In this document: one piece after another, positions 1-64,000 of the stretch
Position numbering within the stretch: position 1 is the first letter of the stretch
Layout: each line of letters starts with the position of its first letter
Source of the DNA: Octopus sinensis
Lineage: Eukaryota
Reading direction: 5' to 3'
Assembly (NCBI RefSeq): GCF_006345805.1
Contig: NC_043006.1
Span: 53,630,001-53,694,000 of the forward strand
Length of the DNA: 64,000 nucleotides
Made by a program: the position numbers and the translations under genes
Notes under the pieces: model-generated
What the model saw: only the letters and a program-made list of their open reading frames with translations
The model's database searches: none
What the model was told of the DNA's origin: nothing

Positions 1-560
1 GACATGCTAGCCTGTCATTTGGAATATCCCAGAAACAGCTGTAAGACTTCAAATTAACCTTACCCTAATTAAATTATTATTAATGACTTGAGATACTTGT
101 TCTGCCTTGGTTTTGATGTCCCTTTCCTCTAATGTGTACCTGTTAACACAGAAGCCAAATATGGATCCCTAACAGATGACCAATTATATTATTAATTAAA
201 TTATTAATAATGACTTGAGATACTCGTTCTGCCTTGATTTTGATGTCTTTTTCCTCACATCATTTTACATGTTTTTCCATGCTAGCCTGGGATGAACAGC
301 AAGTTATCTGAAGCAGGATTTTACCGCTAAATACTTTTCCTGTTGCTGATCCTTGCTTGTTTTGCAACTATGGGAATTTCTTATTCCACAGGTTTTCAAA
401 AATATTGTGTAGCCAGACGTAATATCACTGTTTTACAGTTAAGCTGTGGGATGTCACCATTCATACATATTTACAAGCATGCACACACAACACACAAACA
501 CACATCCATGATGGCTGCAATTCAATTTTGAACAATGTCACTGCTTATTCATTCCCTTAA

Positions 561-781
561 CCCTTTCGTTATCAACCCAGCCAAAACCAGATCTGGCTCT
601 GTAGTACAAATGTCTTTTTTTCATAAGTTTTGCATCAAAATATACCACCAAACCTTAGTCGCAATTTATATTCCTATTACTAGCTTAATGATAACTAAGT
701 TATTTTACTAAATTCTTCATTATATTTAAAATAATTGAAAGAAACACGGAGCATCTCAAAATAAATACAGTAACGAAAAGG
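561..781. mobile_element. Non-autonomous piggyBac-like element (MITE)
   Basis: TTAA at 557-560 and 782-785 flank terminal inverted repeats CCCTTTCGTTA / TAACGAAAAGG (1 mismatch). TTAA target duplication plus CCC termini are established piggyBac hallmarks. Confidence 0.8.
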
Positions 782-1338
782 TTAAACATAAGCAGCATGA
801 ATAAGGCTTTTCAATCTTGCTAGGGACCAACAGTCCTTTGCACAGATGTGGTAACAATGCACGCCTTTTGTAGCAAGTGTTCAGACAGCTTACAACCCAT
901 GCTTATACATGCCTTCATTTCATCATGCAATTTTTCATTTAATGTTTAGCCTTTTTGACTATGGCCGGCCATAATACAAAACACATAACAGACGATAAAA
1001 ATCAAGCAATACCTATGGTGGAAACTTTTTAAAGTGAGGACATATCTTATACAGGGCCAGTCCCATTCTCCAAACAATGTATGTATTTGCCCCCAAAAGA
1101 AGAACTAGTCTGTATCATTGGATGCAAATGAAATGAATTAATTTACCCTTTGACAGTTTTTCTTTTTCAACCTGCCGATTGTTCAATGGAAGCCACGCTC
1201 CTTACTAAGCAGGCTTGGTAGGGTTGCTGGTTTAGTCTCTGATGGCCCAACACCATGTGACAGGTTGTACTGCGTTACATGTTATCAGTAGCACTAAGAG
1301 TGACCTGACTTACACACATAAACATACACACACACATG

Positions 1339-1375
<37 letters not shown>

Positions 1376-1390
1376 CATCATCATCATCAT

Positions 1391-1441
<51 letters not shown>

Positions 1442-1443
1442 TA

Positions 1444-2345
1444 CAAGGGGGTACCCAAAAATAACCGGAAACATTCTCTGGGAGACAAGCCTGTTGTAGT
1501 TCAGGCTTCTGCCACTTATTGTGACCCTCAGGCATCAGTTTGCCGACTGCTGGTGGCATGTGGAGTCATACTGCCACGTGATGTCTTTGTTTTGCAGTGC
1601 TTCTCTCTTGTTCATCAATTTTTGTGATGGCTAAAATGAAAGGAACAGCATGCTTCTGTGAAATTCTGTTTTCAGCTGGGGAAAACTGTGGTCAAAACTG
1701 TTGCCATGCTTCAAACAGCGTACAAGGACACTGCCATGAGCAGAACACAAGTTTATGAGTCGTTTCCATGCTTTAGGAATAATCACTTGTCATTTGAAGA
1801 CCAACCTTGTTCAGGACAACCATCAACCTCTTGAACAAATGAAAACATGAAAAGTCATGACCTGATCTTGAAGGACCATTGCCAAACAATTGACAAACTT
1901 GTTGATATGACTGGTGTGTCCTAGAGCTCCAGCCAATGAATTTTGAGTGAGGAATTGTGAATGAAAAGTGTTGCAGCAAAATTTGTGCCTGCTTGCTCAC
2001 AGAAGATCAAATGCAGTCACGACTCAATGTGTATCATGAACTGAAAGAACAGCTGGAAGTTGATCTGGACCTTTTTTTTTTTTTTTTTGAAGGTCATCAC
2101 TGTTGATGAAAGCTGGTGCTATGGAATTTGCAGATGTGGAAGAGGTGAAAAAAAAAACAATGGAGGCATTAAAAGACATCACTTTGCAAGAATACCAGCA
2201 CTGCTTCAATTAGTGGAAAATGCACCTGGACCAATGTATTTTTTGCAAATGGAGAATACTTTGAAGGTGATAAAAGTTTAAGCATGTAAAACTAAGTGAA
2301 TAAAATAATATCGCAAAATTCCTGTTTTTTGGGGGTAGCCCTGCA
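1444..2345 (+). mobile_element. Decayed, internally deleted Tc1/mariner transposon
   Basis: TA-flanked imperfect TIRs (CAAGGGGGTACCCAAAAATAACCGGAA / TTCCTGTTTTTTGGGGGTAGCCCTG). Broken translation gives mariner motifs (VKFCFQLGKT, AAKFVP, KVITVDESWCYG), then jumps to the C-terminal FADVEEVKKKT...NGEYFEGD. Multiple stops and frameshifts. Confidence 0.88.
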
Positions 2346-3594
2346 TACACATACACACACATACGTATTGATGCACTCAACAAACTTTCTACAGTTTCCA
2401 TCTATCAAATTCCCACACTGAATAGCCCACACAGTGTTGGGCTATTCAGGGCAACAGTGATATTTCTAATTTTAACCGTTGTGTGTTTGTTGACTTTCCT
2501 GGCTTACTTTTTGCAGGGTTTATTAACCTACACTTGGTGTTAGTAGCAAAGATCTTTTTTTGGTCCTTAGGAGTTACATAGGTATTGCATTTAGCTAAAC
2601 ACTATATAGTGGAACTTCAGTTTACAAATGTAATTTATTCCTGAAGGCTGTTCATAAACTGAAATTGTTTTTCCCATAGGAAATTCTAGAGAAGGCATGG
2701 CAAATTCAAGCAGGGATGTGCATTGAGCAAAAACTAGACAGAACTAACACTTTCTCCTACTGATAGCCTCAGTTTGTGCCAACCTTTGTTGCTGGCTGCA
2801 TGATCTTTACTGGAAACACTGTTTGGCACCCAAGAGGTTTTATGTTAAAAAAATTGTTCATAAATCAATTTCTGCATGATGAGAGGGATTTGGAAACTGA
2901 GGTTCCACCGTACTTCTTTCTTTAATTAATGCTGATTTTTTCTTTAGTTCAAAATGTGTAAATTTTTGTTGAAGTCCTTAATAGACATGACATTAGGTTT
3001 CAAATTATGTTCAAAATTATTACTTTATTTTTTAAATTTTACTAGTTATCTCTAGGAATTCCTGAGTTCTTTAAATTGGTGGGCAGCTCTGGATTTCCTG
3101 TATATCTTTGAATTATTATAAGCTTTTTTTTTTTAATGTTGACAGTTGTTTTGATTTTAATCAATATTCCTATGTAGGCTACGGGGTGATTGATGACTTG
3201 AGTCAATAGGTTAACAGACAACCAGTCTAAGATTAGCAGTTTGTCTCCTCACCAGTGCTGTACTGCCTTCATGAGCAAGACACTTTAACAAAAGTAGCAT
3301 TGTATACTGTTCTGAACATGAACAGCAATATAGTTCATTAATTTGTATTGCTGAGTTTAGTCAGAGAAGGTGTTGAATCAAACTTGTCACAGCTGTGTGG
3401 CCAAATGTACTTAGGCAGTAACAATGATCTTTAAATGGCAGTTATACAGATGGAAAAGGTTTTTTTGTCTTTAATGCAATAATGGGTTGTAGACCCAATA
3501 TACTGCCTAGTTTAATACTCTATTGCTACTTATATTATTTTAGTGGTTTCAGCTATTGGACTCTGGCCATAATGGAGCACCACTTTCAATGGCT

Positions 3595-3870
3595 TAGTTA
3601 AGTTAAGTTAAGTTAATTTTTTGGCTCAAAAAGCAAAAAGTAGGGGGACATGGAGTTATGTACAGGGAGGGTGTTCATGCAAAGAGTTCAGGCCATTTCT
3701 GGTCAAAAGAGAATTTGAACCGAGCGGCTGTCGGCATCTTCACTATCTCGTCCAGCAGCTTATTCCACGGATCCGCAACCTGGACGGAAAAAGCTCCTCT
3801 CCTTCGATTGAGATGAAATCAACTCAGTATTTTTATCGCTACTGTGGAGGGAACCTGTGGAATAGGTAGA
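3595..3870 (-). mobile_element. 5'-truncated CR1/L2-like LINE 3' end with (TTAAC)n tail
   Basis: Minus strand reads SFSVQVADPWNKLLDEIVKMPTAARFKFSFDQKWPELFA*, resembling the C-terminus of CR1-group ORF2. A (TTAAC)n tail follows at ~3595-3616. Confidence 0.6.
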
Positions 3871-4374
3871 CCCAGGAAGACATGGTATGAGATGGTGAAG
3901 CATGATCTTTGGACATTAGGTCTCATGTAGGTAATTTGCTGTGTTTGAGAAGACCTGTCAAGCCAAGTGAAATCGTAGTTGTAGCCAGTGCTAGTGACAC
4001 CTAAAAGCACTCACTACACTCTTGGAGTGGTTGGTTTTAGGAAGGGCATCCAGCTGTAGAAACATTGCCAGATCAGATTGGATCCTGGTACAGCTCTCTA
4101 GCTTACCAGTCCCAAGCAAACCATCTAACCCATGCCAGCATGGAAAATAAATGCACCTGTGCTGGTGGCATGTAAAAAGTACCATTCGAGTGTTGGGCCT
4201 CACAGAGGTAATGACAAATGATCAAGATCTTTGACAATATGCTGTGCTTGAGAAGACCCATCAAGCCAAGTGAAATTGTAGTTGTGGCAGATATTGGTGT
4301 TAGGAAGGGCATCCAGCCATAGAAACCATCCAACCCATGCCAGAACGGATAACAGATGTTAAATGATGATGATG

Positions 4375-4435
4375 TAGTGGTTAGGATTCCTAGCTTTCAC
4401 CCAGGTAGACCAGGGTTCAATTCTTGGTATGGGAA
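4375..4435 (+). pseudogene. tRNA-Glu(TTC) pseudogene lacking its 5' end
   Basis: TAGTGGTTAGGATTCCTAGCTTTCACCCAGGTAGACCAGGGTTCAATTCTTGGTATGGGAA aligns by eye to metazoan tRNA-Glu-TTC from about nt 13 to the discriminator. The TTC anticodon is retained, several CpG-type changes are present, and the 5' acceptor strand is absent. Confidence 0.75.
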
Positions 4436-4975
4436 CAATTATAGGTGCAGGCAAAGCTGAGTGGTAAGAAGTATGCTTCCCAACTATATGGTTCTGAGTT
4501 CAGTCCCACTGCGTGGCATCTTGGGCAAGTGTCTTCTACCATAGCTGTTAAAAATGAATATTTAAATATATTATTATTCATACTGTGTAATGTGTAGGGG
4601 AAGAATTACAAAAGTTTGATAAATTTGCCAATATGCAAATTAGCTTACTTTCTTGTGTTTTAAACAATGTTTTCTCTGTAGGTAGCTATAAGTTCTGGTC
4701 TTTTGCCAGAACAGGCAGGTCAAGTCGAGCCTGACAATGGTGAACACATTTTAAAACCAGTTATTTCAGTAACCTTGCTGTTTAGCTATAACCAATTGAG
4801 TGTATCTCTAAAGATGCATTCCACACACACACACATATGAACAAAGTTAACAGTCTTTGTGTGTTTTTGAATAGCTAATATGTGCCTTCCATACTGTTAT
4901 TGTTATAGTTTCAACACATTTGTCTCAGATGTAATCACTTGCCAAACAAGTACACCTCTGAAATATATATGGATA

Positions 4976-5036
<61 letters not shown>

Positions 5037-5176
5037 ATCTATCCATTTATTTGAATATCTATCTCTCTATCTATGTACCTATCTATTTATCTGTCTGTCT
5101 GTCTATATCTATCTATCTATCTATCTGTCTGTCTATCTCTCTATCTATCTGTCTATCTCTATCTATCTATCTATTT
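4976..5176. repeat. Compound microsatellite (CT)n-(AT)n-(CTAT/CTGT)n
   Basis: Directly visible; it generates the spurious ORFs 4880..5200 and 4939..5310. Confidence 0.95.
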
Positions 5177-5728
5177 GTGTGTTTGTGTGTATTTGTTTAA
5201 ACATTGACAACTGTATGATTGTATTGAATAGTTTAAAGTATAGAAATAAATACAATATAGTCCTGATATATTATTTGATTATGCCCAAACTTTGTTGGCC
5301 TAAATTATAGCATTAAAAAAAATCAATAAACTGAAAATTAGTATCTGTGTTATGGTTGATAATTATTGAGATTATTGACAAAAGTGGAAGGGGTTGATAT
5401 TTCTGTCATAATTGTGGCTTTAATAATTGTAGGTTAGTGGAGAGGGCATTACTGGTAGTGAGCCTGTCAGGCAAATACTTCGTTATTCATATGCCATACT
5501 GTTTTGTATTATAACCTTACTAGGCTGGGACTCTACACATCATCCTTCAGTCATTCTAATAAATATCAAATATATATATATATTATATATATATATATAT
5601 AAAAAGGGAACTCCATTATCTATACTGGTTCTCTCTTTCTGCCTTTCTCCCTCCCCCTCTCTCCTCATTTCTTCTAGCATTCACTCTGTCTAGTCAAGAG
5701 ATAACTGCAATATCATTATTATTATTAT

Positions 5729-6280
5729 TGAGTGAGAGTGCAGGGCATACCATCAAAGTGACACTGGGGTAAAATATATGATGCCCAGTATACCCATCAT
5801 GACTACCTGTCTGATAAGGGTACACCAGGCACATGCATCACAACCAACTGTGCATGACATGGTGATATAGTAGGATAAACAGCACATAACCTTGCAGGTG
5901 GGGGCCCAGTTAGAATTTTCTTCTGGTTGAGTAGACCATCCACTCAAAAGGTCCCTGAATAAGGATTGTTTAAGGATCTTGAATGAACCACCCATATTTC
6001 CAAAGGTGAATTATCCAAACCTCAAAGAATTCCTTTCAACACACGGCTATGATACCCCCCACTACTTCTGCTTGTGATTAGAGATGCACATATCGTCAGC
6101 CACTAAAGGACATGGTCAACTGGTTAAGGTCAAATAACTGACAAGCAAATCTGTGGTATTGAGCAGAATATTTGCTGTAGCCCATCTTTTATACCAACAC
6201 AAAACAATGTACATGATAACACTTCCAATCAGTTATGGTCAGAAGCCATGAGAGCCACTGCCTGGTACTGCATCAGGGTA
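5729..6280. mobile_element. ~550-bp interspersed repeat embedded in (ATT)n tracts (copy 1)
   Basis: Near full-length second copy at ~53604-54150 and partial inverted copy at ~46392-46573, with (ATT)n/(AAT)n at the intact ends. Class not determinable. Confidence 0.75.
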
Positions 6281-6918
6281 TTTATTATTATTAGTAGTAA
6301 TAGTAGTGGTGGTGGTGGTGGCAGCTCCTCCTCCTCACTGGATAAAATGCTTAACAGCATTTTGTCCCTCATTGCGTTCTGAGTTCAAATTTTGCCAAGG
6401 TCAACTTTACATTTCATTCTTTTGGGATTGATAAAATAAGCACCTGTCGAGCACTGGGGTTGATGTGACTGACTTACTACCCCACCCAAAATTTCTGGTA
6501 TAGTGCCAAAATTTGAAACGAATAATAGTAGTAAACATCATTCCAGTTTTCAGCTCAATGTCCTTCTAAAACTTTAGGTTACTTCAAATTTGTTTATGGC
6601 ATATTTTAACTTCTAAAGGCAAATTCACTGCAGTTACAGTGAAGAAGAAATTCCTTCTTACAATAAAAATTACCATATACAATTTAATTTTTTGACCAGA
6701 TATCAATATTGAGACAGTTTCTTCTAGATTCACACTATTTGGAAGCCATTCTTGTCATGCACATCACATCAGGAAAATGAAAACTGTAACCACAGATATT
6801 GTTATCCAGCAAATTCATTAGCATTTTTTGAAATTTCAGTGTTATTGTAAATAAACAACATTAGGCTTTTTATGTTGCTCTGGAGCAGCTCAAAGTAATT
6901 AGCAGTTAATATTTTCAT

Positions 6919-7820
6919 ATGATAAAAGGCATTTTGTGCAATGTCATGTATGTTATGTATGTAACAGAGAAAATCATTTTTGTGTGTAGCAGGTGTATAG
7001 GTACAATAAACACTAGAAATGTACAGAAAATAGACTCTGGGAGAAAAAGCCAGGAAGGATACTTAGAAGTAGTGGATAGCTTCCGTTATGTAGGTGACCA
7101 ACTCAACAGTGGTGGTGGATACTCTGAGAGCATAGCTGCTAGAATAAGAATAGGCTGGGCAAAGTTCAGAGAGATTCTACCTTTGTTGGTAACAAAGGGC
7201 CCCTCTCTTAGAATGAAAGACAGATTGTATGATGCCTGTGAAACATGAGCTATGACTGCAGAGAACATGTGAAGGCTTGAAAGAAATTAAACTAGTATGC
7301 TTCACTGGATGTACAATGTCAGTGTGCATGTACAACAGAGTGTAAACATCTTCAGAGAAAAATTGGACATAAGATGCATCAGATGTGGTGTGCAGGAGAG
7401 ACGATTGCACAGGTATGGTCATGTGATGCATATGGATGAGGACAGATGTGTAGAGAAGTGCCGATCACTATCTGTGAAGGGAATCTGTGAAAGCAGAAGA
7501 CCCAAGATGGTGAAGCGTAATATTCAGATGTTGGGTGTCATGGAGGCAATGACATGATCAAGACCTTTGGCAATTTGCTGTGCTTGAGAAGACCCTACAA
7601 GCTAAGTGGGATCATGGTCATAGCCAGTGCTAGTGACACATAAAAGGCACCCATGCCAGTGACACATAGAAGACACTCACTGCACTCTTGCAGTGGTTGG
7701 CATTTGGAAGGGCATCCAGCCGTAGAAACCAGACAGGAGCCTGGTACAGCTCTCCAGCTTACAGTTCCTGTCAAACCATCTAACTCATGCTAGCATGGAA
7801 AATGGACACTAAATGATAAT
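6919..7820 (+). mobile_element. RTE-clade LINE, 5'-truncated and decayed (RT C-terminal region plus 3' end)
   Basis: ORF fragments LEVVDSFRYVGDQLNSGGG...ARIRIGWAKFREILPLL and RRLHRYGHVMHMDEDR are typical of the RTE ORF2 C-terminus. The 3' segment (GGAAGGGCATCCAGC...CATGCTAGCATGGAAAA...ATGAT) recurs as many short copies in the window. Confidence 0.8.
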
Positions 7821-8124
7821 GGTGATACACTTTATGGATCCTCTTCAAAAAATTCAACATAAATTCCAGATTAAAATATTTGTTGTCAAATTTTACTGTG
7901 AAAATTAAATCAATAAAATCCTTGTAAATGTTTAAGATTTACAGCTTAGAGCTTTCATGATTTGCTTCTCTGACTGTCACATACATTGTACAAGATTGGC
8001 CCTTAAGTAAGTTTGACAGAAAGAAAAAAATTATTTAAAAAAAAGGAGCCCTTTTATTGACTTAATCTCTCTAGATTGTAACAGACTTATCACTATTTCC
8101 TTCTTTTTCAGACTGACATCATCC

Positions 8125-8352
8125 ATGTCTGAGGGGAAAGATATGTTTCCCCGATCAACGATCCAAGAAGCCAACCGGCACTTGCAGGCACTCTACCACA
8201 GAGTTGATGAACTGGAAAGCATCATAAATGAGCAACAGTTGAAGCAGTTGGCTGCCGATGAAGCCTTTAAAGAAAAAATAAATGAAATCAATCGCAGTCA
8301 TGACACTGAAGTGAAGGTGTTGGACATGAGATTAAGAGATTTAGAAAAAGAT
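8125..8352 (+). CDS. VMAC: VMAC-like (vimentin-type intermediate filament-associated coiled-coil) protein, coding exon 1
   Basis: Polypyrimidine/AG acceptor ends at 8111, ATG at 8125, donor GAT|GTCAGT at 8353 (phase 0). IQEANRHLQALYHRVDELE resembles human VMAC IREANAHLAAVHRRAAELE (recalled, not searched). Confidence 0.78.
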
Positions 8353-9055
8353 GTCAGTATAAATTTATTTTATTGTTATAATCATAATCATTGTTACCTT
8401 GACTACTATAGCCATTAGCATCATTATAACAGCTGTTTTTCTTAATACTATAACAGTAAGCAAAATGATAATAGCTGTTATTTCTATCACATACAGCCAT
8501 GTCTGCAAGGTTAAGAAGCTTGCTCTCCAATCATGTGATCTTTGGTTCAGTCCCACTGCCCAGCACCTTGGGTGTCTTGTTCTATAGTTCTACTATAGCT
8601 CCAGGCCAAGCAAAACTTTCTGAGTAGATTTGATAGATAGAAACTGCAAAATGCCTTCATATCATCATTGTCATTGTCATTTAATGTCTGCCTTCCATGA
8701 TGATGTGAGTTGGATTGTTTGACAGGAACTGATGAGTCCAGTGGATTGCACTGAGTTCTACTGCCTATTTTAGCAAGGAATCTATAGCTGGATGTCCTTT
8801 CCAACCTCATATACATACACACACATATATATAGAGAGAGAGAGGGTGGGGAGATATCATCATTTAACATACAGTTCAACGAACTAGCAAACCTGTGGGC
8901 TGTGCTATAAGCTTCATGTTTTTTGTGTGTACCTTTATCCTGACATCACGTGATGGTTGCAAACTGCATTATCATCATCATCATCATAAAGCAATGTTAT
9001 TAATTTCTCGTCTTCTATGAAAAACATGTCTAGCCATGGGGAAATATTATCTTGT

Positions 9056-9333
9056 TGTAGTGAGTGCGCGATTTGAATATAGAGGCACCTACCTTCTCTT
9101 CGTAGTGACGGAGACCCTCCAGTGATGACTAGTCCTTCCTCACAGCCCTGACCCGAACACTAACGATAGCAGCTGCTAGCCCCAAACCCTTAGCGACATC
9201 CTCACACGTCTTGTCACCTGCACGACCCACGTTGGAAAGGGCAATTTCCGCTCCCTACGCATGCCTGACAGCTGACCCCTTCCGCTTGCCCCAGCTTCCG
9301 GTCAACGCACCTGGCTGCTGACGTCATCCCACA
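9056..9333 (-). repeat. 3' LTR of gypsy element 1
   Basis: Direct repeat of 12924-13201. Preceded on the element sense strand by a short purine-rich tract AGGGTGGCG (9334-9342), a probable PPT. Confidence 0.95.
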
Positions 9334-9409
9334 CGCCACCCTGATCTTAAAGATCACAATCTCTCCGCTCCATGTTGTAGTCCACCATCTAACCGGGAGA
9401 GCGCCTTGC

Positions 9410-9990
9410 TCATCGAGATCTTCTCAAGCTGGGCACCTCGTTCTCCCCCTCTCCAGAATCATCGTCCGTCGAAGCAACAATCCTGTGAAGGTCCAAGACG
9501 TGTCGTGGTGTTCCATCTACGGATACGTTGCTTCTGGAATTGATCGCCATCACCGTTCCTCTGCTCCATTGAGACGTACAGCGCGCCTTTGGTGGCTTGA
9601 CCCAGACTTCCTCCCCTATTTTCACGCGAACGGGTCCCTTCTCTTCTTCGTGACCCTCCGGCGCTTTGCTCGGGTGCCTCCATTCATATTTGAACACAGC
9701 TCTCTGCGGTACAGATTCCTCAGCTTGTCCGGATCGGGGAGACAAGTTGTACCAAAAAACTGCTTCAAGCGGCGAAATGTGCCCCCTTTCCGCTATGGCC
9801 TTGACTGTCCGATGGTGCCTCTCCACGATCCCGTTACCGCTCGGCCTATACACTGCTCTGAACAAGCGTCGCACATTCCACCGATCAAGCATAATCCTCA
9901 ATGCTTCCGAACGAAACGCCGCCCCGTTGTCCATCAGTAGTTCTTCCACGGGACCTCTTTCTAAAAATATCCCGTTCAGGATCTGCACGA
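9410..9990 (-). CDS. Integrase core and C-terminus, continuing pol in a shifted frame
   Basis: MDNGAAF (second D), GIVERHHRT (E) and the C-terminal IGEEVWVKPP...QWSRGTV module. Separated from the upstream pol by a frameshift near 9990. Confidence 0.88.
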
Positions 9991-12120
9991 TCTCAACTCC
10001 CTCCAAATGGCCAGCCTGCCCGGCCCACAGTCGACCATGGAGAGGTACATTCGCTGACGGTAGTGTGTCACATCCACAGCTAGCCTTTTCCAGTTCTGCT
10101 CCACGGAAAGGCTTCCCTGTTCATGCCCACACGGAGCAGGGTCGATGGACTGACACCTGTCGCAGCTCCCGACCACCTTCCGGACGCTTCTCCTAGTGAC
10201 GTCAGCATCAGTTTTTTTTGCTAGATACAGGGTCCTGTCCACACCCAGGTGATGCATAGCATGCAGTTTCTTCAGTTCAGAGTCATCCAACCGACACGCC
10301 GCAGCTATCCCTTTCCGGGCCTCCTCCGGTTCTTCTAACCACGCTCTTTTCACCCTGGTCAGTACGTCTGCCCTGTTTTTCTCCGAAGGCACGAAAACCA
10401 CGCTCAGCTTCAGTCCGAATTCGGCGATCAATTCACCTAGAACTCCTAGACGGCGCTTCACTAACATCTCCGCAGCACCTTTCGTCCGCACCCTCCTGTC
10501 ACCGGTGATCACCGATCCTACCCAGCCAAGCACAGTGGCCGAATCCGTCCGCATTTCAATCGTGAGCAGCCCCCATTTCAAGGCCAAGTTCACCCCTCTC
10601 AGCAGCGTGTCTAATTCGGCGACATTGATGTGGTTGAAATCATCTGCTTTCCGAAGCCAGGCCACGTCCTCCACCGCTGTGCCTTCGATTGCCAACACCA
10701 CCCCTATCGCTATACTGCTAGCATCACACCAGACAGTCCCGCATTTCGTCTTGGGCACGTACCAGTTCCCCCTGACCGGGTCTTCCGCTCTTGTCCTCTC
10801 TAGAATCTCCTGCATCATCGCCACCGTCCCTTCTCCCACCTTGTCGCCCCACCTCTCTCCTTCTGCTCGTCTCTTGGTGTAACTACACGCCGTGCGCAGC
10901 CATCCAGCGATCGGGTAATGACCGACCAACTTCCCACACACCGAGAACAGCTCTCTCCTGCTGACGCTGGAACTCAGCTCTAGGATTTCATTTCCTCTCC
11001 GGAACACCAATTCACCTGATCCATCTCTTCGCAGCTTCAGCCCCAGCGCGGCTCCCCCTTCAATCGACTCCGGTGGCTTAGCAATCAGTCCGAACTTCTC
11101 CAGATGTCTAACTACCTCGTCGGCTGGCACTACAGTTTCGTCCACCAAAATGTCGTCAATGTAGGAGCCGGTGGCCTTTCTAATCTTGCCGTCTTTCCCT
11201 AGGACGGACCTAAGCACTGCCGCCATGATCTTCAGAGCGGAATTCAGCCCAAAACCCAGCCTGGTTAGACAGTACGTCCGGTTCTTGTACCGCACCAGCT
11301 GATATTGCCATAGTTTGTCGCTCACATGGAGCTGCAAGTATGCCGATCTCAAGTCGACAATTGTCGCTGCCTCAGTCGACTGTCTCCACTTATGTAATGC
11401 CTCACCACAAACGTCTGTCGCCTCACCTCCCGTGTGACACGATATGTGCTGGTTTAGCTCCCTGAAGTCCAGCACCGGTCTGACTTTTCCCTTCGTAGGC
11501 TGCATCACCGCTATCAGGGGTAGCACTCCGCCCGCTACCTCCTCCTTCCACCTCTCCACCTCGTCTTCAAACTCGACCCTGGCGTGGCCTTTCAGGGTAT
11601 GCTGGTAACAGCTCACCCTGTTCTCCAGCGTCGGGGGCTCGTCCTTCCATCGCCACTCTATCGTCCACCGCTGACCATCGAACGCCGCCTGAAAGTCTTT
11701 GTCCTCGATGGTGTAAGCGGCGCAGTCCCTCGTGGGGCTCTGCTCTCTCTGGCGATCCTGACTCGCAGTGCACGACGCCCCCACGCTTCCGAACGTGACC
11801 TCATTTCCCACAACACTGACGCCACCGAGGCAGTTGATGGCGTCCATCCCCATCACCACATCAACTCCATCTATCACGCGTTCGGCCACAATTGCCTGCA
11901 GCCTTAGCGTCGCGCCGCGCACCACTATCTCTACCTTGCTGCTGCCTCTGCAACGGATTTCGCTGCCGTCGACCGCCCGGACACTACTCACCCCGTTCCA
12001 TTCCTTCGTCACCCTCGAAGTCACCAGGTTGGTCGTACAGCCCGTAACCACAAGGGCCTTGAACGTCTCCCCCTCAGCCTCCACGTCAATCAATGGCAGC
12101 GTCTCCAATAGCGCCTCTAC
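9976..12120 (-). CDS. pol: Pol: protease-RT-RNase H-integrase N-terminus (frameshifted)
   Basis: Protease site ALVVTG (the DTG Asp is replaced by Val). RT motifs VRPVLDFRELN, DLRSAYLQL, YIDDILV. RNase H motifs WCDAS, AELD, RTDS, NRADVLTR. Integrase HHCC (HAMHHLG...CDRC) and first catalytic D (LAVDVTH). The frame is open from 12120 with no in-frame ATG at the start. Confidence 0.9.
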   Translation of the reverse strand, partial: VEALLETLPLIDVEAEGETFKALVVTGCTTNLVTSRVTKEWNGVSSVRAVDGSEIRCRGSSKVEIVVRGATLRLQAIVAERVIDGVDVVMGMDAINCLGGVSVVGNEVTFGSVGASCTASQDRQREQSPTRDCAAYTIEDKDFQAAFDGQRWTIEWRWKDEPPTLENRVSCYQHTLKGHARVEFEDEVERWKEEVAGGVLPLIAVMQPTKGKVRPVLDFRELNQHISCHTGGEATDVCGEALHKWRQSTEAATIVDLRSAYLQLHVSDKLWQYQLVRYKNRTYCLTRLGFGLNSALKIMAAVLRSVLGKDGKIRKATGSYIDDILVDETVVPADEVVRHLEKFGLIAKPPESIEGGAALGLKLRRDGSGELVFRRGNEILELSSSVSRRELFSVCGKLVGHYPIAGWLRTACSYTKRRAEGERWGDKVGEGTVAMMQEILERTRAEDPVRGNWYVPKTKCGTVWCDASSIAIGVVLAIEGTAVEDVAWLRKADDFNHINVAELDTLLRGVNLALKWGLLTIEMRTDSATVLGWVGSVITGDRRVRTKGAAEMLVKRRLGVLGELIAEFGLKLSVVFVPSEKNRADVLTRVKRAWLEEPEEARKGIAAACRLDDSELKKLHAMHHLGVDRTLYLAKKTDADVTRRSVRKVVGSCDRCQSIDPAPCGHEQGSLSVEQNWKRLAVDVTHYRQRMYLSMVDCGPGRLAIWRELRSCRS

Positions 12121-12878
12121 TCATTTGAGGGGAAAGTTCGAGAGGCAACTTCCCCGCGGTCGTTTCCCTGGTCGCAATCACGGGCAATGTGCCCTGTCTG
12201 CCTGCATCGATAGCAAACGGGCCCCGGCTGCGTACAGTCCCGCGCCATGTGCGGTCCCTGGCATCTAAAACACCGTCCTGAGAATGGCCGCTCTCGTTGC
12301 ACGGTGAGCTTCTGTACCTCTTTCTCGGGACGTCGTCCGTCTTTACGCGCCTCCGTCACCACCATCGCTATCGCCTTCCGCCCAAAGTGTCTCGTCAATG
12401 CGCGAGCCTGAGCTACAAGTTCGCTCAATGACATCTTTTTAACCCCGGGCAGTCGTTGTAGGTGAATCCCTACATCGTCGGGGAACCCATTCACGAACGC
12501 CAGTCGGGCTGCTCTCTCCAGTCCTTCTCCGGCAAACCCGGCCAGAGTCGCTAGCCTTCTAGCTTCTGATGCAAAGTCGTCCACTTGGCCTCCCGTCCAC
12601 CTGATTGCACCTAGCTTAGCGAAAGCTGTGTACTCGCATTCCGTGTAGGCGTCACGCAAGCGTCGCTCTATATTCTCCTCGCTGAGCCGTTCCTCTTCAT
12701 CCATCTCTAGGTAGAGCGTCAATGCACTCCCTTCCAAATACAGCGCCATAAGACTCGCCACGTCGCTTATGCCCTGCAGTCTCGCCACCAGCCTGATTTT
12801 GCGAATCCAGGCCACTACATCGCCTTCGCCATTAAAAGGTCTGACGACGTCACTGGCGATCCTAATTTTTGCAGACAT
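12117..12878 (-). CDS. gag: Gag (253 aa) with two zinc knuckles
   Basis: CFRCQGPHMARDC (CX2CX3HX4C) and CYRCRQTGHIARDC (CX2CX4HX4C); first ORF after the 5' LTR. Confidence 0.92.
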   Translation of the reverse strand: MSAKIRIASDVVRPFNGEGDVVAWIRKIRLVARLQGISDVASLMALYLEGSALTLYLEMDEEERLSEENIERRLRDAYTECEYTAFAKLGAIRWTGGQVDDFASEARRLATLAGFAGEGLERAARLAFVNGFPDDVGIHLQRLPGVKKMSLSELVAQARALTRHFGRKAIAMVVTEARKDGRRPEKEVQKLTVQRERPFSGRCFRCQGPHMARDCTQPGPVCYRCRQTGHIARDCDQGNDRGEVASRTFPSNE

Positions 12879-12911
12879 CGTGTTGAAAAAAAATGCGAAT
12901 GTTTAAGAACG

Positions 12912-12923
12912 GCCGAAATAGCT
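12912..12923 (-). promoter_or_regulatory. Non-canonical primer-binding site AGCTATTTCGGC (complement of tRNA-Phe nt 1-12)
   Basis: Directly abuts the 5' LTR. Plus strand reads GCCGAAATAGCT, identical to the 5' 12 nt of vertebrate/insect tRNA-Phe-GAA as recalled. 11 of the 12 nt are repeated at the same position in element 2. Confidence 0.7.
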
Positions 12924-13201
12924 TGTAGTGAGTGCGCGATTTGAATATAGAGGCACCTACCTTCTCTTCGTAGTGACGGAGACCCTCCAGTGATGACTAG
13001 TCCTTCCTCACAGCCCCGACCCGAACACTAACGATAGCAGCTGCTAGCCCCAAACCCTTAGCGATGTCCTCACACGTCTTGTCACCTGCACGACCCACGT
13101 TGGAAAGGGCAATTTCCGCTCCCTGCGCATGCCTGACAGCTGACCCCTTCCGCTTGCCCCAGCTTCCGGTCAACGCACCCGGCTGCTGACGTCATCCCAC
13201 A
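12924..13201 (-). repeat. 5' LTR of gypsy element 1
   Basis: Direct repeat of 9056-9333; lies upstream of the gag ATG at 12878 on the minus strand. Confidence 0.95.
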
Positions 13202-13823
13202 CTTGTTTGAAAGGAGCTGAATATTAGCAACAGGAAAGGCATCTGACCATAGAAAATCTGCCTCAACAAATTCCATCTGACCTATACAAGCATGGAAAAG
13301 TGGACATTAAATGATGATGGTGATAACCTTTTGTGTCATCATAATATCTGTTATTTCTATTTCTATACTCACATAAAGAAGTGGTGCTTAGTGCATGAAA
13401 GAGTGCTGATCACATAAAATAGAGAGAAGTTGTGGAAAACAGAGACCCAGGAAAACATGGTACAAAGTATCGAAGGCTGTTCTCAAAACTCTGAGCCTTA
13501 CGAAAGATGACAGGTGACAGAGATATGTGGTACATTGCTGTATTCAAAGAGACCTGCCCACTACAACAGAATTTGTATCCTAAAATGAAGGGGCTTCATA
13601 AAAAGCATTGGGATTAGTGCTGGTGCCACATAAATAGCACTGGTGCTGGTGTCACTTAAAAAGCAGTCGTGATGGTACCACATAAAAACCACTGGTGATG
13701 GCGCCACTTAAAAAGTGCCCAGTACATTCTGCAAAGTGGTTGGTGTTAGGAAGGGCATCCAGCTGTAGAAACCAAGCCAAGCAGATTATGGGATCTTGTG
13801 CAGCCCTTGGCCTTATCAGTTCC

Positions 13824-14053
13824 TTATTTCTTTACTTCCCACAAGGGGCTACACACAGAGGGGACAAACAAGGACAGACAAACGGATTAAGTCAATTATA
13901 TCGACCCCAGTGCATAACTGGTACTTATTTAATCGACCCCGAAAGGATGAAAGGCAAAGTCGACCTCGGGGGAATTTGAACTCAGAACGTAGCGGCAGAC
14001 GAAATATTGCTCAGCATTTCGCCCGGTGTGCTAATGTTTCTGCCAGCTCGCCA
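13824..14053 (-). mobile_element. tRNA-derived SINE (family A, AAGGCGGCGAGCTGGCAGAA head)
   Basis: Many homologous copies in the window (e.g. 41941-42175, 61957-62160, 63160-63352, 63699-63915; decayed ones at 50985-51590 and 53240-53580). A/B-box-like head containing GAGTTCAAATTCC. Confidence 0.85.
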
Positions 14054-14809
14054 CTGGCAGAAACATTAGCCTTACCAGTCCCTGTCAAGCCATCCAACCC
14101 ATGCCAGCATGGAAAACAGATGTTAGGTGATGTTGATGATACTACTATTATTATCAAAGCCATTAGCATCATCATTAATAGCTCTTTCCTCAACTACCAT
14201 ACTTATTAGCATTGCTATTATAACTGTTATTTCTTTTGTCATAGCATTAGAATAATCATCATGTCTGTTATCTCTTTCTATTGTCGCCTGTAGCATCATT
14301 AAAAGAGCTTTTACCTCTATTACCATAGCTATCAGCATTATCATCATCATCATCATCATCGCCATTATTATCACTGTCATTTTTTTATTATTACTGTCAT
14401 TATTTTCACTATCACCACCATTGTATTTCCCTGTCTTGGTTATCATAATCACCACCACCATCACTGCCATCATTTCTATCTCTACTGCTACAATCACTCC
14501 TACTGCTACTAGTACTTCACCATGAAGATTATCATATAAACTATTGAGGGAGCCACTACATGATAACTCTAAATGCTAGATATAGCAGCCAGATGCCTTT
14601 CAAGTTGCTCCTACTGCTTGAATTAAGAAAAGGGTACTTTAGATAAAGAAGTCCTGCACATACCTACGAAGACAAGATGTTCTAAAATGCCTCTGATCAT
14701 AATTCTGCTTGATCAGGGCTGACCTAGATCTAAATAATAACAGTATTATCATATATTTGGTGTAAAATTATTTACACACACATGCACACACATACACGCA
14801 TATAAAAAT

Positions 14810-15400
14810 AATAATGAAATTATTGTGTATAGTGCTCGGGTGCACTACAATTCATCAAAAGTGCATGTACAGTACATTGAATTAAGTACAAATGTCAGGA
14901 AAGTGAACAGTGTATGAGCCATGATATACATGTGTGCATGCCTATGGAGGGAAGGATATCAGGTGTAGTGTTGGCGAATTTCAGGAAGCATGGATGTTCT
15001 AAATGATGTGATGTCTTGGCAGCTAACAACTGATGCAGGTAGTTTGTTCCATACTTCAGCAACTCTTGAGTGTGAAAAAATGTTTCCAAAAGTCATGGGA
15101 GCTGTACTGTTTTTTGACTTTGTAGGCATGCCCACATGTGTTAGACACATGGAGTTCCAAAATGTGCTCAAAGTGATTGTTGGCACAATGGTTAATAATT
15201 TTGTGGTTGTTTACTAAGTCAGTTACCAGACGTTGGAGCTTCAGTGTATCTATGCCTAGGGAAGCAAGGCATTCAGAGTATGGTAGATGCCTGATTGAAA
15301 GTATTTGCTTGGTTGCACATCTCTGAACAGTTTCTAGGAGGTCAGTATCCTGAGCAAGATAGGGGTTCCAGACTCGTGATGCAGACTGTTTGTTTTCACT
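14810..15400 (-). mobile_element. CR1-group LINE 3' fragment
   Basis: Homologous to 62480-63160, 34912-35345 and 48061-48366 ([14 protein letters not shown] motif), with an (AAT)n tail. Confidence 0.85.
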
Positions 15401-16093
15401 GTCCTGTTTATGTTACCTATTTTGACCCTCTGCAAAATCCCAATTTTTATTTAATTTGCTTTGTGGGAGCAACTGTTTTATCAAAAACATATATTGTTGT
15501 TAAATGCTCGAAATACAAGACTAGAGAAACAGCCAACAACTGAGGAAGGGTCGTTCTTTATATTTGTTTTGTTTTCCATTTGTGTCTTTCATTGTTCAAA
15601 TCAATAGTTCATCTTCCATGTACTCATGCTTCATACTTTTCTGTTGTACACGTTTCATGACGTCCTGTGCCCACATATGCATATATACACATGATGGGCT
15701 TCTTTCAGTTTCCACCTACAAATTCCATTTACGAGGTTTTGATTGGCCCAAGGCTATAGTAGAAGACATTTGCCTTTCGCCCCAGGTGCCACTCAGTGGG
15801 ACTGAACCTGGAACCATGTGGTTGAGAAGCAAACTTCTTACTACTCAAACCACCCCAGCATCTACACACTGTGTGTGTGTGTGTGTAACCTTTATACAGG
15901 TGTGTGGTTCACCTTCACCTTGAACTAACCCTTGGTGTGTCAAGACAGATTTAGAATAAATGTCTAGTGCCATCATTGTTTAATATTTTACTTGTGTGTT
16001 GACATTCGATGGACAGCTGAGTGTGATTTCTCCACCAGTTCAACTTTGTGTTTGACAATTCAGCTCCTGTTGAAAGCATGAAAAACAAGTCCT

Positions 16094-16207
<114 letters not shown>

Positions 16208-17003
16208 CATAAACATCTCAATGTACCATCCATGCTGGGTAAATAAGTAACTCTCTCATCTGAGCTACATCTTAGGACTGCTACGCCTCATCTTTAACAC
16301 CCTCTCTTATTTTCTATCATTCTCATCACCCTGTAGCTTCCATTAAGCCCCTTTGACCTCCATCTCTGTCCCTGTAGACAAACACATAGGACTGGGAGAA
16401 GTGGGGGGGGGCACATTAAAGGATTGACTTAGGACTTTGAATATCTTCACTCTAGACCCATATATATTGTTAAGTATGTCATAGAACTGCTTTTATTGCA
16501 TAATTCAAATTTTATTCTGCTTATGTTGCACCTTTGCAAACCAGTGTGTAGTTTATACATTCTCTGTATATACTTCAGACTAGCTGATTTGATTTCATTT
16601 TGGAAATGACATGAGTGTGTGACATTAAGAAGCAACAACAATGGCAAATTACATATCTATCACTCTCGCTGTCACTTCTGGGGTAATTTCATTTTGCTTA
16701 GCTCTGTAGTATATTGTTTCTTAACACAACACATGTATGAAGGTATTTTTCCTTGATGAAACCACAGCCTCTGGCTGTTCAACTACACATCTACATTGAG
16801 TATGACATTTTGATAAAGTTTTTGTGTTGTTGAATATCTATCTGTTTTAACTGGGGGGAAAAAAAATTAATGTCACAAAACAAATAGATAAAAATAAGAA
16901 ATTAACTGTGAACCACCTTTCAATAATGGCTGTCGTAGCAGTTCTTGGGTCAATATCCAAATAATAGACTAATGGAGTTTGTGTTCATACGTTTATATAC
17001 ATT

Positions 17004-17375
17004 ACTAGCAGTATCGCCTGGCGTTGCTCAGCTTTGTTTCGACCCTTTAGAATTGGAATTTTTGAAAAGTAAAAATTTTGCATTATGTAGTGAACATTTT
17101 TCTGGTTGAAATACACTGAAAAATGACGACACAGCAGTCAAAAAATCATAAAAAATAGGGATTTTCATGGAAAAAAGCACCTTTTTTTATGTAAATAATT
17201 TTTGGTCTTAACATGGTCCGATTTGAATTTTATCTTCTACGGAATGAAAAGCAGGCCTTCTTCTATCATACTCTCAATTTTGGTCAGCTTGCACCGCAAG
17301 GTCTTGGAGGAGATAGTGTTAGTTGAAGGCTACCAAACTTACCACACACAAACAACTTCGGCTTTATATACATTA
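17004..17375 (-). mobile_element. Non-autonomous Helitron-like element
   Basis: The minus-strand 3' end is CTAG(T), preceded by a short GC hairpin (CGCC-N-GGCG). The other end is a TTTATATA-type tract, and there are no TIRs. These are established Helitron terminal features. Confidence 0.6.
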
Positions 17376-17770
17376 TTATCCTTAACATTTGCTTTTCCAT
17401 TATGGCATGGGTGGGACAGACCTTCTCCACCACAGCATCTTGCCATTTTGTTGTAGCCTATGGTTATCTTCTTAATGGAGCCTAGCAATCTGAGATAAGA
17501 CTTCTTTACCACTTAGTGTATATGCATATGTGTTTTTATGTAATTCATAAATATGTATTGCAGGGGTGGCTGTATGGTTAAGAAGCTTGCTTCTCAACAA
17601 TATGGTCTTGGGTTCAGTCCCATAGCATGGCTCTCGAGCAAATGTCTTCTATTATAGTCCCAGGCCAACCAAAGCTTTGTGAGTGGATTTGATTGATGGA
17701 AACTAAAAATAAGCTCATCATGTATGTATGTGTGTGTGTGTATGTGTGTGTGTATATATGTATGTATGTA

Positions 17771-17832
<62 letters not shown>

Positions 17833-19084
17833 TATACATATATATATATAATGCAGGGGTGGGAGCTGTGAGATTCTATGTGTGTTCTTATCTAGACGTC
17901 ATGTGGTGCTTGTAAATGAGAATCATCATCATACAGGCAAGGTTGTTTAAATCCAATCTTCCATGGGAAAGTATTACCTTGCTTGAAAACAGAAGAAGGT
18001 TGGTGATAAGAAAGTCACCTGGCCATAGAGAACCTGCCTCAGCAAAATTCCAGATCACTCAGGCATGTGTGGCAAAATGAACATTAAATAATGATATTCT
18101 GTTGTATCTCAGGATGGTCAGTTATGCCAATAATAAATACGTAGTCTGGTTCTACTTCACTTCCTTAGTTTTATTTAACCAATTTAGTAATTGATTGTTT
18201 GATTAATCATTCAGTCAATCATTCGAGTCATCATTCATGACCTCATCAATGACATACCGTCTCTACTCCAGGTTTGTGAATGGCAACAAAAGGACTTTCT
18301 AAAGGATATATCTAACTGATTGAGTTACCAAATGATTAATGAAACATCATCATCATCATTTAACATGTTTTCCATGCTGTCATGGGTTGGATGATCTGAC
18401 CGGAATTGGCAAGCTGGAGAGCTGCACCAGGTTCTAGTCTGATCTGGTTTGGTTTCTATGGCTGGATGCCCTTCCTAATGCCAACTGCTTTACAAAGTGA
18501 GCTAGAATCTTTTAACAAAGCACCAGCACAAGTTCTGTTATAAGGCACTGGTACAGGACTCTTACAGGCCAATCCTCTTCACCAGAGAATGCAACCTTAA
18601 CTTCTGCTGTGGAAGATGGGTCTTCTTGAGTGCAAAGACCATTGGTTAGATCGGTTAGATAATTGGTTAAATACTTAATCAATTGACAAATAAAAATAAA
18701 TGAAATAGAACCAGTGTATCTATCATTAGCATAATGACCTTGCTGTGATGCAACAGAATATGTTTCAACAAATGAGTTTGAATCAATTCCTGCAAAACCA
18801 AACACACAAATGAAATATGTATACATATCTTTTTTTTATTTATCTCTTACTTGATTGAGTCATCAAACTGTGGTCATGCTGGGGCACTACCTTGAACAGT
18901 TCAGTTAAATAAATCGACCTTAGTACTTATCTTTTTTTAACGTTTGATAAGTTATTGTCAGTCTCTTTTACTGAACCACTAGGTTATGGAAAATATAAAC
19001 AAATTGTGGGAGATAACTACACCAATAGTGGGGAGCAGACACACACACACACACAGACATACAACAGGCTTTCTCACAGTTTTC

Positions 19085-19960
19085 AACTGAGATCAAAAGA
19101 AAAATATTTACTTTGAAGAAATGTGCTAGCACAGCAAATTTAATCTAGTCCATTGTAGCAAGGAGTGGCTGTGTGGTAAGTAGCTTGCTTACCAACCACA
19201 TGGTTCCGGGTTCAATCCCACTGCGTGGCACCTTGGGCAAGTAGAAGCTACTATAGCCTCGGGCCAACCAAAGCCTTGTGAGTGGATTTGGTAGACGGAA
19301 ACTGAAAGAAGCCCATCGTATATATGTATGTGTGTGTCTGTGTTTGTCTCCCCAACATTACTTGACAACCAATGCTGGTGTGTTTACATCCCCGTAACTT
19401 AGCAATTTCGGCAAAAGAGACCAATAGAATAAGTACTAAGCTTACAAAGAATAAATCCTGGGGTCGATTTGCTCAACTAAAGGCGGTGCTCCAGCATGGC
19501 TGCAGTCAAATGACTGAAACAAGTAAAAGAGTACCAAATTCACAGAAAACACAGGTGCCTAGCCTAAATATATACCTGTTTAGAAGAATTATAAGTAATC
19601 CAAATTCAGATGAATGGGTAAGTAGACATGTGATATATGTGTATGAGAAAATGTGGTTTTGAAAATCTCCCTGAAATCACAAATCAATATGAGCAGAAAG
19701 AATAGTTATCAACTAAATGTATTACATGGCTATTTTTATTATTTTTGTTTATTATTATTTCTTTCTATATCCTCAAGAGCTACTGGGAATATATGCAGCT
19801 GTAGTTTCTACATAAATAATTTTGGTATATATTACTGCAGTAGATGAACCACTAGCAACCTCCCCACTCTTCCTGGCCACCACTTGCTACAATGAACTAG
19901 ATTAAATTTGCTGTGCTAGCACGTTTCTTCAAAGTAAATATTTTCCTTTTGATCTCAGTT
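19085..19960. repeat. 78-bp inverted repeat pair (19085-19162 / 19883-19960) enclosing a SINE
   Basis: The arms are reverse complements with 3 mismatches. Confidence 0.9.
19160..19528 (+). mobile_element. tRNA-derived SINE (family B, GGAGTGGCTGTGTGGTAAG head; ...GACTGAAACAAGTAAAAGA tail)
   Basis: Homologous copies at 21100-21490 (-), 22020-22260 (-, partial), 34350-34690, 38390-38730 and 17560-17730. Confidence 0.85.
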
Positions 19961-22431
19961 TTGTTATTATTTAACCCCAGGTCACCTCTTCATAGAGTAG
20001 ACCCATGTTCAAAAGCTTTCCAGATATGATCAGCCTGTCATTTCTTCTTTTCAAGCACTACATTATACTTCATGTCCCTTTTTCTTTCAGACATTACACT
20101 GGTATGAGGGAGATTTAATTGCTATTTCTAGCAGGTCAAGCAGCCATGTAGAAGTTGTTGTTTAGTGCTAATCCAGCATTTGATCAAAGTCATTCCAGCT
20201 ATGACTATCACATGCTTTTACATATCAAGATGCATATTGTCTGACATCCCTTTCTTTTTAAAATGCTATGGTGTGATTTTCAGTAGATTTGACTGCTATT
20301 ATTTCTATGTAGCTTTGTACCACATAGAAGCCATTTTGTTGGTTCAACTCCGTTGTTGTTTATCATGATGCCAATAAGTTCATCTTGCTTCAAACAACAA
20401 CCATTTCTCATTCAAATCACTCTCTACTATTTGAAGAAGAAAAAAAAGGCGCACTGGATTATATAGTCCTAGATACATTGTCACAGTTAGGACAGGTTTG
20501 ATAAATACGTCTGCTGGATCAAAACTGACTTGGAATTAAATAATAACACGAGAAATAGTTTCCACTGGTACTACCACATCCACTAGCTTCTCCAATATGT
20601 GGCTATTTGTAACAAGATATAGGTCGGTAATTCTCAGCCTTATTCCTGGATTTCTTCATTTAGTTTGAGAGAAAGGATAAAGAGTGATAGTTCAACTTCT
20701 AATATTTTCAACAAGGACTAAATTATTTATTTTGTTATTTTTTTTCTGCTAACTGAAGTGGCTTTCATTCATTCAGTTTCTTAAGTGTCTGGATGCTATT
20801 TGTGTAAGATAGATGACTTTCGAAACCGCAAACTGGACACTATTATAAACACACACATATCGAGGACTCATTGATTTTAACTTTGTGTCTAACATCGCAT
20901 ACAGCATTTACAGCAAGTGGAACTGTCAGGAAAGTTCCAGTTTACTTGCTTTTTTTTTTTTGAGTGGGGAGGGGTTCTTTTAGGGAATTAGGAATGTTAC
21001 TGAAAACATAATTGAATATTGAGATGAGCATTAAAGTTGGATATCTTTTGTAATATCAGTTACTGACTTAAAGCCATGTCATCATCATTTAATATCTCTC
21101 TCTTTTCTCTTTTTACTTGTTTCAGTCATTTTGACTGCGGCCATGCTGGTGCACCACCTTTAATCGAGCAACTCGACCCCGGGACTTATTCTTTGTAAGC
21201 CCAGTACTTATTCTATCGGTCTCTTTTGCCGAACCGCTAAGTGACGGGGACATAAACACACCAGCATCGGTTGTCAAGCAATGCTAGGGGGACAAACACA
21301 GACACACAAACATACACGCACATACATATATATACATATATACAACGGGCTTCTTTTAGTTTCTGTCTTCCAAATCCACTCACAAGGCTTTGGTCGGCCC
21401 GAGACTATAGTAGAAGACACTTGCCCAAGGTGCCACGCAGTGGGACTGAACCCGGAACCATGTGGTTGGTAAACAAGCTACTTACCACACAGCCACTCCT
21501 GCACCTAAAATTTTTGTTGTGTCTTCCATTCTGTTTTCCATACTGGCATGGTTTTTATGACGAGATGCCCTTCCTAACACCAACCACTTTACAGAGTGTA
21601 CTGGGTGTCTTATACATCATATATGCGTTTTGCATGGCACCTGCACAGGTGCTTTATATGTGGCACTGGCATGGGTGTTTTTTTATGTAAAACTGGTACC
21701 TTGTGGTAGACAAAAACTGAAAGAAGACTGTCATGCGGGTGTGGGTGTGTAAGTATTGTGTGGATGTATATCTCCTAATCTTGACATTGCACGATAATAG
21801 TAAATGAATGTCACTGTCATACAAGCAGTGTCATTTATTTCCAACCTTCCATGGAAACATGTCAAGTCAGGGGAAAGTATTAACTTGCTTGGAAACTAGT
21901 GATGGTCAGCAACTAGAATGGCATCTAGCCATAGAAACCCTACCTCAATGAACTCCATCTGACCCATGAAGCATGGTAAAGTGAACGTTAAAACAATGAT
22001 GATGATGATGATGACGACAACTCTTTTACTTTTTTATTCTTTTACTCTTTTACTTGTTTCAGTCATTTGACTGCGGCCATGCTGGAGCACCGCCTTTAGT
22101 TGAGCAAATCGACCCCGGGACTTATTCTTTGTAAGCTCAGTACTTATTCTATCGGTCTCTTTTGCCGAACCGCTAAGTGACGGGGACGTAAACACACCAG
22201 CATCGGTTGTCAAGCAAGGCATTGGTCAGCCCGGGGCTATAGCAGAAGACACTTGCCCATGATAGCCATAAAAATGGTGTTAATATATACTTTATCAGAT
22301 AGATTAGCTGTGAAAAGTACAGGGTTCCATAGCTCCTGCAATATAGTTTAACCTTGAAAACTCCTTGTTTTATTTTGATTTCACTTGATGTGTTTAACTT
22401 GATCTCAGTTTCTCATGTTTATTTCGCACAG

Positions 22432-22794
22432 GTTGAAACTCTGACAGAAACAATCCATCAAAAGGATTTCCTCTTGGAGAAGTTAACCTACCAGTGCCAA
22501 CATCTTGAGACCATTCTTGGTTACCAAAGTTCTCTACGGGATCTCCTTGAGACAATGGAATCTTCCAGCATAAGTGTCGATAGTGCAAGAATGACACGTC
22601 CTCTTTCAGAGAATTCTACCTCTCTGAAGAACGGAGACATTGAAAACTCTTCACCATTCCCTTCATCGTCATCTTCTTCCTCGCACAAGGCGGTTCTAGA
22701 ATATTCTGTGACTGAATTCAGTGACAACGAGTCACCTGTGAATGAGCGTAAAAAAAAGAATTTTACTACTAAAGACAAGGAATATTATCTATAA
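22432..22794 (+). CDS. VMAC: VMAC-like protein, coding exon 2 (120 aa plus stop; total 196 aa)
   Basis: Acceptor TTTCGCACAG| at 22431, phase 0. The joined peptide DTEVKVLDMRLRDLEKD-VETLTETIHQKD aligns without gaps to human VMAC DREIATLQEQLMTSEAT-VHSLQATVHQRD. Ser-rich tail, TAA at 22792-22794. Confidence 0.78.
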   Translation, partial: VETLTETIHQKDFLLEKLTYQCQHLETILGYQSSLRDLLETMESSSISVDSARMTRPLSENSTSLKNGDIENSSPFPSSSSSSSHKAVLEYSVTEFSDNESPVNERKKKNFTTKDKEYYL

Positions 22795-23071
22795 AAAATA
22801 TTATTTATAAAAGCATTATTCATGAAAAAGAAAGAATACAAGCTAGGGATATTTAGCTATTATCTACTTGAATACACTTTTACTTGTGTGTTCATGTGTT
22901 TTTATGTTCAGAAATGTAAAACACTTCAAGGAACCTGTGTATTCACTTAAGATCCCATCTGTGCTACAATGATGTGGATCTTTTGAGTAGAAGAAAGGAT
23001 CCTTGAATAGAAGTCTGCTAGAATATTAATCTGTTTTTATCCTTGTCCTTCTCTTTTTCTCTCTTTCTCTT

Positions 23072-23164
<93 letters not shown>

Positions 23165-24470
23165 GTATATGTATGTATGCATGTAAAACGTATACACAGT
23201 TACCTCTATAATACTGGTAATAATTATTTTTTACATTCCACATTTCATTTCCAAATTAACTTAAACGCTTGATTTGCATATTACTGCAGCATCACAGTAC
23301 AGCAATCAAACAACTAAACAGCTAATGATTTTTTTTTTTTTTTTGTTTCCTTCTAAAACATAAATGTTCCATTTTGTGGGTCAGGCAAAGGTAGAAAAGA
23401 AAAGCATATGCTTTTCTTTTCGTTATTTATTCCTTTTCTTTTTTAACTTTTTATTGATCTTACTAATTTATTGTTTATTTCATTTGTTTTTTATAAGCTT
23501 GTACAATGGGACATTAGACACCTCTTGTAACGTCTGGTAGGAAAAAAAAACAAAAACAAAATAGAACATATTTTACCCTTCAAGGTTTCAACACCTTAAA
23601 TTGAAGTCTTGATTGGACTCAACATGTTATTACCAAGAATGCGGTATAAGTGAATTTAAAAGACTGAAGTTTCAGTAATATAACAATGCTTATAATGGTT
23701 CATGTAGATAATGGTGGTGGTGGTGATAATAATAATAATAATAATAATAATATAATAATAATAATAATAATAATGGCTTTAAATTTTGGTACAAGATCAG
23801 CAATTTTAGGGGAAGGGGTTAGTCAGTTACATTGACTCCAGTACTTCTTGGCTGGTACTTTGTTTTTTCAACCCCAGAGAGCTAAAAGGCAAAGTTGACC
23901 TTGGCACGATTTGAGCTCAGAACCTAAAGAACAAGGACAAATAGCACTAGATATTTTGTCCTATTATCTATTAGTTTTGCCTATCCACCACTTAATCATC
24001 ATTTCAGCATCCACTCTTCCATTTTTGTACAGATCAAATGAAGTTTGTCGAGGCAGATTTTCTACAACTTGATAACAATCCCCATAATAGGTGTCTTTGG
24101 AATGATTAAAAAAAAATTAGATATAAACATGCAGGAAAAGAACAATATTAAACACTACACATATTGAATACACTAGGAATCACAAAACATACAGAAAAAT
24201 AGTACAACTAACTACTGTGTGTATGGTGGCACGTAACAGTATCCACTACACTGTTGGATTGGTTGGCATTAGGAAGGGCATCCAGCTGTAGAAACTCTGC
24301 CAGATCAAGATTGGAGCCTGGTGCAGCCATCTGGTTCACCAGTCCTCAGTCAAATTGTCTAACCCATGCTAGCATGGAAAGAAAACGTTAAACGATGATG
24401 ATATATATATATGTAACGATGATGATGATGATGTGTGTGTGTGTTGTTGTTGTGGCTGAGGAGGGTCATT

Positions 24471-24688
24471 CTCTTTTAGTGCCTTATTTAACACACTCAC
24501 TGGTAAAGTTTGCACTCATTTACATATTTATTTTTCGTAAAATTTTCCTTGTGTCTTGCAGCCTTTTCAATAGTTCCAACGACTACTGAAAAGGTTGCAA
24601 GACACAACGAAAATTTTAGGAAAAATAAATATGTAAATGAGTGCAAACTTTACCAGGGAGTGTGATAAATAATAAGGCACTAAAAGAG
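24471..24688. repeat. Palindromic fold-back (MITE-like) element, ~105-bp arms, 7-nt loop
   Basis: CTCTTTTAGTGCCTTATT...TTTTCAATAGT [TCCAACG] ACTACTGAAAA...AATAAGGCACTAAAAGAG; imperfect reverse complements. Confidence 0.85.
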
Positions 24689-27600
24689 ACTCTCCCCAGA
24701 CACAACAAAATATGCTTCAACACACAAACTCACATAAAGAATCTTGCAAACCAAATCCAAAAACAAAGTATATATATATAATGTATATAAAATAGTACCA
24801 CTCACTACTACTGTACATATATATTATATAGAATTCTTTCAATACAATAGCATTACATGGCACTGTGTGTATATATATATAGATGAGGCAAATTGGCAAA
24901 GTCATGGGTGTGAAAGAGAATGCTCCATAGTATTTGTTCCAGTTCAATATTTCCTGAGTTCAAATCCTACCCAGTTCAACTTTAAATAAAAAATAATAAT
25001 GACATGAAATATAGCACCACCCAAATACTGTGGTCATTGGTATCGACAAACCCTGTTCCCTTCAAAACTGATGGCTTTGTACCTAAATCAGATACAACTA
25101 CTACTACAACTACTACCACTATTATTAGTTTATATCTATATCAGATCTTTATTTGTATAATTTAATGTGAATATTCTTGTATTGTTATTAGAGACATGAA
25201 TCTCAATTCTTTTATTATTTTCTATGTGACATGACTTGTATACACAACAGTGTATAACATATACACATACACAGATTTCTGTGACAGATGTTGTCAATCT
25301 CTTTCTCCATGCATTGATGTATACTAGTCAGCAGTTCTACATGTCGAACCTGAATTAGCTGACTGGACAAAGTATCAAATGAACACCAGAAGACCAAGAG
25401 TTCCACTCCTACATTGTTGTTATATGACAAGAGAAATAGTGTGATTTAGTGTTAAAACATCTTTGCCTCGTTGACAGAATTTGTGTGTGTGTGTGTGTGT
25501 GTGTGTTTAGTGGTGTGTCTGGAGCAAAGTAATTTTGATTTGGATATATATATTTTGTTTACATTTTCCCTGTTTTTATGTCTATCAATCTAGCTACTAT
25601 ATATTTGTTTATATCTGTAGATTCTACAGTAACAGCTGTTTTGCTGTAAAGATGGGTGTTATTAACTTACAGGGTTGATCTGTCAGTTAGATCCTTGATG
25701 TGAACATTTTTTCTGTTAATCAGAAAAGAATAGCTGACAGCAACGTCATTTCAACTGAATACTTGAGTACTAAATACTTTGAGTCAGGTATAGCTCACCT
25801 CCAGCATTTCAGCTAATTCAGTCATCTGAGCCCCAAGATAAAAGATGATCAGATGGTGCTACTAACAGTCAATTCTTGAAGCTTTAAAGGCTGCCGTACC
25901 AAGTGGTTTTGCTTCAGCTGAATGCTCATTCTAGAATCTCACTTACAAAACATGATTAATTTTTCATATCCCTCAGAGCTATTGCCCATGACTAACAGTG
26001 AAATCTAAGTATTGTCCATGACTGAAAGTGTAATATAAATACCATATTATTTATAATAGTTCTTCCACTGCAAAGAATTCTCTTTCAAGCCAACTCTGGC
26101 TTCTGTGAAGTTGACTCAGTAAATATTTTCATTATTTCATGATTATATTTGTAGGTATGAAAGATTCAGCTAATGTTTCAATATATTTTCACTACTTCTG
26201 ACATTTTGCATTTGATTTGTCTACAAAATACTTTTCTCCAGCTATTCATACCCCTTAATAGACCCAGAACAGCAGGAGAGAAATGAAAAATTACTTATAC
26301 AGGGTGTATAATAGGTTATAATGGTGACATGGTAAGAGGTATACAACATTAATGCAAACAATGTTTTTTTTTTTTTTAAGCAAACCTTGTCTGTTTGTTA
26401 GCATAACGCATACAGCTCTACATATCTAATAGTTAGTCTATGTCTGACTTTTCCTTTTTCATAAAAGTGGACAAAAATGAAGCAGTTGGAGTAGGTCAAT
26501 TAGTGATAATACTAATACCATTTATTGCCGAATATTTCATTACCAGCCGACATATCTATTATCACCTTCCTCTCTTTCATTTATTTCCCTTCTCACATCT
26601 CGATGCAGTCACAGCTGGTTGAGCGGATATGAGTGTCTTCTGCTGGCTAAAGCATCAAGAAGTTTCATATTATCAACAGCGATATATAGTGTCTATGGTC
26701 AAGACACTTTAATGCACTATGAGTAGCTCCAAGTCACAAACAGTAGCACTGTGGAATATTGAGTAGAGGTCATCCTGTCCCTTAAAAATATGCAAACTCT
26801 TTCATATGAATCTTCTCATATTCCTTCTCCTAATAAGTGCCACGGTCTCTAATAGAAGAACTCTCTGTCTCTATCTATCTATCTATCTATCTGCTCAGTT
26901 CTAAGAATATTAGTCCTGATTGATAAAGATGGCCATGGATTAAGACCAAGCTGCTGGATTTGCCCCGAGACAAATGAAAGATAAGTGCAGCCTTTCAAGT
27001 TAGGCTGATGTTCATGATTTTAGTATGTGTGTGATAAACATAAAATTCTTTGCATTTATTTTTTTATTCCCCAGTCCCAACTTGAACCCCTGCATTTTTC
27101 CACCAGATATCTACAACTATTCTTTCTAAGAGACTGTCACCATTGTTCCATGAGATGCATCTACAACTATTTGGCTCTTGATGGTGATATGGGCACGTAT
27201 GACCTTAATAGAACTAGGTGGATTTATTTAATGTATAAAACAATAGTAAACGTCTACATTTACACCATCCCCCAACACACACACACAATTATCACCACTA
27301 CCTGATTAACAGGCCTTTTCAAACATTCCATTTATGTCTTTAAAACAAAATAGTTGACATTCTGTCCAGCCCATGACAGTGGTGAGCAAGAATTATGAGA
27401 ATTGCTATTAATTTGACAAAAGTGTTTTTAAAAGATTGTGAATTTCATTTATTTATATTTATATTTATACTTATATCTTTATTTTCTCTCCGGTTTTGAA
27501 TTCTTATTTATTGTTGTTAAAATTTTTTAATACTTTGTTGTTAAATTTTTTAATACTTTGTTGTTAAAATTATTTTTTGCTTTTTTAATAATTAATTTCC

Positions 27601-28477
27601 TAAAGCAACAAAAATACCTGTTTTTCACATGATATAATGAATATGAAACAGCAAATCTATATAAATGTCTATCCTCTGACGTCTTTTCATTTCCACAATG
27701 TGAGAGACGTCCTTACAACACTAGTCAATCCATTTTCACCAACTTTATTAAATCTCACATTACATCTGATGAGATGAGCTTTAATTTGGAAACGGTATAT
27801 TTTTTGCAAAGTTCCTCCAATACAATAAAGTTCTATAGCTTGATACTTGTCATTCAAAATGAGGGCATATTTGGTCTTCTCAAAGCATATCCCATGAAAA
27901 TTAATTTTTTTGAGCTAAACATACTATCAACTGAGAAAGTCTGTGCTCTTGCAATCAGCCACTCATTGTTTTATTATTGGTGAAAATTAAACCCAAATGC
28001 AAATTATAAAAGAGAGGAATGTCCATCATTTATTTCTTCTGCTAATGTTTCTGTTATTGTACATGTCTAAACACACACAGACTTACACATAAACATGCAC
28101 ACACAGACTTACACTCAAACATGCACACACATATTTTCATTGTGTATGGTTGCAATATGAAAACATTTATTGAACTAATGGAAACTTTTATTTTCTATGT
28201 GAATCACTTTGCTGTAAAATTGTGGACAAGAAGTTTCCAATTCTCAGAATTTATCATTAATATATACCATTTGTAATATTGTTTAGAATTGACAGTAATA
28301 ATTGTGGAGTGACTGTAGCATTTGAATCTCAAGAAATTTTTCAGAAAACTAATCCAATTTTTCCATGCTAATAATAACCCAAAACAAATAGGAGGTATAC
28401 ACGCATCATCTGTGTGTCATACATACATACATGTGTGTGTGTGTATGGATTAAAGCTACCATTGGTTTCATATTATC

Positions 28478-28566
28478 AAGCTTCTCACATAGAGCATCAG
28501 TGTTCATCTCCATTTTGTTTTTAATCTAAAATGGAGATGAACACTGATGTTCCATGTGATAAGCTT
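28478..28566. other. Short hairpin: 39-bp stem with a perfect 22-bp core and 11-nt loop
   Basis: 28495-28516 CATCAGTGTTCATCTCCATTTT pairs perfectly with 28528-28549. The outer stem extends to AAGCTT on both sides with 2 mismatches and 1 G:U on the + strand. Confidence 0.9.
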
Positions 28567-31500
28567 TATATTTGTTGAAGGACTTCTCTTAATATGCAAC
28601 TAATGCTAGCCTTAACCCATAAATAAATAATTTTTATCCATCAATGCAGTGTTGAGCACTCATTGTCATTGTTTGATATGAACGTATCAATGCTTCCACT
28701 ATTCTCAAACAGTGGATAAGCACTATATGTATTACACACACACATACATACATATTTTAAACATTTGAGATATATTTATCAGGTGGTGCTATTTGGGTAG
28801 ATACAGTTTGAGTTGCTATCAACCAAGTGTGTTTAAATACATGTGTGATGTACATAAGCATGTATACTTCATTGTAGACACTAGTTCAAAGTATACTGAG
28901 TGCTGACGCATATTTAAAATTTATGTAAATACAGTGTGTGTGTGTCAATAGAACATGTATTTCTATACCCTGGAGTTCCTTATTACGATTTTCATTCATA
29001 TGGATTTTACAACTGATAGAAAAATCCAACTTCATTCTAGTATTTTCTATAGTTATATTCTTTATGTTTGTATTTTGAACTATTATATTATTATTATAAT
29101 TATTATTGTCCATAGTTTTGTAAAGCTGATGTAATGTTTAGAAAGAAGAACATCATTTTCTGAAATCAAGTTTAGTGGCTCATATTTTTAAGTTCAAACC
29201 TCACCTAAGACAACTTTTGTCTTATCCTTTTGAAGACAGTGAGAAAATCATTAGTAGTATATTTGGGTCATTTTGATTGAGTATAAACCCTTATTGTTTA
29301 AAAATAATAATTTGTATCTTAGAAATGGAACAAATGATTTTTTTTTAATTAATTCCAACAGAGTATTTGGATCCACCAAATTGCCCTAAAAAAAAGTCAT
29401 AAGTTTAAATCACAACTAAAAAGACAATTGAAATGCACAAAGAGGAATACTAATGCACAGCCATATAAATCATGTCAACTTGAGGGAAAATAAGTATTAG
29501 TGTTGGTAATAATGATGTATCTGGGCCAGCTTTTAGTTGGTTATACTTACATTATATACCTTACTTCAGTTTTATAAGAATATTTCTTTTGACTAACCTT
29601 AAATGAAATATCTTATGCTATTTTTTAAAGATCATAGCTGTTCTTCAAATATTATATAAAGGTACCTTACACTGTCTCATCTTAATCTTTTTACCAACCG
29701 TGTGGTTTCATAAGACTGGTGGTGCTAAACTTCAGTTTCTGTAGCATCAAACTAATAACAGTGTCACTTTAGAGACAGCAGATACCATTACAGATTTTAC
29801 TGTTGAGTAGTCAATATAACAGTGTGCACCTAGTCATTGAACACATGCACCAAAAATGCATCAGCTTATCCAAAGATTATTGAAACTTTCAGAATTAGCC
29901 AACCTATATAAAGGATTTTTTAAAAAATGTTACCATTCATGCATGTCTCTTGAATTTTTCTAAGAATTACTTTGTACAACAAGGGCTCATTTTCCTACAT
30001 ATTTGTAATTTATAATCCAATCTGTGTAATGAATCTATTGTTTGTAATAGAATCTATTTTTTCTATATTTTTTCAATTAGATTTCATCTTTTAATTATAC
30101 TCAGGATATCCTTACTTAAAACTAGTTTGCCTTATTACTTTACCTTCGACTTGGTTGTAGGTGAAGTAACTTGTTTTTATATCTCAGCCCTAGACTCTTC
30201 ATTTTTTACCCTTGTTCATCATTGACCATGTCTTCTATTGTTCTAATGATAAATATAATTTGCTCATTATCCAGTAATTAATCTTTTCTGGTCTCAGATC
30301 AAATCCTACCCTATTCCATATTTCTTGATAATTTGTTCATTCATAATTCTTGTGAAGCCATCTCAACATTATTGATTTACTGTAGTTATGTATTCTTTGA
30401 GAATGTGGGACGAATAAAAACTTTTTGTGAAAGCTTTTACTAGGAGCTCAGCGAGCCAAGTTTACAATTTGGTTTCAATTCTCACTTGGAATCATTTTAT
30501 AAGCATCTGTATTCTTGAGAAAGTTAGAAACATCACATTTTCCATTTTCTTCTTCTTTTAAAGTCTAAAGATCTAATCAGCCGTTGCTAATTATGACAAG
30601 TCAAACAATCATACCTCTGTGTGTGTGTGTGGAGAGAGAGAGAGAGAGAGTATAATAAAGTGATGTACAACAGCTGTGGAATTATGGGTAGTTGACTGTT
30701 TTGACGCATTGAATTTCCTCAATTACAGAAGTTTGTTTGTAAGCTGACTCACTAAATTACTTGTCATCAAATTGTGAGAAATAACCCTTTTTAATATACC
30801 AGAATTACATGTTTTGAGAAAAATTGTAAGTTGTTATCAAAGATGGTTTCATACTAAAATAATCATTAGTGGTTTCTGATCAGGCTGAAGGTTATGACTT
30901 CCATGGTTCTAAGATTGAATGTGAATGAGCTCTGAAAGATAAATTACAGACCACATCATCAAAAATTCTGCTATTTTGTCGTTATCTATAAGATGGATCC
31001 TTTTGGCAAAATCCATTGGCTTGCTAAAAATAGGGACCAGGTCTCAATGATAGGTATTAGCAGTAGAAATCTCAATGGGTATAGATAATGGAGGCAAAAC
31101 TAAGGAAAACAAATCATGGATTCTTGCAGATGGATGAAGGCTGAAATGTATATTTCTTGCTTTTGGAATCTAATATTATATTTTTTAAATTAGTAAGAGA
31201 GTCCAGAACCATGATATATGTAGGCCCTCACAATTTGTTGAGATATAGTTAATACCCAGCTTGAACATTTTCAAAAGAAATGTAGGCAGGAAGAGAAACA
31301 CAGGTCTTGCAATAGAATGATCATGTGGTGGTGTTAAACTGGGTGATGCACTAGACCTGCCATTCATGAAAAAATAACTTTGTTTTCTTCTCATATCTAA
31401 CCCTATAAAACCTAAATTATCAATACTTTATTTATTTAAGGCTAAATAGTAAATTTTATGTAAATCAACAGAAAACAATTAATTTTCTTACATGTATATA

Positions 31501-34500
31501 TATTTAAATATCAGTAATTTTGTGAAAACTGTTAGATACAATTGCTTACATGCAATAAAATATTGTAATTATTATAATGTAATATATTATAGTAATTATA
31601 ATATAGTATATTATTGCCGGCAAGCAATTATATATAACAATTTTCACATAATTATGATAATGTTATTCAAAAGCAAAGAATCATCCCTTCCTTAATAACA
31701 TTTGAAGTATCAATAATTATTAACAACAGGACTTAAGTTAGATATGGATATATTTTTCCACTGGATATTTACCTCCACAATGTCTCCTATTCCTAAACAT
31801 CAGCAGCTTAGCTCTATACGTCAGGTTTCTTTTAATGTCTAACAGCAAAATATCCCATCTTGATTGAATGTACATATGAAATTAACTCTCTGATATTGAA
31901 TAAACGAATAGCTAAAGCGTAAATAAAACTATTAAAAACATTTAAACACAACAGTTTGGAGCTGAAAATAACATGGTACTTGAGGCTCAAAAGGTCAACC
32001 TCAAACCATGATGTACTTCTAGGGAAACATTGCTTTTCATTCTAGCTTCACTAAACAGAGCTCAAGAGATGTGAGTCATATTTTCCAACATTCCAGTTGT
32101 GTATTTAGCATTGAGATCATGCTTTCATCTGTTGTAGGTCTCCAGTTAATATAAAACTAACTTAGGTAATATTTCAGTTGTTAAAGGACTGAAAAGTGTA
32201 CAGAAATAGCAGAGAATGCATCTTACTAGTACTGATCTCAGCCGATAAACTAATAAACATTTCCTTCCTTCAACTTAACATTCCTGCTAGACCAGATCTG
32301 TGATGCATAGTGAAACCTAAATGTATGTCAGGGTGCCCTAACACATCTGCCACCTGGCAAAATGTAAATTCCAGCATTGTAAATTAACAAGAACTCATTG
32401 ATTATAAAGTTTTATTGTTGCCAGTGTTGATGAATTAGAAACCATTCTTGAAATTTTTTTATATTTAATTGATCTGAGCCATACAAGTTGTCATCGTCAG
32501 GTGCGCATTAATGTGTCAGGATTTCCAATAACACTAATCAAAAACAATTCCTGCATTTCTGTACATTTATAACCCAATGCCGACATTAGAAAAAAATAAA
32601 GATATGAAGTGTTATATATAAAAAAAAAGCTATCAATGGAAATGAAAGAAATTTCTAAAACAAATTTGTTTTATATTTATAATTCTTTTTTGCTTGTTTT
32701 TAATTATAACAAATACGTCGATATTTTCTCCACCAAGAAAAACAAACAAAAAAAATCATTATACTAATATTTAATGTGTAGGGAAGGGTCTAAAAATAAC
32801 CCTCTCAGAAATTTCAAAGCCATATAAAATTTTACCAGAAGCATGTGATGAAGTGAGCTCTGACATTAAAGGTTTGGATTACTTTGTGTTTCTAAGTTTG
32901 AATCTTTAACATGCAGATCAACTTCAGTTTCATCAGTTATCCAGGAATGCATAAGTAGCAGTAACATATTAGTTTTGAAACCAAAGCATCACCATCTCCT
33001 GCCTTATGCTGCTGAAGTCCTTCCTTCATCAGCATGATTAAAGTAGGGTCAGGGTCCTTGTTACTGCTGCTGTTTCATGTCATGCGAGGTATAATGAGCT
33101 TTGCAAGGGTCTGATGATTGGCACTACCTAAGAGAAGTTTACTATTTATAGATTTGTTGTGATGTATATGCCTTTCTCAAAGATATTAGAGATGTAGGAA
33201 GGAAAAAATAGATTCCAACTGGAAATCCAAATTGGTTCACAAACATACAATTTGCCAGCGGTTTAGCTATAACACTGGTGAGGGTACTAATGCTATGGTA
33301 CTTAACCTTTATGCCTAATTAAAATAATACAAATTCTTTTCTATATTTATTTACAGAGGAGTTTTTTTTTTTTTTTTTAACATTTGTTAAAATTGAACTA
33401 CAGAAACAATACTGTCTGTAGAAGACAATTTTAGTATATGGATTTTTTTTTCTTTTTGATTAAAACTTAGTCTTGTATATTATTTGTTTGTGTTTTATTT
33501 CATGTCATCAGTTTTAATAAGGGGATAATATAAGCCCCTGATCTAAGAAGTAACTTGTAATGTTAATATGATGCCAATGAAGGAACCTGTATGCTAGGAG
33601 TGGGAAACCCATCTATTGTGAGCAAATTTTCAACCACATTCAGTTTAGAAATCAACCATTAATGAATAAATTAATATAAACTAGTTTTCTAATTAATGAC
33701 ATCACAAGAATACCTAGGGATTTGTAAAAATGAAATATTGTTCCTCTCAGCATAGATACATAAAAGACACATGGTACCAAAAAAAAAAAAAACAGTTTCC
33801 TGCTCCTGTTGTACATGGTTTCTCTACTTGTTAGAAACATCAGCCAAATCTCCCTCAAATTAGACTCTTTTGTCTTAAAACAGAAAGGACACATCATCGT
33901 TTAACATGCTAACATGGGTTGGACAGTTCGACCAGGGTCTGGGAAGCCAGGAGGCTGCACCAGGCTCCAGTCTGATCTGGCAGTGTTTCTACAGCTGGAT
34001 GCCCTTCCTAACGCCAACCACTCCGTGAGTGTACTGGGTGCTTTTTATGTGCCACCGGCACAGGTGCCAGGGTAGACTGGCAACGGTCACGGAAACCATT
34101 GTGATGGAAGAGCCCCACTTAATTCATCTTCATGCAATGATCGAGAGGAAGATACATTGGAGAAGTTGATTTCCTGTTGCCTTATGGAAGCCCACCAGAA
34201 CTGAAAGAGCCCACCCAGCACATCAAACTGATGAAAAACCTTAATTATACAAGATTAACTCTTTGGGACCAAGCCTACTGATACTTCTACATGGAATAAG
34301 ATGCAATAGAGAATAGGGATAAAATCATGCAAAAAAGAATCCCTTTTCTATTGCTTCCCAACCACATGGTTCCAGGTTCAGTCCCACTGCATGACACTTT
34401 AGGCAAGTCTCTTCTACTATAGTCTGGGGTCAATCAAAGCCTTGCAAGTGGATTTGGTAGACAAAAACTGAAAAGAGCCTGTTATGTGTGGGTGGGTATG

Positions 34501-36424
34501 TCCCACCACCACTTGACAACTTGTTTTAGTATATTTACATCCTTGCAACTTGGCAGATCAGCAAAAAGAGACTGATAGAATAAATATCCCACTTAAAAAA
34601 AAAGCAAGTATTGGGGTCAATTTATTCAACTAAAAGTTCAAGGCAGTGCCCTAGCATGGCTACATTCTAATGACCAAAAGAGATAAAAGATATGTTCTGC
34701 CCCAAATAAGTGACAGTCCAACCTATGCCAGTTTAAAAAATGAACATAAAACAAAGAAACAAATGAACAGGATTATCATAGACATTAGTCTGTACCCTAA
34801 CTTTAAACATTACTAATAAAATTTATATACACATACACAAACACACACGTGCGTGTGTGAGAGAGAAAGATAATGTATTCAATATGGAATTTTCAAAACA
34901 ATCAAAGAAAATTGAAACTCCAACGCCTGGCAGCTGACTTGGCAGACACCCATAAAATTATTAACCATCTTACAAACAATAACTCTGAGCACCTTTTCAA
35001 ACTCCACCTGTCTAACACCCATGGACATGTTTACAAAGTCAGAAAACAGCACAGCTTCCATGACTTTCGAAAACCTTTTTTGACGCTAAGAGTTGCTGAA
35101 GTATAGAACAAACTGCCAGCATCAGTTGTTAGTTATTGGAGCACTGCATCTTTCAAAACTTCCATGCTTCTTGAGATTCGCCAACACTACACCTGATTTT
35201 CTCCCCTCCATACACACGCAAGCATGTATCTGACTCATACACTGTTCACTTCCCAGACATTTGTACATTACTGCATATGCTTTGTACACATTTTTGACAA
35301 GCTGTTGTGCACCTGAGCACTGTATACAATAATTTCATTATTATTATTTATTATAAAATAATAAAGAACTTAATATATACAGGGCTCAATTGCACTACAA
35401 ACTCTTGCTAACAACATCACCATCCACTCCTCAATGATTTTTGTCATTATCATCATTTAACATCCACTTTTCCATGCTTGCATGGATCAAACAGAATTTT
35501 TCAAGGCAGATTTTCTAAACCTAATTGCCCTTCTTGTCGCCAACCCTTACCTGTTTCCTGACAAGGTAATATTCCTCCATGGCCAAAATTATAAGTAACA
35601 CAAATTTCCAGGCAGTCAAGCATTTGTACAGATTTTCTAAAGTCTGAAAGTATATATTTTTTAAAAATCTAAAGCACACCTAGTTTGAAAACCACTGATT
35701 TAATTATTATATATACTGTTTATAATTAGTCATACAGATTTCCTCATCTTCATTGATTTTAGCTGTTATACATTTCAGAATTCATCTGGTATTGAACTCA
35801 ATTGTGGTATTGGAATTTCAAACCTAGCCCATTATTTGATCCATAAAAGTACAGTTCTCATTCTACTCTCTGCATTTCATGACATTTTTTGTTTCAGTTG
35901 ACTTACAGGATTTGAATTCAATCCCAGGCAAGGCACTAAGGTAATCCACACAAAAAATGAACTGAAGCAATGAACAAAACACAAAGAGTGGGAAAAGGAT
36001 TAGGTTTGAAATTCTGATACAACAACTGAGTTCAACACAAGATATCTGAAGAAGACTGAAATATACAACATTTGAAACATAGTAAAATCAACAATCAAGA
36101 TGAGGACACCAGGTTGATTACTATAAATAGTATACATAATATAAATTCCTCAACTCACAAGTATAGAATTGTTCAGATAATGCAATCAAAGACATACAAA
36201 AAAAGATAAGATGGTCACAGCTGGAATATGAATGATCACAGGTCTTCTTGATCAAGGCTGACTTGGGATTAAGTAACAACAAAATTAAAAAAAAAAAAAA
36301 GAAAGAATGGTTTGAATTCTTTTGTTATAAATGTTTTTAATTTCGTTCTGTATTCATTTTTTTGTGAGAGAAGATGACGAAGACAGATGTCATGGAAAGA
36401 CACTAGAATCATGACTATAGCATG

Positions 36425-36589
36425 TCACTCAGGTTTGTTCATAAGTTTGGAATGCTTATGAACAGCATCCACAAAAGCACCTAAATGATCAGGTTGGAAA
36501 TCTGGGTACATTCCATGACCCAAATTAGCAATGTAACGATGTGTACCAAATTTCTTCAACATAGTTTTTACATAAATTTCAATTTCATC
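36425..36589 (-). CDS. UROD: UROD exon 10 (DEIEIYVK...KLMNKPE*)
   Basis: 165 nt, TTTTAG| acceptor, TGA stop at 36427-36425. Confidence 0.95.
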
Positions 36590-39500
36590 CTAAAAATGAA
36601 AAATAAAAAAAAGATTTAAACTCAATTAATTTCATTTGTATTTTTACACTGAAATAAGTGAAGTCAATAATAACAATGTTTGGTTCAGATGTGACCCATA
36701 ATACAAAAGGTTGTTGGAGCACATTGAAGTTGTCATTCTTTTTGTATGGCTAAGAGGAAATAGGACAACACCTTTGACCCATCTTATTGCTTCTGCAACT
36801 GGATGAAAAAAGTTATCTTCAGACACTGAGACCTAGCTTAAAATTCCCATAACAGAGATGACTCTGATCAGGTAGTGGAATTAGATTGGTCTATCACCCT
36901 GGACAAATAATGTTCCATGACTCAGGAATTTTTTTAACTGATCACCTGACTTTTGATGAAAGATGAACAAGTAACCTTTTGATCATCATACAGTCTTTAG
37001 ATGTAAGATGAATGAGTAACCTTTTGATTGCAGGAGAACAGATGACCATTTCAGTGTTTGTGGTTTTACCTGTTTCCAAAAGTTTGGGACATTTTTTTTT
37101 AAATTAAAATTGTTATGGTCAAGTACAATTTGATTCAAATATATACATCATGGAGATAACTGATCAAATGGTTCAATTCTAATTTTCAGACCTTTGTTCC
37201 AAACTTTTGGCCAAGTAATAATATATTGCAAATTAAATATAACTTTGAGCATTTAATATAAAAATTTTAATTTTCAGACCTATGTTTTAAACTTTTGGCC
37301 ATGACGGTATTTCACCTTCAATTTATTCTACTGAAATGGTTCCTCACCAGGAAATAAAAAACAAACAACAATAAAATGTAAAGTGCCACAACTTACCTTT
37401 GAAGCATAGAGGGCACAAGGATCAAGATTCCCTTGTAAAGATACATGGGACTCTGTCTGTTCTCTGCAACAAAAAGAGATGTTAAAGTAATAAATGCAGC
37501 AGAACAGCAACATCTGGTCTCATTCAGACCAAATCTACCTTATTCCATTCCACTGTAACCACAACCTACAAATTTTCAGAAGCAGACTGGATAATGGTAT
37601 GTGTGTGCATGTCTGTGAGTGTGTGTGAGACAGACAAACAGACAGAGAAAGAGAGAATATAACATACCCAAACTGCAATATTACAATAAAACATTGTAAT
37701 AATTAAACATTGAAATTACACACAAATAACTACCTTCAGCCATGAATGGAGGCTCTATATGGTTACTCAAACAGCTAGAAATGATAGCCACACATGTTTC
37801 AAATTAAAGTTACTGTCTTAAAGAAAGGGATACAATGAGTTTTTAGGTGCATATTACCTGAAAAAAAATAGGACAGTCACAGCTTAAATGTTTTCGATCA
37901 TATATCAACTAAGCCAGCACCTAAAGATTCAACTAACTACCTACATTCCATGTCTCAGCTTCATGAATACTGACTTGGAGCTAAACAATGATGTTAGAAT
38001 GTATAGTGTGAACCTCACCTAGATAGCAATATGGATCTGCGACCATACCTGATCATTTGTCTGATTACAGAGTGGATCCTCTGTTGGTTTCAACAATAAG
38101 CATTCAGTTGTTTAACTAATGAACTACTTACTCATTGAATCAGTGTGGAATTAGCTGAAGATTCAACAGACATATACATACTTTTAATATAATTCTTAGG
38201 CTGAATAAGTGAGGCACAATATGTGATGAGGCTGGAGCTATTAAATATGAGGTACAACCAACTATATACTTGTATCAGATCTGCTCAATCAGAGATGACC
38301 TGGGGCTAAACAACAAACAGATTTCCTACATTAAATCAGTTTTTTCTCTTTAATTGACCAATTTAATTATTCATTTATTTATTAATAAGCATAAGCATGG
38401 TTTTGTGGTTAAGAAGTTTGCTTCTCAACTACATGCTTTCAGGTTCAGTCCCACAACATGGTACCCTGGGTAAAGTACCTTCTACTATAAACCCAAGCCA
38501 ATCAAAGCCTTGTTAGTAGATTTGGTAGATGGAAACTGAAAGAAGCCTGTCGTATGTATGCATGTGGTTGTGTCTCCTCTTCACAATGCATGATAACTTT
38601 AAATGAATGTCACTGCAATAAAAATAATGTCATTCATTCCTAATATCTTGCAAAATATAGGGAAATATTACTTTATTTCAACACAAGTGAAGGTTGACAA
38701 CAGGAATAATATACAGTCATAGAAAATCTGTCTCAGGAAATTCTGTCCAACCCATGCAAGATGGAAAACAGGGTGTTAAAATGATGATGAGACATTTAAT
38801 CAGCAGGGTGTAATTAGGTCTTAGAAACATAGGAAAGATGCTAGTAATTACTAAATTTGAGACAAAGATCTTGTGAAAAGATACACATGTTCAAATTGAC
38901 CAGATTTGGCCCCTCACACCTACCCTACAATGTCATTCTAAAAGTAAATAGTTATATTATCAAAAGCTCAAAGCTACAAGATAGTGCATGCTTAATTCAA
39001 AACAATGTGAATAAACAAGCATTATATTTGATTTGGTAATCTGAATGATGAATGTTTAAAATTCAGAAAATTAAGTTGGTAGACCAAAACTTTGCCAGAT
39101 CAATCCATTGCCTTTAAAGCTTTGAAAAGATAATACTAATTTCTTACAATAGCACAAAGCTGCAAATGTTTGTGGGAGGGACATAGTTGGTTTAATTGAT
39201 TTCCAAGGTTGAAAAGCAAATTTGACTCAAGCAGAATTTGAACTCTGAACATAAAGGGCAAAGCATTATTTCCAGAGTTCTGCTGATTCTAGCATTCCAC
39301 CATTTGTTTTATAAGGTAATAAAGAATAAGGTTTTGTTTTTGTATTTGGTTTGTAAAATTCTTTGTGTTGAAACAGATTTTGATGTATTCTCAGTAGGGT
39401 CATTATGCCAATAAAAAAAGATACACACTGGTTCACTTTCACGTCATTATTATTCGTCTATTGTTTAACTATTTAACCAGCTAACTAATACATTATTTGA

Positions 39501-41431
39501 TTAAACATTCAGTTAATCAATCAATCATGAAGCTGACCATGAGTAGAGAAGGCGTGTCATTGAAGAGGTCGTGATTAATGACGAAAAGACTTTGACAAAC
39601 ATAACTGATTGATCGATTATCACTGAATGATTAATCAAATAATCGATTAATAAGTGGGCTAAATAGTTAATCAATTGACGAATAATAAAGAAATAAAATT
39701 AAACCAGTATGTGTTTATTATTGGCATAAACGACCCTCCCGAGATATAACAAAAAATAAAAGTTCTCTCACCTTCCTGTCAAAGGATCGATGGTCCAATC
39801 AAGGGAGACAACTTCATAACCACTCTGACTCAGTTGTCGAAGTGCAAAATGGGCATCTTTAGCAAAAATTATCTGAAATGGTAAAAATGAAATTTATGTT
39901 AATGAGATTGAAAAATAAAGAGAAGAGAGTGGGAATAGTGTTGGAGAATAACCAAAGATTCCTTTCGGTCTTCAGTTCACTATAAAAATTCTTAAGGTAG
40001 CTTTGCAAATATGTGGGTTCGTGTTCAGTTCCACTACATGGCACCTTAGGTGATAACCTCAGGCTGACCAATGCTTTGTGAGTAAATATGGTAAACAGAA
40101 ACTAAGCGAGGGAGCAAGAATGCTCCAATGGATGTGTAATGTTAGTACATATAAACTGAGTGAATAACCAGGTATAAGAAAAGTCAAGAGTAGAGTGCAA
40201 GGGAGAAGGCTGGGCTGTGGAACCCATACAATAGGGAAACCAAGGAAGACTAAGCATGAAGTGGTAAAGGCTGATCTGAAGATGCTACATTTCACAGAGG
40301 AGATTGACAAAGGACTATACTGATTGCTGAAATGTGTTGCTGCAGATATTCTTCCCTGTGGTAAAAATATACCCTGAAATGAGGGTAGTATTCAGAGGCT
40401 GAGATACTTTGTACTCTGTCAAGTATACATCATTCATTTTGCTGCTTGCCTCACCTTACACCTTTTGATTCCCCTACCCAACTATGATCATCTGACTGCT
40501 CTCTTCTCCCCAACCCCATTCCTCCATTAGGCCTATGTGTATGAGATTTGATTAGTCCACCTCATTCCTCTGACTGCTCCACCCTTTACTAGGCCTTTGT
40601 ATCAGTGGCTGCATTAGTCTACTTCCATCCCTTCACTAGGCTGATACATAAAACACTGCATTGGACCCTCCTCATGAAACTATAATTCCCTCTTTCTAGT
40701 GCTACTCCTTTATTCTTTTCACCCTTCCCTATTATCAGTCATCACATTTTCTTCTCAAATCCACTTTTATTGCAACCCATTTCTTAATCCTAATCTTAAT
40801 CCGTCATCCACCTTACTTTTATCCACTTCAGCTGTTGCCATTCACACCATTCCATTTAACTCTGTCGCTTACATCACACTACTGCCCCTTTCAACCACCT
40901 TGTCATCCAGGTTCTTCTGACATCATTACTCAATCCTTCTAATCCTCTCCTTGGTTACTTGAGCAAATGTACATGCCCTAGGTATTTAATACTCTCAGCA
41001 CTCACTTCCCTTACCCAATCCAGCATCACTTCCCCCATTTCCCTCTTTGGCCTACATGTCTGAGCTCAGAGTACTCTCTACATTGTCCTGCATACAACAC
41101 ACCACCCTTCTTGTACTTATGCCAGCTGACAACTCATATGCCCTCAAAGGGAAAATGCTGGTACTACATTATGTACCTTGTAGATGCTATAAAGTCTTTG
41201 GCAAATTTGAGTAGAGAACATATAGAGTTCTTAGGCTCCTTTATTCAAATTCTCCAGAGTTGGTGTCACAAAAAGTGCATCCGGTACACTCTATAAAGTG
41301 GCAGGCAATAGGAAGTAGAAACTAAGTCAGTTTATAGAAGCAGCAGCTCCCATCAGGAGATGACTTGTCCAAACTGTACCAGCATGGAAAGCAAAAGTAA
41401 AAATGAAAATGATGATAATAACCACGACAAC

Positions 41432-41467
<36 letters not shown>

Positions 41468-44400
41468 TACTGACCATAGGAACATTCTGAAGCTTTTGTT
41501 CTTTTAGCTTAGCTCTTACGTTCTCAGCGATTCTTCGGATACATGGCAAGGCATACTTAAAGAACAAGTCAGGTCCAAGAATCCCAGCATGAGATTCAAA
41601 AAGCTGCAGCAGCTAAAAATTTAAAATAAAAAAAAATTATGTTTGACATTTTAGATATTTCTTTTAATTATAAAGCAAAGCTGCATCACAAAAATATAAA
41701 ACATGGCTGTATCTCAAACACAAGGAACAAGTGTATCTCAAAGTATGTTGTTTATCAGTTGGTCCAACAAGCACGCTCTAACCATAAGTATAACGAAAAG
41801 TACCAAAACACAAAGTAACAACAATGTAAAGTTTCCTTTTGTACTTTGTTGTCTTAAGTAAGATAGTCAGCTGGAAGGCGGCAAGCTGGCAGAAACGTTA
41901 GCATGCCAGGCAAAATGCTTAGCGGTATTTCTTCTGTCTTAAGGCGGCGAGCTGGCAGAAACGTTAGCACGTCGGGCGAAATGCTTAGCGGTATTTCGTC
42001 TACCGTTACGTTGTGAGTTCAAATTCCGCCGAGGTTGACTTTGCCTTTCATCCTTTCGGGGTCGATAAATTAAGTACCAGTTACGCACTGGGGTCGATGT
42101 AATCGACTTAATACCTATGTCTGTCCTTGTTTGTCCCCTCTATGTTTAGCCCCTTGTGGGTAATAAAGAAATAGGTATTTCTTCTGTCTTTACATTCTGA
42201 GTTCAAATTCCGCCGAGGTCGACTTTGCCTTTCATCCTTTCAGGGTCAATAAATAAATAAAGTACCAGTTACGCACTGGGGTCGATGTAATCGACTTAAT
42301 CCCTCTGTCTGTCCTTGTTTGTCCTCTCTATGTTTAGCCCCTTGTGGACAATAAAGAAATAAGATAGTCAGCTGGCATAATTGTTAGCACTCTGAGCAAA
42401 ATGCTTAGCAGTATTTCATCTGTCTGTACATTCTGAGTTCAAATTCTACCAAGGTCGATTTTACTTTTTGTCCTTTCAGGTAAAAGAAAATAAAGTACTA
42501 GTTGAGCACTGGGGTTGGTGTAATCAATTTACTCCTTCCCTGAAATTGCTGGCCTTGTGCCAAAATTTGAAACCAATTTTTCTTTCTTTCCTTTTTTTTC
42601 TTCACAAGTGCATGTGTGTGCACATACACAGAAACACAATGCTAGAAGTACTTTTCCTTTCTTTGCATTATCCACACACACACACACACACATACATACT
42701 TGGAGAGTGCAATGAGAGAAAGCTGCAACTCACGTTACAAGGAAAAAAAAAGAGATAAAAGGAGATATGAAGAAAAGGACTCTAACCTGTGCACCTGCTT
42801 TAACTTGAGCAACTAAATAATTGACAATTACATGTTCCAAAATTTCTAGAAGCTCCACACTGGCTTCTGGAAGTGTGTACAACCATTTCTTTGCCTTGGA
42901 TGCAGTGGAAGAACTACCTCCTTCAATCATATAAAACATAAGTGTCCACTGTAAGAGAAAATAGGCATAATATTTTATAGAAAGATGTGACAGCAAGTAG
43001 ACACAATGATTATAGAGGGAAATGACTGTAAGAAGAGACAATACCAAAAGACACAACATAAATGAGGAGATATAACAATAAGCAAAGACAAAATTTACAA
43101 AGAGACATAATTCATGCTTGGTCAAGCAATTTCATGCTTGACCAACCTGCACAAATGATCTGTTTATAGTGATCAAATGTTTATGCCATACATTAGCTCG
43201 CTTTCTCCATCAACTCAACATTGCCCGTACAAGTACATGGTGTGCCACACATCAAATGCTGAGTGATCGCAGAGCAACATCAGGTGAAGCGTTTTACTCA
43301 AGAACACAACGCACTACTCAGTCTGAGAATGAAAACCACGATCTCACAATCAGGAGTGCAACATCCTAACTACTAAGCCAAACACTTATATACATATATA
43401 TTTATATATATACATGTGTGTGTGTGTGTGTGTATATATGGAGACACAATGGCCCAGTGGTTAGGGCAGCGGACTCACAGTTGTAGGATCACGGTTTCAA
43501 TTCCCAGACTGGGCATTGTGAGTGTTTATTGAGCAAAAACACCTAAAGCTCCACGAGGCTCTGGCAGGGGGTGGTGGCGATCCCTGCTGTACTCTTTCAC
43601 CACAACTTTCTCTCACTCTTCTGTTGGCCTGCTCGCTTAGCCAGTGGGGTGGCATCATTTGAAGGCTAAAACAATGCGAAGCACATTGTGACCAGTGATG
43701 TGTAGCAACATCTGATAGCCTGGTTGGTCAAAGTGATATATATATATACAGACTTGGAAACAGCTTGCTATTGCAAGTGCAGTTAGTTGAAAACTACGAA
43801 TATTGGATGCTAGTAGGTTTCACAGGGTCATCAGGAGAAAATATACACTTTTTGGGGGCCTTCTTTCAACAACTTTACAGCACATCCCGGGACAGCTTCC
43901 AGCAGATCAATGTTTCGGACAAGATGGGCGTTCCATACTGGAAATGCAAACTCTAAGTGTGGATGTACTATAGACATTGAATTAATGACAATAGTATATT
44001 GTCTTCAAAGGAGGAAAAATAAAAGAAAAATAGCAAAAGAAAATTCTTATTAAAGCTTTTGAGCTTTTCTACTCAAAGACATTCTCTAAAATCTGAGTAC
44101 TTACTGGAGCTCCAGAAAATCCAATAAGAGGAACTTTTCCTTCAAGCTTATGCCGAGTTAGTGTAATGGCTTCAAATACATAACTAAGTGCATCATTCAC
44201 ATTTACATTTTTATTCAACTTCTCAAGATCTTCAGCTTTTCTTAAAGGATCTGGAAATGTTGGTCCCTGAAAAAACAAAAACGGTGAAAACAGAAATATA
44301 ACACACACAACATACCAAACCCAAATCACACATACTTACAACATATTGCACACATATACAACATACAACAACACACATAGACATGCAACATACTAGCACA

Positions 44401-47400
44401 CATACATGGCATGCCCACCACCACCATCACTACACACACATACAATATAGCACAGTCACATACAGACACATAATGTTACAATAGAATTTATTGACAAATA
44501 ACACAAAGTAAAGAAGCCCTCCCCCCAACAACAAAAACCTCAAAAATCCAAGATAAAAAAAAAAGAAAAACTGACCTTCTCTGGCACCATTTCCACAGTC
44601 ATTCCAAGAGCTTGAGGAATAACAAGGATGTCAGAGAAAATAATGGCAGCATCCAGAGCAAAACGTCTTATAGGCTGGAGAAGAAATAAAGAAAATATAT
44701 ACAAAACATGTATGATTATAAGATTTTAAACTTCATCTACTCTGTGTTTCAATCAATTTGATCTCTAATCATTAACTAGTATTTCTGGATAAGTACATGG
44801 TGTTAATAAATAGGGATATAGAGGATAAAAATCTGACCACTCTTGGTTTAGAAATAAAGTTCCTAGTTTGACTTCAGTCCAGGACTAAGATACCAAAAAG
44901 AGTAGATCAAAGCAGGCTGCTGCCTCACTTCTGCTCAAAAATATAATGCTTTGCCTGATTCAGAAATCGAAACCACAATTCTACGATCATGAGACACTAA
45001 AAGAAAGGCATGAATATTCCATTCCATTTATGACCCCCATCTTCTACATTTGAAGTTTTGTGCCTATTTCAGAAATAACTACGCAACGTTATATATGCTG
45101 TAGTAGAAAAGAAGTTTAATTTTCACTACCACTGCTATCACCTCTAACAACCAAACTCACCATCAACACCAGCACCACCACCTCTCACTTCTCATACTAG
45201 TATAACATCATACAACATACACGCACACAGACACACATATGAAGGTGAATAAGAATCTAATGCAAATAATAACTGCATTACTTTCTGACTCTCTGTATAT
45301 ATATATAAAGTAAGCTAAAAGTCAAGCACGAAAATATTTGACATTTTATTTACATTACATTATTATTCATTCTGTTTCTCGTGTACAAGTACATAGTATT
45401 CAGTTTGAGAAGAATTGAAGCATGTCTTTGACAATTTCAGAACATATTGAAAATATTTTGTGTATGACTTTTGGCCCAACCTGTGCGTGCATGTGTGGGT
45501 GTTTGAAGAACAAGCTAACTCATGACAGCATAGTGAACTATTAAGTAAATCCAATCAATCTACCATAATAATAGTTAAGATGGTATTGGTGAAGGCAATA
45601 TTGATTTTAAAAAGTTCTTAGCTTATAAAAGAGTGTAGTCCTTCAAAGATATGTTATTGTGAAAATCAAAATAAGAAGGCAATAGTTATGACAATGCTTA
45701 AAGTTAAGTGTAATGATAGCTTACCTGGAGTGTAACTTCACAAGCCAGAGAAGGAGTCTGGCATACTTCAAAAAATGAATGTTTTGCCCTCACTTCCTTA
45801 AATTCTGTAGAAAATAATTTTAAATCAAAATAAGGACAATTGTGATAAAGCACCTGGCTTTCAGTAAAAGAATGTAATATTGTTGATGGAGTTAGTTATA
45901 AGTATGGTAACATTGCTTATTTTATTGACCCTAGTGTGATGTTTAGGGAATGATATCGCTTGGTACCCACAGCGTTACCATTTACTTTAAATCTGCTGAC
46001 AGAGGTATGAATAATAACAATAACAATAGTTTCTGATTTAAACACAATGCCTAAATCAGAAACTATATGAGGGTAGGAGGTCAGTTTTTCATTCCTTTAA
46101 AAACCGGCACAGACTTTCTAGACAACCCAATAGTTGCAATTCTTGGACAAAGTAACACATTGTGTTCTTTTGCAAAACACTTAATTTCACTTTGCTCCAG
46201 TCCACTCAGCTGGCAAAAGTGAGTAAAACTATGATGGACAGGTATCCCATCCAGCAGGAGCATACATGCCATTGAATCCAGGGGAACTGGCCCTATGCAT
46301 CTATAAAACTCAGGAACAATGTGCTGGCAGACAAAATGCTTAGCAGTGTTTCTTCTAGCTCTTTACATTCTGAGTTCAAATTCCACCAATACTGGGCCCC
46401 ACCTGCAAGGTCATGCGCTGTTTATCTTGATATGAGATCACCATGTCGTGCACATATGGTTGTGATGCATGTGCCTGGTGTACCCTTATCAGACGGGTAG
46501 TCATGATGGGTATACTGGGCTTCGTATATTTTACCCCAGTGTCACTTTGATGGCATGCACTGCTCTCTCACTCAATAATAATAATAACAACAACAATAAT
46601 AATCTACTATATATTTCTTCAGGGTCAATAAAATAAAGGACCAGTCAAGTACTGGGGTTGATGTAATTGACTAGCCCTATTCACTTCAAAACTGCAGGCC
46701 TTGTGCCAAAATTAGAAACGATACTATTATGTAGTCATTAGACACTATGAAGGCACAAACCTTACCATTAAGTTCATGAATTCGCCAAATTTGTTAGCGA
46801 TATAAGCATTGAATGTTAATTAGGAAACTAAATTAAATTGCCCTGGTATGCCCTAGTAGCCAACTATTGTAAGGGAGATAATTATTTCTAGCTAAATTTT
46901 GGTGAATTTAGAAAACCAAGAAGATGCAGAGAATGTTTTTCTTTTATATTAATGTCATATATGTGTGTATGGTTATGTATATATCTCTGGGTTGATATTA
47001 CTTGTTACGTGTAAACTACCTTAGGGACATAATTATATCTCTTCACATCCTGTCGGAAGAGCCGTTTCTTTTTTGTGTATGTTGAGGGCATAGGGGTGAC
47101 TTAATCTGTCGTCTGGTTAAACATCACTATCATTGGCATATGGCTTAGTGGTTAGTGCAGTGGACTCGCGGTCAAGAGATCGCGGGTTCGATTCTCAGAC
47201 CGGGCGATGTATGTGTTTATGAGCGAAACACCTAAGCTCCACACAGCTCCAGCAGAAGGTAATGGCGAACTTCTGCCGACTCTTTCGCCACAACTTTCTC
47301 TCACTCTTTCCTCCTGCATCTTGCAGCTCACCTGCGATGGACTGGCGTCCAATACGCCAAGGAAACCGGCCCTTGTGAGCCAGGCATGGCTCGAGAAGGA

Positions 47401-49679
47401 ACAAACATCCTGAGTTCAATTCCAACCAGAGTTTATTTTTCATCCTTAGCATGAAAGACGACCGATAAAATATATACCAGTATCATGCTGGAAATTAACT
47501 GAGATCACTGCAGCGCTGTTTCTTACAATATCAGGCTCATAAAAAATAGTTCTAAAAAAATTTTTATGCTCCCTACTTTTATTTATAAGAAAATAGGGTT
47601 TGCATTCATAAAATTCATCTTTCTTTGTTAAAGTAATCAACTTATTTTAAAAGTCTGAAACCATCTTAATTCTTTTAAACATTGCAATTTGTTGCCCATC
47701 CCAACCCCATAAGAAACATTGGACAATAGCAATATTTCCTTATAACAAATGAGTTTTCATTTTACCCAACAATGTATGTCGGGATTTACCTCCTTGGAAT
47801 ATGGAAATTACTGCGCTTGAGTTCAGAAAATTGGGATAACAAATTTAACTCCATTCTCAACAGAGAGAGAGAGAGAGAATGTGTGTCATAGTAAATACAT
47901 GGCAAATTGGGTCTGTGATGCACATTTAATTCTATTCAACCATATCAGTTATCTTACTCCCTATACTTGTAATTTACATCAGCCATGAGATGTATATATA
48001 TATATATATGCACAAACACACACACATATATATATATGCACAAATACACACACACACACACTTCCCTGGGCATGGATACATTGAAACTCCGACGTCTGGC
48101 AGCTGACTTGGCAGACACCCATAAAATTATTAACCATCTTACTAACAATAACTCTGAGCACCTTTTCAAACTCCACCTGTCTTAACACCCATGGACATGT
48201 TTACAAAGTCAGAAAACAGCACAACTCCCATGACTTTTGGAAACATTTTTTCAGGCTATGAGTTGCTGAAGTATGGAACAAACTGCCGGTATCAGTTGTT
48301 AGTTGTCGGAGCACTGTATCCTTCAAAACTTCCATGCTCCCTGAGATTCGCCAACACTACACCTGATTGAGATAAAATTGTCAATTCAACCCTAATTTTT
48401 GACCAGTACTTTATACGATGAGAAGGATGGAGGATAAAACCGAGTTCAACTCAGAGCACAAAGGGACGCAACTCAATAACTCATTGCATTTTATTTGCTG
48501 CTGTACCAATTATAGCTATCCACCAAACCATATATATTACAATATTACCTGGGAGGTATCGTCCAGCTTGTCTCATGGCCCATACAGGAACATATTCAGT
48601 TTTCTCACCCCAGGCAGCTCGTATTATAACATCGTTCTTCAGTTCTGGAAAGTTCTGGATAGAATAAAACAATATAAAAACATTTCAGTATCATCAAGGT
48701 TCGTTTGCACAATTTTTTTTTTTGGGGGGGGGGGGGGGGCTATCTTTTGGTTTGACTCGAATTTTGTCAATAAAGAATTCGGTAATTTCCGTGAACACAT
48801 GTTGTCTTGGCAACTGTCAGTTGATAAAATGGATAGAGAAAGCAAATGGGTTGTACATGGGTGCATGCTTGTTCCTCACACAGAGGAACAAGCGCACACA
48901 CACGCACACACAAACAAGAACAAGCACACGCGCACACACACACACAGGAACAAGCATGCACACACGTACAACTCATTAGCTTTTTCTTCCCATTTCGTCA
49001 ACTGACAGTTGACAAGACAACACGGGTTCACGGAAATTACCGAGTTCTTTGTTGACAAAATTCGAGTCAAACCGAAAGATAGCCTCTTTTGTCATATTAG
49101 TTTCCTACACAGTTGTTAACAAATGCAGATCTTTATATTAACCCCCAAAAAACGTGTTACTTTGTGTAAGTCAGTTTCTGTCCACCCAATTTCACTCACA
49201 CAGTTTGGATCAACCCAAGACAACGATAAAAGACACTTGTCCAAGAAGACATAATGGGATCAAAATTGCTACCTCATAATTACAAATTATCCAATTATCT
49301 TTTCCTTTTGATGGACGGAATTTTCTAGTTAACTAAACAATTTGAAACTTCGTATACTGGTAGAATGTGTCAAAAGATAACATTATTGTAAACAAAATTG
49401 TAATTTGTAAGTTTAACGTAGTTTAATTCTTCTAATTTTAACCAATGAAATGCCAGCATTTGAGCTCAAATCATTTGCTGCGTCTAAAAACTCAGACAAT
49501 ATCCTGTTGCAACGTAAACAGCACACACACACACGTGTTATTCATCCTTCTCTCTTCTGCATGTGCTAGAAATAACAGCTATATCTCTTAAATCGATGAA
49601 TTTCGTCTCCCAATAAAAATATTAACAATATTTTTTGAATATTTTCTTAATTTTTTTTTACCGAAAAGGCTTCTCCCAT
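36425..49679 (-). CDS. UROD: Uroporphyrinogen decarboxylase, 10 coding exons, 365 aa
   Basis: join of 49679-49662, 48654-48549, 45804-45725, 44674-44576, 44266-44105, 42948-42787, 41612-41475, 39872-39772, 37463-37397, 36589-36425 = 1098 nt. All introns are GT-AG with consistent phases. Motifs [39 protein letters not shown]. Confidence 0.97.
37397..37463 (-). CDS. UROD: UROD exon 9 ([22 protein letters not shown])
   Basis: 67 nt, TTGCAG| and AAG|GTAAGT. Confidence 0.95.
39389..39744. mobile_element. MITE with long imperfect TIRs (consensus terminus TCTCGGGAGGGTCGTTTATGCC) in UROD intron 8
   Basis: The ends are reverse complements with TA-like flanks. An older, interrupted copy of the same family lies at ~18107-18748. 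Confidence 0.75.
39772..39872 (-). CDS. UROD: UROD exon 8 (IIFAKDAH...[11 protein letters not shown])
   Basis: 101 nt, TTTCAG| and AAG|GTGAGA. Confidence 0.95.
41475..41612 (-). CDS. UROD: UROD exon 7 ([10 protein letters not shown]...NVPM)
   Basis: 138 nt, TTTTAG| and ATG|GTCAGT. Confidence 0.95.
41875..42359 (+). mobile_element. Tandem SINE family A insertion (partial head + full unit + headless unit) inside an older SINE
   Basis: Flanked by a 16-bp direct repeat TAAGATAGTCAGCTGG (41859-41874, 42360-42375). The older copy continues to ~42570. Confidence 0.8.
42787..42948 (-). CDS. UROD: UROD exon 6 ([11 protein letters not shown]...KAGAQ)
   Basis: 162 nt, TACAG| and CAG|GTTAGA. Confidence 0.95.
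43440..43735 (+). mobile_element. tRNA-derived SINE (family C, GGCCCAGTGGTTAG head)
   Basis: tRNA-like A/B boxes; related copy at ~47140-47400 sharing GAGCGAAACACCTAAGCTCCAC and CACAACTTTCTCTCACTCT. Confidence 0.75.
44105..44266 (-). CDS. UROD: UROD exon 5 (GPTFPDP...GFSGAP)
   Basis: 162 nt, TTCAG| and CCA|GTAAGT. Confidence 0.95.
44576..44674 (-). CDS. UROD: UROD exon 4 ([33 protein letters not shown])
   Basis: 99 nt, CTCCAG| and AAG|GTCAG. Confidence 0.95.
45725..45804 (-). CDS. UROD: UROD exon 3 ([27 protein letters not shown])
   Basis: 80 nt, AG/GTAAGC; missed by the ORF track. Confidence 0.95.
48549..48654 (-). CDS. UROD: UROD exon 2 (NFPELKND...GRYLP)
   Basis: TATCCAG| acceptor, CAG|GTAATA donor, 106 nt. 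Confidence 0.95.
48738..49084. mobile_element. MITE with ~140-bp TIRs (GGCTATCTTT...AAAGATAGCC) in UROD intron 1
   Basis: The arms are imperfect reverse complements around a CA-rich core. Confidence 0.85.
49662..49679 (-). CDS. UROD: UROD exon 1 (proximal), MGEAFS
   Basis: AAAACCATGG Kozak context, donor TCG|GTAAAA, phase 0 matching exon 2. Confidence 0.8.
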
Positions 49680-49830
49680 GGTTTTGAAGGGCCAGAAACA
49701 ACAAAAACAAAACAATAATATGCCTAAATCGGTCTAGAGGATGCGCGTGGAGTGTGGGTCGTATTGTAAAAATTTGCGAAATATTTTTTCATAAAAGGAT
49801 GCCCCAGCTTGTCGGAGGCTGTGATATAAA
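49680..49830 (-). promoter_or_regulatory. UROD proximal 5' UTR/promoter region
   Basis: Immediately 5' of the ATG; local retention of CpGs (ATGCGCGTGG, GGTCGT, TTGCGAA) in a CpG-poor background. TSS position not determined. Confidence 0.55.
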
Positions 49831-51636
49831 TTGGGAAAAAAATCCTCAACACCAGTGTGTAATTGGTACTTAATTTATCGACCCCAAAACGATGAAACAT
49901 TGACCCCTTCTGGTTTATTTACCTTTTGTGTAAATTTGTTGCGGCAAGGGGCAAAACACAGAGGGGACACCAGTGCGAACTCACGAACATGTATGTATGT
50001 ATGCTTGTGTGCATATGTGTGTGTATGTATATCTCCGTTTGTATGTGTGTGTACACTTATATATTAATTACTATGTGCTTGTGCAAATGTATATGCATGT
50101 GTTTAAGAGAGAGAGTGACAGAAAGTGTGTGTGTGTGTGTGTGCAAGTGTACGTGTGTATGTATCTGAATATATGTGTGTGTGTATGCGGCGTGCGTCTG
50201 CTATGTTCTTTATCAAGATCGATAACGCAGCAAATGATTTGAGCTCAAATGCTGGCATTTCATTGGTTAAAATTCGAAGAATTAAACTACGTTAAACTTA
50301 CAAATTACAATTTTGTTTTCAATTTTGTTTACAATAATGTTATCTTTTGACACATTCTACCAGTATACGAAGTTTCAAATTGTTTAGTTACCTAGAAAAT
50401 TCCGTCCATCAAAAGGAAAAGATCCAACATTTTAACCATTCGTTCATGCATACTCTAGAACACAGACTACATTAATACAATACACACACATACAAAACTT
50501 GTATATGGGAACCTCTAGGCAATCGTTCAACCTGCTACAAATGGCAACCATATCTCACTTCATGGGAAGAATGGAATAGTTATGGTATGGTCATGGTTGG
50601 AGTGCCTGTGATCATAGGTCTTCTTGATCAAGTCTGACCTGAAACTTAACTACTATGACTATTACAACAACAAAACCTTATTTCATGTAATGTCTGTAGG
50701 TGTGGCAATTTGTCAAGTCATTCCATCTCTCTGGTATGTTGAAATATAGTAATTAGTAGTTGAATAATAGACACACACACACAACTAGACATATTCCAGA
50801 CATCTTTAATTGCTTTAAACATGGATTATCAGCGTCGGTTAGTCCAGCTGTTTTGTATGGCTTTTTTAAAAGTGTTTTACACATGAATACTTGTCCTAGA
50901 AGATCAGTCAACTATGACATGAATAGGGTATATTATTATCATTATTATTATTAGTTTTCATTGGTCCTTTTGACTAAAGGTGGTGAGCTGGCAGAGCTTT
51001 TAGCACGATGGACAAAATGCTTAGTGGTATTTTACCCGTTGCTATGTTCTGAGTTCAAATCCCACCAAGGTCGACTTTGCTTTTCATCTTTTCAAGGTCA
51101 ATAAATTAAGTACCAGTTGCATACTGGATTTGATCTAATTAACTGGCCCCCTCCCCTCAAAAATTCCAGGCCTTGTGCCTATAGCAGAAAGGATTATGTT
51201 TATTAATGGCATTTCTTCCAATTCTTTATGTGCCAAGCTCAAATCCTACCAAGGTAACTTTGCCTTCCATCCTTTCATGGTCAATGAATTAAGCATCTTT
51301 GGATACTAGGGTCAGTGTAATTTACTAGCCCCCATCCAAAATTTCAGCTTTTGCCTGTCCCCTCCTCTAACTTCCTCTGGCTAATAAAAGAAATTATTAT
51401 TATTAGTAGTAGTAGTAGTAGTGGTGGCATTTCTTCCAGCTCTTTGTGTGCTATGCTCAAATCCTACCAAGGTCAACTTCACCTTTCAGTTTTTCAGGGT
51501 CAATAAAATAAGGTGCCAGTTAAATGTTGGACTCAATGTAATCAACTAAGCCCCTCCCTCTAAAATTGCTGGCCTTGTGCCAAAGTTTGAAACAACTATA
51601 ATAAAAATAAAATCATCACTATCATCATCGTCATTG

Positions 51637-51998
51637 TTATCTCCATCTTAGCAAAGGCAGAGGTATTGTTTTTCAGTCATGTTTGTTTGTTTGTCCGTAG
51701 ACAAGATATCTCAAGAACCACTGGATGGATTCGGATGAAACTTCCAGGGCATTTTGGCCTCGTGACTGGCATGAACTGATTAGATTTTGGGATCGATCCA
51801 GTACCAGACAAGGATTCTGGATTATTTTTCCTGTTTTTTCACTTAATTTTTGAGAGCGGTCGGGTTCATTTTTAGTATTCTCATTTGAAAGAGCAGTCGA
51901 ATTCATTTCAGATATTCTCATTTTAAAAAACCTCTCCAGATCATTGAGAGGACGTTGGCTTTGCCTTGGTGAAGGTTTGCACTCTGAGTGCTCTTGTT
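51637..51998. mobile_element. Non-autonomous Helentron/DINE-1-like (HINE) element
   Basis: 5' CTCCATC...AAGGCAGAGG hairpin region followed by a (GTTT)n tract. The 3' end CCTTGGTGAAGGTTTGCACTCTGAGTGCTCTTGTT has a subterminal inverted repeat and short hairpin, matching the established HINE layout. Confidence 0.6.
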
Positions 51999-53603
51999 AT
52001 CATTACTTTAAAATCATGGAGTGAAAGAAAGTGCATTAAACTATACTTAGATTCATACTTCTATATTCTGAAATAGAATCAAAGTCTCATATATTAAACT
52101 GATCTTATCATTAATTAATTTATTCTGGTCATATATGTTTTTTCCTTCTAATTTCAGTCATTTTTGAAATTTTGATTTTTGATTTAAGGTTTGCTTCAAT
52201 CTCACATAATATGATTTTAAACCTATCATCATTGGTTAATAAAAAAGCTTTAGTCAGAAGGACCAATGAAAAGAAACCAATTTCAAATGTGTATCTGTCA
52301 ATGTAAATTGTATATTTTATACATCATCATCATCGTTTAACATCTGCTTTCCATGCTAGCATGGGTTGGACGATTTGATTGAGGACGGGCGAAGCAGATG
52401 GCTGCACTAGGCTCCAATCTGATCTGGCAGAGTTTATACAGCTGGATGATGCCCTTCCTAATGCCAACCACTCTGAGAGTGTAGTGGGTGCTTTTACGTG
52501 CAACCAGCACAAGGGCCAGTCAGGCTCAGATGGTGTTTTTTACATACCACCTGCACAGGAGCCAGTCCAGTGGCACTGGCAACGACCTCGCTTGAATGCT
52601 TTTTCATGTGCCACCGGCACAAGTGCCAGTAAGGCAACGCTGGTAACTATTAGTAAGGCAACACTGGTTACAAACTTTATTTCGTTCTATTCTCAATCTA
52701 AACTGTCTGACGAACAGGAACATGAAACTCTGAATATCAGTTTTTTTGTAATATTTTTGCAGTTTTAATAATAATAAAGTACATATATATATATATACTC
52801 ACATACATACTTAAGACTGCACATGTGTATTATGAGTGTGTATATGTATATTTGTACATGTATAAAAGATTTAAATCTTTGTGGTACATATAGGTCAATA
52901 GAATGAGTAGAGAAATATTTGGCACAAATCAACATGGAATTAATACTGTTTACATTTGGTTTATTCTAATCAATTTCTCTGATCTATTGCAAAAATATTT
53001 AAAAGTAATTAAGCTATATAATTAATAATATATTTTCCCCTCTATAGTGTAATTAAATTATATTAATTTGCTCAAGTTATTTTAAGTAGTAAATTCTTGA
53101 AGAAACCTATGGAAATATAATTATTATTAATATTTCTATTACGCTTTGGCTTTGCTTTAATTATATAAGTTACACTTAAGCCTCAACTAGAAACATCGAC
53201 ACTAACAGGTGAGGTTCCATGCAATCATTTCATCCGTCATTATGTTCTGAGTTCATATTCTGCCAAGGTTGACTTTGCCTTTCATCCTTTTGGGGCATAC
53301 CAGTTGATTAGTGATGTTGATGTAATTGACTTACCCACTACCCTGAAAATGCTGGCCTTGTGCTAAAATTGGTGACCACTATTATTATTATTAAGGACGC
53401 AAGTTGGCAGAATGCTTAGCACACAGGACAAAATGCTTAGCAGTATTTTGTCTGTCTTTACATTCTGAGTTCAACATTGCCTTTCATCCTTTCAGAGCTG
53501 TTAAAACAAGTACCAGGGTCAAGGTAATTGTCCATTCCCTCCCCTCAAATTTCAGGCCTTGTACCTATAGTAGAAAGGATTTCATCATTATTATTATTAT
53601 CAT

Positions 53604-54190
53604 TAAGTGAGAGAGCAGTGCATGCCATCAAAGTGATACTGGGGTAAAATATACGAAGCCCAGTATATCCACCATGACTACCTATCTGATAAGGGTACAC
53701 CAGGCACATGCATCACAACTATATGTGTGTGACATGGTGATTTCATATCAAGATAAACAGCACATGACCTTGCAGGTGGGGCCCAGTTAGAATTTTCTTC
53801 TGGTCGAGTAGCCCATCCCACTCAAAAGGTCCCTGAATAAGGATTGTTTAAGGATGTTGAACAAACCACCCATGTTTCCAAAGGTGAATTACCCAAACCT
53901 CCAAGAATTCCTTGCAACACACGGCTATGATACTCCCCCACTACTTCTACTTGTGATCAGAGATACACATATTGTCAGCCACTAAGGGACATGGTCAACT
54001 GGTTAAGGTCAAACAACTGACAAGCAAATTTGTGGTATTGAGCAGAATATTTGCTGTAGCCCATCTTTTATACCAAGACAAAACAATGTACATGATAACA
54101 CTTCCAATCAGTTAAGATCAGAAGCCACTGCTTGGTACTGCATCAGGGCATATGACAAAACAATGTACATGATAACACTTCCAATCAGTT
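53604..54190. mobile_element. Second copy of the ~550-bp (ATT)n-embedded repeat, with a terminal 37-bp internal duplication
   Basis: Colinear with 5729-6280; 54077-54113 is repeated at 54154-54190. Confidence 0.75.
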
Positions 54191-54882
54191 TATTATTATT
54201 ATTATCATTATTATTATTATACATACCAAGTATACCTTTCATCATTACGAAGTTGATAAAGTATAGTATCAAGGTATTAGAGTTGATTTAACCAACTAAA
54301 CCCTTCTCCCAAATTTCAGGTTTTGTGTTTATATCAGAAATGATTATTATCATTCTTAACATCAAGAATGGTGAGTGGTGGAATAGGTAGAGCATTGGAC
54401 AAACTAACTGGTGATATTTAGTTACAGTAGAATTTTACCAAGACCGTGTTGTCTCCCTGACCTCTAAGTCTGTGGAGCAAAACTGAATGATACTTCCCCA
54501 AACAAAGGCCTAAATTCAACTTTCAATGGTCCATCCCCTTTTATTAAAAACAATAATAAAAATTAAAATTAGGGCTTAGAGAAGAAAGGGTAGCCCAATG
54601 ACTTTTTCTTTTCCAGGGGCTCAGCAACTGGTGGAATGAAGAGAAGAAATCATCCTCAAACTGGAGAACTGGGCCCAAATGCTTGCAACAGAGTGGCCTA
54701 TACAAAAAACACCCAAGGACCTGGTTCAACACTGCCAATGATAGTGATGTTTAACCAGACGACAGATTAAGTCACCCCTATTCCTTCAACATACACAAAA
54801 AAGAAACGGCTCTTCCGACAGACTTCCACATGATCAAAGGCATTCCATGGCCATCATGTACTTGGGGACTGGGAAAAGCTTA

Positions 54883-57749
54883 TGTAATATGAGGAACTGT
54901 AGGCGATCATGGACCACACCCCATTTGGGATTTTTTTTTTCTTTTACAGAAACACACTATATTGAGGGTGCGGTCCATGATTTTTACCTCCACCAAACTG
55001 TAATATGAGGAACAAAGTGTGATTCATCTACCTCTCAGGTTTCCTTTCAGTATTGACTGTCCAATTGGGTTAACCTATTGCTAGAACTTACGGCAAATTC
55101 GCTTTCCAGCTTGCACGTCTACATGCATCAGTCTGTTCCCACTGCCCAAGGCTAAAGAGGCCCATACTGGTCCTATTTCTGCTCACTTGACTTAACTCAC
55201 TCCTCCTCAACCAGTAGGGCCCCTCAGCCATTGACATCACTGACCCTCCTCCCAGTTTACCTCATTTCCACATGCCCCCCACTTATCTCAGAAATCACCT
55301 CCTCACTTCATCTGCCATCCACCTTGGTGGATGTCTCATTCGCTGTGATCTCTGCAAGGATGAAATTCCACTCACTTCCTCTCCCTTCATTGTCCGACAA
55401 AGCAACAATTCTGCAAACATCCAAGACATGACACAGCATTCCATCTACAGAGACATTATTTTTGGAACTAACAACCATTACTGTCCCTCTATTCCACTGA
55501 GATGTGCAGCATGCCTTTGGGGACTTGACCCAAACTTTACTTGTTACATGCATGAAGGAAGGCTCTCTCACTTGCACAGGGTATTGTGATGCTGTATACA
55601 GGTGTTACCATTCATACCTAAACATTGTTCTGTGTGACACTGACTCCTTGGCCTGTCCTGATCAGGGTGACATATTGTACCAAAATACTCTCTCTACCAT
55701 GGCCTTGATTGTGCGATGACATCTTTCCATGATCTCATTTCCACTCAGCCTGTATGCCATACTGAAGAAGTGCTGCACATTCCACTTATCAAGCATCTCT
55801 TTCAGTATCTATGAATGAAATGCAGTGCTGTTGTCCATCAGCAATTCGTCCACAGGGCCCTTTTTCCAGGATATCAGCAACTTCATCCACAGTGCCCATC
55901 TTAATTTCCCTTCATATCACCATCCAACCTGATCCAGTCAACCATTAAGAGATATGTCTCCTGCTGGTAGTGTGTCACATCCACTGTCAATCATCTCCAA
56001 TTGTGCTCTACTGAGATGTTTCCATCTCATGCACACTCTGAGCAGGGTCAATGAATTAACACCTGTCACAGCCCCCAACCACTTTTTGAATGCTCTGCTT
56101 AGTAATATTGGAGTCAACCTTCCTGGCAAGATACAGGGTTTTATCCACACCCATATGATGCATAGTATGCAGACTCCTTAGTTCTAAGTCACTTAGCCGA
56201 TACACTGCAGCTATTACCCACATTGAATCATCCAGCACTGCCAACCAGGCCTTTTTCAGCCTGGTTAGAATGTCTGCCTTATTCTTTTTCAAGGGCACAA
56301 AGACCATGCTCAGCTTCAAACCAAATTCAGCAGTTAGCTCTCCCAGAGCCCCTAGGCAGCACTTTACTAACATCTCTGCAGTCCATCTCGTTTGAACTCT
56401 CCTTTCATCAGTGATCATTGATTCTAACCATCCAAGCACAGTAGCTGAATTAGTTCAGATTTTGAGAGAGCGCAGCCCCCATCTCAGGGCCAGATTCACC
56501 CACTTCAGCACAGCATCCAACTCAGCCACATTAATGTGGTTGTAAGCATCTGCTTTTCAGAGCCAATTTCCAGGACAACCCCTATAGCGATGCTGCTAGT
56601 ATTGCACCATATGGTCCTGTTCTCCAATTTGGGCAGATACCAGCTTCATCTTACCTTCTCTAGGATCTCCTGTATCACTGCCACTGTCCTCTCCCATTTA
56701 TCTCCCCACCTCACCCTATTCACTCATCTCTTGACATAGCTGCATGCTGTTCAAAGCCACCCCACAATTAGATAGTGACCCACTAGTCTTCCACACATTG
56801 AGAATAGTTCTCATCTGTTGATGCTGGTGCCCAGTTCCAGAATCCCACTTCTTCTCTGAAACACCAATAAGCCAGTTTTGTCTCTTTGAAGCTTGAGCCC
56901 CAGTGCAGCTCCTCCAACCATTGGCTCCAGTGGTTTTACAGTCAGCCCTAACTTCATTAGGTGACCAATGACCTCTGCAGCAGACACTACAGTCTCATCT
57001 ATATAGGAACTGGTGGCCCTTTTTCACCTTGTCCACCTTTCCCAGGATAGGTTTGGGCACTGTTGCCATCATCTTTGGTGTAGAAATCAGCCCTAAATCC
57101 AGCCTAGTTAAACAGTTTGTGTAGCCCTTATCTCACGCCAGCTGATACTTCCACAATTTTTCCTGCATGTGTAGCTGCAGATGTGCTGACTTTAAGTTTC
57201 TCTCCTCATTTTTCATCGATCATTGCATGATGCCATAGGCTTCCACAGTTGCCATTGCCACTGCATTCCACCCAGTGTTTTGCATCAACACACAGGCTTG
57301 AGAGACGAGTTCGCTCATCACCATCTTCTGGCTGTACAGCAGTAGTTGCAGCCACAGCGATATGTTGCCAGAAAAACCATTTACGAAAGCCAACCGTATC
57401 ATCTTTTCTAGTCCTTCTCCGTTAAGACCAGATAGCATGGCTAGCCTCCGAATTTCTTCAGCATACATGTCCACCTGACCATTCCTAGCTTGATCCATCT
57501 GTAAAGGCTTCCTTTAAGCGCTGCTCAATCTTCTCTGCATCCAGCTGGGCTGTTTCATCCATTGCGAGGTACAGCACCAATGCGTTTCCCTCCAGATACA
57601 GACCCATGAGATTTGCTACAGCTTCAATGCTTTGCACGCTGGCCACCTCCTTGATCTTCCGAATGCAAGCGATAACACCTCCTTCGTCACAGAAAGGTCT
57701 GATGGGCTCGCTAGTGATCCTTACTTTTGTTGGCATCATGAGAGAGGAG

Positions 57750-57782
<33 letters not shown>

Positions 57783-58066
57783 CACGAGTTCCGAAATAGC
57801 TAGTAATATGCAATTCATCTCCCTCTCCGGTTCCCTATCGATGTCGATTGTCCAACTGAGTTAAATCTGAGATGCGCCCTACGCGTCTAACCTATCGCTA
57901 AAACCTACGTCTACACGCGTCCGTACGCCACCACTGCCCGAATGGAAAGAGGCCCACGCTAGTCCTACTTCCGTTCACTTGATTTCGCTCACTCCTCCTC
58001 TTCCGATAGGGCCCCACAGCCATTGACGTCACTGACCCTTTCCTCCCGGTTCACCTCATCTCCACA
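54883..58066 (-). mobile_element. Decayed Ty3/gypsy LTR retrotransposon (element 2; same lineage as element 1, different family)
   Basis: LTRs at 54883/54999-55272 and 57802-58066, PPT AGATAAGTGGGGGGCA, imperfect TSD GCTTA/GCGTA. The gag remnant (KVRITSEPIRPF...LYLEGNAL) aligns to element 1 gag, and RT-C, RNase H and IN remnants follow. A large deletion near 57200 removed the gag C-terminus, PR and RT-N. Confidence 0.9.
57791..57801 (-). promoter_or_regulatory. Non-canonical PBS AGCTATTTCGG of element 2
   Basis: Plus strand CCGAAATAGCT abuts the 5' LTR start (57802); identical to 11 nt of the element 1 motif. Confidence 0.65.
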
Positions 58067-58965
58067 GCGTATCAAAGACTACATTAGAGTACCCTTTCTG
58101 TTTTTAAAGCAGTAAGGCATGATTTGAGATGGGTTCGGTTGATCTTTCGAGCGGCCACACATGTGTAAATATAAGAAACAGGTTTATGACCTTCGAGGTA
58201 CTGACACGCTTCTTAGTTAACACTAGATGTAGTAAACACAGGAAAGAACTTACATAACATTTTGTATAACCTCCAATTAACGAAAGAGCCTATACACTGT
58301 CGTTCGACCTGCAAGAAATAGGAACCAAATCTCCCACAAATAACACTCTGGAGAAGAACTTATTAATTAAGATATAAGTTCATATGCTTCATTAGAGTCG
58401 ACCAGGTTCTAGAAAAAAACTCTGTAAAGAGATATGTACATTCCAGAAACATTAATGTGTGTGTATATATATATATAAACCGAAAGTTTTGGTTAGGGGG
58501 CCAGACGATTAGATCGACCCCCCAGTACGCAACTGGTACTTAATTTATCGACCCCGAAAGGATGAAAGGCAAAGTTATATGCATGCATAAATGTTTATAT
58601 GCATGTATGAATATAAACAGACCACATTATTTGGTAAATGCCTCACCGAATACACCTGACACCAGTTAAGTAATATGAAAACAGAGGAAGGTAAAGAAAA
58701 ATTCAGAATGGAATATAAACTAGAGAATTGTTGTTCAGCTTCAAGTAACTTTCGTTGATCAGAGGTATTTCAGCCATGACCATCTCTTTTTATCCACTGG
58801 GTCCTTTTCTTTCCCAAGAGAATAGAGTGTGGTTTGCGAGGGTGGCTTGGCAGCTCTTTCTAGCAAATCAAGCAACTACCCAGAGGCTCCTACGTTGGCC
58901 TGGAATCCTCTCACCTTCATGTATCGTTGAAAGTATGATACGATTCCCTAAACACACGCATTCAC

Positions 58966-59040
<75 letters not shown>

Positions 59041-59122
59041 ATACATACATGCATGCATGCATACATATATAACGTGTACGATCAACAACAACAATAATAA
59101 TTAAAAGAAACTTCTCACTCAC

Positions 59123-59140
59123 ATCACAAGTGTAAGACAT
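59123..59140 (-). CDS. Candidate first coding exon MSYTCD (possible distal alternative UROD exon 1)
   Basis: GCCGGCATG start, GAT|GTGAGT donor, phase 0. Eight CpGs lie in the ~105 nt upstream. No transcript evidence. Confidence 0.45.
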
Positions 59141-60116
59141 GCCGGCTGCTTTTAAGTTGCTCCGTAACGACGGTGTCAAGTAAATAGATATTCCTACTGC
59201 TAAATATATCCGGATTTGCGGTTCGAGCAATGAAATTCTTCGAAAACAAGTAACAATTTCAAATTATCCTATCAAAATATTTATTTATAGCACTTTATTC
59301 CTGCAGCATTGTTAGTATGAGTAGCAGTAATTGTTGTGTTGTTGCTGGTGGTGGTGGTGGTGGTAATGGGTCATATGAAATTGATTTCAGATCACCAGGA
59401 GGTAAGTTGAAAATAGAGGTATATTCACTTAGTAAACAATTTTATTGACAGCCACATGACACTGAAATCCCAGGAAACTAATGATAGTCTTCGTCATCAA
59501 AAATATATCCATGGGCAGTGGTGTAGCTTGTACGTGTACCGACTGGGGGGCAGCGCTTGAGTTTTACCCCACCCAGGGCGCCAAACCCATACAACTTTAT
59601 ATGGTAGGTCTAAAAGTACCGTCTGGGGTGGGCCGTCCTCAGGCTCCACCCTCCCCTAGCTATGTTACCATCCCAAGGTGAGTCTAGAAGAGTTTGCTAA
59701 GTTTAATTGCCCAAAATATTACATTCTTCACGTAATCTTACAATGAGCTTATCAAACTAAGATACTGAAATTAGTACTGCAATAAAGGTACTACAATTAG
59801 TACTACAGTCCATAAGAGAGTTCATAGATAACACAGTGGGACAAGTTTTTAAAAAAAACAAAAGAAACAGTATTAACGTTTCGGACATAAATATTTCATC
59901 AGAAAAAAGTCAAAAACAAAAGGAGAGTGAGAAAGAGGAACAGACAGTGAAAGAAGAAAAAAACGGGCGAGGGGTTAGGGGCCAGGTGGGAATGTGGTCC
60001 TAGGGGGCAAGTTGAGAAGAGAGTTGGGGCTGAATGTGTATGAGTAAGTGTAAGAGTGTATTTGTATATGGAGATGCGCATATCGGAGGAGTGGTGTGTG
60101 TGTGTGTGTGTGTGTT

Positions 60117-60147
<31 letters not shown>

Positions 60148-60904
60148 GTGCGTGTGTGTGTGTGTGTGTTGGTTGGGTGTAAGTATGTAGAAGTGTGCAA
60201 GTTCAGAAATACGGTAGCGTAGGTTAATGAGGTAGGAAGGTGTTGATGTGTGAGTGTGTGTATGAGAGAGAGAGGGGGGAGCATGGATGAGAGGAGATAG
60301 AAACGGTTGTGAGTGTGAGATAAAAGGAATGTGGAGTGTGTAGTGGATGTGTGCACAAGGGTATGAATGTGAGATGATTTTACTTAGATCGAAGGTATAA
60401 ATTAAAAGAAGCGAAATGAAAGAAAAAGCACGAGTCCTAGGAGAGGAGAGAAGCCAGATAAAAATTAATTACAAAACACCGGTAAAAAGCAAAAAGAAAG
60501 CAAAGGAAGAGAAAAATTGCAAGTTCTGGCAGAGAGAAAAATGTGACAAACTATAGAATCAGCATTCGCCCTCCCCACTCCCCCCAAAAAATACCCTTAA
60601 AAAAAGTTTTTGTTTTCGACACAACCCCACCCCCTTTTCGGCTACGTGGAATACGAATCTGCAAAAAAATTAGCAAAAATCGACATTTCTAAATTACCAC
60701 CCCATTTCCTTCAATTTTAACTTTTTTCACAATTTTTTTTTCAAAATATGCGGAAAAATACGGAGATTATGATTCTGAAAAAAATTTTCAAAAGTCTTTG
60801 TAAAATTTTTTTTTAGGATTTTTTTTTTTTCTAAATATGCGGAAAAATACGGACATCATAATTCGGACAAAAGTTTCTAAATATTTCTGTACTTACGGTT
60901 ACGG

Positions 60905-61090
60905 TTTTAGGGTTAGGGTTAGGGTAAGGGTTAGGATTTTAGGGTTAGGGTTTTAAGTTTAGGGTTTTAGGGTTAGGGTTTTAGGGTTAGGGTTAGGGTT
61001 TTAGGGTAAGGGTTAGGGTTTTAGGGTTAGTGTTGGGAAAAAAAGTCAAAATTGAAGAAGTTGGGGGAAAAGGGGGTTAGGGTTAGGGTT
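60905..61090 (+). repeat. Interstitial telomere-like array (TTAGGG mixed with TTTTAGGG)
   Basis: About 19 units at 60905-61032 plus 2 units at 61077-61088. Confidence 0.92.
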
Positions 61091-62479
61091 ATTGATTGTA
61101 AAATCTTGAATTTAGCTTTATTTGTCATGTTATGACGTGCTTACGATTCGAAAGAAGGGAAAAATAGCGCTATATATGTATGCCAAGGACCAGAAACTTT
61201 AATATCTTTATAACCTTTAAGATATTTGTAATATGTAGAAAAACTATCATATGTGCATGCTTTACACATTGCCTTCTCTGAAGTAAATTCAAAACTTTCA
61301 AATCCGTTTCAACTAAACTTAATCTAGAAGATATAGTGCCCCCTATAATACCTGACCATTAGGAGCACATCACATGTTTATTCTAGAATTGTTTTTGCGT
61401 TAAATATTATTTCGATTTCTGTTTTATTGAATCTTTAGAACTGGTCTAACAAAATTTAGGGCCTCCTGAATAAATCTTGATTGACGGATAATATTCTTGA
61501 ATATCAAACTATAGAAATCACTATTTTTTTTTTTATTCTTTAGGTTTAAACTACCTTACTACAGTCTGTGCATTATTCGATAGTAATAAAGATGAGTTTA
61601 TACTTTTGAGATTATTTTATCGAGCATACGCTTGTTTATTTCTCTTTTTTACTGTTAGTCTAAGTAAGATTAATTCACCATAATTATTGGTTTCTGCTGG
61701 AAATAATCTTCATTGTCTTGAAACATGAAATGCTGTGCCACTGATAGTTAGGGTTCAACTTAATGTCAATATTCAGTACCATAGCAATTTCCTTTCCTTA
61801 TTTTATTGATTAATATCTTCATCCTTTCGGAGTCAACTTACCCTCTCGTAATCGATTTACCCACTCCCCCAAATTGTTGGCCTTGTGCCAAAATCAGAAA
61901 CCAATGGTAATTTTCTTTCTTTATGTATTGGCTTCGTTAATATTTCTTTTCTTGCTAAGGCGGCGAGCTGGCAGAATCACTAGCACACCGAGCAAAACGC
62001 TTAACGGCAATTCACGTTCTCAGTTCAAATTCCGCTGAGGTCGACTTTGCCTTTCATCCTTTCGGATTCGATAAAATAAGTACAGTTGAACCCCGGAGTC
62101 GATGCAATCGACTTACTCCTCCCTGAAACTGCTGGCCTTGTGCCAAAATTTGAAGCCAATATTTTATTTCTGTGTTACTCCGTGACTAAATTTTGAAATA
62201 TGGTATTTATAGCGGTATTAATTTTATTATTTTCAATTAACAAATATTTCCACCTAAATTTATTTGAAACAATGAATTGGCGAACGTACGGTTACATAAT
62301 TTTACTACAAAGTCAGTTTCATCATATATTTTGTCAAAATTATGTATCCGCAATCCTAATCTTTTAAGAGTTGTTCGTTTACTGTACAAGTTGTCGACAT
62401 GATATGGAGATATATTTGTCGATGTGACAATGCGTTACTTCAACAATATTTACAATTGTTTGTAGAAAAAAGTTAGCCA

Positions 62480-63160
62480 TGCACATTAGAAGAAGGCTGA
62501 TGGTGTCTTGGCATCACTCACCAAGTCCTTTGTGAGCCGCTCTCCGGCTATCTATCTGCGGTTTTATATAGCTATGGTGAGACCTCACCTGGAATTTGCA
62601 TCACCGATCTGGAACCCCTATCTTGCCCAGGATATTAATCACCTGGAAGCCGTTCAGCAACGTGCAACCAAGAGAATACCCTCCATCAGGCATTTGCCAT
62701 TTTCTGAACGCCCTACTTTCCTGGGCATGAATACATTGAACCTCCGACGTCTGGCAGCTGACTTGGCAGACACCCATAAAATTATTAACCCCATCTTACA
62801 AACAATAACTCTGAGCACCTTTTCAAACTCCATCAGTCTAACACCCGTGGACATGTTTACAAAGTCAGAAAACAGCACAGCTCCCATGACTTTCAGAAAC
62901 ATATTTTCACGCTATGAGTTGCTGAAGCATGGAACAAACTGCCGGCATCAGTTGTTAGTTGTTGGAGCACTGCATCCTTCATAACTTCCATGCTTCTTGA
63001 GATTCGCCAACACTACACCTGATTTTTTTCCCCTCCATACACACGCAAGCATGTATCTGACTCATACACTGTTCACTTTCCAGACATTTGTACATTACTG
63101 CATATGCTTTATATGCACTTTTGACAAGTTGTGGTGTACCTGAGCACTATATACAATAAT
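62480..63160 (+). mobile_element. CR1-group LINE, 5'-truncated (ORF2 C-terminus plus 3' UTR)
   Basis: FYIAMVRPHLEFASPIWNPY...LEAVQQRATKRIP...LRRLAADL is a typical CR1 ORF2 C-terminal motif set; frameshifted. Confidence 0.88.
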
Positions 63161-63913
63161 TGCGTAGCCGTATTTCGTCTGCCGTTACGTTCTGAGTTCA
63201 AATTCCGCCCAGGTCCACTTTGCCTTTCATCCTTTCGGGGTCGATAATTTAAGTACCAGTTACGCACTGGGGTCGATGTAATCGATTTAATCAGTTTGTC
63301 TGTCCTTTTTTGCCCCCTCTATGTTTAGCCCATTGTGGGTAATAAAGAAACGGGTATATACAATAATTTTATTATTATTATGCAGTGAACATAACACTGG
63401 TTAGTGAAGTGAATTAAATAGCAAAGACTAACTGCTACCTATATACACCTATTATTCTCAAAAAATCATAGAAGCAGTCATTATTCCGAAACATAAGATT
63501 GTGTGAAAAATGACCTTAAGGGGGTTTCTTATTACAAAAGTAGCACTGGGTGGTACTCTTCGCTGTTGGTAGCAGGAATTTTGCTGTTATCGATTTCCTT
63601 ATTAATTATTAATTATCATCATCTTCATCACCACTACTACTATCATCATCATCATCATCATCATCATCATTATCATCATCGTTGTTGGTGTTATTATTAA
63701 GGCGGCGAGCTGACAGAATCGTTAGTACGCTGAGCAAAATGCTAAGCGACATTTCATCTGTCTGCTTGTTCTGAGTTCAAATTCCTAAAGAGGTCGATTT
63801 TGCCTTTCATCCTTTTTGGGTCGATAAATTAAGTACCAGTGAAACACTGGGGCTGACGTACTCGGCTAGTCCCTTCCCCCAAAATTTCAGGCCTTGTGCT
63901 TTTAGTAGAAAGG

Positions 63914-63981
<68 letters not shown>

Positions 63982-64000
63982 CATCATTGCCTTTGCACAG

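What the first reader, a model, noticed from the sequence alone, without database searches (positions are those of the whole stretch)
12912..12923. Gypsy primer-binding site complementary to the 5' 12 nt of tRNA-Phe, not to a tRNA 3' end
Seen: the element sense strand reads ...CA|AGCTATTTCGGC directly after the 5' LTR, with no TGG and no spacer. Established: canonical PBSs pair with the tRNA 3'-CCA end. Copia and Ty5 use a tRNA-iMet half cut in the anticodon arm. Tf1 self-primes with the first 11 nt of its own RNA, released by RNase H cleavage. Vertebrate/insect tRNA-Phe-GAA begins GCCGAAAUAGCU-CAG (recalled), a 12/12 match whose pairing stops exactly at the LTR edge. Inference: this lineage primes minus-strand synthesis with a ~12-nt 5' tRNA fragment cut in the D-stem, like a trans version of Tf1 priming. 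I do not know a description of this mode but cannot exclude a prior Repbase or literature note.
Basis: partly seen in the sequence, partly recalled or inferred. Interest (0 to 1): 0.88.

Follow-up and report, generated by a model that had tools for sequence, protein, structure and literature searches.

The report
Retrotransposon primed from tRNA-Phe's 5' end
A small retrovirus-like jumping gene in this octopus-type genome, and a large group of its relatives across animals, has a primer site matching the first 12 bases of phenylalanine tRNA instead of a tRNA's 3' tail, which points to a way of starting reverse transcription that I could not find described.

Summary
On the minus strand lies a 4.15-kb LTR retrotransposon with 278-nt LTRs and a 5-bp target duplication. 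The 12 bases directly after its 5' LTR (window 12923..12912) are the exact complement of nt 1-12 of the host's own tRNA-Phe-GAA genes. There is no TGG and no room for another primer site before the gag ATG.

The same 12-mer sits at the same place in at least 10 unrelated-looking LTR families of this genome (271 exact hits against 1 in the control). It also occurs in Hydra, a leafhopper and about 20 metagenomic families with only 35-52% pol identity. Only tRNA positions 5-7 vary. No Tf1-type self-complement exists.

New here: a sister clade of longer elements carries an ordinary primer site for the 3' end of the same tRNA-Phe, in all 5 copies read. So this group of elements uses tRNA-Phe, and the compact clade switched to its other end.

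Best reading (0.75): the minus-strand primer is a 12-nt 5' fragment of tRNA-Phe cut between nt 12 and 13. How it is cut is only inferred.

The scan found this before on five other copies in this genome. Ten paper searches found no description.

The parts
13202..13206 (-). 5' target-site duplication ACAAG
   Evidence: Same 5 bases directly outside both LTRs
12924..13201 (-). 5' LTR, 278 nt, TGT...ACA
   Evidence: Direct repeat with 9056-9333, 5 differences = 1.8%
12912..12923 (-). Primer-binding site AGCTATTTCGGC, complementary to nt 1-12 of host tRNA-Phe-GAA
   Evidence: Conserved at this place in relatives
12879..12911 (-). 33-nt leader between primer site and gag ATG, with no TGG
   Evidence: Read directly
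12117..12878 (-). gag ORF, 253 aa, CCHC zinc knuckle
   Evidence: zf-CCHC E 7e-10
9976..12108 (-). pol ORF, 710 aa: protease (DTG), RT (YIDD), DUF7047, RNase H (RVT_3 type), start of integrase. It is in another frame than gag
   Evidence: Model of RT-RNase H has pLDDT 89
9410..10006 (-). Rest of integrase (rve core) in a shifted frame: this copy's pol is broken by a frameshift near 9976-10006
   Evidence: Relatives have one pol of 930-995 aa
9334..9356 (-). Palindromic hairpin TGATCTTTAAGATCA (9356..9342) followed by G-rich run GGGTGGCG (9341..9334): the likely plus-strand primer site (PPT)
   Evidence: Motif conserved just before the 3' LTR in Hydra and at least 7 metagenomic families, with a compensatory stem change in L044
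9056..9333 (-). 3' LTR, 278 nt
9051..9055 (-). 3' target-site duplication ACAAG

Best explanation
The window holds a defective copy of a compact (about 4.1 kb) LTR retrotransposon. Its minus-strand primer-binding site pairs with the first 12 nucleotides of cytoplasmic tRNA-Phe: the whole 5' strand of the acceptor stem, nt 8-9, and three bases of the D stem. DNA synthesis must start at the base next to the LTR, so the primer must end with a 3'-OH at tRNA nt 12. That means tRNA-Phe is cut between U12 and C13. The 12-nt fragment primes strong-stop DNA. Its natural 5' end then stops plus-strand copying, so a 12-nt site is regenerated for the second strand transfer. These steps are inferred. I think the cut is most likely made after annealing by the element's own RNase H, as in Tf1 self-priming, where an 11-bp RNA duplex is cut at its end. 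This last step has about 0.4 confidence; a host nuclease is the alternative. The mode arose inside a tRNA-Phe-primed group of elements whose sister clade still uses the tRNA's 3' end.
For: Shown: (1) 12/12 complementarity to nt 1-12 of the host's tRNA-Phe genes, at offset 0 from an independently defined LTR edge. (2) No TGG or other candidate site lies in the 33-nt leader. In relatives the 12-mer lies 0-60 nt from the gag ATG, and in L055 and L060 it abuts it. (3) There are 271 exact genomic hits against 1 in the control. At least 10 families in this genome with unrelated LTR ends and leaders share the 12-mer. (4) Hydra has the same 12-mer starting at the first base after 100%-identical LTRs, and a leafhopper copy has it too. 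All 13 metagenome loci that include the start of gag have it, at 40-52% pol identity, and flanks show no conservation beyond ACA upstream and none downstream of base 12. (5) Variants differ only at tRNA positions 5-6 (7): TT, CG, CA, CC and one ACA. These types are scattered over the pol tree, as expected for a site reset by a host molecule. (6) The sister clade has ordinary sites for the 3' end of the same tRNA: L117 18/18 including CCA, L120 13 nt, and L121, L118 and L115 with one change each. (7) The family is alive: several genomic copies have uninterrupted pol frames, and a CC-type family is held by 16 jellyfish metatranscriptome runs. From established knowledge: the Tf1 mechanism (PMC7175516).
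Against: There is no biochemical evidence: no primer, strong-stop DNA or cut tRNA was seen. A 12-nt tRNA-Phe fragment ending at nt 12 is not a known tRNA fragment class (my knowledge). The octopus genome itself has no tRNA with those 5' ends. Part of the conservation statistic is circular, since the junctions were collected with a pattern fixing bases 1-5 and 9-12. The root of the pol tree is unknown, so the direction of the 3'-to-5' switch is inferred.
Confidence: 0.75

Rival explanations
1. The primer is the same 12-nt tRNA-Phe 5' piece, but a host nuclease makes it before packaging (a very short 5' tRNA fragment). The element only captures it. This resembles copia, whose tRNA-iMet fragment has been proposed to come from a host activity.
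For: It fits all the comparative data as well as the main reading does. tRNA 5' fragments are common in animal cells (my knowledge).
Against: Known 5' fragments are cut in the D loop or anticodon loop and are 14 nt or longer (my knowledge). Any longer fragment would leave an unpaired 3' tail, because every LTR ends in ACA and not in the complement of tRNA nt 13-15.
Confidence: 0.3
2. Tf1-type self-priming: the 12-mer pairs with the 5' end of the element's own transcript, and the match to tRNA-Phe is coincidence.
For: The site length (12 nt against 11 in Tf1) and its position are Tf1-like. The window LTR has a 9/12 look-alike at 13119..13108 (read by eye).
Against: No relative holds the sense 12-mer (up to 1 mismatch) anywhere in its contig, including loci with complete LTRs. 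A 9/12 match in a 278-nt LTR is expected by chance about 1 time in 10 (my estimate). A self-primer would co-vary with each LTR, yet the site is identical across families with unrelated LTRs.
Confidence: 0.03
3. The 12-mer is a conserved cis signal for something else, such as packaging, dimerisation or gag translation. Priming would then happen by an unknown route.
For: It lies in the leader, where such signals sit, and it is close to the gag ATG.
Against: It starts exactly at the LTR edge, which is set by where the primer's 3' end sits. It ends exactly at tRNA nt 1. There is no other candidate primer site. The sister clade's ordinary tRNA-Phe site makes a chance match to the same tRNA very unlikely.
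Confidence: 0.04

Closest known systems
Tf1/sushi self-priming LTR retrotransposons (S. pombe Tf1)
   Same: A short primer (11 against 12 nt) taken from the very 5' end of an RNA. The primer site directly abuts the LTR. A cut at the end of an RNA:RNA duplex is needed. Plus-strand copying stops at the primer's natural 5' end (PMC7175516).
   Different: Here the RNA is a host tRNA acting in trans, not the element's own transcript. The pol belongs to a different lineage with an RVT_3/RNase_H-type RNase H, and Pfam finds no chromodomain.
copia / Ty5 / Tca2-type priming by a tRNA 5' fragment (my knowledge)
   Same: A host tRNA is cut, and the 5' piece rather than the CCA end provides the 3'-OH.
   Different: Those use tRNA-iMet or tRNA-Arg cut in the anticodon arm at about nt 39, and the site pairs with the fragment's internal 3' part. 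Here the cut is in the D stem at nt 12, the whole fragment including nt 1 is paired, and the tRNA is Phe. The gene order also differs: integrase comes last here.
Ordinary tRNA 3'-end priming by tRNA-Phe, as in the sister clade found here (L115, L117, L118, L120, L121). Mouse IAP elements also use the tRNA-Phe 3' end (my knowledge).
   Same: Same tRNA species and same acceptor stem. The pol family is related (DUF7047).
   Different: The opposite strand of the acceptor stem is used. There is no TGG, no spacer, the site is 12 rather than up to 18 nt, and the tRNA has to be cut.
Ty3/Gypsy (Metaviridae) clades reported in molluscs, e.g. Cigr-1 and MolGy clades (PMC6238403)
   Same: LTRs, gag with CCHC, and the order PR-RT-RH-IN. 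That paper lists small Gypsy families in Octopus bimaculoides.
   Different: I could not test whether this clade is one of them, because no reference sequences were on hand. The paper has no primer-site analysis. This clade lacks the RT_RNaseH Pfam families typical of Gypsy.

Membership tests
LTR retrotransposon (order PR-RT-RH-IN) | Two direct LTRs ending TG...CA with a short target-site duplication | tested here: met
   278-nt LTRs, TGT...ACA, 98.2% identical, 5-bp ACAAG duplication
LTR retrotransposon (order PR-RT-RH-IN) | gag with zinc knuckle, then protease, RT, RNase H and integrase in that order | tested here: met
   Pfam hits and alignment motifs DTG, YIDD, HHCC, DDE. The RT-RNase H model matches CaMV, HIV, foamy and XMRV RTs
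LTR retrotransposon (order PR-RT-RH-IN) | Purine-rich plus-strand primer site directly before the 3' LTR | tested here: inconclusive
   A short G-rich run (GGGTGGCG here, GGGGAGG in relatives) lies behind a conserved hairpin. It is short, and in this copy it is interrupted
Ty3/Gypsy (Metaviridae) in the strict sense | RT-RNase H of the Gypsy type (Pfam RT_RNaseH / RT_RNaseH_2) and RT placement inside Metaviridae | tested here: not met
   No RT_RNaseH family appears in the window pol or in about 240 listed relatives. The RNase H matches RVT_3/RNase_H, and RVT_1 is only weak. An RT phylogeny with reference elements was not possible
BEL/Pao | Pfam Peptidase_A17 / DUF1758-type pol signature | tested here: not met
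   Absent from all Pfam lists
Odin / retrovirus-like elements with a dual RNase H | A degenerate RNase H 'tether' plus a second RNase H | tested here: not met
   The model shows fingers, palm and thumb followed by one RNase H. The best full-length match is CaMV RT, TM 0.70. DUF7047 covers the thumb and linker
Tf1/sushi self-priming group | Primer site complementary to the first 11 nt of the element's own RNA (inside the 5' LTR) | tested here: not met
   No sense copy of the 12-mer with up to 1 mismatch in any relative. Only 9/12 in the window LTR
Tf1/sushi self-priming group | RNase H-dependent cut at the end of the RNA:RNA duplex | not testable with these tools
   Needs biochemistry
Ordinary tRNA 3'-end priming | Site starting TGG, complementary to ...CCA-3', within a few bases of the LTR | tested here: not met
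   No TGG between the LTR and the gag ATG. It is met in the sister clade
copia/Ty5-type tRNA-fragment priming | Site complementary to the anticodon-arm region of tRNA-iMet (or Arg) | tested here: not met
   The complementarity is to nt 1-12 of tRNA-Phe

The most novel reading that the evidence does not exclude
A widespread clade of compact LTR retrotransposons starts reverse transcription from a 12-nt primer. The element's own RNase H carves this primer out of full-length tRNA-Phe after its 5' end anneals to the leader, which is a trans version of Tf1 self-priming. The mode evolved from an ordinary tRNA-Phe 3'-end-primed ancestor by switching to the other strand of the same acceptor stem.
Probability: 0.35. 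Interest if true: 0.88.

Novelty: new variant of a known kind. Interest (0 to 1): 0.78.

Why it matters
Textbook accounts give three ways for LTR elements to start minus-strand synthesis: a tRNA 3' end, a tRNA fragment cut in the anticodon arm, or Tf1 self-priming. A fourth way would add a new case to how RTs and RNase H select and shape primers. It uses the very 5' end of a tRNA and is found in hundreds of families from cnidarians to cephalopods and insects.

The sister clade, which uses the 3' end of the same tRNA, offers a natural before-and-after pair for experiments.

There is also a practical side. Standard annotation looks only for complements of tRNA 3' ends; for example, the 12 nt at the 3' end were used in PMC13524379. 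Such elements are therefore scored as lacking a primer site and may be filtered out.

Finally, it raises the question whether 5' fragments of tRNA-Phe help or restrain these elements, as 3' fragments restrain mouse ERVs (PMC7472051).

Tried and rejected
1. Covariation test. I found runs holding a CC-type family and tried to lay them on the octopus tRNA-Phe locus to read the host's tRNA.

2. A viral-contig scan found no relatives.

3. A PDB sequence search with pol found nothing at E 0.01.

4. The idea that DUF7047 is a second, degenerate RNase H (Odin or retrovirus-like) was rejected by the model.

5. Self-priming was rejected.

6. A TATA-like TATATT lies 25 nt before the LTR end. It is too close to the edge to leave an R region, and no inference was drawn from it. 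The bacterial promoter scan was irrelevant.

7. ARAGORN found no tRNA gene in the window or in 19 relatives' loci.

8. Whether the clade equals the Cigr-1 or a MolGy clade of PMC6238403 could not be tested. The original Cigr-1 paper is not held.

9. The hairpin before the PPT is not unusually stable against shuffles (z -1.5 to +0.6). Its support is conservation and one compensatory change, not energy.

10. Ten paper searches found no description of a primer site for a tRNA 5' end. Subscription journals and Repbase notes were not searchable.

Full report
**What is in the window.** Between 9051 and 13206, on the minus strand, lies a complete LTR retrotransposon of 4146 bp, or 4156 bp with its target duplications.

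- The LTRs are 13201..12924 and 9333..9056. Each is 278 nt, reads TGT...ACA, and the two differ at 5 positions.
- The 5-bp duplication ACAAG flanks the element.
- The inside encodes gag (12878..12117, CCHC knuckle) and pol in another frame (12108..9976).
- Pol has protease, RT, DUF7047, an RNase H of the RVT_3 type and the start of integrase. The integrase core continues in a shifted frame (10006..9410), so this copy is defective.
- Relatives have one pol of 930-995 aa, and several copies in this genome have uninterrupted pol frames.

**The observation.** The 12 bases directly after the 5' LTR read AGCTATTTCGGC (12923..12912). The host genome is 2.72 Gb and octopus-like by its SINEs. It has at least 150 sites with the 19-mer that begins with the reverse complement of this 12-mer. 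ARAGORN calls tRNA-Phe (GAA) genes that start at the first base of the match in all four loci scanned (five genes). A local comparison gives 12 of 12, offset 0 from the LTR, tRNA positions 1-12. The 33-nt leader up to the gag ATG holds no TGG, so an ordinary site for a CCA end is not present.

**Conservation in this genome.** Within the window's own family, 26 LTR-to-leader junctions were read. Of these, 22 have the exact 12-mer and 4 differ at one base: three by CG-to-TG decay and one by a G-to-T change. One further LTR end read was a 3' LTR followed by flanking DNA. That says little, because the flanks of these junctions are equally conserved. The stronger evidence is genome-wide. The 15-mer ACA+12-mer occurs 271 times in the genome against 1 for the reversed control. 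The 30 places I read belong to at least 10 families whose LTR ends and leaders are unrelated.

**Conservation outside this genome.**
- A Hydra vulgaris copy has 100%-identical 202-nt LTRs and a 5-bp duplication. The 12-mer starts at the first base after the independently found LTR.
- A leafhopper copy has it too.
- Of the 41 metagenome loci with 40-52% pol identity, all 13 that include the start of gag carry a 12-mer of this kind after ...ACA and 0-60 nt before the ATG. Eleven more show it after pol in circularly permuted contigs.
- One element at 35% identity has it as well (L116).
- Across 30 mutually dissimilar junctions nothing is conserved upstream beyond the LTR's ACA, with a weak AC[TC] before it, and nothing downstream of base 12.

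**Variants.** The site reads AGCTAT-TT-CGGC in octopus, Hydra, the leafhopper and many metagenome families. Others have CG, CA or CC at those two bases. One has AGCTAACACGGC, and one (L044) has AGCTATTCTTTC directly after its LTR.
- The changes fall in the part that pairs with the middle or 5' part of the acceptor stem. The part that pairs with U8-U12 is fixed.
- Types are scattered on the pol tree. For example, a TT family and a CG family are sisters at 100% support. That fits a site reset by a host molecule rather than inherited with pol.
- The octopus genome has no real tRNA with those variant 5' ends, and only 3 hits to the C-N pattern, of which just one (CA) is a variant type seen elsewhere, against 271 TT.
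- The CC type is held by 16 jellyfish-holobiont metatranscriptome runs and 4 runs of one coded organism, so it is expressed.

**Rivals.** Tf1-type self-priming needs the sense 12-mer at the transcript start. No relative has it with up to one mismatch. The window LTR has only a 9/12 look-alike, which is expected by chance about once in ten such LTRs. A cis signal with another role does not explain why the block starts at the LTR edge and ends at tRNA nt 1.

**New here: a sister clade.** A full search of 1.84 billion representatives gave 3889 relatives at E 1e-3 and 575 at 1e-30. The more distant ones with fused gag-pol of 1340-1420 aa form a clade separated from the compact clade by a 100%-supported branch. 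All five that I could read have an ordinary primer site for the 3' end of the same tRNA:
- L117: 18 of 18 to tRNA-Phe nt 59-76 including CCA, 5 nt after the LTR.
- L120: 13 nt.
- L121, L118 and L115: the same site with one change each.

So the whole DUF7047 group is tied to tRNA-Phe. The compact clade pairs with the other strand of its acceptor stem. This is independent support that the 12-mer is about tRNA-Phe. The tree is unrooted, and L116 sits on a long branch, so the direction of the switch is inferred.

**Mechanism.** What is shown is the complementarity, its register and its conservation. The rest is inferred. The primer's 3'-OH must lie at tRNA nt 12, so tRNA-Phe is cut between U12 and C13. 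The 12-nt RNA primes strong-stop DNA. Plus-strand synthesis later runs off the primer's natural 5' end and rebuilds a 12-nt site for the second jump. This resembles Tf1, where RNase H cuts an 11-bp RNA duplex at its end (PMC7175516). A fragment longer than 12 nt could not prime without trimming, because all LTRs end in ACA, which does not pair with tRNA nt 13-15. Whether the element's RNase H or a host nuclease makes the cut is open.

**What lineage it is.** The gene order is that of Gypsy, BEL and retroviruses. None of about 240 relatives shows the Gypsy RT_RNaseH families or the BEL Peptidase_A17 family. The RNase H is of the RVT_3/RNase_H type. A confident model (pLDDT 89) shows RT with thumb plus a single RNase H. 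Its best full-length match is CaMV RT (TM 0.70), followed by HIV, foamy and XMRV RTs. It is therefore not an Odin-like dual-RNase-H element (PMC9040795). 'Gypsy' is right only loosely. I could not test identity with the Cigr-1 or MolGy clades reported for octopus (PMC6238403).

**Novelty.** Ten paper searches found nothing on a primer site for a tRNA 5' end. They included the site's own sequence, tRNA-Phe with primer-site terms, and phrases for unusual priming. Surveys look only at tRNA 3' ends (PMC13524379). Older subscription papers and Repbase notes could not be searched. The scan itself has reported the same thing on five other copies in this genome. I re-tested their claims rather than relying on them.

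Noticed in passing
window 9334-9356 (minus strand); also L112:5628-5650, L050:5439-, L052:3186- and 7199-, L057:2190-, L061:2623-, L067:1777-, L068:1863-, L044:3013-3036: Just before the 3' LTR, many families share a small palindromic hairpin (TGATC-N3-5-GATCA) followed by a short G-rich run and then the LTR's TGT. In L044 the stem reads TGAACT...AGTTCA, a compensatory change. It is probably a structured plus-strand primer site. I know of no description.
   Followed up: partly
L115, L117, L118, L120, L121 (relatives' loci): A sister clade has fused gag-pol of about 1340-1420 aa and an ordinary primer site for the 3' end of tRNA-Phe, 2-5 nt after the LTR. It forms a natural comparison pair for the 5'-end mode.
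   Followed up: yes
L046 /: The CC-type family is present in 16 'jellyfish metagenome' metatranscriptome runs at 0.93-0.96 of its words, so it is transcribed. The host is the jellyfish or a partner in its holobiont.
   Followed up: partly
L052:1-8081 and L053:1-6773: Two primer sites lie 4013 and 4061 nt apart with identical LTR ends. These are either tandem elements sharing an LTR or an assembly that loops through the LTR. Many about 4-kb contigs are circular permutations of the element.
   Followed up: no
window 4456-4545 and 19168-19257: Two copies (81% alike) of a tRNA-derived SINE-like repeat with a GGTTC...GGTTCA...TCCCAC box. It is typical of octopus genomes by my recollection and suggests the host.
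   Followed up: no
window 4955-5225, 16085-16250, 17714-17840: Long CT, TA and TG/TATC microsatellite tracts.
   Followed up: no
G000:C15:43562502-43579097: A tandem array of about 80 or more tRNA-Phe genes spaced about 200 bp apart, plus smaller clusters on C6 and C15. This is a very high tRNA-Phe gene number in the host.
   Followed up: no
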